Below are positions 1 through 49,873 of a DNA stretch of 49,873 bases, in pieces. Position 1 is the first letter of the stretch; every line of letters starts with the position of its first letter. A program made the translations under genes and the position numbers. The notes below the pieces were generated by a model. That model made no database searches and was not told where the DNA came from. It was given only the letters and a program-made list of their open reading frames with translations. The stretch covers positions 1-49,873 of the forward strand of contig MTLP01000017.1 of NCBI GenBank assembly GCA_002009975.1. The letters run 5' to 3'. The DNA is from Thermococcus sp. JdFR-02. GTDB lineage: Archaea; Methanobacteriota_B; Thermococci; Thermococcales; Thermococcaceae.

Positions 1-92
1 ATTTATTTATCCTTGGTTTTTCAGTTTGCCCATAAAAAAACGGGCTATTCTACCAAACTAACCTATTCTACAAACCCCAGGAGGTTTTTAAC

Positions 93-3000
93 ATGATAAA
101 AGAGCCTGAAATGAGAGAATATAATGCCCAAAAGCTCGAAGAAAGAATAGAAGACTTTTGGAAACAAAGCGACACACCAAAGAAGGTTAAAACACTAAGA
201 GAAAATGGTCCAAAGTATTACTTTTTGGATGGACCACCTTATGTTAGTGGTGCCATACACCTTGGGACTGCTTGGAACAAGATCATCAAAGATATGGTGA
301 TAAGATTTAGAACGATGCAGGGGTATAATGTTAGAAGACAGCCGGGTTATGACATGCACGGTTTGCCTATAGAAGTTAAAGTTGAGCAAGCTCTCGGTTT
401 AAAGATAAAGAAGGACATAGAGGAAAAGATAGGCGTTGATGAGTTCATAAAGAAGTGTAAAGAGTTTGCCCTTAAAAATCTAAAGACGATGACCGAGCAA
501 TTCAAAATGCTTGGCGTTTGGATGGACTGGGAGAATCCTTACATGACAATAAAGAATGAATACATAGAAGCTGCATGGTGGACGCTTAAAAGAGCTTGGG
601 AGAAGGGGCTTTTAGAGAAGGATTTGAGGGTTTTACACTGGTGTCCAAGATGTGAAACTGCTTTGGCTGAGCATGAAGTAAGAGGAGAGTATAAAATAAG
701 AGAAGACCCGAGCATATATGTGAAATTCCCAATAGAAGGGAAAGAGAATGAGTACTTGCTTATTTGGACTACAACACCCTGGACTTTACCAGCTAACTTA
801 GCGGTTGCGGCTCATCCAGAATATGACTATGTAAAAGTTAAAGTCGAATGGGAAGGCAAAAAAGAATACTGGTTCTTAGCAAAGAGATTAATGGATAAAG
901 TTCTTGGAGAGATAGGCGTTAAAGGTGAAATAGTTGAGGAATTCAAAGGAGAGCAATTAGAGGGTATAAGATATGTGCATCCATTCTTAGAAGAATATCC
1001 AACACAAAAAGAGTTCAGAGAAAGGTACGAATGGGCACATAGAGTAATTCTTGGAGACTTCGTGACTTTAGGAGAAGGAACTGGGCTAGTTCACTCAGCA
1101 CCAGGTCATGGTGAGGAGGACTTTGAAGTTGGTAGGAGATATGGACTGCCCATATATAGCCCATTAGACGATGAAGGCCGTTACGTAGAAGGTAAGTGGA
1201 AGGGAGTTTATGTTAAAGATGCTGATCCACAAATAATCGAGTATCTCAAAGAAAAGGGATTATTAGTTAAAGAAGACACAATAGAGCACAAATATCCACA
1301 CTGCTGGCGTTGTAAGACGCCGCTAATATTTAGAGCAACAGAGCAATGGTTCTTAAAGGTTAATAAAGTCAAGGATCAAATAATAAAGGAAAATGATGAA
1401 AAGGTAACATGGTATCCAGACTGGGTTAAAGTAAGGTATGACAACGGTGTAATGAATAGTGGAGATTGGTGTATATCGAGGCAAAGATATTGGGGGATAC
1501 CGTTACCATTCTGGGTCTGTGAAAAGTGTGGTTATGTTCACGTAGTTGGAAGCTTTGATGAGCTTAAAGAGCTGAGCAAAGAACCAATAAACCATGATAT
1601 ACATGAGGTTGACCTACATAAGCCATGGGTCGATACAGTAGTCTTGAAGTGTCCAAAGTGTGAAGGGGATATGAAAAGAGTCAAGGATGTTTTGGACGTA
1701 TGGTTCGACTCTGGAATAGCATCTTGGGCGTCCTTAGGCTATCCAAGGAACAAAAAAGCATTTGAAGAACTTTGGCCTGCTGACTTTATAGTTGAGGGTC
1801 AAGATCAAGTCACAAAATGGTTCTACTCACAGCAAGCCGCAAGTGTTATAGCCTTTGACACAGTTCCATACAGAAAAGTTGCTATGCACGGTTATGTTTT
1901 AGATGAAAAAGGAGATAAGATGAGTAAAAGCTTGGGGAACATAATAAGACCAGAGGAAGTTGTTCAAAAGGAGGGAAGAGATGCCTTTAGATTTTACATG
2001 TTATGGGCAAATGTTCCTTGGGAAGACTTAAGGTTCAGCTGGGAAGGGTTAAGACAAGTTAAGAGAATGCTCAACATACTTTGGAACGTTTACATATTAA
2101 GTGCAACCTACATGAGCTTAGATAGATTTGATCCAACAACGATAAACCCAGAAGAGCTTCCATTCAGGGAAGAGGACAAATGGATACTCTCAAAAGTTAA
2201 CAGCCTGATAGACACAGTTAACAGTGGATTGGAGAACTTCTACCTAATAAAAGCCACAAGAGGAATATATAACTTCGTAGTTGAAGACTTGAGCAGATGG
2301 TACGTGAGATTGATAAGAAAAAGGCTTTGGGTTGAAAGTGACGACCCAGATAAGTTAGCTGCCTATTACACGCTTTGGAAAGTCTTTGATGTTCTCTTAA
2401 GACTAATGGCACCATTTACACCATATTTAGCCGAAGAAATATATCAAAATCTAATAAGACCTTTCAGTGAAAGAGAGAGCGTTCACATGCAAGATTGGCC
2501 AAAGAAAGATGAGAAACTCGTTGATGTTGAGTTAGAGAGAGAAATGAACGTTATAAGATCAATAGTTGAAGCAGGTTCAGCGGCAAGACAAAAGGCAAAG
2601 ATAAAGCTTAGATATCCAGTCAAACAAATAATCGTGGAAACCGATGATGAAACCGCAATAAAAGCCGTAGAAAGACTCAATAGAATACTGAGAGACCAAT
2701 TAAATGCTAAGGAAGTTGTAGTGGGCAAGATAGAAAGAGATATAAGAGCCAAGCCAAACTTTGCAAAGCTCGGTCCACACTTCAAAGGAGATGCAAAGAT
2801 TGTTGCCAAGTGGATAGAGAGTCAGGAACCAAAAGAACTCTACGAAAGGATAATGAGAGGAGCGTTTAAGGTTGAGATAGATGGCAAAGAATTCGAGATA
2901 CAAAGAGAACACATAATATTTGAAGAAGAACTGCCAGAACACCTCGTTGGTGAAGAATTTGAGCACGGTAAAGTCTTTGTTGACAAAAGATTAACAAGAG

Positions 3001-3260
3001 AGCTGATAGCAGAGGGTTATGCAAGAGAGGTCGTTAGAAGAATACAAGAAATGAGAAAACAACTTGATTTAGATGTAAACGACAGGATAAAGGTATACAT
3101 AAACGTGAATGAAGAAGGAAAATCATTACTCCAAGAAATGCTGGATTATGTAAAGAGAGAAACAAGGGCAGTAGAGGTACAATTTACAGATGATGTTAAA
3201 GGATACACAGTTGAATGGACCGAAATAAAAGCCAAAATTGGGATTGAAAAGGTTGAGTGA
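93..3260 (+). CDS. ileS: Isoleucyl-tRNA synthetase
   Basis: GPPYVSGAIHLG (HIGH-like), WTTTPWTLP editing motif, WCISRQRYWG and KMSKS motifs; RBS GGAGG at 80-84. Confidence 0.98.
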   Translation: MIKEPEMREYNAQKLEERIEDFWKQSDTPKKVKTLRENGPKYYFLDGPPYVSGAIHLGTAWNKIIKDMVIRFRTMQGYNVRRQPGYDMHGLPIEVKVEQALGLKIKKDIEEKIGVDEFIKKCKEFALKNLKTMTEQFKMLGVWMDWENPYMTIKNEYIEAAWWTLKRAWEKGLLEKDLRVLHWCPRCETALAEHEVRGEYKIREDPSIYVKFPIEGKENEYLLIWTTTPWTLPANLAVAAHPEYDYVKVKVEWEGKKEYWFLAKRLMDKVLGEIGVKGEIVEEFKGEQLEGIRYVHPFLEEYPTQKEFRERYEWAHRVILGDFVTLGEGTGLVHSAPGHGEEDFEVGRRYGLPIYSPLDDEGRYVEGKWKGVYVKDADPQIIEYLKEKGLLVKEDTIEHKYPHCWRCKTPLIFRATEQWFLKVNKVKDQIIKENDEKVTWYPDWVKVRYDNGVMNSGDWCISRQRYWGIPLPFWVCEKCGYVHVVGSFDELKELSKEPINHDIHEVDLHKPWVDTVVLKCPKCEGDMKRVKDVLDVWFDSGIASWASLGYPRNKKAFEELWPADFIVEGQDQVTKWFYSQQAASVIAFDTVPYRKVAMHGYVLDEKGDKMSKSLGNIIRPEEVVQKEGRDAFRFYMLWANVPWEDLRFSWEGLRQVKRMLNILWNVYILSATYMSLDRFDPTTINPEELPFREEDKWILSKVNSLIDTVNSGLENFYLIKATRGIYNFVVEDLSRWYVRLIRKRLWVESDDPDKLAAYYTLWKVFDVLLRLMAPFTPYLAEEIYQNLIRPFSERESVHMQDWPKKDEKLVDVELEREMNVIRSIVEAGSAARQKAKIKLRYPVKQIIVETDDETAIKAVERLNRILRDQLNAKEVVVGKIERDIRAKPNFAKLGPHFKGDAKIVAKWIESQEPKELYERIMRGAFKVEIDGKEFEIQREHIIFEEELPEHLVGEEFEHGKVFVDKRLTRELIAEGYAREVVRRIQEMRKQLDLDVNDRIKVYINVNEEGKSLLQEMLDYVKRETRAVEVQFTDDVKGYTVEWTEIKAKIGIEKVE

Positions 3261-3292
3261 GCTTTGTTTCATTTTTTGATTTTTTCTAATTT
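3261..3292 (+). terminator. T-rich archaeal terminator after ileS
   Basis: Oligo-T tracts directly after the stop codon. Confidence 0.5.
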
Positions 3293-3464
3293 ATAATCCA
3301 CAACCTTTCTAACTTAATGCCCTCGTAAGTAACTTATGGTGGTGTAAGGGCTCTTTATGTGAAGCTTAGAAATAGTAATATTGCTTTTTTAGTCTTATCC
3401 TGAGTTTCACAAGAATTGACTAATAATTAACAAGAAAACAAGGAAAAATAGAGCAGAAAGGGTA

Positions 3465-4727
3465 TCACTTCTTTACCCAACCTCTGTCCTTCATTGCTTG
3501 GTATACTCTGCTGACGGCAACAACGTATGCTGCATCTCTCATGTTGATGTTCTTCTCCTTGTGGGTGTTGTAAACGTCCCAGAATGCCTTTGTCATCTTC
3601 TTGTCAAGCTTTGCTCTTGTTTCTTCGACTGTCCAGTAGTCGCCAGTTATGTTTTGCACCCATTCAAAGTAGCTGACTGTAACACCACCGGCGTTACAGA
3701 GGAAGTCTGGGATAATGAGGATGCCCTTCTCGTGTAGTATCTCATCTGCTTCTGGTGTGGTTGGACCATTTGCAAGCTCAGCAACAATCTTAGCCTTGAT
3801 GTTGTCAGCGTTGTGCTTGGTGATGACCTCCTCGATAGCAGCTGGAGCTAAGATGTCGACCTCAAGCTCGAGTAAGTCTTCATTTGTGATGGCTGTTGTC
3901 CCTGGGAAGTCCTTAACGCTACCTGTCTTCTTCTTCCAAGCAAGAACTTCATCAGCGTTAAGCCCATCTGGGTTATAGATACCGCCCTTACTGTCGCTAA
4001 CAGCGACAACCTTCATGCCGTACTCTTCGCTCATGATCTTAGCCATGTAGTAACCAGCGTTACCGTAACCTTGGATTGCAATAGTCTTGCCCTCTAAGGT
4101 GTCCCAGCCAAGTGCCTTAGCGGCTTCTCTAACTGTAAATGCTGCACCTCTAGCTGTTGCATCCATTCTAGCAATGATACCACCGACACTTGGTGGCTTA
4201 CCTGTGATGATACCGAAGGCTGGGGTCTTTCTTCTTGCAATCATCTCGTACTCGTCCATCATCCAAGCCATGATTTGTGGGTTAGTGTAAACGTCTGGAG
4301 CTGGAATGTCGGTGTATGGGCTTATAATGTCATAGATAGCCCTTATATAACCCCTTGAAAGTCTCTCCTTTTCTCTATCAGAGAGCTCTTTTGGATTACA
4401 GATAACTCCACCCTTACCTCCACCGTATGGGAGGTCCATAACGGCGGTCTTCCAAGTCATCCAAGCAGCTAAAGCTTTAACTGTGCTTAATGTTTCTTCA
4501 GGGTGCCATCTAATACCACCCTTTGTTGGACCGCGAGCCCAATTGTATTGGACTCTAAATCCTGTGAAAACCTTAACAGAACCATCATCCATCTCTACCG
4601 GGATTGTTACCTCAAGAATTCTTTGTGGTCTCTTTAAAAACTCTAAAGCCTCGTCACTTATATCCATATATTGGGCAGCTCTTTCGAGTTGCTTAACAGC
4701 AATTTCAAATGGGTCTTGCTCAACCAT
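3465..4727 (-). CDS. gdhA: Glutamate dehydrogenase
   Basis: [22 protein letters not shown] and GYGNAG motifs; start moved to MVEQDPF (4727) because of the GGAGGT RBS at 4734-4739. Confidence 0.98.
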
Positions 4728-5277
4728 GTGCATACCTCCATATTAGGTGATTAGCGATACAAATTTAGGCAATAGCATATATAAACCTTTCGTTGAAACT
4801 CCTTAGAAAACTCTTATTTCTAAACGAAAAGTTATGTATGAAAGCCTTCAATGAAACAAAAAAATCAGAAGCAATAAATCAATTATAAAAGCACTAGCTG
4901 TCCCCATTTTACATACATCAATGTTCAAAGTAGTGTATCAATGAGCTAAAATTTTAAACACATGAAATATTTTATATGGTTTAGGAACACCAAATTTGAT
5001 GCCAAGACATTCATCAAAAAATTTTCTCAATAGTTTCTATGTGCTTTATAACAAAGTTCAATTTATCGTCATATACTCAACAAAATTTTTACTTTATGCG
5101 GAAGTATTTGAAAAATGACAATAATGCACTGTTTTTAGTTTTAAGCGTGAGTAAATCGTCTTTTGTCGAATTCAGCGAAGGGAAACTTTTATTAAGGGTT
5201 CTTAACATTATGAATAATTGCAAATATTTGTTCATTGATGCAAAATTCGGTTGAATTGAGTTTAGAGGTGAAATGAT

Positions 5278-6843
5278 ATGGAACAAAGAGATAGATGGGC
5301 AACCAAGATTGGATTGATATTAGCAATGGCAGGAAACGCAATAGGTCTAGGAAACTTCTGGAGATTCCCATACCAAGCTGCCAAGAATGGTGGCGGTGCA
5401 TTCATGATACCATATTTTGCAGCACTGTTCCTCTTGGGAATACCAATCATGTGGGTTGAGTGGGTTGAAGGTAGATACGGAGGTAAATATGGACACGGTA
5501 CTTTGGGACCAACATTCTACCTAATGTCAAGAGAGAGCTTGAAACCAAGAACAGCATTGATATTTGGTATTATAGGTGGTATGTTAGCATTTTCAGTTAC
5601 AACGCTCTTGAACAGTTATTATCTCCACGTTATTGGTTGGTCAGCAGCTTATACATACTTCAGCGCAACTGGGGCATACTTTGGAAAGAACTCAGTAGAA
5701 TTCATGATTGGGTACCTAACAAACACAGGACAAGTGCTGTTATTCTGGGGTATTTCAGTTATATTGCTTGGAATTGCAGTAGGACAGGGTGTTAGTAAGG
5801 GTATAGAAAGATGGGTTAAGGTTATGATGCCCGTCTTGTATATAGCAGCTATCTTATTAGTTCTTAGATCATTAACCCTTGGTTCACCAGTTAAGCCAGA
5901 GTGGAGTTCAATCAAAGGTTTTGAATTCCTATGGGAGCCAAGATTTGGCGAAATAACCTGGCAATCAGCATTAGCAGCTGCAGGACAAATATTCTTCACC
6001 CTAAGTTTGGGTATGGGTATCATACAAAACTATGCAAGCTATTTGGGTCCAGAGGATGACGTTGCACTTTCAGGTTTAGCAACAGTTTCACTTAACGAGT
6101 TTGCTGAGGTTATCCTAGGTGGTTCAATTGCTATCCCAATTGCATTCGCATACTTGGGTCAAGAGGGAGTTAAGGCAGGAGTTGGTTTAGCTTACATTGC
6201 ATTGCCAAACGTATTCATGAGAATGCCCGCTGGTCAATTCTTCGGTGCAGTATGGTTCCTATTGCTTTGGTTTGCTGGTTTCACATCAGCTATAGCCATG
6301 TACAACTATTTGGTTGCATTGCTTGAAGAAGACTTGAAGATAAACAGAAAGACAGGTGCAGCATTTGTATTCATACTCTACCTAATCCTTGGACTTCCAG
6401 TTGCATTAGACCCAACAGCAGCAAGCTTAGACTTATACTACCTAACAGAGCTTGACTTATGGGTAGGTTCATACTTGCTAGTAGTATTGGGTCTCTTTGA
6501 TATCATCGTTGCAGTTTGGTTATTCAAGCCAGAGAACTTCTGGGAAGAATTGCACAAAGGAGCTTACATCAAGGTTCCTGAGTGGGTTATGATATTCATC
6601 AAATACATTGCCCCAGCTTATACCGCAATCTTGTTGATTGCAACAACATGGGACTACATTAAGTCAGGATTCTTCAAGGCAGTACCAAGCTATGTAGCCA
6701 AGCCAGAATTTGCTAAGTGGGTCTGGGGAGCCAGAGGAATGATGCTATTAATTCTCATCATAGGTGCTATCGAAGCATACATGGCTATCAAGAAGAAGTA
6801 CGGTGAAGAATTAGAGAAGAACGAGGTAATAATAAAGCTCTGA
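5278..6843 (+). CDS. Sodium-dependent amino-acid transporter, NSS/SNF (LeuT-like) family
   Basis: GNAIGLGNFWRFPY...NGGGAF and QIFFTLSLGMG motifs; many hydrophobic segments. Confidence 0.95.
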   Translation: MEQRDRWATKIGLILAMAGNAIGLGNFWRFPYQAAKNGGGAFMIPYFAALFLLGIPIMWVEWVEGRYGGKYGHGTLGPTFYLMSRESLKPRTALIFGIIGGMLAFSVTTLLNSYYLHVIGWSAAYTYFSATGAYFGKNSVEFMIGYLTNTGQVLLFWGISVILLGIAVGQGVSKGIERWVKVMMPVLYIAAILLVLRSLTLGSPVKPEWSSIKGFEFLWEPRFGEITWQSALAAAGQIFFTLSLGMGIIQNYASYLGPEDDVALSGLATVSLNEFAEVILGGSIAIPIAFAYLGQEGVKAGVGLAYIALPNVFMRMPAGQFFGAVWFLLLWFAGFTSAIAMYNYLVALLEEDLKINRKTGAAFVFILYLILGLPVALDPTAASLDLYYLTELDLWVGSYLLVVLGLFDIIVAVWLFKPENFWEELHKGAYIKVPEWVMIFIKYIAPAYTAILLIATTWDYIKSGFFKAVPSYVAKPEFAKWVWGARGMMLLILIIGAIEAYMAIKKKYGEELEKNEVIIKL

Positions 6844-6853
6844 GGTGAGGGAA

Positions 6854-6958
6854 ATGAAAGCTAGTGCTTTAGCATTCATGGTATTTGCATGGGGAGTAAT
6901 ATTAGTATGGATGTACTTGGCAGTTACTAAATTGCTCAAAGCAGAGCAAAAGGCTTAA
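6854..6958 (+). CDS. 34-aa single-TM peptide, probable MetS-like small subunit of the NSS transporter (not in ORF track)
   Basis: MKASALAFMVFAWGVILVWMYLAVTKLLKAEQKA; RBS GAGGTGA overlaps the transporter stop; followed by a T-rich terminator. Confidence 0.8.
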   Translation: MKASALAFMVFAWGVILVWMYLAVTKLLKAEQKA

Positions 6959-6997
6959 AGGCCTTTTCTTTTTTATTTACTTTTGGAGGTGTTTCTT

Positions 6998-7726
6998 GTG
7001 AAAAGCATTGAAATTCTCAAGGAAATTACCAAAGTTTTGGGAGAGATAGAGGAGAGGATTAAGGGATTAAGTTCATTATCTCCTAAAAAGAAAGAACAAG
7101 CTTTAAATAAGATTAGAGAAGCAAGAGAGAACTTTTTCAATCTTATAGATGAAGTTGTGATTGATAATGAAGAGTTGGCGAGTTTCTTTTTAAAGAGAGC
7201 TGTTAGATTAAAGAACTCCACAAACAACAAAACAATTGAAAAACTTGGCGAGAAGGAATATATGAAAGAGGTTGAGGCGATTTTGAAATACTCGAGAGCC
7301 GCTCCTTACGATTTCACAAACAGAATGAAGTACGTGAATAGGGCATATAAAGCTTATATCTACGGATTAATTCCTTTCTTCATTTTAGGAGGATTATTTG
7401 GACCTCAATTTGCAATAACTTCTTTGATATTAGTAATTCCAATTTTGCTCTCTGTACTGAGCTTAAGAAAAAGAGGATATACTGGTTTAATGCTGGCATT
7501 TGCAGTGTTGCCCATACCAATATTGATGGGAGCCTTTGCAATAAGGTACGCACTATATGCCCTAACAACACCAGGTGAGATTCAACAAATAGTTGAGCAA
7601 ACTGGAAAGTCATTGGCAACGGCACAGGGGTTAGTAATTCTAATGCTGGTGCTGGGAATAATAGACATCACGTTACTAACCTATGCTGGATACATGTTCT
7701 ACAAAAATAGACATGCGTTCCTCTAG
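6998..7726 (+). CDS. Membrane protein of unknown function (helical soluble N-terminus, about 4 C-terminal TM segments)
   Basis: ORF with GGAGGTG RBS before the GTG at 6998; hydrophobic C-terminal half. Confidence 0.75.
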   Translation: MKSIEILKEITKVLGEIEERIKGLSSLSPKKKEQALNKIREARENFFNLIDEVVIDNEELASFFLKRAVRLKNSTNNKTIEKLGEKEYMKEVEAILKYSRAAPYDFTNRMKYVNRAYKAYIYGLIPFFILGGLFGPQFAITSLILVIPILLSVLSLRKRGYTGLMLAFAVLPIPILMGAFAIRYALYALTTPGEIQQIVEQTGKSLATAQGLVILMLVLGIIDITLLTYAGYMFYKNRHAFL

Positions 7727-9075
7727 CTCTTTAAATCCCATTTTTCTTTACTTAAGAAAAGATATGCTTCGTCTTTTAGTTCTGGAGGAACAAAATTGAT
7801 CAATATTTTAGCATTTCTTATGAAATCTCTAACATTTTTACCCAAGGACACCTGATTCTTATCCAATAGCTCAACAATAATATCAACAATGGTATTTGCA
7901 GCTTCTTTTTCAGAGAAAAGCTGTCTCCCTCTAATCCATACCCTTTCATTTTTGACATAAAAGTTAAGCCCTCTCTCAGTATAAAACTCTGGGCCCTGTT
8001 TAATCCCTATTTTTGGCTTTTCTAAACGGTCGATTTCAAGCATTATGAAGGCTTTCTCTTTGTAGCCCCAATTTGAATCATAGACTCTAAACCCTCTCAA
8101 TTCTAAAGCCTTTTCAAATCCCTTTGCACTCTTTTCAAGCTGAGGCAAGAGAATATCATCAATTAAATCGGGCTTTTCAAAAAGCAGAGTTACAAGATTA
8201 GCCCCTTTCTTCCTAAGCAATTCCTTATAATCACCAATTGGCACTTCTTTTGGGAAGAAGAATTTAATGCTCGGCTTTTTTAAGAACTCTTTTGATCTGA
8301 AATAAAAACGTGCAAAGTTCTCCCAGCTTAATGCGGAAGCAACGTTTCTCCTTGGATCAACAGGATCTATTATAATTAGAGGGCTCTCCTTTTCCCTTTC
8401 CACAGTTTTTAATGATATTTCTGGTTCTTTTCTAAGCCAGCCTTCCAAATCAATTATCTTCTGCTTAAATAAAAGCTCATGATTTTTAATGACATTAATG
8501 AAAGAGCCGTAATAAATTATCAAAAGCTCCGTTAAATAGCCAGAAAAGCCTTTAACATAAATTTCACTTCCATAAACACCTATACCTTTGAGAAAGCGCT
8601 TTAAAAGCCTGACTTCATCATTTTTGCCATTTAAATTCTTCAATACCCATTTATTATGAAGAATTGACCTATCAACTGCTGTTTTCACCTCCCTCCAGTC
8701 TTTAACGTCGTAACAAGGCACTAAATCAATTTTGAAGCCCTTATATTTAGCCCTAACATATGGATGCTCAGCGTAAGCAACCTCATAGCTCTCAAGTTTT
8801 TCTCCAATTGCCTTTGCCAATTTAAGTCCTTCTTCTCTAAGCTTTTCTAAATTGATCTCAAGAGGAAATGCTAAAAACAGGTCAATATCATGATCGCCAG
8901 CCAAATAGGTATCTTTAGCTAAAGAACCAACAAAATAGGGAATAACTTTTAGATTAACATCTTTAATCGTATCTTCAGCTATTTCCAGAACTTCATTCTT
9001 TACACTCTCAACCAGCTCTTTCTCTTGTTCACTTGGTTTAATTTTTGAAAGAACTTCCCTCAAGATGTCTTCCAT
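7723..9075 (-). CDS. cca: Archaeal class I CCA-adding tRNA nucleotidyltransferase
   Basis: GSLAKDTYL..DHDIDLF, AEHPYV, GFSGYLTELL and DPVDPRRNVA motifs. Confidence 0.97.
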   Translation of the reverse strand: MEDILREVLSKIKPSEQEKELVESVKNEVLEIAEDTIKDVNLKVIPYFVGSLAKDTYLAGDHDIDLFLAFPLEINLEKLREEGLKLAKAIGEKLESYEVAYAEHPYVRAKYKGFKIDLVPCYDVKDWREVKTAVDRSILHNKWVLKNLNGKNDEVRLLKRFLKGIGVYGSEIYVKGFSGYLTELLIIYYGSFINVIKNHELLFKQKIIDLEGWLRKEPEISLKTVEREKESPLIIIDPVDPRRNVASALSWENFARFYFRSKEFLKKPSIKFFFPKEVPIGDYKELLRKKGANLVTLLFEKPDLIDDILLPQLEKSAKGFEKALELRGFRVYDSNWGYKEKAFIMLEIDRLEKPKIGIKQGPEFYTERGLNFYVKNERVWIRGRQLFSEKEAANTIVDIIVELLDKNQVSLGKNVRDFIRNAKILINFVPPELKDEAYLFLSKEKWDLKS

Positions 9076-9119
9076 TTTTCTCTCCTAATTAAAGTTGAAA
9101 AGAAAGTTTAAAGGGTTTT

Positions 9120-9680
9120 CTAATCCAAAAGCTCACACTTCTTTATCGTTTCATATATTGGTCCTTTTGGTGTTAGCGTACTTTTCTTAAGCTCAATAGC
9201 CTCAACTCTAAAACTCCCAAACTCTTCATTTGCTAACTCTTTAAGAACCAGCATTAATTCAACTTTGTCTTTGACGTATTTTACCCTTCCAATTGTGACA
9301 TGGGAAACAAACTCTTTGTCCTTTTTAAATCCAAGCTTCTGCATAGCCTTCTCAACATCACTTGCTATCTTCTTTATTATCTCATCGTTTTCTATCCCAG
9401 TCCAAATAACCCTGACGTAGTTATAGCTGGGAAAAACACCAATTCCTTTGACTTTCACTTCATGCTTTTTATACTTCTTTGCTATATCCTCAAGAATTTT
9501 GCCGATCTCCTTTGCTTGTTCTTCGCTTATCTCTCCAAGAAATTTTAAAGTTAAATGAAGATTTTCTGGCTCAACAAACTTTATTTTTGCACTCTTAGTT
9601 CTTGCAATTTTGTCTTGAGCTTCAACTAACTTTTTCCTAACTTCATCGTTTGTTAAATCAATTGCAATGAAAGCCCTCAT
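9120..9680 (-). CDS. thpR: RNA 2',3'-cyclic phosphodiesterase / 2'-5' RNA ligase (2H family)
   Basis: MRAFIAI start, two HxT motifs (HLT, HVT), [10 protein letters not shown]. Confidence 0.95.
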
Positions 9681-10141
9681 TGTCTAACCACCACTGGAAA
9701 TTCTTCCCATGGAAAGACTATCCATTTATCCGTCCTAAAGACATAGAAGTCAGGAATTACTGTTGTCCATGGTTTCATAGCTAAACAAACAACCTTAACC
9801 TCCTTAGCACCTAAGCGCTTCACTTCTTTAATGACAACCTGCAAAGTCTTTCCAGTGTCACTTACATCATCAACGATGATAACTTTCTTATCCTTCAAGT
9901 CTCCGTGAAGGGGAATTCTAATTTCTGGCTTTTCCATGCGCTTTTCAATATCTGTATAAAATTTCACATCAATGACTCTAAGCTCCACATCACCTAAAAC
10001 GTGACTTAGCCTCACAGCTGGAATTAATCCTCCCCTAGCTATTCCCACAATAATATCTGGCATAAAATTTTCTCTTAACTTGTCAGCAAGAGAGAATATT
10101 GCCCTATCTATTTGCCACCATGTCAAGTATACCTTGTCCAT
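9677..10141 (-). CDS. Type I phosphoribosyltransferase, probably purine salvage (hypoxanthine/guanine/xanthine)
   Basis: [21 protein letters not shown]-binding motif, WIVFPWE. Confidence 0.88.
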
Positions 10142-10225
10142 GTTATCACCCCATAATCATGTTTGTGATTAAGTGAACAGATTTAAAATTAGAGTTAAGC
10201 ATTTAAAAATCCAACGTTGCCAAAT

Positions 10226-11291
<1,066 letters not shown>

Positions 11292-11293
11292 AA

Positions 11294-11881
11294 TCAGAAG
11301 GCATTCTTCAAAAAGTATTCATGAAGCCTCGTGTCATCAGTTAACTCTGGATGAAATGCTAAGCCAACAATGTTTCCTTGCTCAACACCTACAACCTCGT
11401 CTTTGTAATAAGCTATTGGATTTGCCTTTCCAAAGATTTCAATGATCCTTGGTGCTCTAATGAAAACCCCTAAAAACGGCTCTGCATCAAAAGTAAGCTT
11501 AAGCAGAGCTTCAAATGAATCAACCTGCCTACCATAGGCATTTCTACTAACTCTTACATCCAAAAGCTCAAGAAATCTTTGATCTCTAACCGCACCTTCA
11601 ATTTGCTTAGCTAAGAGTATTAACCCTGCACAGGTGCCCATAATTGGCAGACCGCTTTCGCCGAGATCTTTTACCTTATCAAGGAGATTGTTTTTAATCA
11701 TTAGCCTTGAAATTGTTGTGCTTTCGCCGCCAGGGATTATTAAGGCATCAATGTTTTTCAGTTGCTCAGCTTTTTTAAGCCAAAAGACTTCCCCGCTAAT
11801 GTTGAGCCTTTCCATAGCCTTTTTTGTCGCTTCTATATGCTCATTAACTGCTCCTTGAACTCCTATAACGCCAACTTTCAT
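11294..11881 (-). CDS. pdxT: PLP synthase glutaminase subunit
   Basis: [26 protein letters not shown] and FHPEL motifs. Confidence 0.97.
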
Positions 11882-12879
11882 ACACCTCTCTCCTCCAAGC
11901 GAACCTCGAGCTTATCAATCTCTAAACCTCTCATTGGCTCTCCTAAGTCTTTACTTATCTCGGCTATCACATCTGGCTCATCATAGTGATTAACAGCCTC
12001 AACTATTGCTCTCGCCATTTTTTCCGGATTTGAGCTCTTGAATATTCCACTTCCAACAAAAACTCCATCCATACCCATTTGCATCATTAGTGCGGCATCT
12101 GCAGGTGTTGCTACTCCTCCAGCGGCAAAGTTAACTACTGGCAACCTTTGCAATTTCTTAATCTCAAGAAGAATCTTGTAAATGCCATCAACTATTTCTT
12201 GGTAGGTGTATTCTTCATAAACGGGTCCATTCTCTAATATTTTAGGTTCCAATCCGCTTATCTGTCTAATATCTAAGATCAGTCTTAGGTAAGGTTCGGC
12301 AAACTTCCTAGCTATGACATAAATTTGGTCATCATTTAGGCGTTTTAAAAGCTTAATGTTCTTATTAACTAAATGTATATGTCTTACAGCTTCAACAATG
12401 TTTCCTGTTCCTGCTTCTCCCTTAGTTCTAATCATTGCTGCACCTTCCCAAATTCTCCTTACGGCTTCACCTAAATTCCTTGCACCACAGACAAACGGAA
12501 CTTTGAATTTTCTCTTATCTACGTGGAAGTAGGAATCAGCTGGCGTTAAAACTTCGCTTTCATCAATCATGTCAACACCCAAAGCCTCTAAGGCATATGC
12601 CTCTCCATAATGCCCGATTCTAATCTTTGCCATTACTGGAATTGTAACAGCATCCATGATTTCTTCAATTTTCTTTGGGTCTGCCATTCTAGCAACGCCA
12701 CCAGCTTTTCTTATATCTGCTGGCACTTTCTCTAAAGCCATAACCGCAACAGCACCAGCTTCTTCTGCAATTTGAGCTTGCTCTGCATTGGTCACATCCA
12801 TAATAACTCCGCCTTTAACCATTTTTGCAAATCCCCTTTTCAAACGCTCAGTTCCCTTTTGTTCAATAACTTCAAACAT
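11878..12879 (-). CDS. pdxS: PLP synthase synthase subunit
   Basis: [18 protein letters not shown] and [12 protein letters not shown] motifs; ATG at 12879 follows a GGTGGTGG RBS. Confidence 0.97.
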
Positions 12880-13009
12880 AGCCACCACCTAAACTCAAGT
12901 TAAACTTTTCAATATATTTCAAGTTAAAACTTGAATAAAAAGATTTCCCAAAACACTTTTAATCCAAATGCTAAAACTAAGTTTTGGAAAATAATAACTT
13001 GGTGATAAA

Positions 13010-14315
13010 GATGACACAAATTGAAGAGGCAAAAAAGGGAAATATTACGGAAGAAATGAAATACATTGCTGAAAAAGAGGGAATTAAAGTTGAAGAGCTT
13101 AGAAAAAACGTCGCTAAAGGTTACACTGTCATTTTTAGAAATGTAAAGCATGATTGGGTAAAACCGGTTGCAGTTGGAAGGGGAGTTAGGGTTAAGATTA
13201 ACGCAAACATTGGAACTTCAAGAGATATAGTAAATCTTGAGGAAGAAATAGAGAAGGCAAAAATAGCAGTAAAATATGGTGCTGACACTATTATGGACTT
13301 ATCAACGGGCGGAGACTTGGATGAAATTAGAAAAGCAATTATGAACGCTGTAAATGTTCCCATTGGAACAGTTCCAATTTATCAAGCAGCTGAAGAGCAA
13401 CTAAGAAAGGGTAGGGCAATCATTGAGATGACCGAAGATGATATGTGGAATGCAGTAGAAAAGCACTTCAAAGATGGTGTTGACTACACAACAATCCACG
13501 TTGGAGTTACAAAAGAAGTCGTAGAAAAGATGAAAAGGATTAAGAGAGTTGTTGGAATGGTTTCAAGAGGCGGCACTTTCTTAGCGGCTTGGATTCTCCA
13601 TTGGGAGGAAGAGAACCCGTTCTATAAGAACTACGACTACCTCTTAGAGCTTGCTAAGGAATATGACGTGGTTTTAAGTTTAGGCGATGGTTTAAGACCC
13701 GGTGGCTTACCAGATGCTGGTGATGAATTACAAATGAGTGAGCTTTTTACACTAGGACGTTTGGTAAGAAGAGCGAGAGAGTTTGGAGTCCAAACTATGG
13801 TTGAGGGTCCGGGACACGTGCCAATAGACCAGATACCAATGCAAATAAAAATAGCAAAAGTTGCAACTGATAATGCTCCTTTCTATGTATTAGGTCCATT
13901 AGTTACGGACATATTTCCCGGTTATGACCACATAGTCGGGGCAATTGGAGGGGCTATAGCCGCTTTAAGTGGAGCCGACTTTTTATGTTATGTAACTCCA
14001 TCAGAACATTTGGGATTGCCAGATAAAGAGCACGTTCGTTTAGGTGTCATTGCCTCAAAAATAGCTGCCCATGCTGTAAATTTAACACGCTTTGAAAGCG
14101 ATTACAAAAAGGACTACCTAATGAGCTTAGCAAGGGGTTCATTAAACTGGACAACGCAGTTTGAGATTGCAATGGACAAAGAAAAATTCATAGAGATTAG
14201 AAAGGAGAGACCCACTTCAACTGAAGCCTGTAGCATGTGCGGCGATTTGTGTGCGATAAAACTCATCAATGAAATGCTTAGAGAAAAGGGTGAAGCCGAT
14301 GGAGCTTATCTATAA
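13010..14315 (+). CDS. thiC: Phosphomethylpyrimidine (HMP-P) synthase
   Basis: NANIGTS, DTIMDLSTGG, SRGG, EGPGHVP and C-terminal CSMCGDLC Fe-S motif; likely start MTQIEEA near 13011 (approximate). Confidence 0.97.
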
Positions 14316-14958
14316 GGGAAAGACAAAAGACGTTTATAAAGATGGCGAGTTTTTGATTTTTTATTTTAAAGACACCATTCTAGGGTTTGAGGATAGAGAG
14401 GACACAGGAGGAAACAAAGTAATTGGTGAAAGGCAAGGAAAAGGAAGTGCAGTTTTAAAACAAACAGCATTTTTCTTTAAGCTCTTAAATGAGAGGGGAA
14501 TAAAAACACATTTTGTTGAGAAGATTGATGAGAGAAAGGCAAAGTTTTTGAAAGCTGAAAAAATTCCTCTTGAGGTCATTTACCGCTACAAAGCTTATGG
14601 AAGTTTCTTAAGGCGCTATGGCGAGTTTGTAAAGCCTCTTCAAGAGCTGAACATTGTTGAGCTCACATTAAAAAGCGATGCTTTAGGCGATCCTCTAATC
14701 TGTGAAGAAGCCATAGAAAAGCTCAACATTGCAACAAAAGAGGAAATTCAAATCATGAAAGAGGTTACAAGAAAAGTAGCTCAAATTCTAAAGGAGTTCT
14801 TCCAAAATAAAGGCTTAGAAATCATTGACTTTAAGCTTGAGTTTGGGAGGAAAAATGGCGAACTTTTGATTATTGATGAGATAAGTGGAGATACTATGAG
14901 AGTGATGAAAAATGGGAAGCTTTTAAGCCAAGAGGAGCTTTTAGAGGTGATTGGATGA
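14299..14958 (+). CDS. purC: SAICAR synthetase paralog (short PurC-like)
   Basis: YKGKTKDVY, FKD, IPLEV, DFKLEFG and DEISGDTMR motifs. Confidence 0.85.
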   Translation: MELIYKGKTKDVYKDGEFLIFYFKDTILGFEDREDTGGNKVIGERQGKGSAVLKQTAFFFKLLNERGIKTHFVEKIDERKAKFLKAEKIPLEVIYRYKAYGSFLRRYGEFVKPLQELNIVELTLKSDALGDPLICEEAIEKLNIATKEEIQIMKEVTRKVAQILKEFFQNKGLEIIDFKLEFGRKNGELLIIDEISGDTMRVMKNGKLLSQEELLEVIG

Positions 14959-15887
14959 TAACCTCAACAATAGCTTCACATTCAGCTCTCCAGATAATTC
15001 AAGGTGCAAAAAAAGAAGGTTTCAAAACTCGTCTGTATGTCTCACCAAAGAGGAAGCCCTTTTATGCTTCACTCCCATTACTTGATGAACTTAGAGTAAC
15101 AGAGGATATGAGCAAAATCCTATATGACGAGGGAATAATAATCCCCCATGGTTCTTTTGTAGCTTATCTTGGGATTGAAAATATTGAACGCTCAAAGGCA
15201 AAATTCTTCGGAAATAAGCGATTTTTAAAATGGGAAACAAAGTTCGAATTAGTTAATAAAGCTTTGAAAAAAGCTAACATCCCACAGGTTGAAAGCTTTG
15301 ATTTAAGCGAAGTAAAAGATAACGAGCTTTATTTTGTTAGAATTGAAGGACCAAAAGGAGGGAGTGAACACTTTATCGCTTATGGAAGAGATCTTGAGGA
15401 GAAACTTAAAAATGTCAGGACACCATATAAAATCGAGCGCTTTATAGATGGCATTTTTATCTATGTGCACTTTTTCTATTCACCAATTAAAGAAAGGCTT
15501 GAGTTAATGGGAGTTGATGAGCGATTGGTAATAGCAGATGCGAACAAGAGAAGGCCATTTAAAGCTTTACCCTACACAATAGTTGGAAACAAGCTAATTG
15601 TCCTTAGAGAGTCATTAATTCCAGAAATTTATGACTATGGCTTAGCCTTCGTTGAGGCAATGCATAACTTAGAAAAACCAGGTATAATTGGACCTTTTGC
15701 TTTGCATTTTGCTTATGATGGTGAATTTCACTGCATAGGCTTTGCTTCTCGTATAGACGGTGGAAGCAACGTTAATCACTGGTATTCTTCACTTTACAAT
15801 GGCGAGGAAATAATGATGGGACTAAGAATAGCGAGAGAAATTAGGTTAGCTTTGGAGGAAGAACGCTTAGATGAGGTGATAACATGA
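14955..15887 (+). CDS. Divergent PurP-like ATP-grasp protein
   Basis: [15 protein letters not shown] and LRESL retained; the C-terminal motif has diverged to SRIDGGSN. Confidence 0.85.
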   Translation: MITSTIASHSALQIIQGAKKEGFKTRLYVSPKRKPFYASLPLLDELRVTEDMSKILYDEGIIIPHGSFVAYLGIENIERSKAKFFGNKRFLKWETKFELVNKALKKANIPQVESFDLSEVKDNELYFVRIEGPKGGSEHFIAYGRDLEEKLKNVRTPYKIERFIDGIFIYVHFFYSPIKERLELMGVDERLVIADANKRRPFKALPYTIVGNKLIVLRESLIPEIYDYGLAFVEAMHNLEKPGIIGPFALHFAYDGEFHCIGFASRIDGGSNVNHWYSSLYNGEEIMMGLRIAREIRLALEEERLDEVIT

Positions 15888-16480
15888 AATACGTTGGAAG
15901 AATGCTAGGTGTTGGGCTAAAAGGTGGCAAACCTTTCGCTTTTTACCGCGTCAGCTCTCGCTCCTTTCCCAATAGAAAAGCAGAACTTAAAGGAGACGAA
16001 GTTGCTGTGCTCAATCTAATGGAAACAACAAATCCATACGTAAGCTATACAGCAGTGAAGATTTTTAGAGAGTATGCCGTAGTTAGCAACGGTTCTCATA
16101 CCACTTTCATTGCTCAGGCTTTGGAGTGGGAAACTCCTAAAAAAGCTCTAATTCATGTTTTAGATGCTATGGATTACGAGAGAGATTCACTAAACACTCC
16201 AAGGATTGCGGGAATAATCCAAAGGGATAAAGATGAGGCATTTTTAGGATTTGCGGGAAAAGACGAGTTTTGGGTGAAAAAAGTTAAGCTTGAGGAAGGA
16301 AAGGCATTTTTTACCGCTACATATAACGTAGAAGGGATTAAAGTAATGAGCATAGAGTTTAAAGACGAAAATGACCTAGCTGAAAAAGTTTTAGAATTAA
16401 AATTTACCCACCCTGTCTTGGCTATTGGGATTGTTGATTTTGGGGATAAGTTCAAAATAGGAATAAAAAACAAAAATTAA
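15884..16480 (+). CDS. purO: Archaeal IMP cyclohydrolase
   Basis: YVGR, YRVSSRSFPNR, NPYVSY, SNGSHT and DYERDSLNTPRIAG motifs. Confidence 0.95.
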   Translation: MKYVGRMLGVGLKGGKPFAFYRVSSRSFPNRKAELKGDEVAVLNLMETTNPYVSYTAVKIFREYAVVSNGSHTTFIAQALEWETPKKALIHVLDAMDYERDSLNTPRIAGIIQRDKDEAFLGFAGKDEFWVKKVKLEEGKAFFTATYNVEGIKVMSIEFKDENDLAEKVLELKFTHPVLAIGIVDFGDKFKIGIKNKN

Positions 16481-16935
16481 ACATCCTTTATTTTCTTCCT
16501 CAAATTCGCCATCTCTAACGCTGCCAAAGCATACTCAAAGCCTTTATTTGATTTTATTCCAGCCCTATCAAGTCCTTGCAACTCATCATCAACGGTTATA
16601 ACACCAAATATAACGGGAGTTTCGTAGGTTAAGTTTACATGGGCAATTCCTTTGGCAACTTCATTAGCAACCAACTCGAAGTGATACGTTTCCCCTTTAA
16701 CGACAGCCCCCAATGCTAAAATAGCATCGTATTTACCTTTTTTTGCTAGTTCTTTTGTAATAAATGGGATTTCAAAGGCTCCAGGGACTTTAAAAATGTC
16801 CACGTCTTTAACACCATGTCTCTTAAAACAGTCCAATGCCCCATCTAAAAGCTCCTTAGTCAACAAGTCATTAAATCTGCTTATAACCACACCTATTTTC
16901 AAGCCTTCGCCCTTATATTCGCCTTCATAAATCAT
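16477..16935 (-). CDS. ribH: 6,7-dimethyl-8-ribityllumazine synthase
   Basis: SRFN, VPGAFEIP, GETYHFE and NKG motifs. Confidence 0.96.
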   Translation of the reverse strand: MIYEGEYKGEGLKIGVVISRFNDLLTKELLDGALDCFKRHGVKDVDIFKVPGAFEIPFITKELAKKGKYDAILALGAVVKGETYHFELVANEVAKGIAHVNLTYETPVIFGVITVDDELQGLDRAGIKSNKGFEYALAALEMANLRKKIKDV

Positions 16936-18110
16936 CCTTTTCCCTCCAGAAGTGGTTTTAGATTATGACCAAGCTTAAGCATCTTAGCCTCTAAATAAGG
17001 CTTGTTAATCTCATTAACCTCCCCAAAAATCGGGATAACCTCAACAACCTCTATACCAAACTCCTCCAAAGCCTTAACCTTCCTTGGATTGTTAGTCAAA
17101 AGCCTAACTTTTGAGACACCTAAAGCCTTGAGCATTTGATATGCAATGCTAAAGTCTCTTTCATCTTCACTGAAGCCAAGCATTTTATTTGCTTCAAACG
17201 TGTCAAAGCCCTTATCTTGAAGTTCATAGGCCCTGATTTTGTTCTTTAGACCAATGCCTCTTCCTTCTTGCCTTAGATAAAGTAAAATCCCTCCTTCCTG
17301 AGCTATCATTTTTAGAGCATTTGCTAATTGGCTTCCACAGTCGCACTTTAGAGAAGCTAAAGTGTCACCAGTCAAACATTCTGAGTGGAGCCTAACTAAT
17401 GGAACATCATAAGGTTCTTTAACTATAGCTACATGCTCCTTAAAGTCAAGCTCATTCTCAAAGGCAACTATCTTAAAGGTTCCGTATTTGCTGGGGAGCT
17501 TTGCTTGAGCAAAAACTTTAACAAAACATTTTTTCCTTACAACTTCTTTAAACACCTCTTTGATTGTAACCATCGGCAAATCGTGCTTTTTAGCAAAATT
17601 CCTTATGAATTCAAAGTTGTGGGAATTCCCTTCTTCATCTAAAAGCTCTATTATCACTGCATACCTCTTAAATCCAAGCATTTCAACTAGTTCAAGAGAT
17701 GCTTCAGTGTGTCCTTTCCTTTTATTTATCCCAATCCCACCCAAAAGGTGCAGATGACCAGGATAGCGGAAGTGCTTAATATCCAATCCCTCGGCAATCT
17801 TTTTAGCAGTTAAAGCTCTCTCTTCTGCACTAATTCCCGTGAATGTTTCCTTATAGTCAACGCTAATTAAAAAGTTCGTCTCGTTGTTCTTGGAAGGCAA
17901 CTTGAAAAAGCCCCTCTTTAGAGCCTCCTCTTCATCCATAGCTAAGCATAGCATTCCCTTAGCTTGGAGCATAAAGTTTATCACTTCAGCGTTTGCAAGC
18001 TCGGCTGGATAAATTAGATCAGCTTCAACTTCCCTTTCTTCGTCAATTAGAATTATTGGTTTACCTTCAAGAAGGCTTTTCCTAAGCTTTTCCAAGTCCA
18101 TATCTATCAC
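16932..18110 (-). CDS. ribBA: Bifunctional DHBP synthase / GTP cyclohydrolase II
   Basis: TGISA, PGH and GHTEA (RibB); RLHSECLTGD, CDCG, QEGRGIGL and LLTNNP (RibA). Confidence 0.96.
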   Translation of the reverse strand: MIDMDLEKLRKSLLEGKPIILIDEEREVEADLIYPAELANAEVINFMLQAKGMLCLAMDEEEALKRGFFKLPSKNNETNFLISVDYKETFTGISAEERALTAKKIAEGLDIKHFRYPGHLHLLGGIGINKRKGHTEASLELVEMLGFKRYAVIIELLDEEGNSHNFEFIRNFAKKHDLPMVTIKEVFKEVVRKKCFVKVFAQAKLPSKYGTFKIVAFENELDFKEHVAIVKEPYDVPLVRLHSECLTGDTLASLKCDCGSQLANALKMIAQEGGILLYLRQEGRGIGLKNKIRAYELQDKGFDTFEANKMLGFSEDERDFSIAYQMLKALGVSKVRLLTNNPRKVKALEEFGIEVVEVIPIFGEVNEINKPYLEAKMLKLGHNLKPLLEGKG

Positions 18111-18651
18111 CCAAAATACCCTTCAAATATCTCGCAACAACGTCTATCTCATAATTCACTTCATCTCCAATTCTTAGAAACCTCAGATTGGTATTTTCCC
18201 ATGTATAAGGAATCACCTGTACCCAAAATTGATTTTTATCAACTTTAGCTATTGTCAAGCTTATTCCATTCAAAGCTATGCTTCCCTTTTCTACTATGGC
18301 AAATCTCTCTTTAGGCATTTCAAAGGACAGCCAATAGGTTTTTCCTCTCTTTAGAATTTTCTTTAGCTTTAAGGTCCCGTCAATGTGTCCAGTAACTAAA
18401 TGTCCATCAATTCTATAGCCAAGCTTCAAAGCTCTTTCAAGGTTGACAACTTTTGCTTTAGCCAAGTTGGTTCTTTTTAACGTCTCTTCACCAATATCAA
18501 AGACTATATAATCTCTAATATCACTAACAGTTAAGCATGCCCCATTGACGGCTACACTGTCCCCTAAGTTTACGTCTATCACTTTTTCAACGAACAGTTT
18601 CCCATTAGAGAATTTAGCTTTTGCAACAGCTTCAATTATTCCTGAGAACAT
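18082..18651 (-). CDS. ribE: Riboflavin synthase (bacterial alpha-chain type)
   Basis: MFSGII, GDSVAVNGACLT, VNLERA, GHLVTGHID and KGSIALNGISLT motifs. Confidence 0.95.
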   Translation of the reverse strand: MFSGIIEAVAKAKFSNGKLFVEKVIDVNLGDSVAVNGACLTVSDIRDYIVFDIGEETLKRTNLAKAKVVNLERALKLGYRIDGHLVTGHIDGTLKLKKILKRGKTYWLSFEMPKERFAIVEKGSIALNGISLTIAKVDKNQFWVQVIPYTWENTNLRFLRIGDEVNYEIDVVARYLKGILGDRYGLGKA

Positions 18652-19679
18652 GGCTTCGCCTCCACGTAAAGGCTATCTCTAAAGCTTTCAAACTTTAGAA
18701 ATTCGACTTTAAAAGCATCACTAACCTTATCAACGTTTAAACATTCAAAAGGGGAAATTCCTTTACCAAAGAGCTTATTTCCATAAAACAAATGCAGTTT
18801 ATTAGCGAAGGGCAAAAACTGACATGCTATCCTTCCACCTTCGATTAAAACGCTATCTATTCCTTTTTCGCCAAGGATTTTTAATATTCTTCCGGGATTC
18901 GTTTCCCTAATGACTTCTGCATTATTCCACTCTTTTTCGCTCTTGGTGAATACTATGACCTTCCCATTCTTAAACGCCCTAAAATTTCCATTAGCAGTTA
19001 ATCCATGCCTATCAAGGATTACTTTCACCTTTTCAGTGCATCCTTCTATTCTACAAGTTAGTTTTGGATCGTCTTTAAGAATCGTATTAGCTCCAACCAT
19101 TATTGCCATATACTTTTTCCTGAGCTCCTGAACTTTCTCCCTTGCTTTTTTGCCAGTAATCCATTTTGAGGAGAAGGTCTTTGTTGCAATAAAACCGTCT
19201 AAGGTCAAAGCAAGTTTTATGGCTACAAAAGGCGTTTTTGTTGTTATGTACTTTAGAAATATCTCATTCAACTTTCTTGCCTCTTCTTTAAGAATACCAA
19301 CTTTAACTTCAATGCCCGCTTTTTTGAGCTTTTCAATGCTTTTTCCATTAACCAATGGATTAGGGTCTTCCATTGCTATTACAACTCTTGAGAAGCCTTC
19401 CTTTATTATTCTATCAACACAAGGAGGCTGCTTACCCCAATGAGAACAAGGCTCTAAAGTAACATACATTGTTGCTCCTTCAAGGGAATGACCTTTGCTT
19501 TTTGCATCTTCTATAGCGTTAACTTCCGCATGCTTATCCCCAAAATATTGATGATAACCCTTGCCAATTACTTTTCCATCTTTAACTATAACCGCTCCAA
19601 CCATCGGATTTGGATTTACCCCTCCCTCTCCTTTTTTGGCTAACTCCAAAGCTAGGCTCATGAAGTATTCATCGTTCAT
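18636..19679 (-). CDS. ribD: Bifunctional pyrimidine deaminase/reductase
   Basis: PNPMVG, HAE, TLEPCSHWGKQPPC, SKWITG and IEGG motifs. Confidence 0.96.
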   Translation of the reverse strand: MNDEYFMSLALELAKKGEGGVNPNPMVGAVIVKDGKVIGKGYHQYFGDKHAEVNAIEDAKSKGHSLEGATMYVTLEPCSHWGKQPPCVDRIIKEGFSRVVIAMEDPNPLVNGKSIEKLKKAGIEVKVGILKEEARKLNEIFLKYITTKTPFVAIKLALTLDGFIATKTFSSKWITGKKAREKVQELRKKYMAIMVGANTILKDDPKLTCRIEGCTEKVKVILDRHGLTANGNFRAFKNGKVIVFTKSEKEWNNAEVIRETNPGRILKILGEKGIDSVLIEGGRIACQFLPFANKLHLFYGNKLFGKGISPFECLNVDKVSDAFKVEFLKFESFRDSLYVEAKPCSQE

Positions 19680-19763
19680 AACCCATCGATAATCTGATTA
19701 ATGTTCCAAATTTAAAAAATTTTGTTCTAAAAATGGAACATTTTTAAGATAAAATAAAAGCAG

Positions 19764-20594
19764 TTAACCCTTAATAATCTCCAAACTAACATCAAAGTTT
19801 TTAACAGAATGAGTTAACGCTCCAAGGCTTATTACGTCAATATCAAGCTTAGCATAGCTTTGAATGTTCTCCTCAGTTATGCCGCCACTCACCTCAATTT
19901 TCACTTTCTCTCTTAGACCTTCTCTTTTTAGAGCTTCAAGCGTTTCTCTTATCTGTTCTGGCGTCATGTTATCGAGCATTATAACGTCAGCGCCGAGCTT
20001 AGCGGCTTTTATGGCATCTTCTAAGCTCTCAACTTCAACCTCAACAACTTTATAGATGCTGAATTCCTTTGCCCTCTTAATTGCATCTTCAAGAGGTACT
20101 AAAGCTAAGTGATTGTCCTTGATTAAAATCGCATCGCTTAAGGAAAATCTATGCATTTCACCACAACCTAAAAGGATTGCTTTCTTGTCAAGGGGCTTTA
20201 GAAGTGTTTTCCTCGTTCCTGCTACCCTCACTTTTGGATTAACGCTTTTAACTTTCTCGACTAATTTCCTTGTTTGCGTTGCTATTCCGCTCATTCTACC
20301 AATTATATTTAAAGCCGTTCTTTCAACAAGCAAAATCTTTCTAGCGTTTCCTTCAAGTTTCATCAAAATTTGCTCTTTCTCAACTTTTTCGCCATCTTTA
20401 ACTTTCTGCTTAACTTTAACATCAAAGTGCTCAAAGAGAAGCCTAGCTTCCTCTAAACCCGCTATTACTCCACTCTGCTTTGCAATTATGATTGCTTTAG
20501 CGTTTAAATCTTCCGGGATTACGGCTTCACTTGTTACATCGCCAAAAGGAGCGTCTTCTTCCAAAAAGCGAAGGAGATAAGAGAGAGAAATCAT
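19764..20594 (-). CDS. nadC: Quinolinate phosphoribosyltransferase
   Basis: GDVTS, ERTALN, GTRKT, HRFSLSDAILIKDNH, EVEV and MLDN motifs. Confidence 0.97.
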   Translation of the reverse strand: MISLSYLLRFLEEDAPFGDVTSEAVIPEDLNAKAIIIAKQSGVIAGLEEARLLFEHFDVKVKQKVKDGEKVEKEQILMKLEGNARKILLVERTALNIIGRMSGIATQTRKLVEKVKSVNPKVRVAGTRKTLLKPLDKKAILLGCGEMHRFSLSDAILIKDNHLALVPLEDAIKRAKEFSIYKVVEVEVESLEDAIKAAKLGADVIMLDNMTPEQIRETLEALKREGLREKVKIEVSGGITEENIQSYAKLDIDVISLGALTHSVKNFDVSLEIIKG

Positions 20595-20607
20595 TTTTAT
20601 TCACCTC

Positions 20608-21933
20608 CTAAACATTCAAACAGGCTAAAAATATTGGCGCTGGAACCATTAGAGGATTAGCAGAGTACTGGTTTTTAGATAACGTAACAACATTCTTTAT
20701 CTTTCCAACCTTAACCTTTGAAGGATTTGCTCTCCTCTTCCATTTAACTTCAAAACCAAGCATATTCTCTTTTACAACAACATCTATTTCAGTTCCGTTT
20801 TTCCAATATCCAATCTCATGTTTCCTTGCTAAATGCGAAGCAACAACACTTTCAACTATCTTGGCTTTTTCCGGTTCCTCAATTAAGCACCATCTTGAGA
20901 ACATTTTATAAAAAAGGGGATCTATAAAGTGAATTTTCTTTTCCTTTCTAAATAATATCTCCCCATTGTTCGGATTAAGATACGGGAGAACTTTGAGAAT
21001 GAACATTTTTTCAAGCAAGTCTATATAATAAAACACTGTTTTATGTGAACCAACTTCAATCTCTTTAGCTATTGTATGCCAGCTGAGTGGAGAAGGAATC
21101 TTTTTAAGGAGTGCTTTAATTATTCTTCTTGCAGTGCTTTCATTCTTATAAAGTCTCGCTAAATCGCCTCTAATCCAGCTTAAGTAAGTTTCATAAACTT
21201 CTCCCTTTACAAAACCATTTTCCAAGATTGATTTAACTGCCAGTGGAAAACCTCCACTCCTCAAATACATCTCAAATAGTTTGTATATCTCATCACTCCA
21301 AGGCATTAACTTAAAACACTTCTCTCTTATCTCTTTGTCATTGAGTTCTTTTAATGGTTCGATTTTATTGTAAAGTTCTTCATCGGCGACTTTAATGAAT
21401 TCTCTGAAGCTTAGAGGATACATAGTAAAGTCTTTTCCTCTTCCCCTTCTTCCGGGAAACGTTTCGACTTCTCCTTTTACATGCATACTCAACGAACCCG
21501 TTAAAACTAAAACATCATTTCTTGTTTTTCCCATGTCAATATAGAGTTTTATAGCCCTGAACCAATCCTTTGGAAATGTTATCTCATCTAAAAAGATATA
21601 TGAACTTTCAATTCCTTCTATTTTCCTAAATTCGAAGTACTCTTCCAACGCTTCCATAAGCTCTTTGTAGTCACCTAAATAATCACACCTCAAGTAGAAG
21701 ATTGCTTTTGGATCTACACCCTTCTCAAGAAGCGAGTTAATTAGTAGCTTTATAAGTGTCGTTTTTCCAACCTGTCTTGGCCCAAAGACAAAGTGGAGGG
21801 AAAAGGGTTTCAAGCTTATCTGTTCGGCTAATTTGGGAATCCATTTTACCTTGCTTTCATTCCATTTTCTGAAGTCTTCATCTTCAGCTATGTGCTCCTT
21901 CCCCTTCCACCATGGATTAAATGTCTCGATCAT
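20608..21933 (-). CDS. AAA+ ATPase (AAA_14/DUF4143-type) with C-terminal PD-(D/E)XK-like domain
   Basis: Walker A GPRQVGKTT, Walker B IFLDEI, LTGS, GGFP and C-terminal EIDVV...FEVKW; probable leaderless start at 21933. Confidence 0.85.
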   Translation of the reverse strand: MIETFNPWWKGKEHIAEDEDFRKWNESKVKWIPKLAEQISLKPFSLHFVFGPRQVGKTTLIKLLINSLLEKGVDPKAIFYLRCDYLGDYKELMEALEEYFEFRKIEGIESSYIFLDEITFPKDWFRAIKLYIDMGKTRNDVLVLTGSLSMHVKGEVETFPGRRGRGKDFTMYPLSFREFIKVADEELYNKIEPLKELNDKEIREKCFKLMPWSDEIYKLFEMYLRSGGFPLAVKSILENGFVKGEVYETYLSWIRGDLARLYKNESTARRIIKALLKKIPSPLSWHTIAKEIEVGSHKTVFYYIDLLEKMFILKVLPYLNPNNGEILFRKEKKIHFIDPLFYKMFSRWCLIEEPEKAKIVESVVASHLARKHEIGYWKNGTEIDVVVKENMLGFEVKWKRRANPSKVKVGKIKNVVTLSKNQYSANPLMVPAPIFLACLNV

Positions 21934-21988
21934 ATTGGTAATTATATTACCAATCATTTAAAAAGATATTGGTAATGAGATTACCAAT
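21934..21988. promoter_or_regulatory. Twin 21-bp palindromes ATTGGTAAT-N3-ATTACCAAT flanking a TATA box
   Basis: Copies at 21934-21954 and 21968-21988; TTTTTAAA (minus strand) lies between them. Confidence 0.8.
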
Positions 21989-21991
21989 TGA

Positions 21992-22903
21992 TTAATCACT
22001 TAACTTAAGCATCCTCTCTATAGCTTTCCTCGCTCTTTCAGCTATGTCTTTTGGCACTTCAATTTCATATTTCTCGTCTCTTAAGGATTCATAGATATGC
22101 TTAAGCGTTATTGACTTCATTCCGATACAAAAAGCGTCTTCATTAGCAGGGTAGAATCTTTTATTTGGATAGAGCTTCTTTAGACGATAAACCATCTCCT
22201 TTTCCGTAAAGACAACCCATTCATCATAGAGACAAGCGTTTCTAACCATTCCTCCAGTTGAGACTATTAAATCGGCTTTTTCTTGAACTTCTGGATTACA
22301 TTCTGGGTGAACCATTAGTTTAGCCTTTGGATAGACAGTCATTGCTCTTTCTACGTCTTCAATTGTGAACTTTTTGTGAACATAACAGTGTCCTCCTTCT
22401 GGAATTGGAATAATCTTTTTGTTAGTTCTCTCTGCTACATAGTAGGCTAAATTATTGTCAGGTCCAAAGATGATTTCATCTGCATCAAGCTTTTGAACAA
22501 TTTTAACAGCATTTGCCGATGTAACAGTTACGTCAGCGTAGGCTTTTGTTTCTGCTGTTGTATTGACGTAAAGAACCACTGAAGCCTCTGGATACCTTCT
22601 CTTAGCCTCTAAGATATGCTCTATTTTAAGCATGTTAGCCATTACACATGTTGCCCTCTTGCTGGGTAGGAGAACTTTCTTTTGGGGATTTAGGATTTTG
22701 GCTGTTTCTGCCATAAAATCAACACCTGCAAAAACAATGATATCTGCATCTATTCTTTGGGATTTTCTAGCTAACTCTAGGCTATCCCCAACAAAATCCG
22801 CTATATCTTGGATCTCAGGCAATTGGTAGTTATGTGCTAAAATTATAGCGTTTTTCTCCTCCTTAAGCTTTAAAATTTCATCAACCAAATTCACAGTAAA
22901 CAC
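21992..22903 (-). CDS. nadA: Quinolinate synthase
   Basis: LAHNYQ, GDSLEL, FMAETAK, HPEC and three Fe-S cysteines. Confidence 0.97.
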
Positions 22904-24288
22904 CTCCCATCAAAAATGCTGAATCTTTCGAACTCTTTTTTCATAAAAGGATAATCTTCCCTATAATGAACACCCCTACTCTCTCTTCTTGCTAAAGCAC
23001 ACTCTAAGATACCTCTAACCAAAAGCTTAATTCTCTCATCAACTTCAATCCTCTCAATCTTTCTTAGTCCTTCTTTAAGTCCCTTCTCGCTCCTCACAAT
23101 TCCTGCATAGTTCCAGAGAATTTCTTTAACACTCTCAATATCACCGAGCTCTTGAGTGGTGTCTTTGATTTCTTTAACCTCTTTAACTCTTGGATTGTCT
23201 CTCACTATTGTTCTTGCAACCTCTAATCCACTAATTACGCATTCTAAAAGAGAATTACTCGCCAGTCTATTTGCCCCATGAAAGCCGTTATCAGCTGTTT
23301 CACCAATTGCGTAGAGATTCTCAACGTTAGTTCTATAATAAAGATCAACCCTCAAACCACCGATAGAATAATGGGCAATTGGAGTTACTGGAATTAGGTC
23401 TTTTTCTGGATTAATTCCCTCTTTGGTTAAAAACATGTAAATTTGTGGAAACTTTTCCTTAAAATCCTCAATTTTTGTTGCATCTAAGTAAACCTTCTTT
23501 CCTTTTTGTATTTGCCTGTAAATTGCCCTTGCAACAATATCTCTCGGTTCAAGCTCGTTGATGAACCTTTCTCCGTCCTCATTGATTAGTTTAGCTCCTG
23601 CTCCCCTTACGGCTTCGCTTATAAGCTTAACATCCTTACCAATAAAACCAGTTGGATGGAACTGTATAAATTCCAAATTACTCGCTAAAGCACCTTTCAT
23701 CAAAGCATCTCCTATTAAAATGCCTAAGTTTAAAGAAGAACCTGCTGTAAATTTATATAAAGCTGTATACCCTCCAGTTGCTAAGATAGTGGCATCAAAC
23801 TTTAAAAGTTCCCCATTAAGGAAAACACCGTAGCAGTTACCCTCCTCTATTGCTAGCGAAGAAGCAAAACCCTTTATGAATTGAACACCAAGCTCTTTAG
23901 CCCTTAAATAAAGAAGCTTTGTCATATGTTTTCCAGTTTCGTTTTTAATGGTGAAAATTCTCGGAAAGCTGTGTCCTCCTTCAATCTCATTTTCCTCAAA
24001 GTTTAAACCAAGAGAAAGCAAAAAATCATAAGCTTCACTGGATTTTGAAATCACATTCCACACAACTTCCTCATTGTTTAAATAGCGTCCAGCTTTAATC
24101 GTGTCTAAAACATGAGATCTTATTGAATCCCCTTCTAAAATTGGAAAAGCAATCCCAGCCTGAGCTAAATAAGAGTTCGTCTCTTTTATGCCTTTTCCAA
24201 TAAGAGTAACTTCAAAACCTTTCCTAGCTAAGGATATCGAAGCTGTTAATCCTGCTATCCCCTCTCCAATAATCCCAATTCTTGCCAT
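22891..24288 (-). CDS. nadB: L-aspartate oxidase
   Basis: [39 protein letters not shown] and [10 protein letters not shown] motifs. Confidence 0.96.
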
Positions 24289-24334
24289 GTGATTACCCGA
24301 ACATTTGTTCGGTAGCTAACTTTTAAAACTTTTG

Positions 24335-25663
24335 CTAAAAGTCAAAAGCCCAGCTTGGATATTTACCATTCAAACAAGCCAAGCACAAATCATTCAGCCC
24401 AACTGCTTTGACTAATCCCTCTAAGCTTAAATACCTTAAAGAATCAGCGCCAATTTCCTTAGCTATCTCACCAACACTCTTCCAAGAAGCAATAAGCTCA
24501 TACCTACTTGGAATGTCAATTCCCATGTAGCAGGGATACTTTATTGGGGGAGAAGCTATCCTTACATGAACCTCCCTTGCACCAGCTTTTCTAAGCATTG
24601 CAACTATTCTCTTCATAGTTGTTCCTCTAACAATTGAATCATCAATTAAAATGACTTTTTTGTCTCTAATGACCTCCTTAACAGGACTTAACTTTAACTG
24701 AACGCTTAAGTCCCTTAAAGCCTGTTGCGGCATTATGAAGGTTCTCCCAATATAACGGTTCTTTATTAAACCTTCTTCATAAGGAATTCCACTTTCAAGG
24801 GAATATCCTATTGCGCTAGCCCTTCCAGAATCAGGAACAGCTATAACTATGTCTCCTTTAACATCATCTTCCCTCGCTAACTGCTTCCCTAACTCCAATC
24901 TCACCTTGTAAACATTCCTTCCTTCAATAGTGCTATCAGGTCTTGCAAAGTAAATGTATTCAAAGACACAATGGGAATGCTTTTCTTTAGTCAAAACTTT
25001 GCTCTCTAACTCTTCATCGATTACAAAAACTTCTCCTGGTTTGACATCCCTTACTTCGAGGTCAAACATCTCCAAAGCTGAGCTCTCTGAGGCAAAATAA
25101 TAACCATCACCAAAACCAAAGGTCAAAGGTCTAAAGCCCAGAGGATCCCTGCCAACGACTATTTTCCCCTCAAAAAGCATGCTTACTGAATATGCCCCCT
25201 TAATCTCTCTAAAAACCTCTTTCATAGCTTCAAATTCATCTTTGTGCTCAAGATAGTGCCTTAGAAAAGATATTCCCAAGAGCTCGCTATCAATACTCGT
25301 TTTAAAATTATAAAATCGTCCATAATCCCCCCTTAAAAGGGAATAGTTGGTTAGAGTTCCATTATGAGCTAAAGAAAGCTTTAATCCTTTATACTCGACT
25401 TCCAAAGGCTGAACTTCATTTAAACCGCCAAAAGTTGAATACCTGACATGTCCTATAGCTAAATTTGAGCTCAGCTTATCCAGAACACTATTTTTAAAGA
25501 CTTCACTTACCAAGCCCAATCCTTTGTGCGTTTTTATAATTCCCTGCCAAACACTTATCCCTGTGCTCTCCTGACCCCTGTGCTGCAAAGCTAACAAAGC
25601 ATAATAGGCTTTTTTCTCAGCATTTTTTGTTTTTGCTGCAAATACGCCGCATTTTTCCCTCAA
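24335..25663 (-). CDS. purF: Amidophosphoribosyltransferase
   Basis: (M)REKCGVF Ntn cysteine, [23 protein letters not shown] and CLAC; TTG start at 25663 after GGTGA. Confidence 0.96.
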
Positions 25664-25677
25664 GCTTATCACCTGTT

Positions 25678-25815
25678 TTACCATTTTGATGTTAAAAAAC
25701 AAAAATTTAGCAAAAATATTTAACACTAAATAGCTTAAAAGCTTTACCATATTATTGGCATGAAAATGTCAAAGTAAAGCTTAAAAGAGTATAAATTTTA
25801 ACAATTTTTTGGTGA
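25678..25815. promoter_or_regulatory. pur boxes in the purF/purC divergent promoter
   Basis: TTACCA-N6-TGTTAA (25678), TTGGCA-N6-TGTCAA (25755), TTAACA-N6-TGGTGA (25798). Confidence 0.7.
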
Positions 25816-25820
25816 AGACT

Positions 25821-26510
25821 ATGGAGATGTATGAAGGTAAGGCTAAGAAAATGATCCCATTGGATGAGGCAAAGCTCATCATGGAGTTCAAAGATGATGC
25901 GACAGCTTTTAACGGTGTTAAGAAGGCGCAGTTCAAAGGAAAAGGTGTTTACAACGCTCAAATTTCAGTGAAGTTGTTCAAACTTTTAGAGGAAAAGGGC
26001 ATCAGAACACACTTTATTGGCATAGCTGGAGAAAACAAGTTAATCGTTGAAAGACTCGAGATGTTTCCTTTAGAAGTTGTTGTGAGAAACATAGTTGCTG
26101 GCAGTTTAAAGAAAAGATTGCCCTTTAAGGAGGGTCATGAGTTAGAAGAACCAATAGTCGAGCTTTATTATAAAAATGATGCATTAGGAGACCCAATGAT
26201 AAACTACTATCACGCTAAGAGCTTGGGAGTTAGTGAAGAGGAGATAAAAGAAATGGAAAGAATTGCATTAAAGGTCAACGAGATTTTAAAAGAGTTCTTT
26301 AAAGAGAGGGGAATTCTATTAGTTGACTTTAAGCTTGAATTCGGCAAGAACTCTAAAGGCGAGATAGTCTTAGCCGATGAAATAAGCCCCGATACCTGTA
26401 GATTTTGGGACGCAGAGACAAAGAAGAGCTTGGACAAAGATGTCTTTAGGTTCGACAAGGGCGACTTAATTTCAGCCTATGAAGAGATCTATAGAAGAAT
26501 CAGCGAGTAG
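25821..26510 (+). CDS. purC: SAICAR synthetase
   Basis: YEGKAK, FKDDATAFNG, PLEVVVRN, DFKLEFG, DEISPDTCRFWD and DKDVFR motifs. Confidence 0.97.
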   Translation: MEMYEGKAKKMIPLDEAKLIMEFKDDATAFNGVKKAQFKGKGVYNAQISVKLFKLLEEKGIRTHFIGIAGENKLIVERLEMFPLEVVVRNIVAGSLKKRLPFKEGHELEEPIVELYYKNDALGDPMINYYHAKSLGVSEEEIKEMERIALKVNEILKEFFKERGILLVDFKLEFGKNSKGEIVLADEISPDTCRFWDAETKKSLDKDVFRFDKGDLISAYEEIYRRISE

Positions 26511-26545
26511 CTTTCTTTTATTTTAAATTTTAAAAAATAAAGTGT

Positions 26546-27550
26546 CTAAAGTTCAATTCCATAATTCTTTACGACTATCTTTGGTTCTTTGATTATTTTT
26601 CCTATTTCATAACTTGGGAAGTGTCTGTTTAAGATCTGCAAAACCTCTTCCTTATCCTCTTGTGAAACCACAATGATAAATCCAATTCCCATGTTGAAGG
26701 TTTTGAACATCTCATCTAAAGGAACACCGTTTTCATAAATCAGCTTGAAAATTCCTTTAATCTCTGGCATCTCTAAAGAAAAACCGTAGTTTGTTATCCT
26801 TTTTAAATTTAGCAGTCCTCCACCCGTAATGTGAGCCATCCCCTTAACTTCAACGCTTTTTAAAAGATCCATAATTGGCTTTACATAAATCCTTGTTGGC
26901 TCAAGCAAGTGCTTCCAAAGTTTTTTGCCTTCAAATTCATAATCAAGACCATACTTTGGAATCAAGAGCTTTCTCGCGAGAGTTAGACCATTTGAATGAA
27001 TACCCGAACTTTCTACCCCAATAACAGCGTCTCCAGGCTTAACTTCCCCTCCAGTGATAACCTTGTCCTTATTTACGATTCCAATTGCTGTGCCGGCTAA
27101 ATCAAAAGGATCCACGAGTTCGGGCAAAATAGCAGTTTCTCCCCCAATAATGGCTATTTCGCTTTGCTTAGCTCCTTCATAGAGACCTTTGGCAATTCCA
27201 TCTAAAAGCTCTTTATTTGGCTCTTTTAGAGCTATGTAGTCAACCAAAGCTACTGGCTCAGCACCAACCACAATTAAATCGTTAACGTTCATTGCTATCA
27301 TGTCAATTCCAATGGTATCGTATTTTTTTACCATATCAGCAACCAGAACCTTTGTACCTACTCCATCTGTTGTCATTGCCAAATAAAACTCACCAAATTC
27401 AATCAAACCTGCATAATGACCTATATCTGTAGCAACTTGACCCAGTTTGTCCTTTCTAAACTCAAACGTTGCCTTTGCAAGTGAAATTAAGTTTCTTAAG
27501 GATTTTTCAGTCTTTTCAATATCCACACCAGCTTGAGCGTAAGTGAGCAT
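26546..27550 (-). CDS. purM: AIR synthase
   Basis: [34 protein letters not shown] and TFNMG motifs; start MLTY at 27550. Confidence 0.97.
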
Positions 27551-27591
27551 TTTGACCACCGAGAAGATGTAAGTGTGAGGATTTAAAAAGT

Positions 27592-27652
27592 TTATCATTT
27601 TTATGTTTAAAAACACTTAAATATGTTGCATATTTTAACATTTCAATGTCAA
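27592..27652. promoter_or_regulatory. pur boxes in the purM/purT divergent promoter
   Basis: TTATCA-N6-TGTTTA (27592) and TTAACA-N6-TGTCAA (27635). Confidence 0.7.
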
Positions 27653-27669
27653 CCAATTGGGTGATGAAG

Positions 27670-28959
27670 ATGATTGGAATTAGAGATGAGTTAGGAACTC
27701 CTTTAACAGATTCTGCCGTTAAGATAATGCTCCTTGGAAGCGGTGAGCTTGGAAAAGAAATAACAATAGAGGCTCAAAGACTTGGAGTTGAGGTAATAGC
27801 GGTTGATAGATATCCCAATGCACCAGCCATGCAAGTTGCTCATAAAAGTTACATTGGAGATATGAAGGATAAGGACTTCTTATGGAGCATTGTTGAGAGG
27901 GAAAAACCCGATGCAATAATCCCAGAAATTGAGGCCATAAACTTAGATGCTCTTTTTGAGATTGAAAAGGAAGGTTATTTTGTTGTTCCAAATGCTAAAG
28001 CAACTTGGATTGCAATGCATAGAGAGAGAACGAGGGAGACCTTAGCAAAAGAAGCAAAGGTGCCAACATCAAGATACATGTATGCGACAACCTTAGACGA
28101 GCTTTATGATGCATGTGAAAAGATTGGCTATCCTTGTCATACAAAGGCTATAATGAGTTCAAGCGGAAAGGGTTCATACTTCGTTAAAGGACCTGAAGAT
28201 GTTCTAAAGGCTTGGGAGGAAGCTAAAAAGAAGGCAAGGGGAAGTGCTGACAAAATTATCGTCGAAGAGCACATAAATTTTGACATTGAGATTACAGAAT
28301 TAGCGGTTAGACACTTAGATGAGAATGGAAAGATAGTCACCACTTTTCCAAAGCCTGTTGGGCATTACCAAATCAAAGGAGATTACCACTCAAGCTGGCA
28401 GCCTGCTGAGATAAGTGAGAAAGCTGAGAGGAAAGTCTATGAAATTGCAAAGAAAATTACAGACGTTTTAGGTGGTCTTGGAATCTTTGGAGTTGAGATG
28501 TTCGTTAAAGGTGACAAAGTTTGGGCTAACGAGGTTTCTCCAAGACCTCACGATACCGGAATGGTAACCTTAGCATCATATCCAACAGGCTTTTCAGAGT
28601 TTGGACTTCATGTGAGGGCAGTTCTAGGACTTCCAATTCCGGCTATTGAAGAGAATGGCGTTAGAAAGTTCCCAATTTTAACTCCAGCAGCAACTCACGT
28701 AATCCTAGCTAATCAAGAGGGTTATGCTCCAAGATTTAAAGGATTATCCAAAGCATTAAGTGTTCCAAACACAACTGTCAGACTCTTTGGAAAACCAAGT
28801 GCTTACAAAGGAAGAAGGTTAGGAGTTGCATTAGCTTGGGATAAAGATGTGCAAGTTGCAAAGAGAAAAGCAGAGCAAGTTGCCCACATGATTGAGCTTA
28901 AAACAAGAAGTGGAGAGTGGCAGAGCCAAGAGTTTGTAAAGGAGAAGCATCTGATTTGA
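27670..28959 (+). CDS. purT: Formate-dependent GAR transformylase
   Basis: LLGSGELGKE, MSSSGKG, EVSPRPHDTG and RRLGV motifs. Confidence 0.97.
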   Translation: MIGIRDELGTPLTDSAVKIMLLGSGELGKEITIEAQRLGVEVIAVDRYPNAPAMQVAHKSYIGDMKDKDFLWSIVEREKPDAIIPEIEAINLDALFEIEKEGYFVVPNAKATWIAMHRERTRETLAKEAKVPTSRYMYATTLDELYDACEKIGYPCHTKAIMSSSGKGSYFVKGPEDVLKAWEEAKKKARGSADKIIVEEHINFDIEITELAVRHLDENGKIVTTFPKPVGHYQIKGDYHSSWQPAEISEKAERKVYEIAKKITDVLGGLGIFGVEMFVKGDKVWANEVSPRPHDTGMVTLASYPTGFSEFGLHVRAVLGLPIPAIEENGVRKFPILTPAATHVILANQEGYAPRFKGLSKALSVPNTTVRLFGKPSAYKGRRLGVALAWDKDVQVAKRKAEQVAHMIELKTRSGEWQSQEFVKEKHLI

Positions 28960-29123
28960 TCCTCTTATTTTATTCCCTAAACTAACATCAAGTTTAGTTA
29001 AGTACTGTTGTTTACTCTTCATTTTTTGATTACTCTCTTTTATAGTGTGCAAAATATGTATAGAAAATGTTTATAAATAAAACTTAGATTATTATACAAT
29101 AAATAACTAATGGAGGTGATAAT

Positions 29124-30035
29124 ATGGCAACTTTTGGACTCTGGTATTTTAAGTGGAATGGTAGTAGCTATGAGTCAAGGTTAAAACTAACTCTCGGAGG
29201 TGGAACTGCTACAGTACAAGACTTCAAAAATAGAGGTTTTGACTATGCGGTGATTTTGGGGAATTCAGGATTAGATATTCAGTACACAGGAGATGGCCAG
29301 TTAGATGGCGAAAGTTTTGCTGAAGATGTATTTAGGAAAGTATCGGGGATTTCATTATATATAACAATCCCTTATTATCAATATCAAAGTTCGGAACCGA
29401 GGGATAATCCTAGAGGAAGCTATAAATATTGGTCTGATTGGATTGATGCAATAGTAAACTTTGCTAGCTCTGACTTAATGGGGTTTTACTGGGGACTAGA
29501 GAGTGCATGGATGTTTAAAAACTATTATAGAAACATAGATCCACAAATTAATCCTCAAACAATTGAAATTTTGGCAGATAAGATACATTCTTATGGATTA
29601 AAGTTTATTTGGATCCCTTCCGCAAACACTTTAGAACTACAAAATACAGATATCTTTGATGCCTCAGAGTACTTTGACTACATTTTTGTCCAACCAAACT
29701 ATTACATGAAAAGGAATGGAAATCAAAATCTCCCAACTTATGAAGATTTCAAACAATACATTTCAAGATTAGAAACTTTAAAATCTCAATACAATACACC
29801 TAGCGTGTATTTAGAAATGGAGGCAGACGAATGCACAGTTGGGGGATGTGGAAACTGTAGGGAGTGTAGTTCTCAAGAATATTGCAAAGAACTTGCCAAA
29901 CAGTATATAGAAGTTCAAATGGACGTACTTGGCGGTAAATATCCACACAGAGCTTACTATTTTGGAGTAACTCTCGAAGTAATAGATAAAGTGAACCAAC
30001 ACTGCCAGAATACCCTAGGTGAAAGATATGTCTAA
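29124..30035 (+). CDS. DUF4855-like protein (putative glycoside-hydrolase-type barrel)
   Basis: GFYWGLES, FIWIP, FDYIFVQPNYY, LEMEAD and AYYFG motifs recalled for this family; GGAGGTGA RBS. Confidence 0.65.
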   Translation: MATFGLWYFKWNGSSYESRLKLTLGGGTATVQDFKNRGFDYAVILGNSGLDIQYTGDGQLDGESFAEDVFRKVSGISLYITIPYYQYQSSEPRDNPRGSYKYWSDWIDAIVNFASSDLMGFYWGLESAWMFKNYYRNIDPQINPQTIEILADKIHSYGLKFIWIPSANTLELQNTDIFDASEYFDYIFVQPNYYMKRNGNQNLPTYEDFKQYISRLETLKSQYNTPSVYLEMEADECTVGGCGNCRECSSQEYCKELAKQYIEVQMDVLGGKYPHRAYYFGVTLEVIDKVNQHCQNTLGERYV

Positions 30036-31254
30036 GAAAATCCTTTTCTTTGCTCTTTTTCTTTTCTTAACTTCAAATCTGGCTTTAGCATATTCAGCTG
30101 GTGGATTTACTATTCGTTTTTGGGTTGCAGAGAAAGAGGATGGTGGGGCTTTTATAAATGTAGAATTTGGTCTTAGGAATATTGATGCCACTTGTCCTGA
30201 GAAGAATCCGTGTGCTTGTGGCTTCTTGGATCAAGACTATTACATTTTGTCTTTTTATGTGAATGAAAGTGGTGCATACTATCTTGGGACTTTCTTAATC
30301 CCTCCAAAATTTGTTCGTAGAGATGGTCAAGTTTACATTTTCCTCCCAAGTTATTCTACTCTTGGCTTAAATGCAACTAGATGGAAAACATACCTCAAAG
30401 TTTACGCATTTAGAGGGGATTGTACTAATGAAATTGGGAACATAACTGCCCCTTATGTTTCTCATTTTTATATCTCATTTCCACATGTTGTAGCTGAATA
30501 CATAGCTGTACAAGGGGATAACCGCACAAAAATCCTCGATATCTACAAAATTGATGAAAAGGTGGATAGAATAGATACTCTTCACCTTCCAAGCATGAAG
30601 TGCAATCTTTATTTGTATTCGCCTTATCTCAAGCTCTATTGTCCAAAAGGAATCCTCTACTACAACATTACAGATAAAGGTTTAGTCAAGTTGAAGACCC
30701 TTGGCAATATTGGATCAACTTTTCGTCCAGTTTCTAAACAAAAGACTGGACGCGTTGAAAAAAAGTTTATCATTTTTCAATCAGAGAATAGGACTTTTAG
30801 AGTTCCAATAAGTGAAATTAAGGAGCATTTATGGGTAGAGAAGGAAATTTATACGTTAAATGGTGTATTCTTAAAGGATTCACTCTTAATCCTGCCACCT
30901 TCAATGAGATACGAATACTGCAAACCTCCTATAAATGTAAACGCCTCAGTAATCAGCACCTTATATCTGCCACATCCCATTAATGTGAACCTCACCTTAA
31001 TTGAGACTAAGCCTATGGATGTCTTTTACTATGATGGCAAACATTTGAAGACAATCCCTCTCTTTAGAATTGAGAATTTTAAACCTAAAATCTTTGTACA
31101 GTCGTTTCCTTTTAACAAAACCTGTTCTATAAGTGGAACTTCAAAGATCCAGAAAACTACTCCAGTTCCAGCCACAAAAAGTAAGAAAATTTGTGGAGTT
31201 ACCTCAATCCTAATTCTTTCATTATTAGTAAGCTTAAGGAGATGCGAACAATGA
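30028..31254 (+). CDS. Secreted Cys-containing surface glycoprotein with CGP-CTERM-like anchor
   Basis: N-terminal signal peptide, many N-x-S/T sequons, Thr/Ser/Pro linker, then KKICGV + hydrophobic helix + RR. Confidence 0.75.
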   Translation: MSKKILFFALFLFLTSNLALAYSAGGFTIRFWVAEKEDGGAFINVEFGLRNIDATCPEKNPCACGFLDQDYYILSFYVNESGAYYLGTFLIPPKFVRRDGQVYIFLPSYSTLGLNATRWKTYLKVYAFRGDCTNEIGNITAPYVSHFYISFPHVVAEYIAVQGDNRTKILDIYKIDEKVDRIDTLHLPSMKCNLYLYSPYLKLYCPKGILYYNITDKGLVKLKTLGNIGSTFRPVSKQKTGRVEKKFIIFQSENRTFRVPISEIKEHLWVEKEIYTLNGVFLKDSLLILPPSMRYEYCKPPINVNASVISTLYLPHPINVNLTLIETKPMDVFYYDGKHLKTIPLFRIENFKPKIFVQSFPFNKTCSISGTSKIQKTTPVPATKSKKICGVTSILILSLLVSLRRCEQ

Positions 31255-31292
31255 AATGGAACAATACTGCGAAAGTAATCTTGGTGAAAAAT

Positions 31293-32272
31293 ATGTATAA
31301 AACAAGCTTGCTTCTCTTTGTTATTCTTATTTTTTTGTTCTCTCCTTTTGTCTCAGCTAATAAATGGTCAGGAGCTGGTGTTAGGACATGGTTATCTGTT
31401 AGTGGAGGCAAAAGTGATGCATTTATCATAATACATGTTGAACCCTTAGACTATACCCATTGTCCAGGAATGAACAAAAGTAGAGATATGGCTTACCAGT
31501 GTTCGGTCGTTCCTAGTTTTCATGAAGATTATGTACTTTACTTAAACGAGAGTGGAATTTTTCTGATTGGTAGATATTTCGACAAGACTCCTGTGTTCTT
31601 TTATCAGAATGATTCCTGGATTATGGTAGAAACTAAAGATTATGTCAATTATCGCCTTTATATTTTTAATAAAACAACCAAGTGTTTTTATCCACTCTAC
31701 AAAAACATAACTGGCCAACGAAGATTCATGGAAATCGTAGAAAACAGCACATTAAGGGTCAGTGGTGTCTTAGAGAATAACACAATAGTGTTTTCCTCTG
31801 AGAAAAATGGAAACTTCCAATAAATGAAATTAATCCTTATTTATGGCTTAATGAGGAATCTAAACATTTAGTAGGAGTGCTTCTAAATGACAGACTTTTA
31901 ATTTACTCCCCTCTTAAGCATCAAGCACTCGCTCTGAAGAATGGCAGCTTCTTAATTAATCTTTATTCTTTCAATAAACAAGTAAGTGGTATAAGTGAGG
32001 TGATCAAACCAGTCTCAATTTTTCTATTCGACGGTAAAAAGTTAAAGCCTGTTCCTCTTTTTTATTTAATTTACGATGTTAATGTCAAAAAACAGAGCAT
32101 AGAGTACGTAGAGGAACTTTGTGTTAAAGGGCACTTTAACATCACAAAATGCGAAGATCAAATAATTAATACTACTCGGACATCAACTTCTCAAAAAGAA
32201 AAAGGTATCTGTGGACCCTCTACAATCATGAGCCTCATATTAGTGCCACTGCTATTAAAAAGGAGAAAATAA
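31293..32272 (+). pseudogene. Frameshifted CGP-CTERM surface protein, paralog of 30028-31254
   Basis: Two ORFs (ending 31823, starting 31877) join at GAGAAAAATGG (31800-31810); the shifted frame WKLPINEINPYLWLNEESKHLVGVLLNDRLLI aligns with FRVPISEIKEHLWVEKEIYTLNGVFLKDSLLI; ends KGICGP-TM-KRRK. Confidence 0.8.
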
Positions 32273-32704
32273 CTACTCTCGCATCCTTTCCCTATACTCC
32301 TCAAGCTTCTTTCTTAAGCTTTCATCTTTTAATGCCAAGATCTCAATCGCAAGCAAAGCCGCATTTTTCCCATTATCTATTCCAACTGTTGCAACTGGAA
32401 TTCCGGGTGGCATTTGAGCAATGCTTAAGAGGGAATCCAACCCACCAAGCTTTGCTGAAACTGGAACTCCTATAACTGGTTTTGTTGTATGAGACGCTAT
32501 AACTCCTGGTAAAGCGGCACTTAAGCCAGCAATTGCAATGAAAACAGCATAGTCTTTCTTTGCAAGCTCTTCGACTTTCTTTGGATTTCTATGAGCTGAG
32601 GCAACTTCAACGTCATAGCTAACATCAAATTCATCTAAGACTTGAGTCACTTTATCCGCAATATGCAAATCGCTTTTGCTACCCATCACTACGAGAACCT
32701 TCAT
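32273..32704 (-). CDS. purE: N5-CAIR mutase / AIR carboxylase
   Basis: [25 protein letters not shown] and [11 protein letters not shown] motifs. Confidence 0.96.
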
Positions 32705-32716
32705 CTCTATCACCCA

Positions 32717-32777
32717 TCAACAAAATAATGTAAAAATTAATAAAGTTTTTGGAAAAATCTAGACAAAAAATTGTTAA
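32717..32777. promoter_or_regulatory. Paired pur boxes upstream of purE
   Basis: TCAACA-N6-TGTAAA (32717) and TAGACA-N6-TGTTAA (32760). Confidence 0.65.
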
Positions 32778-33529
32778 TCAGCTAACCACATTTCAATTCC
32801 CTTATCTGTGAATTTGTACTCAAAACGCTTGAATTCACTCAAGTTTGGTGTTTTTAAAACCAATAATTCCCTTTTAACTCCTTCTTCAGTGATTTCACTT
32901 CTCGTTCTTAGGACATAATGAGATCTTCTATAAATTGATGGGAGTACTCTACTTCTCTTTCCAGAATACACCCATATATTCGTCCCTTTTGGGAATTTGG
33001 TATAGGCTTCATGCCTTCTTCTAACATCGGCGGAAACTTCAATATACCTTAATGTCCCTTCTTCGCTAAAGATTCTCTCATATTCTGATAGATCCATGGC
33101 AACGCCCCAAATCTCTCTTCCCTCAAAAAGCCCAAGCTTAGCCCACTCCTCTTTATGTGCCTTAACAACCTGTGCATACTTTATTGAGAGCAGCTCAAGA
33201 GAAGTTGCACCCTCTAAATACCAGACATTTTTAATATCATACCTCAAGTTGTAGATGCTTCCAAATGTGTCAATTATTAAAAACCTGTTATTGTCTAAAT
33301 ATTTCTCAAAATCTATCCCACGTTTTTTAAGTATTTTAAGGAGCAGAGGAAGGGGATAGCTTATGTTAAAAAATCCCAGAAGATTATCCTTCTCAAGCTT
33401 CTTCCTGATGAGTTCAAAAATTAAATCTCTCCCACGAGAACGGGGATCCAATTCATGGAGAAGTATATAAGAGGTGGGTCTTATTTTACCAATTTCCTCG
33501 TCGAGAATTTTAAATTCCCATGAATACAT
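32774..33529 (-). CDS. RecA/KaiC-fold protein with degenerate P-loop (DUF257-like)
   Basis: KaiC-like layout (LDEEIG-I, IIDTFG, RELLVLKT); no GKT/S. Confidence 0.55.
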   Translation of the reverse strand: MYSWEFKILDEEIGKIRPTSYILLHELDPRSRGRDLIFELIRKKLEKDNLLGFFNISYPLPLLLKILKKRGIDFEKYLDNNRFLIIDTFGSIYNLRYDIKNVWYLEGATSLELLSIKYAQVVKAHKEEWAKLGLFEGREIWGVAMDLSEYERIFSEEGTLRYIEVSADVRRRHEAYTKFPKGTNIWVYSGKRSRVLPSIYRRSHYVLRTRSEITEEGVKRELLVLKTPNLSEFKRFEYKFTDKGIEMWLAD

Positions 33530-33531
33530 TG

Positions 33532-34191
33532 TTATCCACCTCCAAACAAGTCAAAAATAGTCTCTTCACACCCTTTTGTAATTATTCCGATCTTCCGCCC
33601 ATTCTTAAAGAAAGTTTCAACGACAATGTCGGAGTAGGGGTAGATAACCTCTTCCAAATTTGGACACTCCTCACTGTTATAAATTATCACAGCTCTCATA
33701 TCCTTAACAAACGGCTTAGTGTCATACTTAACTGACAGCAGAAGCTTGTAAGTTTTCAATGGCTTTGAAAAAAGCTTGCAAACACTTGAAGATAAATAGG
33801 TAAAAAACCAGATCTCTGAGTTATCCTCCCTCTCTTTCATAACATTAATGAGCAATTCTCGAAACTTGTTTACAAACACAACATCATCTATATATCCTTT
33901 AACCTGATAAACACCTTCAAAGTTACGCTCTATTCTATGAATACTACCAAAAACGTCAAAAATAAATAGCCTCTTACCCAAAAATTCTTCAAAATTAATC
34001 CCTATTCCCTCCAAATTCTCCTTAAGTACAAGAATAGGATCATAGACAATTATAAAAACCGTTTTTTCTTTTTCTAAAACTCGCTTAAGAAGCAAGAGTC
34101 CAAATAAATCCCCATTAGATTCAAGATCCCTCTCAATTATGCTCAGAATGCCATTTTTTGGTATTGCACCAAGCAGTGCATCAATGTTCAT
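33532..34191 (-). CDS. RecA/KaiC-fold protein with degenerate P-loop, paralog of its neighbour
   Basis: IDALLGAIP, IFDVFGSI and YSDIVVE; no Walker A lysine. Confidence 0.55.
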   Translation of the reverse strand: MNIDALLGAIPKNGILSIIERDLESNGDLFGLLLLKRVLEKEKTVFIIVYDPILVLKENLEGIGINFEEFLGKRLFIFDVFGSIHRIERNFEGVYQVKGYIDDVVFVNKFRELLINVMKEREDNSEIWFFTYLSSSVCKLFSKPLKTYKLLLSVKYDTKPFVKDMRAVIIYNSEECPNLEEVIYPYSDIVVETFFKNGRKIGIITKGCEETIFDLFGGG

Positions 34192-34257
34192 ATGTCTCCC
34201 ACCACAATATACAATCCTTAATGTTTAAATAATTGTCGAAAAAGGAATGCAAGTGCT

Positions 34258-34317
34258 TTAACAAATTCATGTTAAAATAAAGCTTAAAAAGTGAAAATTT
34301 TAACAAATTTTTGGTGA
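34258..34317. promoter_or_regulatory. Paired pur boxes upstream of purD
   Basis: TTAACA-N6-TGTTAA (34258) and TTAACA-N6-TGGTGA (34300). Confidence 0.75.
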
Positions 34318-34322
34318 AGAAT

Positions 34323-35621
34323 ATGAAAGTTCTTTTAGTTGGTGCTGGTGGAAGAGAAAGTGCAATAGCTGAAGCTCTTGTTAATAGCGGGGCTAAGCTT
34401 TACGTCGTCTCTAAGCACGTTAATCCAGGTATCAAAAAATTAGCTCAAGAATATGGCTTAGCTAAGGAAACAGACATTGGAAAAGTTTTAGATTTTGCCT
34501 TGAATTGGGGCATTGATCTAGCATTTATCGGTCCAGAGGCTCCGTTAGAAAAGGGAATTGTTGATATTCTAGAAGAAAATGGCATTCCAACAGTTGGTCC
34601 TTCAAGAGAAGCAGCACAGCTTGAAACAAACAAAGCTTTTGCAAGGCAAATAATGGAGAAGTATAAAATTCCCGGGAGAAAGCTCTTCAAAGTTTTCAAC
34701 GATGCCAAAGAGATGAGCGATTGGATTGACGAATTTGGAAAGCCAGTTGTAGTGAAGCCCTTGGGATTAACAGGCGGAAAGGGTGTAAAAGTAGTTGGTT
34801 ACCAGCTTAAAGACAATGAAGAGGCAAAAGATTATGCCAAAAAGCTCATAGAGAAAGATGGGAAAGTCTTAATTGAAGAAAGAACAGATGGTGTTGAATT
34901 CACATTTCAAGTCTTCACCGACGGAAAAGAAATTTTTCCAATGCCATTAGCTCAAGATTATCCACATGCTTATGACGGCGATGTTGGACCAATCACCGGA
35001 GGAATGGGTTCTTATTCATGTGAAAATCATTATTTGCCTTTTGTTACGAAGGAAGATTATGAAAAAGCTCTAAACACTTTGAAAAAAACAATCAAAGCAA
35101 TGAGAAAAGAGGGAATCCCCTACAAAGGAATCCTGTATGGACAGTTCATGCTCGCTAAGGATGAACCAAAGATAATTGAGTTTAATGCAAGATTTGGAGA
35201 CCCAGAAGCAATGAACGTTTTGCCAATTTTGGAAACGCCTCTTCTTGAGATCGCTCAAGGAATAGTTGATGGTGCTCTAAAGAAAGCAAAATTCCAAGAA
35301 AAAGCCACAGTCGTAAAGTACATCGCACCAAAAGGATACCCAGAGAATCCAATAAGGGGAGTTCAAATTCAAGTTAATGAAGCTAAGATCAGAGAAGCTG
35401 GTGCAAAAATTTACTATGCTTCAATTGATGAAAACCTTACGCTTTTAGGTTCAAGGGCTTTGGCTATCGTTGGAATTGCTGATAGCATTGAAGAAGCCGA
35501 AAAGATAGCTTCTCAGGGGATAAAACACGTTAAAGGAGAAATCTTCTACCGCAGAGATGTTGGAACCAAAGAGAGCATTGAAAAGAGAGTTAGAATCATG
35601 AAAGAGCTTAGAGGTGAGTGA
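34323..35621 (+). CDS. purD: GAR synthetase
   Basis: VGAGGRE, GPEAPL, GGKGV, GPITGGMG and EFNARFGDPE motifs. Confidence 0.97.
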   Translation: MKVLLVGAGGRESAIAEALVNSGAKLYVVSKHVNPGIKKLAQEYGLAKETDIGKVLDFALNWGIDLAFIGPEAPLEKGIVDILEENGIPTVGPSREAAQLETNKAFARQIMEKYKIPGRKLFKVFNDAKEMSDWIDEFGKPVVVKPLGLTGGKGVKVVGYQLKDNEEAKDYAKKLIEKDGKVLIEERTDGVEFTFQVFTDGKEIFPMPLAQDYPHAYDGDVGPITGGMGSYSCENHYLPFVTKEDYEKALNTLKKTIKAMRKEGIPYKGILYGQFMLAKDEPKIIEFNARFGDPEAMNVLPILETPLLEIAQGIVDGALKKAKFQEKATVVKYIAPKGYPENPIRGVQIQVNEAKIREAGAKIYYASIDENLTLLGSRALAIVGIADSIEEAEKIASQGIKHVKGEIFYRRDVGTKESIEKRVRIMKELRGE

Positions 35622-36762
35622 AATGATTGAAAGGGAGAGAATTTTGGAGATTGTAGATAGTTACGACAAAGAAAACATTGTTATTGGAGCAATTGGGAGT
35701 CATTCTGCTTTAGATATTGCGGACGGTGCTAAGGAAGAGGGGTTTAAAACCCTAATAGTTTCACAAAAAGGGAGAGAAAAGACCTACGCTCAGTATTTTA
35801 AGCAAAAGAAGACTAGAGATGGACTAATAAAGGGCTTTATTGACGAAGTTATTGTTTTAGAGAAGTTTGGAAAAATAATTGATATCCAAGAAGAGCTTAG
35901 AAAACGAAACGTCATCTTCATTCCAAATCGCTCCTTTGTGGTTTACACAGGAATTGACAAAGTTGAGACCGAGTTTTTAGTCCCACTTTTTGGAAGCAGA
36001 AACTTACTCAGAAGTGAAGAGAGAAGTGAAGAGAAGAGTTATTATTGGCTTTTGGAGAAAGCTAAGCTCCCATATCCAGAGCCAATTGAAGATCCAAAAG
36101 ACATAGATGAGCTCGTTATTGTTAAACTTCCACATGCTAAGAAAAGACTGGAGAGGGGCTTTTTTACAGCGGCATCTTATAGAGAGTTTAGGGAAAAAGC
36201 AGAGAAATTGATTAAGCTAAACGTTATCACCGAGGAAGATTTGGCAAAGGCAAGAATTGAACGTTACATTATAGGACCAGTTTTCAACTTTGATTTATTC
36301 TACTCACCAATAGACGAGGAAATAGAGCTCTTAGGAATTGATTGGCGCTTTGAGACGAGCTTAGATGGACATGTTAGGTTGCCAGCCCATCAGCAATTAA
36401 CTTTACCAGAAAAGCAGTTTGAACCAGAATATACCGTTTGCGGACATGCAAGCTCAACCCTTAGAGAATCTCTACTTGAGAAGGTATTTGATATGGCAGA
36501 GAAGTACGTTAAGGCAACTCAAAAATATTATCCACCTGGCATAATTGGACCTTTCACCCTTCAGACGGCTCTTGATAAAGATTTGAACTTCTACATCTAC
36601 GATGTAGCCCCAAGAACTGGGGGAGGAACAAATATTCACATGTCCATGGGGCATCCCTATGGAAATGCCCTTTGGAGAAAGCCAATGAGCACTGGAAGGA
36701 GGATTGCGCTTGAGATTAAGAGAGCAGTTGAATTAGATGAGCTTGAGAAGGTTGTTACTTAG
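35614..36762 (+). CDS. purP: PurP-family ATP-grasp protein (second subfamily)
   Basis: GSHSALDI, PNRSF, LERGFF, LRESLLE and APRTGGGTN motifs. Confidence 0.85.
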   Translation: MSEMIERERILEIVDSYDKENIVIGAIGSHSALDIADGAKEEGFKTLIVSQKGREKTYAQYFKQKKTRDGLIKGFIDEVIVLEKFGKIIDIQEELRKRNVIFIPNRSFVVYTGIDKVETEFLVPLFGSRNLLRSEERSEEKSYYWLLEKAKLPYPEPIEDPKDIDELVIVKLPHAKKRLERGFFTAASYREFREKAEKLIKLNVITEEDLAKARIERYIIGPVFNFDLFYSPIDEEIELLGIDWRFETSLDGHVRLPAHQQLTLPEKQFEPEYTVCGHASSTLRESLLEKVFDMAEKYVKATQKYYPPGIIGPFTLQTALDKDLNFYIYDVAPRTGGGTNIHMSMGHPYGNALWRKPMSTGRRIALEIKRAVELDELEKVVT

Positions 36763-37199
36763 CTAGCTTTTTTATAGTTTTTCCTTCTTTTCCAGCTATC
36801 AATTATGAAAATCCGCTACCTTATGTCAGTTTTTGTGAATTTTGTTAGGTAATGTGGTCGGGATTGTGGGCATTATACTTAGTGTTTATGATATTTTGCG
36901 GAGGTTATCTCACTTGTTTGTGATTTTCTAAATAGGATTCTGATGATTTCTTGGTATTGCACTAACAATTCTCTCAGTGGTAGTTTACTACTCAAAAACC
37001 TCTCAGGTGATGTTTAAAGCCTTCACGTTCATCACTTTCTTTGAATAATGTTTTGATTGCTTAAAAGTGTTACTATTTATAATTATTATATATTCTACAT
37101 TGATTATAATGAAAATGGCAATAGTAATTAGAAATACAAAAAAACTTTAAATAGTATTCGGCAGCAAATTACAAGTGAGAAACTTGGGAGGTGTCCCAA

Positions 37200-37523
37200 A
37201 TGTGGAGAAAGGCTTTAGTGTTGGGGCTAGTGTTGATAGCAATTGGGATGGTGGTGGGAGGAGCAGCAGAACATGGGAAATATGCATTGCACAAATATAA
37301 TGAAGCAGAAGAAAAATACCATCATTACATGGGACTTTACAGACAGGCGCTACTAAATGGAGATATCACAAAGGCGGAATACTACAAGTCATTGGCAGAC
37401 GAATATAAATCTGAAATGGATAGTTATATGGTATGGATGGGATTATTTGGAACTGCTGCTATAGCTGGTGCAGGTAGTGGGAATTTAGCTATAACAGGTT
37501 TATCACTGCTGGGCATGGCTTGA
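37200..37523 (+). CDS. Small secreted protein with Gly/Ala-rich hydrophobic C-terminus; candidate antimicrobial peptide precursor
   Basis: GGAGGTG RBS; MWRK + hydrophobic signal; helical middle; tail MVWMGLFGTAAIAGAGSGNLAITGLSLLGMA. Confidence 0.7.
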   Translation: MWRKALVLGLVLIAIGMVVGGAAEHGKYALHKYNEAEEKYHHYMGLYRQALLNGDITKAEYYKSLADEYKSEMDSYMVWMGLFGTAAIAGAGSGNLAITGLSLLGMA

Positions 37524-37544
37524 AACAAGAGGGGGTATGTGAAA

Positions 37545-37739
37545 ATGGCTGGTGAGTATGTTTTGTTTCTTCTTTTTGTCCTTTTGATTGTCTTACTATC
37601 GGTCATGCAAAGAAGAAGGATAAAGAAATATCATGAATACATGGAACTATACAGACAAGCCTTAGAAAAGGAGGATGAAAAAAAGGCAAGGATATACAAA
37701 TCGTATGCTGAAGAGTACTCACATTGGTGGTTTATTTAA
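37545..37739 (+). CDS. Small membrane-anchored paralog of the upstream peptide's middle domain; candidate immunity protein
   Basis: N-terminal TM helix + RRRIKK, then 20/31 identical residues to 37200-37523. Confidence 0.7.
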   Translation: MAGEYVLFLLFVLLIVLLSVMQRRRIKKYHEYMELYRQALEKEDEKKARIYKSYAEEYSHWWFI

Positions 37740-37780
37740 GCCTATTAAATTTAAAAGAGCATTTAATTGGGGGAGCATTT

Positions 37781-38356
37781 ATGGGAATAGGGACTGTGAA
37801 ATCTTTAATATTATGTTCATTTCTTATATTTTTGGTCGGTTGTATGTTTGGTTTTAGTATTCTGGGCTATTACAAAAATCATCCATCGATTAATTTCAGT
37901 TTCACACCAATTTTGGGACACAGAACTAACGAAAGCATACATGCTTTCAAGTATATCTTTGTTAAAAATTTGAAAGTTATTTTATTAATTTCCTTCGGAG
38001 GTGTATTAACTTTTGGAGGTGTGACAATTTTAAATTTAATAATAAATGGAATGCCTCTGGGCATATCACTCCATTCTGCGTGGAACTTACGTCATTTGGG
38101 CGAGCTTAAAGCGTTTTTTCTACTCATTTTTCCTCATGGTGTTTTTGAAATCCCTGCTTTAATTATAGCCGGAGCAGCTGGCTTCAAAATCCCTTACGAG
38201 CTGTTAAGATTTGCTTTGGGCAAGAAAGAAGAAATTATAAGTGAGGAAGACGCTAAAGAGTTCTTCAAGCTTGTAGCGGTTTCAATAGTCTTAATATTCA
38301 TTGCTGCTTTAATTGAAAGCACTATCACGGCCAAAATAGCAGAGAAATTAGCTTAG
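37781..38356 (+). CDS. SpoIIM/DUF95-family membrane protein
   Basis: IFVKNL, NG and PHGVFEIPALIIAGAAG motifs; C-terminal AALIES. Confidence 0.9.
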   Translation: MGIGTVKSLILCSFLIFLVGCMFGFSILGYYKNHPSINFSFTPILGHRTNESIHAFKYIFVKNLKVILLISFGGVLTFGGVTILNLIINGMPLGISLHSAWNLRHLGELKAFFLLIFPHGVFEIPALIIAGAAGFKIPYELLRFALGKKEEIISEEDAKEFFKLVAVSIVLIFIAALIESTITAKIAEKLA

Positions 38357-38402
38357 ATAGTGATTGTAGATTTTTAATTCAATTAAAGTTAGCAATGTTG
38401 TT

Positions 38403-38462
38403 TTGACATTTTTTTGTCAAAATAAACTTAAAAACTTGCAACTTTTAACATTTATTTGATAA
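38403..38462. promoter_or_regulatory. Paired pur boxes upstream of purSQL
   Basis: TTGACA-N6-TGTCAA (38403) and TTAACA-N6-TGATAA (38445). Confidence 0.75.
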
Positions 38463-38472
38463 GGTGATCCTC

Positions 38473-38718
38473 ATGAAATATAAGGCAAAAATCATTGTCA
38501 AGCTTAAAGAGGGTTTGAACGATCCAGAGGGTAGAGTTATTGAGAAAGCTTTGAAGAATTTGGGCTATAAGATAGAAGAGCTCAAGGTTCCAAAATATTT
38601 TGAGCTTGTTTTCGAGAGCAAGAATCCAGAAAAAGAAGTCGAAGAGATGTGCAAGCGTTTGTTAGCAAACCCAGTTATACACGTCTATGAGTATGAAATT
38701 GAACCTTTAGGTGAGTGA
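38473..38718 (+). CDS. purS: FGAM synthase subunit PurS
   Basis: LNDPEG and [11 protein letters not shown] motifs. Confidence 0.96.
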
Positions 38719-38719
38719 G

Positions 38720-39391
38720 ATGCCAAAGTTTGCCGTTTTAGTTTTTCCTGGAACAAATTGTGACTTTGAAACGGTTAGTGCAATAAAAAAAGCGGGAGGA
38801 AATGCAGAGAGAGTTTGGTACAAGCAAAGTCTGAAAGACTTTGATGGCGTTGTGATTCCAGGTGGCTTCAGCTATGCTGATTATTTGAGAGCTGGTGCCA
38901 TAAGTGCAAGAGCAGAGATTATGGAAGAAATTAAAGAGATTGCCAAAGAAGGAAAGCCTATTTTAGGAATTTGCAATGGATTTCAAATTTTAACAGAAAG
39001 CGGTCTTTTACCAGGTGCATTGAGACCGAATAAAATCCCAAGATTCCTTTGCAAGTGGGTCTATTTGAAAGTTAGCGATAATCAAACTGCTTTTACCCGA
39101 TTTTACAGCGAAGGAGAAGTTATAAGGATGCCAATTGCCCACGCTGAGGGGAACTACTATGTCAATGACCCAAATAAAATCAGAATAGCTTTCCAATACA
39201 GCGATGCGAATGGAGAGATTAGTGAAGAAGCAAACCCTAATGGTTCTATTCTCAACATAGCGGGAATAAGCAATGAAAAAGGAAACGTTCTTGGCATGAT
39301 GCCCCATCCAGAGAGAGCAAGCGATAGATGGTTAGGAAGTGAAGATGGATTAAGGGTGTTCAAATCTATGATTGAATACGTTAAAAGGTGA
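38720..39391 (+). CDS. purQ: FGAM synthase glutaminase subunit PurQ
   Basis: [27 protein letters not shown] and MMPHPER motifs. Confidence 0.97.
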
Positions 39392-39396
39392 TCCTG

Positions 39397-41538
39397 ATGT
39401 TCCCTCACGAGGAAAAGATCATTAAAGAAAAACTTGGAAGAGAACCTAACGAAGTTGAAAAAGCCATGATTGAAGTAATGTGGAGCGAACATGCATCCTA
39501 TAAGTCAAGTCGTACCTGGTTAAAGCTCCTGCCAACTAAAAACGAGCATGTGATTTTAGGACCAGGAGAAGATGCTGGAGTGATAAAATTTGATGAAAAT
39601 ACTGCTATAGTTGTGGGTTTTGAGAGCCATAATCATCCCTCGGCTGTTGAACCTTATGGAGGAGCGGCAACAGGTATTGGAGGAATTGTTAGGGATATTT
39701 TATGTATGGGTGCTCGTCCTATAGCCCTTTTAGACCCAATAAGATTCGGACCTTTGAAAAAAGAACGTAATCGCTATTTATTTGAATACGTTGTTAAGGG
39801 AATAGCAGATTACGGCAATAGAATAGGCGTTCCGACAGTTGGAGGAGAAGTTGAGTTTGATGAAAGCTTAGATAATTACACTTTAGTTAACGTTGCTTGT
39901 GTTGGAATAATGAAACCTGAGGAATTAATTCATAGTTACGTTGAAGAGAGCGGTCTTTTGCTTGTTTTGGTTGGCAACAAAACTGGAAGAGATGGAATTC
40001 ATGGGGTAACTTTTGCAAGTGAAGAACTTAGTGAGAATGCTGAAGAAGAGGATCGCTCAGCGGTCCAAATTCCCGATCCATTCACCGAAAAACTTCTAAT
40101 AGAGGCAACCTTAGAGGCTTTAGCTACTAAAAAAGTCAAAGCTTTGAAAGATTTGGGCGGAGGAGGTTTAACTTGTGCTTCATCTGAGATGGCTGGTAAA
40201 AAGGGCTTTGGTGCAATAATTTACGCTCATAAAGTCCCACAGAGAGAACCAAATATGAACGCAATGGAAGTTATGATTTCAGAGAGTCAAGAGAGAATGC
40301 TGTTTGCAGTTGAAAAAGAGGATTTGGAAGAAGTAGTTAAGATTTTTGACAAATATGATTTGGATTGGACAGTTGTTGGTGAAATAATTGATGAACCTCG
40401 CTTTATAGTTTACTGGGGCGAAGAGAAAGTTGCAGATCTACCAATTAGCATTTTAACAGAAGTTCCAACTATTATCTGGGAATCTAAGCCATACAAACTT
40501 GAAAAAGATGTTGAAACTCCTGAAATTGAGGTTAAAGATGCCCTAATTAAAGTTCTCTCAAGTCCAAATATAATAAGCAAAGAATGGGTGTACAGGCAAT
40601 ATGACCACGAAGTTCAAGGGAGAAGTGTTTTAAAGCCAGGTCTAGATGCCGCTGTGCTAAAGATTAATGATAAATATGGCTTAGCTCTAGTTAGCGATGG
40701 AAATCCATCTTACAGCTTTTTAAATCCATATCACGGTGCAATGGCTTGTGTAGTTGAAACATTGAGGAATTTAGCATCAGTTGGAGCAAAACCCTTAGCT
40801 TTGGTGGATAACTTAAACTTTGCCTCTCCAGAGAGACCAGAGATTTACTGGCAGTTCATAGAAACTATTAAAGGATTAAGCGATGCTGCAAAAGCATTTG
40901 ATTTAGCTTATGTAAGCGGAAATGTTAGTTTTTACAATGAAGTCAATGGAAAGCCAATAAAGCCGACTCCTGTTGTAGTTGCCTTTGGAAAAGTAAAGCT
41001 TGAGAACTTAACTACAATGAACTTCAAGAGTGAAGGAGAGCTTATAGGGATAGTTGGAGTAACGAAGAAAGAGCTTGGTGGAAGTGAGCTTTACAGAGTT
41101 TTCGGCATTGAAGGAGGAATTGCTCCAAAAGTTGAGCTTGAAAGGGAGAAGAAGAACATTGAAGGAATTCTAAAGGCTATAGAGCGAAAATTGGTCAAAG
41201 CTGTCCATGATATAAGTAAGGGAGGACTTGCGATAGCTTTGGCTGAAATGAGCTTAAGCTCCAGCTTGGGCTTTGAAGTTGACATAAGTAAAGTTCCAGT
41301 GGAAATGAAGCTCTCAGCAATAGAAAGGCTCTTTTCAGAAAGTCAAGCGAGATTTATAATAAGTTTTGACAGAGAAAACTTGGAAAAACTTGAAAGATTA
41401 TTTGACGAGTTCTCAGTTATTGGAGAGGTAAAGGGAAAAGAGATGGTTTTCAAGGAAAATGAAAAAGAATTAGTAAGAATCAGCTTGGAAGAAGCAAATG
41501 AGATCTTTAATTCCTTACCAAAGCTCCTTGGAGAATGA
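39397..41538 (+). CDS. purL: FGAM synthase subunit PurL
   Basis: [31 protein letters not shown] and GNVSFYN motifs. Confidence 0.97.
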
Positions 41539-41572
41539 TTCCTTCTTCTAAAAATTTTTATAAAAAAGAGCT

Positions 41573-46075
<4,503 letters not shown>

Positions 46076-46408
46076 TTAAGAATTACAGCGACTATTGTGG
46101 AAAAGTGCCTAAGAGAAAGAGATAAGCCAACCCCTAAATATACTTTACCCCATTGGTGGTTGCCTTAGTGTCAAATAATTAGTTGAAAAGCTGACGCTAG
46201 ATTATAAGAGAAGAAAAAGAGGCATAGTCATAATGTCGGATAAATTATCCAATGAATTCTGCATCTTAAGCATCTTTTTCAAATCTCTTAAGTCCCAGCA
46301 CAATGTACTATCGGTCTTTTTCTTAAAGCTTTTTGCTATTGCTAAAAATCCTTTTTCCACTCTTCCAGTTGGACTATCCCGTTTTTGGATATTTATTTCT
46401 TGGTTGCA

Positions 46409-46852
46409 TCATTCAACATCAAATGATTCATAGATTAGCTTTAACCTGTAGGCATGTTTAAGCTCTTCCCTGCTCATCATCCTAAAGATTTCACTTAAGG
46501 AACCCCTGAGAATTTCACCAAGCTTTTTATAAAGCTCATAGCTGTGCTTTTCCCTAATCAAGGCTTCCAGAATTAAATCGTCTAAGCTCTTTGGATTAAC
46601 CCTCTTATCCTCAAAATACGGCTCTAAAGCCAGAGAATCAATGTAATCAATTATTCTAGTGTTTTCTAATGTGCCATCTTTAAGAAAAGCCTCTATTGTG
46701 TCTCTGTGCCTAAGTTCTTCGCTTGCAAGCCAAGAGAAGTGTTCTGCTAAATTTGGCTTCTCATAAACTGCAAAGGTTTCTCCGAGCTTGTAAAGATTGT
46801 AGAGTTCATTTTCTTGCCATATTATCTTTTTTAAGAGTTCTTGAAGATTCAT
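46409..46852 (-). CDS. Ferritin-like / rubrerythrin-domain protein
   Basis: Two E...LY / EExxH diiron repeats (EELRH, EELKH). Confidence 0.85.
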   Translation of the reverse strand: MNLQELLKKIIWQENELYNLYKLGETFAVYEKPNLAEHFSWLASEELRHRDTIEAFLKDGTLENTRIIDYIDSLALEPYFEDKRVNPKSLDDLILEALIREKHSYELYKKLGEILRGSLSEIFRMMSREELKHAYRLKLIYESFDVE

Positions 46853-46862
46853 GGGATCACCT

Positions 46863-47459
46863 TTATCCTATATTTCCTTCCCTGTCTTGAAGCAATTTGT
46901 CTATTAGCTTATGCAAGTCCTCCTCTACCTTGGCTCTCCTATAGAAATCATACTGACTTTTCACGAAATCATAATGACGCTTTTCATCATTTGAAAGGGC
47001 AAAGAACAATTCCTTATACTCCTTTTTTGTAAAGCTTTCTCCTACAAATTTATACATCCTCTCGGCAAGTCTTTCTGCCTCCATAGCAACTTCCAATACG
47101 TCCAAATAGTCCCCCACAGTCTTTAGTTTGAATTTATCATCTATAATAATTTTTGGCAGCGTTTCAATTTCCATCTTTTCTGGTTCTTCATTTGGGAACA
47201 ATTCCCCAAAGATATGCAGAATCTTCTCTTTATGTGCTTTCTCTCCTTTCATGAACTGTTTAAACCTTTTTCTTGAGTGTGGCTCCTCAATTTTTTCATA
47301 GAGAAAAGAGTATAACCTTATTGCGTCTTCCTCTCCCTTTAGTGCATAGCTGAGTATCTCCTTAAGCGGCTTTTTAACAATTTCCTGAAAAATCTTCATA
47401 ACTCTCTCTTCAATTTCCCCCTCTTTCTCAAAGGTTTGTTTCATAATTTCCCACCACAT
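46863..47459 (-). CDS. Ferritin-like / rubrerythrin-domain protein
   Basis: EEDAIRLY/EKAH and ERLAERMY/DEKRH repeats. Confidence 0.85.
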   Translation of the reverse strand: MWWEIMKQTFEKEGEIEERVMKIFQEIVKKPLKEILSYALKGEEDAIRLYSFLYEKIEEPHSRKRFKQFMKGEKAHKEKILHIFGELFPNEEPEKMEIETLPKIIIDDKFKLKTVGDYLDVLEVAMEAERLAERMYKFVGESFTKKEYKELFFALSNDEKRHYDFVKSQYDFYRRAKVEEDLHKLIDKLLQDREGNIG

Positions 47460-47516
47460 TATGTTACATTGCAGTTTAATTTTAAGTTCAAATGCTTTTA
47501 AAACTTCTTCTTTGAT

Positions 47517-48311
47517 TCAACCAACATGTACTTTTAAATACTCCAAAAGCTCTTTTATACTTGCAAGTACTAAATCAGGTTTAAATTCACTCTTTTCAAT
47601 GTCCTCAAGACTATTTATTCCGCTTAAAACCATTATTGACTTAGCATTGATTTTCTTTGCAAAAACTATATCGGTATCAAGCCTATCTCCAACCACCCAA
47701 ATTTCATCTGCATCCAGCTTTTCTCTCACAATCTCGTAAACAGGTTCATTTGGCTTTCCTATGATTAGAGGCTCAACATCTGTTGATGCCTTTAAGGAGG
47801 CTATAATTGAGCCAGTTCCAGGAACAATGCCTATTTCACTTGGATATGTTGTATCTGGGTTAGTTCCAATGAATTTTGCTCCACTTCTGATTGCCAAGCA
47901 AGCGTATTTTAGCTTTTCATAGGTTAACTTTGTATCCAATCCAACTACAACGTAATCTATACTTCCCCATCTCTCTTTAATCTCTTCAAAGCTTACTAGT
48001 TCCCAACCAATTGATTTTATCTCCTCAATTAAGCCTTTTTCTCCAATCACAAAGACTCTCCCTTTCTTAAAATGCTTTTTTAGATATTGAGCTGTTGCAT
48101 ACCCAGAGGTTATGATTCTATCTTCTTCAACATCTATCCCCATTTTATGGAGCTTTTCTCTATACATCTTAGCATTTCTCGTTGAATTATTTGTTAAAAG
48201 AACAAAAGGAATCTTCTTTGATTTTAGATACTCAACAACCTCCTTGGCACCTTCAATTGGTTGGTCACCTCTATAGAGAACACCATCCATGTCAAAGATT
48301 ATCCCTATCAT
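47517..48311 (-). CDS. HAD subfamily IIA hydrolase (NagD-like)
   Basis: FDMDGVL, LTNNS, TNPD, GKP and GDRLDTDI motifs. Confidence 0.93.
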   Translation of the reverse strand: MIGIIFDMDGVLYRGDQPIEGAKEVVEYLKSKKIPFVLLTNNSTRNAKMYREKLHKMGIDVEEDRIITSGYATAQYLKKHFKKGRVFVIGEKGLIEEIKSIGWELVSFEEIKERWGSIDYVVVGLDTKLTYEKLKYACLAIRSGAKFIGTNPDTTYPSEIGIVPGTGSIIASLKASTDVEPLIIGKPNEPVYEIVREKLDADEIWVVGDRLDTDIVFAKKINAKSIMVLSGINSLEDIEKSEFKPDLVLASIKELLEYLKVHVG

Positions 48312-48350
48312 ACCAACACCAAGAGAAGAAATGAAGGAGGGTTTAAAAAA

Positions 48351-48947
48351 TCATTGTTCAGCATATATTTCCAGAGAAACTTTTGCTATGTCTGTTTGAC
48401 ATTCATTTCCAGCACTTGAGCTCAACTTAAATCCAATTGCAACCTTAACCTCTTCACTTGGAGACATTGCATTGTTTAAAAGGCTTATCTCTTTATCGCT
48501 TATCTCCTTTAAGGTCTTGTTAATATAATTGCTTAAGCTATAGGTTTGCCCATTCTTGGTAACTTCAAACTTCGTTATGATTATATTTTGACTCAGCTCT
48601 CCAACATCGGTGGTGTTATCCACTAAGCTTTCTGCAGTTGTAAGGGTTCCGTCTTCAAGATCTTCCACTTTAAAGCTGAGCGTTAATTTAGAAATGTCAG
48701 TATCACCGTAATTTTTGATATGAAATTCGAGATCTCTTGAATCTCCAGGCTTTAGATTTTCAAACTCAAAGAGCTTTAGATCATTGTAGAATCTCTCCCC
48801 GCTTTTGCTAATCTTTACGTCAAATTCTCCTGTAGAAATCATGTTGCCCTCTGAAATGCTCCTGTCACTAAAGAGGGCTTTTCCCACGTGAAGACCTGCA
48901 CTTCCTAAGATTATGCCAATCAATAAGACGCTTAAAATATTCCTCAT
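48351..48947 (-). CDS. TasA/CalY-like secreted protein with SipW-type signal
   Basis: Signal peptide followed by ALFSD...EGNMISTGEFDV; NLKPGDS; AGNECQTD; C-terminal AEQ. Confidence 0.75.
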   Translation of the reverse strand: MRNILSVLLIGIILGSAGLHVGKALFSDRSISEGNMISTGEFDVKISKSGERFYNDLKLFEFENLKPGDSRDLEFHIKNYGDTDISKLTLSFKVEDLEDGTLTTAESLVDNTTDVGELSQNIIITKFEVTKNGQTYSLSNYINKTLKEISDKEISLLNNAMSPSEEVKVAIGFKLSSSAGNECQTDIAKVSLEIYAEQ

Positions 48948-49125
48948 GCTCCCACCACCATAAAATTTTCTAAGCTAGTTAGTAAATTTTAATATAAAAT
49001 TTTTTTGAACAAAAAGATTACTAAAATTAGTAAAAAAGCAGAGTAGTAACATCACTACAACTCAAGCAATATCGTTTACCTCATTGAACAAAAGTTTTAT
49101 AAGTTGAACGATCGTTTTATTAACT

Positions 49126-49674
49126 ATGCTAATTGAACACTTCAGGAAATTTGCGGGGTTTAAGCTATTAGAATACTTTATTCTCAATCCTACCAATGAA
49201 ATACACCTAAAAGAGTTAGCTAGACATCTTAAAATGAGCCCTGGAAGTGTAAAAACCTATTGTGATATTTTTGAAAAGGAAGGCATCTTAATCTCAGAAA
49301 GAAAAGGGAACTTAAGAATTCTCAGATTAAATAACGAAGATTTTGCTGTTAAAGAAATTAAAAAAGCTTATTTTTCATTGCTATTAAAAGAGATTGGAAT
49401 AGAAGAAGTGTGCAAAGATTGTATTTCTATTGCTGTCTATGGAAGCTTTGCTTCAGGAGAATTTGATGAAAAAAGTGATTTGGATATAATTATTATTGGA
49501 GAAAAGAAGAATATTGACTATTCCATTCTTCGTAAAATAGAGGAGAGAATAAATAGGAACATCCAATTGACTGTAATTCCATTTTATAAATGGGAGAAAA
49601 TGAAGAAAGAAAAAAATCCCTTTGCTGAGAGTGTTGTTAAAAAGCATATCTTAATAAAAGGTGTACCACTATGA
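49126..49674 (+). CDS. wHTH + minimal nucleotidyltransferase (MNT) antitoxin-like protein
   Basis: HLKELARHLKMSPGSV HTH; YGSFASGEFDEKSDLD (GS-x10-DxD). Confidence 0.88.
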   Translation: MLIEHFRKFAGFKLLEYFILNPTNEIHLKELARHLKMSPGSVKTYCDIFEKEGILISERKGNLRILRLNNEDFAVKEIKKAYFSLLLKEIGIEEVCKDCISIAVYGSFASGEFDEKSDLDIIIIGEKKNIDYSILRKIEERINRNIQLTVIPFYKWEKMKKEKNPFAESVVKKHILIKGVPL

Positions 49675-49681
49675 ACTTTAA

Positions 49682-49873
49682 CTTGTTGCTGCTAAATCCC
49701 CTTGCAAAAGCGAGGGGATACAGCAGGGGAGGCGGGAGGGGGAGGATGGAGGTAAGTTTTATATAGTTCTGCGAAAAATCTATAACTATGAAATACAAAC
49801 TTGATAGAGGAGCTCATTCAGTCTACTCTCTTCATTACCACCTCATCTTCGTAGTAAAGTATCGTAGAAAAGT
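49682..49873 (+). mobile_element. IS200/IS605-family element, left end (runs off the window)
   Basis: TTTAA at 49677-49681, subterminal hairpin ATCCCCTTGC-AAAA-GCGAGGGGAT (49696-49719), then the tnpA start. Confidence 0.8.
49788..49873 (+). CDS. tnpA: IS200-type Y1 transposase TnpA, 5' partial (not in ORF track)
   Basis: MKYKLDRGAHSVYSLHYHLIFVVKYRRK, the characteristic TnpA N-terminus. Confidence 0.9.
   Translation, partial: MKYKLDRGAHSVYSLHYHLIFVVKYRRK

What the first reader, a model, noticed from the sequence alone, without database searches (positions are those of the whole stretch)
37200..38356. Candidate archaeal bacteriocin-like cassette: secreted Gly/Ala-tailed precursor, small membrane protein and SpoIIM/DUF95
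Seen: three co-oriented genes with their own AT-rich promoter are inserted between purP and purS. Gene 1 has a signal-like N-terminus, a Tyr/Glu/Lys-rich helical middle and a strongly hydrophobic Gly/Ala tail (MVWMGLFGTAAIAGAGSGNLAITGLSLLGMA). Gene 3 carries the PHGxFEIPA SpoIIM/DUF95 signature. Known: DUF95/SpoIIM proteins such as As-48C are conserved in circular bacteriocin clusters, next to the precursor and small cationic membrane immunity proteins. Inference: this is a membrane-active peptide system whose precursor family I do not recognise. It does not resemble the classical cationic circularin/uberolysin pattern, and no ABC exporter or Yip1 gene is adjacent, so these are either supplied in trans or the cassette is partial.
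Basis: partly seen in the sequence, partly recalled or inferred. Interest (0 to 1): 0.82.

Follow-up and report, generated by a model that had tools for sequence, protein, structure and literature searches.

The report
Polymorphic small-protein and SpoIIM cassette, Thermococcaceae
A three-gene membrane-protein cassette inserted into a purine operon of a Thermococcus-like archaeon belongs to a swappable, multi-copy family that looks like a toxin-plus-immunity system built around a SpoIIM protein, but no activity has been shown.

Summary
Three co-oriented genes (g1 37200-37523, g2 37545-37739, g3 37781-38356) sit in a ~1.7-kb insert between purP and purS, and g3 is a SpoIIM/DUF95 protein.

The cassette is not unique. 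The genome holds three such cassettes. Across 97 Thermococcaceae genomes, 38 of 41 genes with the same 24-residue signal-like N-terminus (MWRKALVLGLVL...) lie within 1.1 kb of a cassette-type SpoIIM.

The cassette is a mosaic:
- Promoter, leader and the SpoIIM C-part are conserved.
- The rest of the small protein (at least 15 types), the next small membrane gene and the SpoIIM N-part vary together.
- g2 carries a copy of g1's helical hairpin.

Distribution is patchy, with tandem arrays, orphans and pseudogenes.

My best reading (about 0.45) is a polymorphic membrane-active peptide/immunity system, with SpoIIM handling the leader. Strict membership in the circular bacteriocins is not met: there is no ABC transporter or Yip1, no known precursor family, and g1 folds as an extended hairpin.

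The cassette type was already noted in print as arCOG01996 cassettes (2014, 2015), read there as defence or membrane remodelling. Toxicity, secretion and processing are all untested.

The parts
36763..38463 (+). Inserted segment between the purP stop and the purS ribosome site
   Evidence: In 6 of 13 relatives' purS loci, purP ends 16 nt before purS. The empty-site sequence ...GTTGTTAC(G/T)TGAGGTGAT... is split here.
36992..37199 (+). Conserved upstream region of the cassette. It includes the BRE/TATA-like box at 37141-37156 and the ribosome site GGGAGGTG at 37187-37194.
   Evidence: 81% DNA identity to the paralogous cassette on contig C3, from 36992 into the leader. The box is invariant or nearly so in 17 of 17 aligned cassettes.
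37200..37523 (+). g1: 107-aa small protein, the variable 'cargo' gene of the cassette
   Evidence: ORF. No Pfam or NCBIfam family. Full-length relatives at 59-65% identity exist only in a few Thermococcus genomes. AF2 model with pLDDT 69.4.
37200..37271 (+). Conserved signal-like leader / first hydrophobic segment (aa 1-24)
   Evidence: M1 W2 K4 L6 G9 V11 L12 G16 are invariant in 22 sequences. Mean pairwise identity is 75%, against 26% for the rest of the protein.
37314..37406 (+). g1 helical hairpin motif (aa 39-69), duplicated in g2
   Evidence: BLASTP g1 against g2: 20 of 31 residues identical, E 3e-11. DNA repeat D1. Hairpin pLDDT 88-95, turn at residues 53-55.
37425..37520 (+). g1 Gly/Ala-rich uncharged C-terminal tail (aa 76-107)
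   Evidence: 33 residues follow the last charged residue, and the Gly+Ala fraction of the last 30 is 0.43. pLDDT is below 50 from residue 86.
37545..37739 (+). g2: 64-aa single-pass membrane protein carrying the copied hairpin (aa 28-58 = 37626-37718). Candidate cognate immunity or partner protein.
   Evidence: Homologs occur in 5 of 97 genomes: directly after g1 in the four genomes that hold a full-length g1-type gene, plus one orphan.
37781..38356 (+). g3: cassette-type SpoIIM/DUF95 membrane protein, 191 aa, five predicted helices
   Evidence: Pfam PF01944 at E 2.8e-30. AF2 pLDDT 82.9, pTM 0.79. 50-74% identical to other cassette copies, against 28-40% for the one-per-genome paralogs.
38132..38356 (+). 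Conserved C-module of g3, running from PHGVFEIPA through the loop GFKIPYELLRFALGKKEEIISEEDAKEFFKL to the last helix
   Evidence: Mean pairwise identity 80%, against 40% for the N-part. 85% DNA identity to the C3 copy. The C-part tree follows host genus, not cargo type.
38386..38437 (+). Inverted repeat around a T7 run after g3: a possible transcript end (inferred only)
   Evidence: Inverted repeat I2, 23-nt arms, 74% complementary. The T run is seen.

Best explanation
The three genes form one copy of a polymorphic, horizontally moving cassette family restricted to Thermococci. Each cassette encodes three things:
- a small protein with a constant, signal-like 24-residue N-terminus and a hypervariable, mostly Gly/Ala-rich membrane-seeking remainder (here g1);
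- one or two small membrane proteins specific to that variant (here g2, which copies g1's helical hairpin);
- a SpoIIM/DUF95 paralog whose N-part goes with the variant and whose C-part is constant.

I read this as a membrane-active peptide (archaeocin-like toxin) with its cognate immunity protein. In this reading the SpoIIM paralog handles the precursor. Its constant C-part would recognise the constant leader, for insertion, processing or export. Its variable N-part, together with the small membrane protein, would accommodate or neutralise the variable part.

Shown:
- gene structure, insertion and conserved promoter;
- family membership of g3;
- near-obligate linkage of leader genes to cassette SpoIIMs;
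- the mosaic conserved/variable pattern and its co-variation;
- the g1-g2 duplication;
- patchy multi-copy distribution with arrays, orphans and pseudogenes.

Inferred:
- toxicity of g1 and immunity by g2;
- any cleavage, export or cyclisation;
- any physical contact between the three proteins.
For: Linkage:
- 41 strong leader matches occur in 21 of 97 family genomes.
- 38 of the 41 lie within 1,105 nt of a cassette-type SpoIIM on the same strand. SpoIIM is downstream in 30 cases. In 8 the leader gene directly follows a SpoIIM.
- All 37 distinct leader genes have a small ORF with a hydrophobic segment starting -23 to +179 nt after their stop.

Mosaic structure, over 20 complete cassettes:
- Mean pairwise identity is 75% for the leader, 26% for the rest of the cargo, 40% for the SpoIIM N-part and 80% for the SpoIIM C-part.
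- Cargo variation correlates with the SpoIIM N-part (Mantel r 0.52, p 2e-4) but not with the C-part (r 0.07, p 0.13).
- It also correlates with the downstream membrane protein (r 0.74, p 2e-4). 23 of 28 same-type pairs share that protein type, against 1 of 468 different-type pairs.
- The N-part tree splits 100/100 into two classes and groups the window with the other g1-type cassettes (91/82). The C-part DNA tree follows host genus (86/81) and mixes the classes.

Constraint rather than recent copying:
- The conserved DNA blocks are only 75-85% identical between the three copies in this genome, while the C-part proteins are 90-92% identical.

Signs of a conflict system:
- 3 cassettes in this genome, one g1 paralog broken by a TAA.
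- An array of 5-6 cassettes in G118, interleaved with ORFs I read by eye as HEPN/nucleotidyltransferase pairs and an ATPase (those names are recalled, not tested).
- Many fragments with stops, and an orphan g2.
- At least 15 cargo types among 32 cassettes, and 25 clusters at 50% identity in 1.84 billion representatives.

Cargo properties:
- The part after residue 22 is 51-88 aa (median 73).
- 20 of 29 are net positive.
- The uncharged C-terminal stretch has a median of 22 residues.

Leader resembles ordinary secretion signals:
- Weak leader-profile hits are N-termini of 330-450-aa ORFs.
- Both of the 2 I read have n-h-c signal-like starts (4 were fetched, 2 read).

Link to bacteriocin SpoIIMs:
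- g3 is 34-38% identical to SpoIIMs inside annotated circular-bacteriocin clusters on B. thuringiensis and C. perfringens plasmids.
- Cassette SpoIIMs group with them, away from the housekeeping paralogs (94/87).
Against: - No experiment or expression data bears on toxicity, immunity, secretion or processing.
- RNA-library contigs matched only the conserved modules of related cassettes and do not show transcription of this one.
- The g1 model is a long two-helix hairpin. Its two hydrophobic ends could simply form a two-pass membrane protein that keeps its 'leader'.
- The GG-A junction is not kept in g1's closest relatives, which have VVGEV and VFEEV.
- By the positive-inside rule, g1's and g2's hairpins should lie on opposite sides of the membrane. 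That fits direct neutralisation poorly (my reading).
- There is no exporter, protease or ATPase in the cassette.
- Co-variation of adjacent genes is expected from co-inheritance alone, and the genomes are kin, so the Mantel p-values overstate.
- The two bacterial SpoIIMs in the tree were picked as g3's best plasmid hits, they sit on long branches, and no sporulation SpoIIM was included.
- The authors who first described such cassettes read them as defence or membrane remodelling.
Confidence: 0.45

Rival explanations
1. Strict circular bacteriocin. g1 would be a precursor whose leader is removed and whose core is joined head to tail. The SpoIIM paralog would act as in bacterial circular-bacteriocin clusters, and g2 would be the immunity protein.
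For: - SpoIIM is a hallmark gene of these clusters (passages of PMC8659200 and PMC7132975).
- g3 resembles, and groups with, SpoIIMs of annotated clusters.
- 27 of 29 cargo proteins end in a hydrophobic stretch with no charged tail.
- Predicted core sizes of 51-88 aa overlap the 58-70 aa I recall for known members (the known range is recalled).
Against: - The papers read say characterised clusters hold at least a precursor, SpoIIM and a transporter. No transporter or ATPase is in the cassette, and there is no Yip1 in the genome.
- No known precursor family matches.
- The g1 model is an extended hairpin in which the leader pairs with the tail, not a compact bundle with adjacent ends.
- No PDB fold match reached E<=0.001.
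Confidence: 0.12
2. Membrane-associated anti-virus defence. The small variable protein would be a membrane-damaging effector, held in check by the small membrane protein and SpoIIM until infection. This is the reading of the 2014 'dark matter' paper.
For: - Passages of PMC4158269 describe arCOG01996 (DUF95) clusters with several membrane proteins in Pyrococci and others as candidate membrane-associated defence systems.
- Cassettes lie among toxin-antitoxin-like genes in G118, G023 and G020 (those gene names are my reading).
- Distribution is patchy and turnover is rapid.
Against: - Matched diversification of effector and partner into 15 or more types is more typical of toxin/immunity pairs used between cells than of an abortive-infection effector.
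- No sensor or nucleic-acid-binding component is present.
- No match was found in the phage collection.
Confidence: 0.15
3. Non-toxic membrane complex involved in membrane remodelling or vesicle formation. The small proteins would be structural partners of SpoIIM. This is the reading of the 2015 paper.
For: - Section 3.3 of PMC5898192 proposes this for arCOG01994/01996 and their small membrane partners.
- g1's hairpin resembles, only generically, PspA/Vipp1/ESCRT-III hairpins (all E>0.2).
- A two-pass topology fits the model.
Against: - A housekeeping role fits poorly with presence in only 22 of 97 genomes, multiple divergent copies per genome, pseudogenes, and insertion into a pur operon.
- Every genome already has a separate conserved SpoIIM paralog.
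Confidence: 0.15
4. Self/non-self recognition. The variable small proteins would be displayed in the membrane, or on vesicles, as identity tags read by matching partners, without killing.
For: Hypervariable modules behind a constant targeting segment, with matched partners. Thermococcales have another hypervariable surface module read this way (PMC8416519, abstract and passages).
Against: The variable parts are short, hydrophobic and Gly/Ala-rich, with little exposed surface for recognition. No adhesion-type domain is present.
Confidence: 0.1
5. Pilin-like subunits. The N-terminus would be a class III (prepilin) signal cut after MWRKA, and the proteins would assemble into a filament.
For: One relative carries the automatic UniRef name 'Pilin' (P0015). 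The sequence K-A-L-V-L after a short basic start resembles archaeal prepilin sites (recalled, not tested).
Against: - No assembly ATPase, platform protein or prepilin peptidase lies in any cassette examined.
- The proteins lack a soluble head domain and end in a second hydrophobic segment.
- Linkage is to SpoIIM instead.
Confidence: 0.03

Closest known systems
arCOG01996 (DUF95/COG1300 paralog) cassettes with small, highly diverged membrane proteins (Makarova et al. 2014, PMC4158269, passages; 2015, PMC5898192, section 3.3 read in full)
   Same: - A SpoIIM paralog distinct from the conserved archaeal one.
- Three- to four-gene cassettes with small, fast-evolving membrane proteins.
- Reported from Thermococci/Pyrococci among others, in variable 'dark matter' islands.
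- The window cassette fits this description.
   Different: - The passages read describe a Methanocaldococcus type with a Yip1 protein and a nearby SalXY-like ABC system. The Thermococcaceae cassettes have neither.
- In what I could read, the papers do not mention the constant leader, the mosaic SpoIIM, the g1-g2 duplication or a link to circular bacteriocins.
- Their figures and supplementary tables were not available to me, and the 2019 mBio survey of archaeal toxins was not held. It may cover this.
Bacterial circular (head-to-tail cyclised) bacteriocin gene clusters, for example the annotated uberolysin/carnocyclin-family cluster on B. thuringiensis plasmid pYGD30
   Same: - The small precursor gene comes first.
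- A SpoIIM gene lies in the same operon; g3 is 38% identical over 70% of its length, E 2e-10.
- Small hydrophobic accessory proteins are present.
- Some clusters have multiple precursor copies (passage).
   Different: - The bacterial cluster also has Yip1, a 572-aa membrane protein, ABC ATPases/permeases and a site-2 protease. None of these is in the archaeal cassette.
- The precursor is unrelated in sequence.
- The g1 model is not compact.
- Cyclisation is unknown.
Polymorphic toxin / class II bacteriocin loci with constant leaders, variable toxic parts and cognate immunity genes
   Same: - Constant N-terminal targeting segment with a variable C-terminal part.
- Variant-specific small membrane protein immediately downstream.
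- Orphan modules, arrays and rapid turnover.
- Glycine-zipper-like tails in several types (only sub-threshold Gly-zipper hits).
   Different: - No C39-peptidase ABC exporter or other delivery machine.
- The leader is hydrophobic (Sec-signal-like), not an amphipathic double-glycine leader.
- A SpoIIM paralog is part of every unit, and it is itself half-variable.
Methanomethylovorans hollandica plasmid pMETHO01 locus: two 66-aa hydrophobic peptides + SpoIIM + divergent Yip1
   Same: An archaeal SpoIIM (37% identical to g3 over 96% of its length, E 5e-24) preceded by duplicated small hydrophobic peptide genes. It groups with the cassette-type SpoIIMs (long branch).
   Different: The peptides lack the MWRK leader and are unrelated to g1. 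A Yip1 gene and ABC permeases are nearby. Only one locus was examined.

Membership tests
Pfam SpoIIM / DUF95 (PF01944), for g3 | Profile score above the curated cut-off | tested here: met
   105.8 bits against a cut-off of 26.9, E 2.8e-30, profile positions 1-162 of 163. NCBIfam's sporulation-specific equivalog TIGR02831 is NOT reached: 27.6 bits against 100.2.
   P118, H119, G120 and E123 are invariant in 25 aligned sequences, including the housekeeping paralog. The motif lies in helix 108-145 of the model.
Circular (head-to-tail cyclised) bacteriocin cluster | SpoIIM/DUF95 gene next to a small precursor gene | tested here: met
   The linkage holds family-wide, 38 of 41.
Circular (head-to-tail cyclised) bacteriocin cluster | Transporter protein(s) (ABC ATPase/permease) in the cluster, stated as a minimum in PMC8659200 (passage) | tested here: not met
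   The flanks are purP and purS. No ATPase appears in the cassettes examined. The ABC-2 operon beside the C3 copy occurs in 66 of 97 genomes, including genomes without a cassette. Yip1 is not found in this 99.99%-complete genome.
Circular (head-to-tail cyclised) bacteriocin cluster | Precursor belongs to a known circular-bacteriocin family | tested here: not met
   g1 has no Pfam or NCBIfam match. 0 of 29 cargo proteins hit a bacteriocin family. Five more types have none.
Circular (head-to-tail cyclised) bacteriocin cluster | Compact helical (saposin-like) core with adjacent termini (criterion recalled) | tested here: not met
   The g1 model has helices 2-52 and 56-91 as one long hairpin, with the tail at low confidence. 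0 PDB matches at E<=0.001, and the top hits are generic hairpins. Only the g1 type was modelled.
Circular (head-to-tail cyclised) bacteriocin cluster | Leader removal and N-to-C peptide bond in the product | not testable with these tools
   Needs mass spectrometry of the native product.
arCOG01996-type cassette (Makarova 2014/2015) | DUF95 paralog distinct from the conserved arCOG01994-type gene | tested here: met
   Identity to g3 is bimodal: cassette type 50-86%, one-per-genome type 28-40%. The two form separate clades. The arCOG number itself could not be checked because no arCOG library was available.
arCOG01996-type cassette (Makarova 2014/2015) | Three- or four-gene cassette with small, highly diverged membrane proteins | tested here: met
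Polymorphic toxin / bacteriocin-immunity system | Constant N-terminal part, variable C-terminal part | tested here: met
   75% against 26% mean pairwise identity. See also alignment A2.
Polymorphic toxin / bacteriocin-immunity system | Variant-specific gene immediately downstream (cognate immunity) | tested here: inconclusive
   Pairing is strong: 23 of 28 against 1 of 468 pairs, Mantel r 0.74. g2 follows g1 in the four genomes with a full-length g1-type gene, and there is one orphan. Adjacency alone predicts some of this, and protection was not tested.
Polymorphic toxin / bacteriocin-immunity system | Toxicity of the variable part | not testable with these tools
   Needs expression and competition assays.
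Archaeal type IV pilin | Pilus assembly genes (ATPase, platform protein) linked, and a soluble head domain | tested here: not met
   None in the cassettes. The proteins end in a second hydrophobic segment. The prepilin cleavage site was not tested.

The most novel reading that the evidence does not exclude
Thermococci would run a minimal, self-contained peptide-weapon system in which the SpoIIM/DUF95 protein alone is the maturation and export machine. Its invariant C-part (the PHGxFEIP helix plus the KIPYELLRFALGKKEEIITEEDAKEFF loop) would dock the invariant leader. Its swappable N-part would fit one of 25 or more hypervariable membrane-active cores, possibly cyclising them. The small partner protein would protect the producer. 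If so, this would give DUF95, still without a biochemical role even in bacterial circular bacteriocins, a direct and testable function. It would also reveal a large family of heat-stable archaeal antimicrobial peptides.
Probability: 0.15. Interest if true: 0.85.

Novelty: new variant of a known kind. Interest (0 to 1): 0.6.

Why it matters
Archaeal antagonism is poorly known, and very few archaeocins have been characterised. If these cassettes are toxin/immunity units, Thermococcaceae carry a library of at least 15-25 heat-adapted membrane-active peptides with matched immunity genes. That library can be tested in a genetically tractable group.

The mosaic SpoIIM is an unusually clean natural experiment on what DUF95 proteins recognise. 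Its constant half goes with a constant leader, and its variable half goes with a variable core. That bears on the unsolved role of SpoIIM/DUF95 in bacterial circular-bacteriocin biosynthesis.

If the cassettes turn out not to be toxins, the same data still define a mobile membrane-protein module that has inserted into a core purine operon without destroying it.

Tried and rejected
- Complex prediction of g3 with g1 (alignments A5 and A3) gave no verdict: score 0.01 against a mark of 0.32, controls not run. It counts neither for nor against binding.
- Sequence search of the PDB: nothing useful for g1 (best E 1.2) and nothing for g3.
- Fold search of both models against the PDB: 0 matches at E<=0.001 each.
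- ESM Atlas: only generic helical hairpins, all under the naming bar.
- Rfam on 36500-38600: one chance-level hit at E 0.43.
- Phage collection: no match to g3.
- Genome-contig scan with g3: only 9 loci, 5 of them Thermococci/Thermoplasmatota MAG contigs with the same cassette.
- Sequencing runs: two DNA metagenomes hold the stretch. Two metatranscriptome assemblies match only the conserved leader start (37163-37237) and the SpoIIM 3' part (38142-38428) at 90-99% and then diverge, so they come from related cassettes. This is not evidence that the window's genes are transcribed.
- One DNA contig in X2 joins 37266 to 38098 with 1,284 other letters between. It is a different variable block between the same conserved ends, but it may simply be a paralogous copy.
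- The idea that the ABC-2 operon next to the C3 copy is the missing exporter was dropped. Its large protein occurs in 66 of 97 genomes regardless of cassettes, and it lies far from the cassettes in most genomes.
- Single-linkage BLAST clustering of cargo proteins over-merged the Gly/Ala-rich tails. I replaced it with pairwise-identity matrices.
- The 2019 mBio paper on archaeal toxins was not held under its DOI or PMC id.
- Supplementary tables and figures of the 2014 and 2015 papers were not seen. They may list the small-protein arCOGs.
- No signal-peptide or topology predictor was available. The cleavage site and the orientation are my own reading.
Full report
**1. What is in the window**

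- g1 runs from 37200 to 37523 and encodes 107 aa. It starts with a basic-then-hydrophobic segment, MWRKALVLGLVLIAIGMVVGG. A Tyr/Glu/Lys-rich middle follows, and the protein ends in the quoted Gly/Ala-rich tail.
- g2 runs from 37545 to 37739 and encodes 64 aa. It has one hydrophobic segment followed by RRRIKK and a polar helix.
- g3 runs from 37781 to 38356 and encodes 191 aa.

g3 matches Pfam SpoIIM (PF01944) at E 2.8e-30. It stays far below NCBIfam's sporulation equivalog. g1 and g2 match no Pfam or NCBIfam family above threshold. The neighbours are purP (DUF1246/DUF1297) and purS.

**2. It is an insertion with its own promoter**

In 6 of 13 purS loci fetched from relatives, purP ends 16 nt before the purS start. 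The empty-site sequence ...GTTGTTAC(G/T)TGAGGTGAT... is split in the window by about 1.7 kb.

Upstream of g1 lie a BRE/TATA-like box, AAAACTTTAAATAGTA (37141-37156), and a GGGAGGTG ribosome site. Both are shared by all 17 aligned cassettes from 13 genomes. No Rfam family matches the region.

**3. g1 and g2 are related**

Residues 39-69 of g1 and 28-58 of g2 are 65% identical (20 of 31, E 3e-11). The duplication is still visible in the DNA (37314-37375 against 37626-37687, 73% identity).

AlphaFold2 was run on a 7-sequence alignment and gave mean pLDDT 69.4. It models g1 as one long hairpin: helix 2-52, a turn at 53-55, and helix 56-91. The segment 30-80 has pLDDT 88-95, and the tail from residue 86 is below 50. 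The shared motif spans the turn. g2 is therefore a membrane-anchored copy of g1's hairpin tip.

**4. The cassette is one of a family**

The genome (2.36 Mb, 44 contigs) has four SpoIIM genes. One, on contig C6, is a different paralog with unrelated neighbours.

The copies on C7 and C3 sit in cassettes. Each cassette begins with an MWRKALVLGLVL... small protein whose remainder differs from g1, continues with small membrane ORFs, and ends with a SpoIIM whose C-terminal half is almost identical to g3. On C7 a second leader gene follows the SpoIIM. It is a g1 paralog (44% identity) broken by an in-frame TAA.

**5. Family-wide linkage**

I searched 97 Thermococcaceae genomes.
- SpoIIM matches fall into two groups: a one-per-genome type at 28-40% identity to g3, and a cassette type at 50-86%.
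- I listed 43 cassette-type places in 22 genomes.
- A profile of the first 32 residues (alignment A1) finds 41 strong matches (E<=1e-5) in 21 genomes.
- 38 of the 41 lie 12 to 1,105 nt from a cassette-type SpoIIM on the same strand.
- Of the three exceptions, two are on short contigs that end nearby (3,508 and 396 bases), and one (G086:C44) has no SpoIIM nearby.
- 39 of the 43 SpoIIM places have a leader gene within 3 kb. The other four are fragments in G015 and G119.
- Outside the family, 0 of 24 genomes of the same order or class matched g1.

**6. Size and spread of the small-protein family**

A word-indexed search of 5.8 billion proteins with 29 aligned members found 30 proteins. All those that carry names are 'hypothetical' proteins of Thermococcus, Pyrococcus or Thermococci MAGs, and one has the automatic UniRef name 'Pilin'.

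A full HMMER pass over 1.84 billion representatives found 25 clusters at E<=0.001, of which 17 reach 1e-10. All are 56-110 aa, and most start with the same leader.

None of the 29 members hits a recurring Pfam family. Five further types hit nothing above threshold. The only hints are sub-threshold glycine-zipper matches.

**7. The mosaic**

Over 20 complete cassettes the mean pairwise identities are:
- leader, residues 1-24: 75%;
- remainder of the small protein: 26%;
- SpoIIM before the PHG motif: 40%;
- SpoIIM from the PHG motif onward: 80%.

Variation of the small protein's remainder correlates with the SpoIIM N-part (Mantel r 0.52, p 2e-4). It does not correlate with the C-part (r 0.07, p 0.13).

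Every one of 37 distinct leader genes is followed, within -23 to +179 nt, by a small ORF with a hydrophobic segment. Its type follows the cargo type (r 0.74, p 2e-4). 23 of 28 same-type pairs share it, against 1 of 468 different-type pairs. There are at least 15 cargo types among 32 cassettes.

Separate trees show the same pattern.
- The 70 residues before PHG split 100/100 into two classes. They group the window's g3 with the three other g1-type cassettes (91/82).
- The 204 nt from PHG onward split by host genus (86/81) and mix the two classes. For example, a class-A and a class-B copy pair at 95/91.

Within this genome the alignable DNA is limited to two blocks. One is about 200 nt upstream plus the first ~90 nt of the leader gene (81% identity between the C15 and C3 copies). 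The other is the 3' part of SpoIIM (85%). Those blocks differ at 15-25% of nucleotides, yet the C-part proteins are 90-92% identical. So the conservation reflects constraint, not only recent copying.

Caveats apply. The genomes are kin, adjacent genes are co-inherited, and the short trees have many open forks.

**8. Properties of the variable proteins**

- After residue 22 they are 51-88 aa long (median 73).
- 20 of 29 are net positive.
- 27 of 29 end in a hydrophobic stretch with no charged tail. The uncharged C-terminal run has a median of 22 residues, about one membrane span.
- Several carry repeated small-xxx-small patterns.
- Most have GG-A at residues 20-22, which would suit signal peptidase. 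That is my reading, since no predictor was available. g1's closest relatives have GE-V or EE-V there instead.

Weak hits of the leader profile are N-termini of 330-450-aa ORFs. Both of the two I read start with ordinary signal-like n-h-c segments (four were fetched, two read).

The leader therefore looks like a Thermococcaceae secretion signal. Its eight invariant positions are more than a generic signal needs, and they suggest a specific partner.

**9. SpoIIM itself**

The g3 model (pLDDT 82.9, pTM 0.79) has five long helices: 3-31, 52-76, 80-102, 108-145 and 155-190. The loop at 33-51 is variable and of low confidence. No solved structure resembles it: 0 matches at E<=0.001.

P118, H119, G120 and E123 are invariant, including in the housekeeping paralog. 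The following stretch, GFKIPYELLRFALGKKEEIITEEDAKEFFKL, is nearly invariant only in the cassette type.

**10. Relation to circular bacteriocins**

In the plasmid collection g3 hits 8 records. Two were opened.
- B. thuringiensis pYGD30: the SpoIIM lies in an annotated uberolysin/carnocyclin cluster together with Yip1, a 572-aa protein, ABC components and a site-2 protease.
- A C. perfringens plasmid: the SpoIIM lies with an annotated circularin/uberolysin precursor and an ABC ATPase.

A 38-row tree puts the cassette SpoIIMs with these two, and with a Methanomethylovorans plasmid SpoIIM, apart from the Thermococcaceae housekeeping paralogs and three DPANN-type sequences (94/87). The bacterial rows were chosen as g3's best hits, they sit on long branches, and no sporulation SpoIIM was included. 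I therefore treat this as moderate support for 'same branch of the family', not for the same chemistry.

The papers I read state that characterised clusters contain at least a precursor, SpoIIM and a transporter (PMC8659200, passages). They also report that loss of the DUF95 gene left mature circular peptide inside the cells (PMC7132975, passage citing Mu et al.).

The archaeal cassette differs in several ways:
- it has no transporter;
- the genome has no Yip1;
- the ABC-2 operon beside the C3 copy is a general operon;
- g1's model is an extended hairpin with no significant fold match.

Membership in the circular-bacteriocin class is therefore not met on tested features. A bacteriocin-like way of working remains possible.

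**11. Prior print**

Two papers by Makarova and colleagues already note the cassette type.
- The 2014 paper lists arCOG01996 (DUF95/COG1300) among the commonest families of archaeal 'dark matter' islands. It says the genes cluster with several other membrane proteins in Archaeoglobi, Pyrococci and methanogens, and it suggests novel membrane-associated defence systems (passages).
[quoted passage not shown] It proposes membrane remodelling or vesicle formation.

A search for 'arCOG01996' finds only these two papers in the held library. Searches combining SpoIIM, Thermococcales and bacteriocin found no paper linking them. The two genome-mining papers on circular bacteriocins do not mention archaea. 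A 2026 preprint on bacteriocins in archaea does not contain the words circular, DUF95 or SpoIIM. The 2019 mBio survey of archaeal toxins was not held and may bear on this.

**12. Reading and verdict**

Several features together are the usual marks of a conflict system with a toxin and a cognate protector:
- near-obligate linkage;
- matched diversification of three adjacent modules between two constant ones;
- multi-copy and patchy distribution;
- tandem arrays among toxin-antitoxin-like genes (those names are my reading);
- an orphan g2;
- many broken copies;
- insertion at unrelated sites.

The constant-with-constant and variable-with-variable pattern suggests the following division of labour. 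The SpoIIM C-part would deal with the leader. The N-part, along with the small membrane protein, would deal with the variable part.

I put this at about 0.45. The rivals are strict cyclised bacteriocin (0.12), membrane defence (0.15), a non-toxic membrane or vesicle complex (0.15), identity tags (0.10) and pilin-like subunits (0.03).

One point stays unexplained. By the positive-inside rule, g1's hairpin should face outward and g2's inward. That does not fit simple one-to-one neutralisation.

No expression or activity data exist for this cassette.

On novelty, this is a new variant of a known kind. The cassette type is in print with other readings. The leader family, the mosaic SpoIIM, the g1-g2 duplication and the affinity to bacteriocin-cluster SpoIIMs were not in anything I could read.

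Noticed in passing
G000 contig C7:51788-52081 (locus L001:1112-1477, minus strand): A g1 paralog (44% identity over residues 1-98) directly follows the C7 SpoIIM and is split by one in-frame TAA into a 46-aa leader piece and a 60-aa Gly-rich tail piece.
   Followed up: partly
L049 (G118 contig C47, 222000-241000): A tandem array of five to six cassettes, each with a different cargo type. They are interleaved with ORFs that look like nucleotidyltransferase/HEPN pairs and 423-429-aa ATPase-like genes. Those names are read by eye and were not tested. The same ~429-aa gene follows cassettes in several other genomes of that genus.
   Followed up: no
L082 (M. hollandica plasmid pMETHO01), 2892-3092 and 3490-3690: Two nearly identical 66-aa, very hydrophobic ORFs lie upstream of a SpoIIM (37% identical to g3), with a divergent Yip1 gene and ABC permeases nearby. 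This looks like an independent archaeal 'small peptide + SpoIIM' cluster. No family match was found.
   Followed up: partly
G000 contig C3:5129-12960 (L081): An ABC-2 permease / ABC ATPase / 739-aa multi-Ig-like protein / ABC-2 permease operon flanks the C3 cassette. The same operon borders cassettes in G018, G033, G118 and G086. It looks like an insertion hot spot rather than a partner.
   Followed up: yes
window 37266-38098, metagenome run X2: One DNA contig matches the leader start and the SpoIIM 3' part but has 1,284 different letters between them. It is a different variable block between the same conserved ends, in either a paralogous copy or another strain.
   Followed up: no
window 38386-38475: After g3 come an inverted repeat with a T7 run and then an A/T-rich stretch just before the purS ribosome site. 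The insert may both end its own transcript and supply a new start for purS, which used to be 16 nt behind purP.
   Followed up: no
L043:7751-8536 (G035 contig C27): A g2-type gene lies directly behind the SpoIIM of a cassette of another cargo type, and it is read in one open frame with that SpoIIM in my ORF call. It is either an orphan g2 or a fusion.
   Followed up: partly
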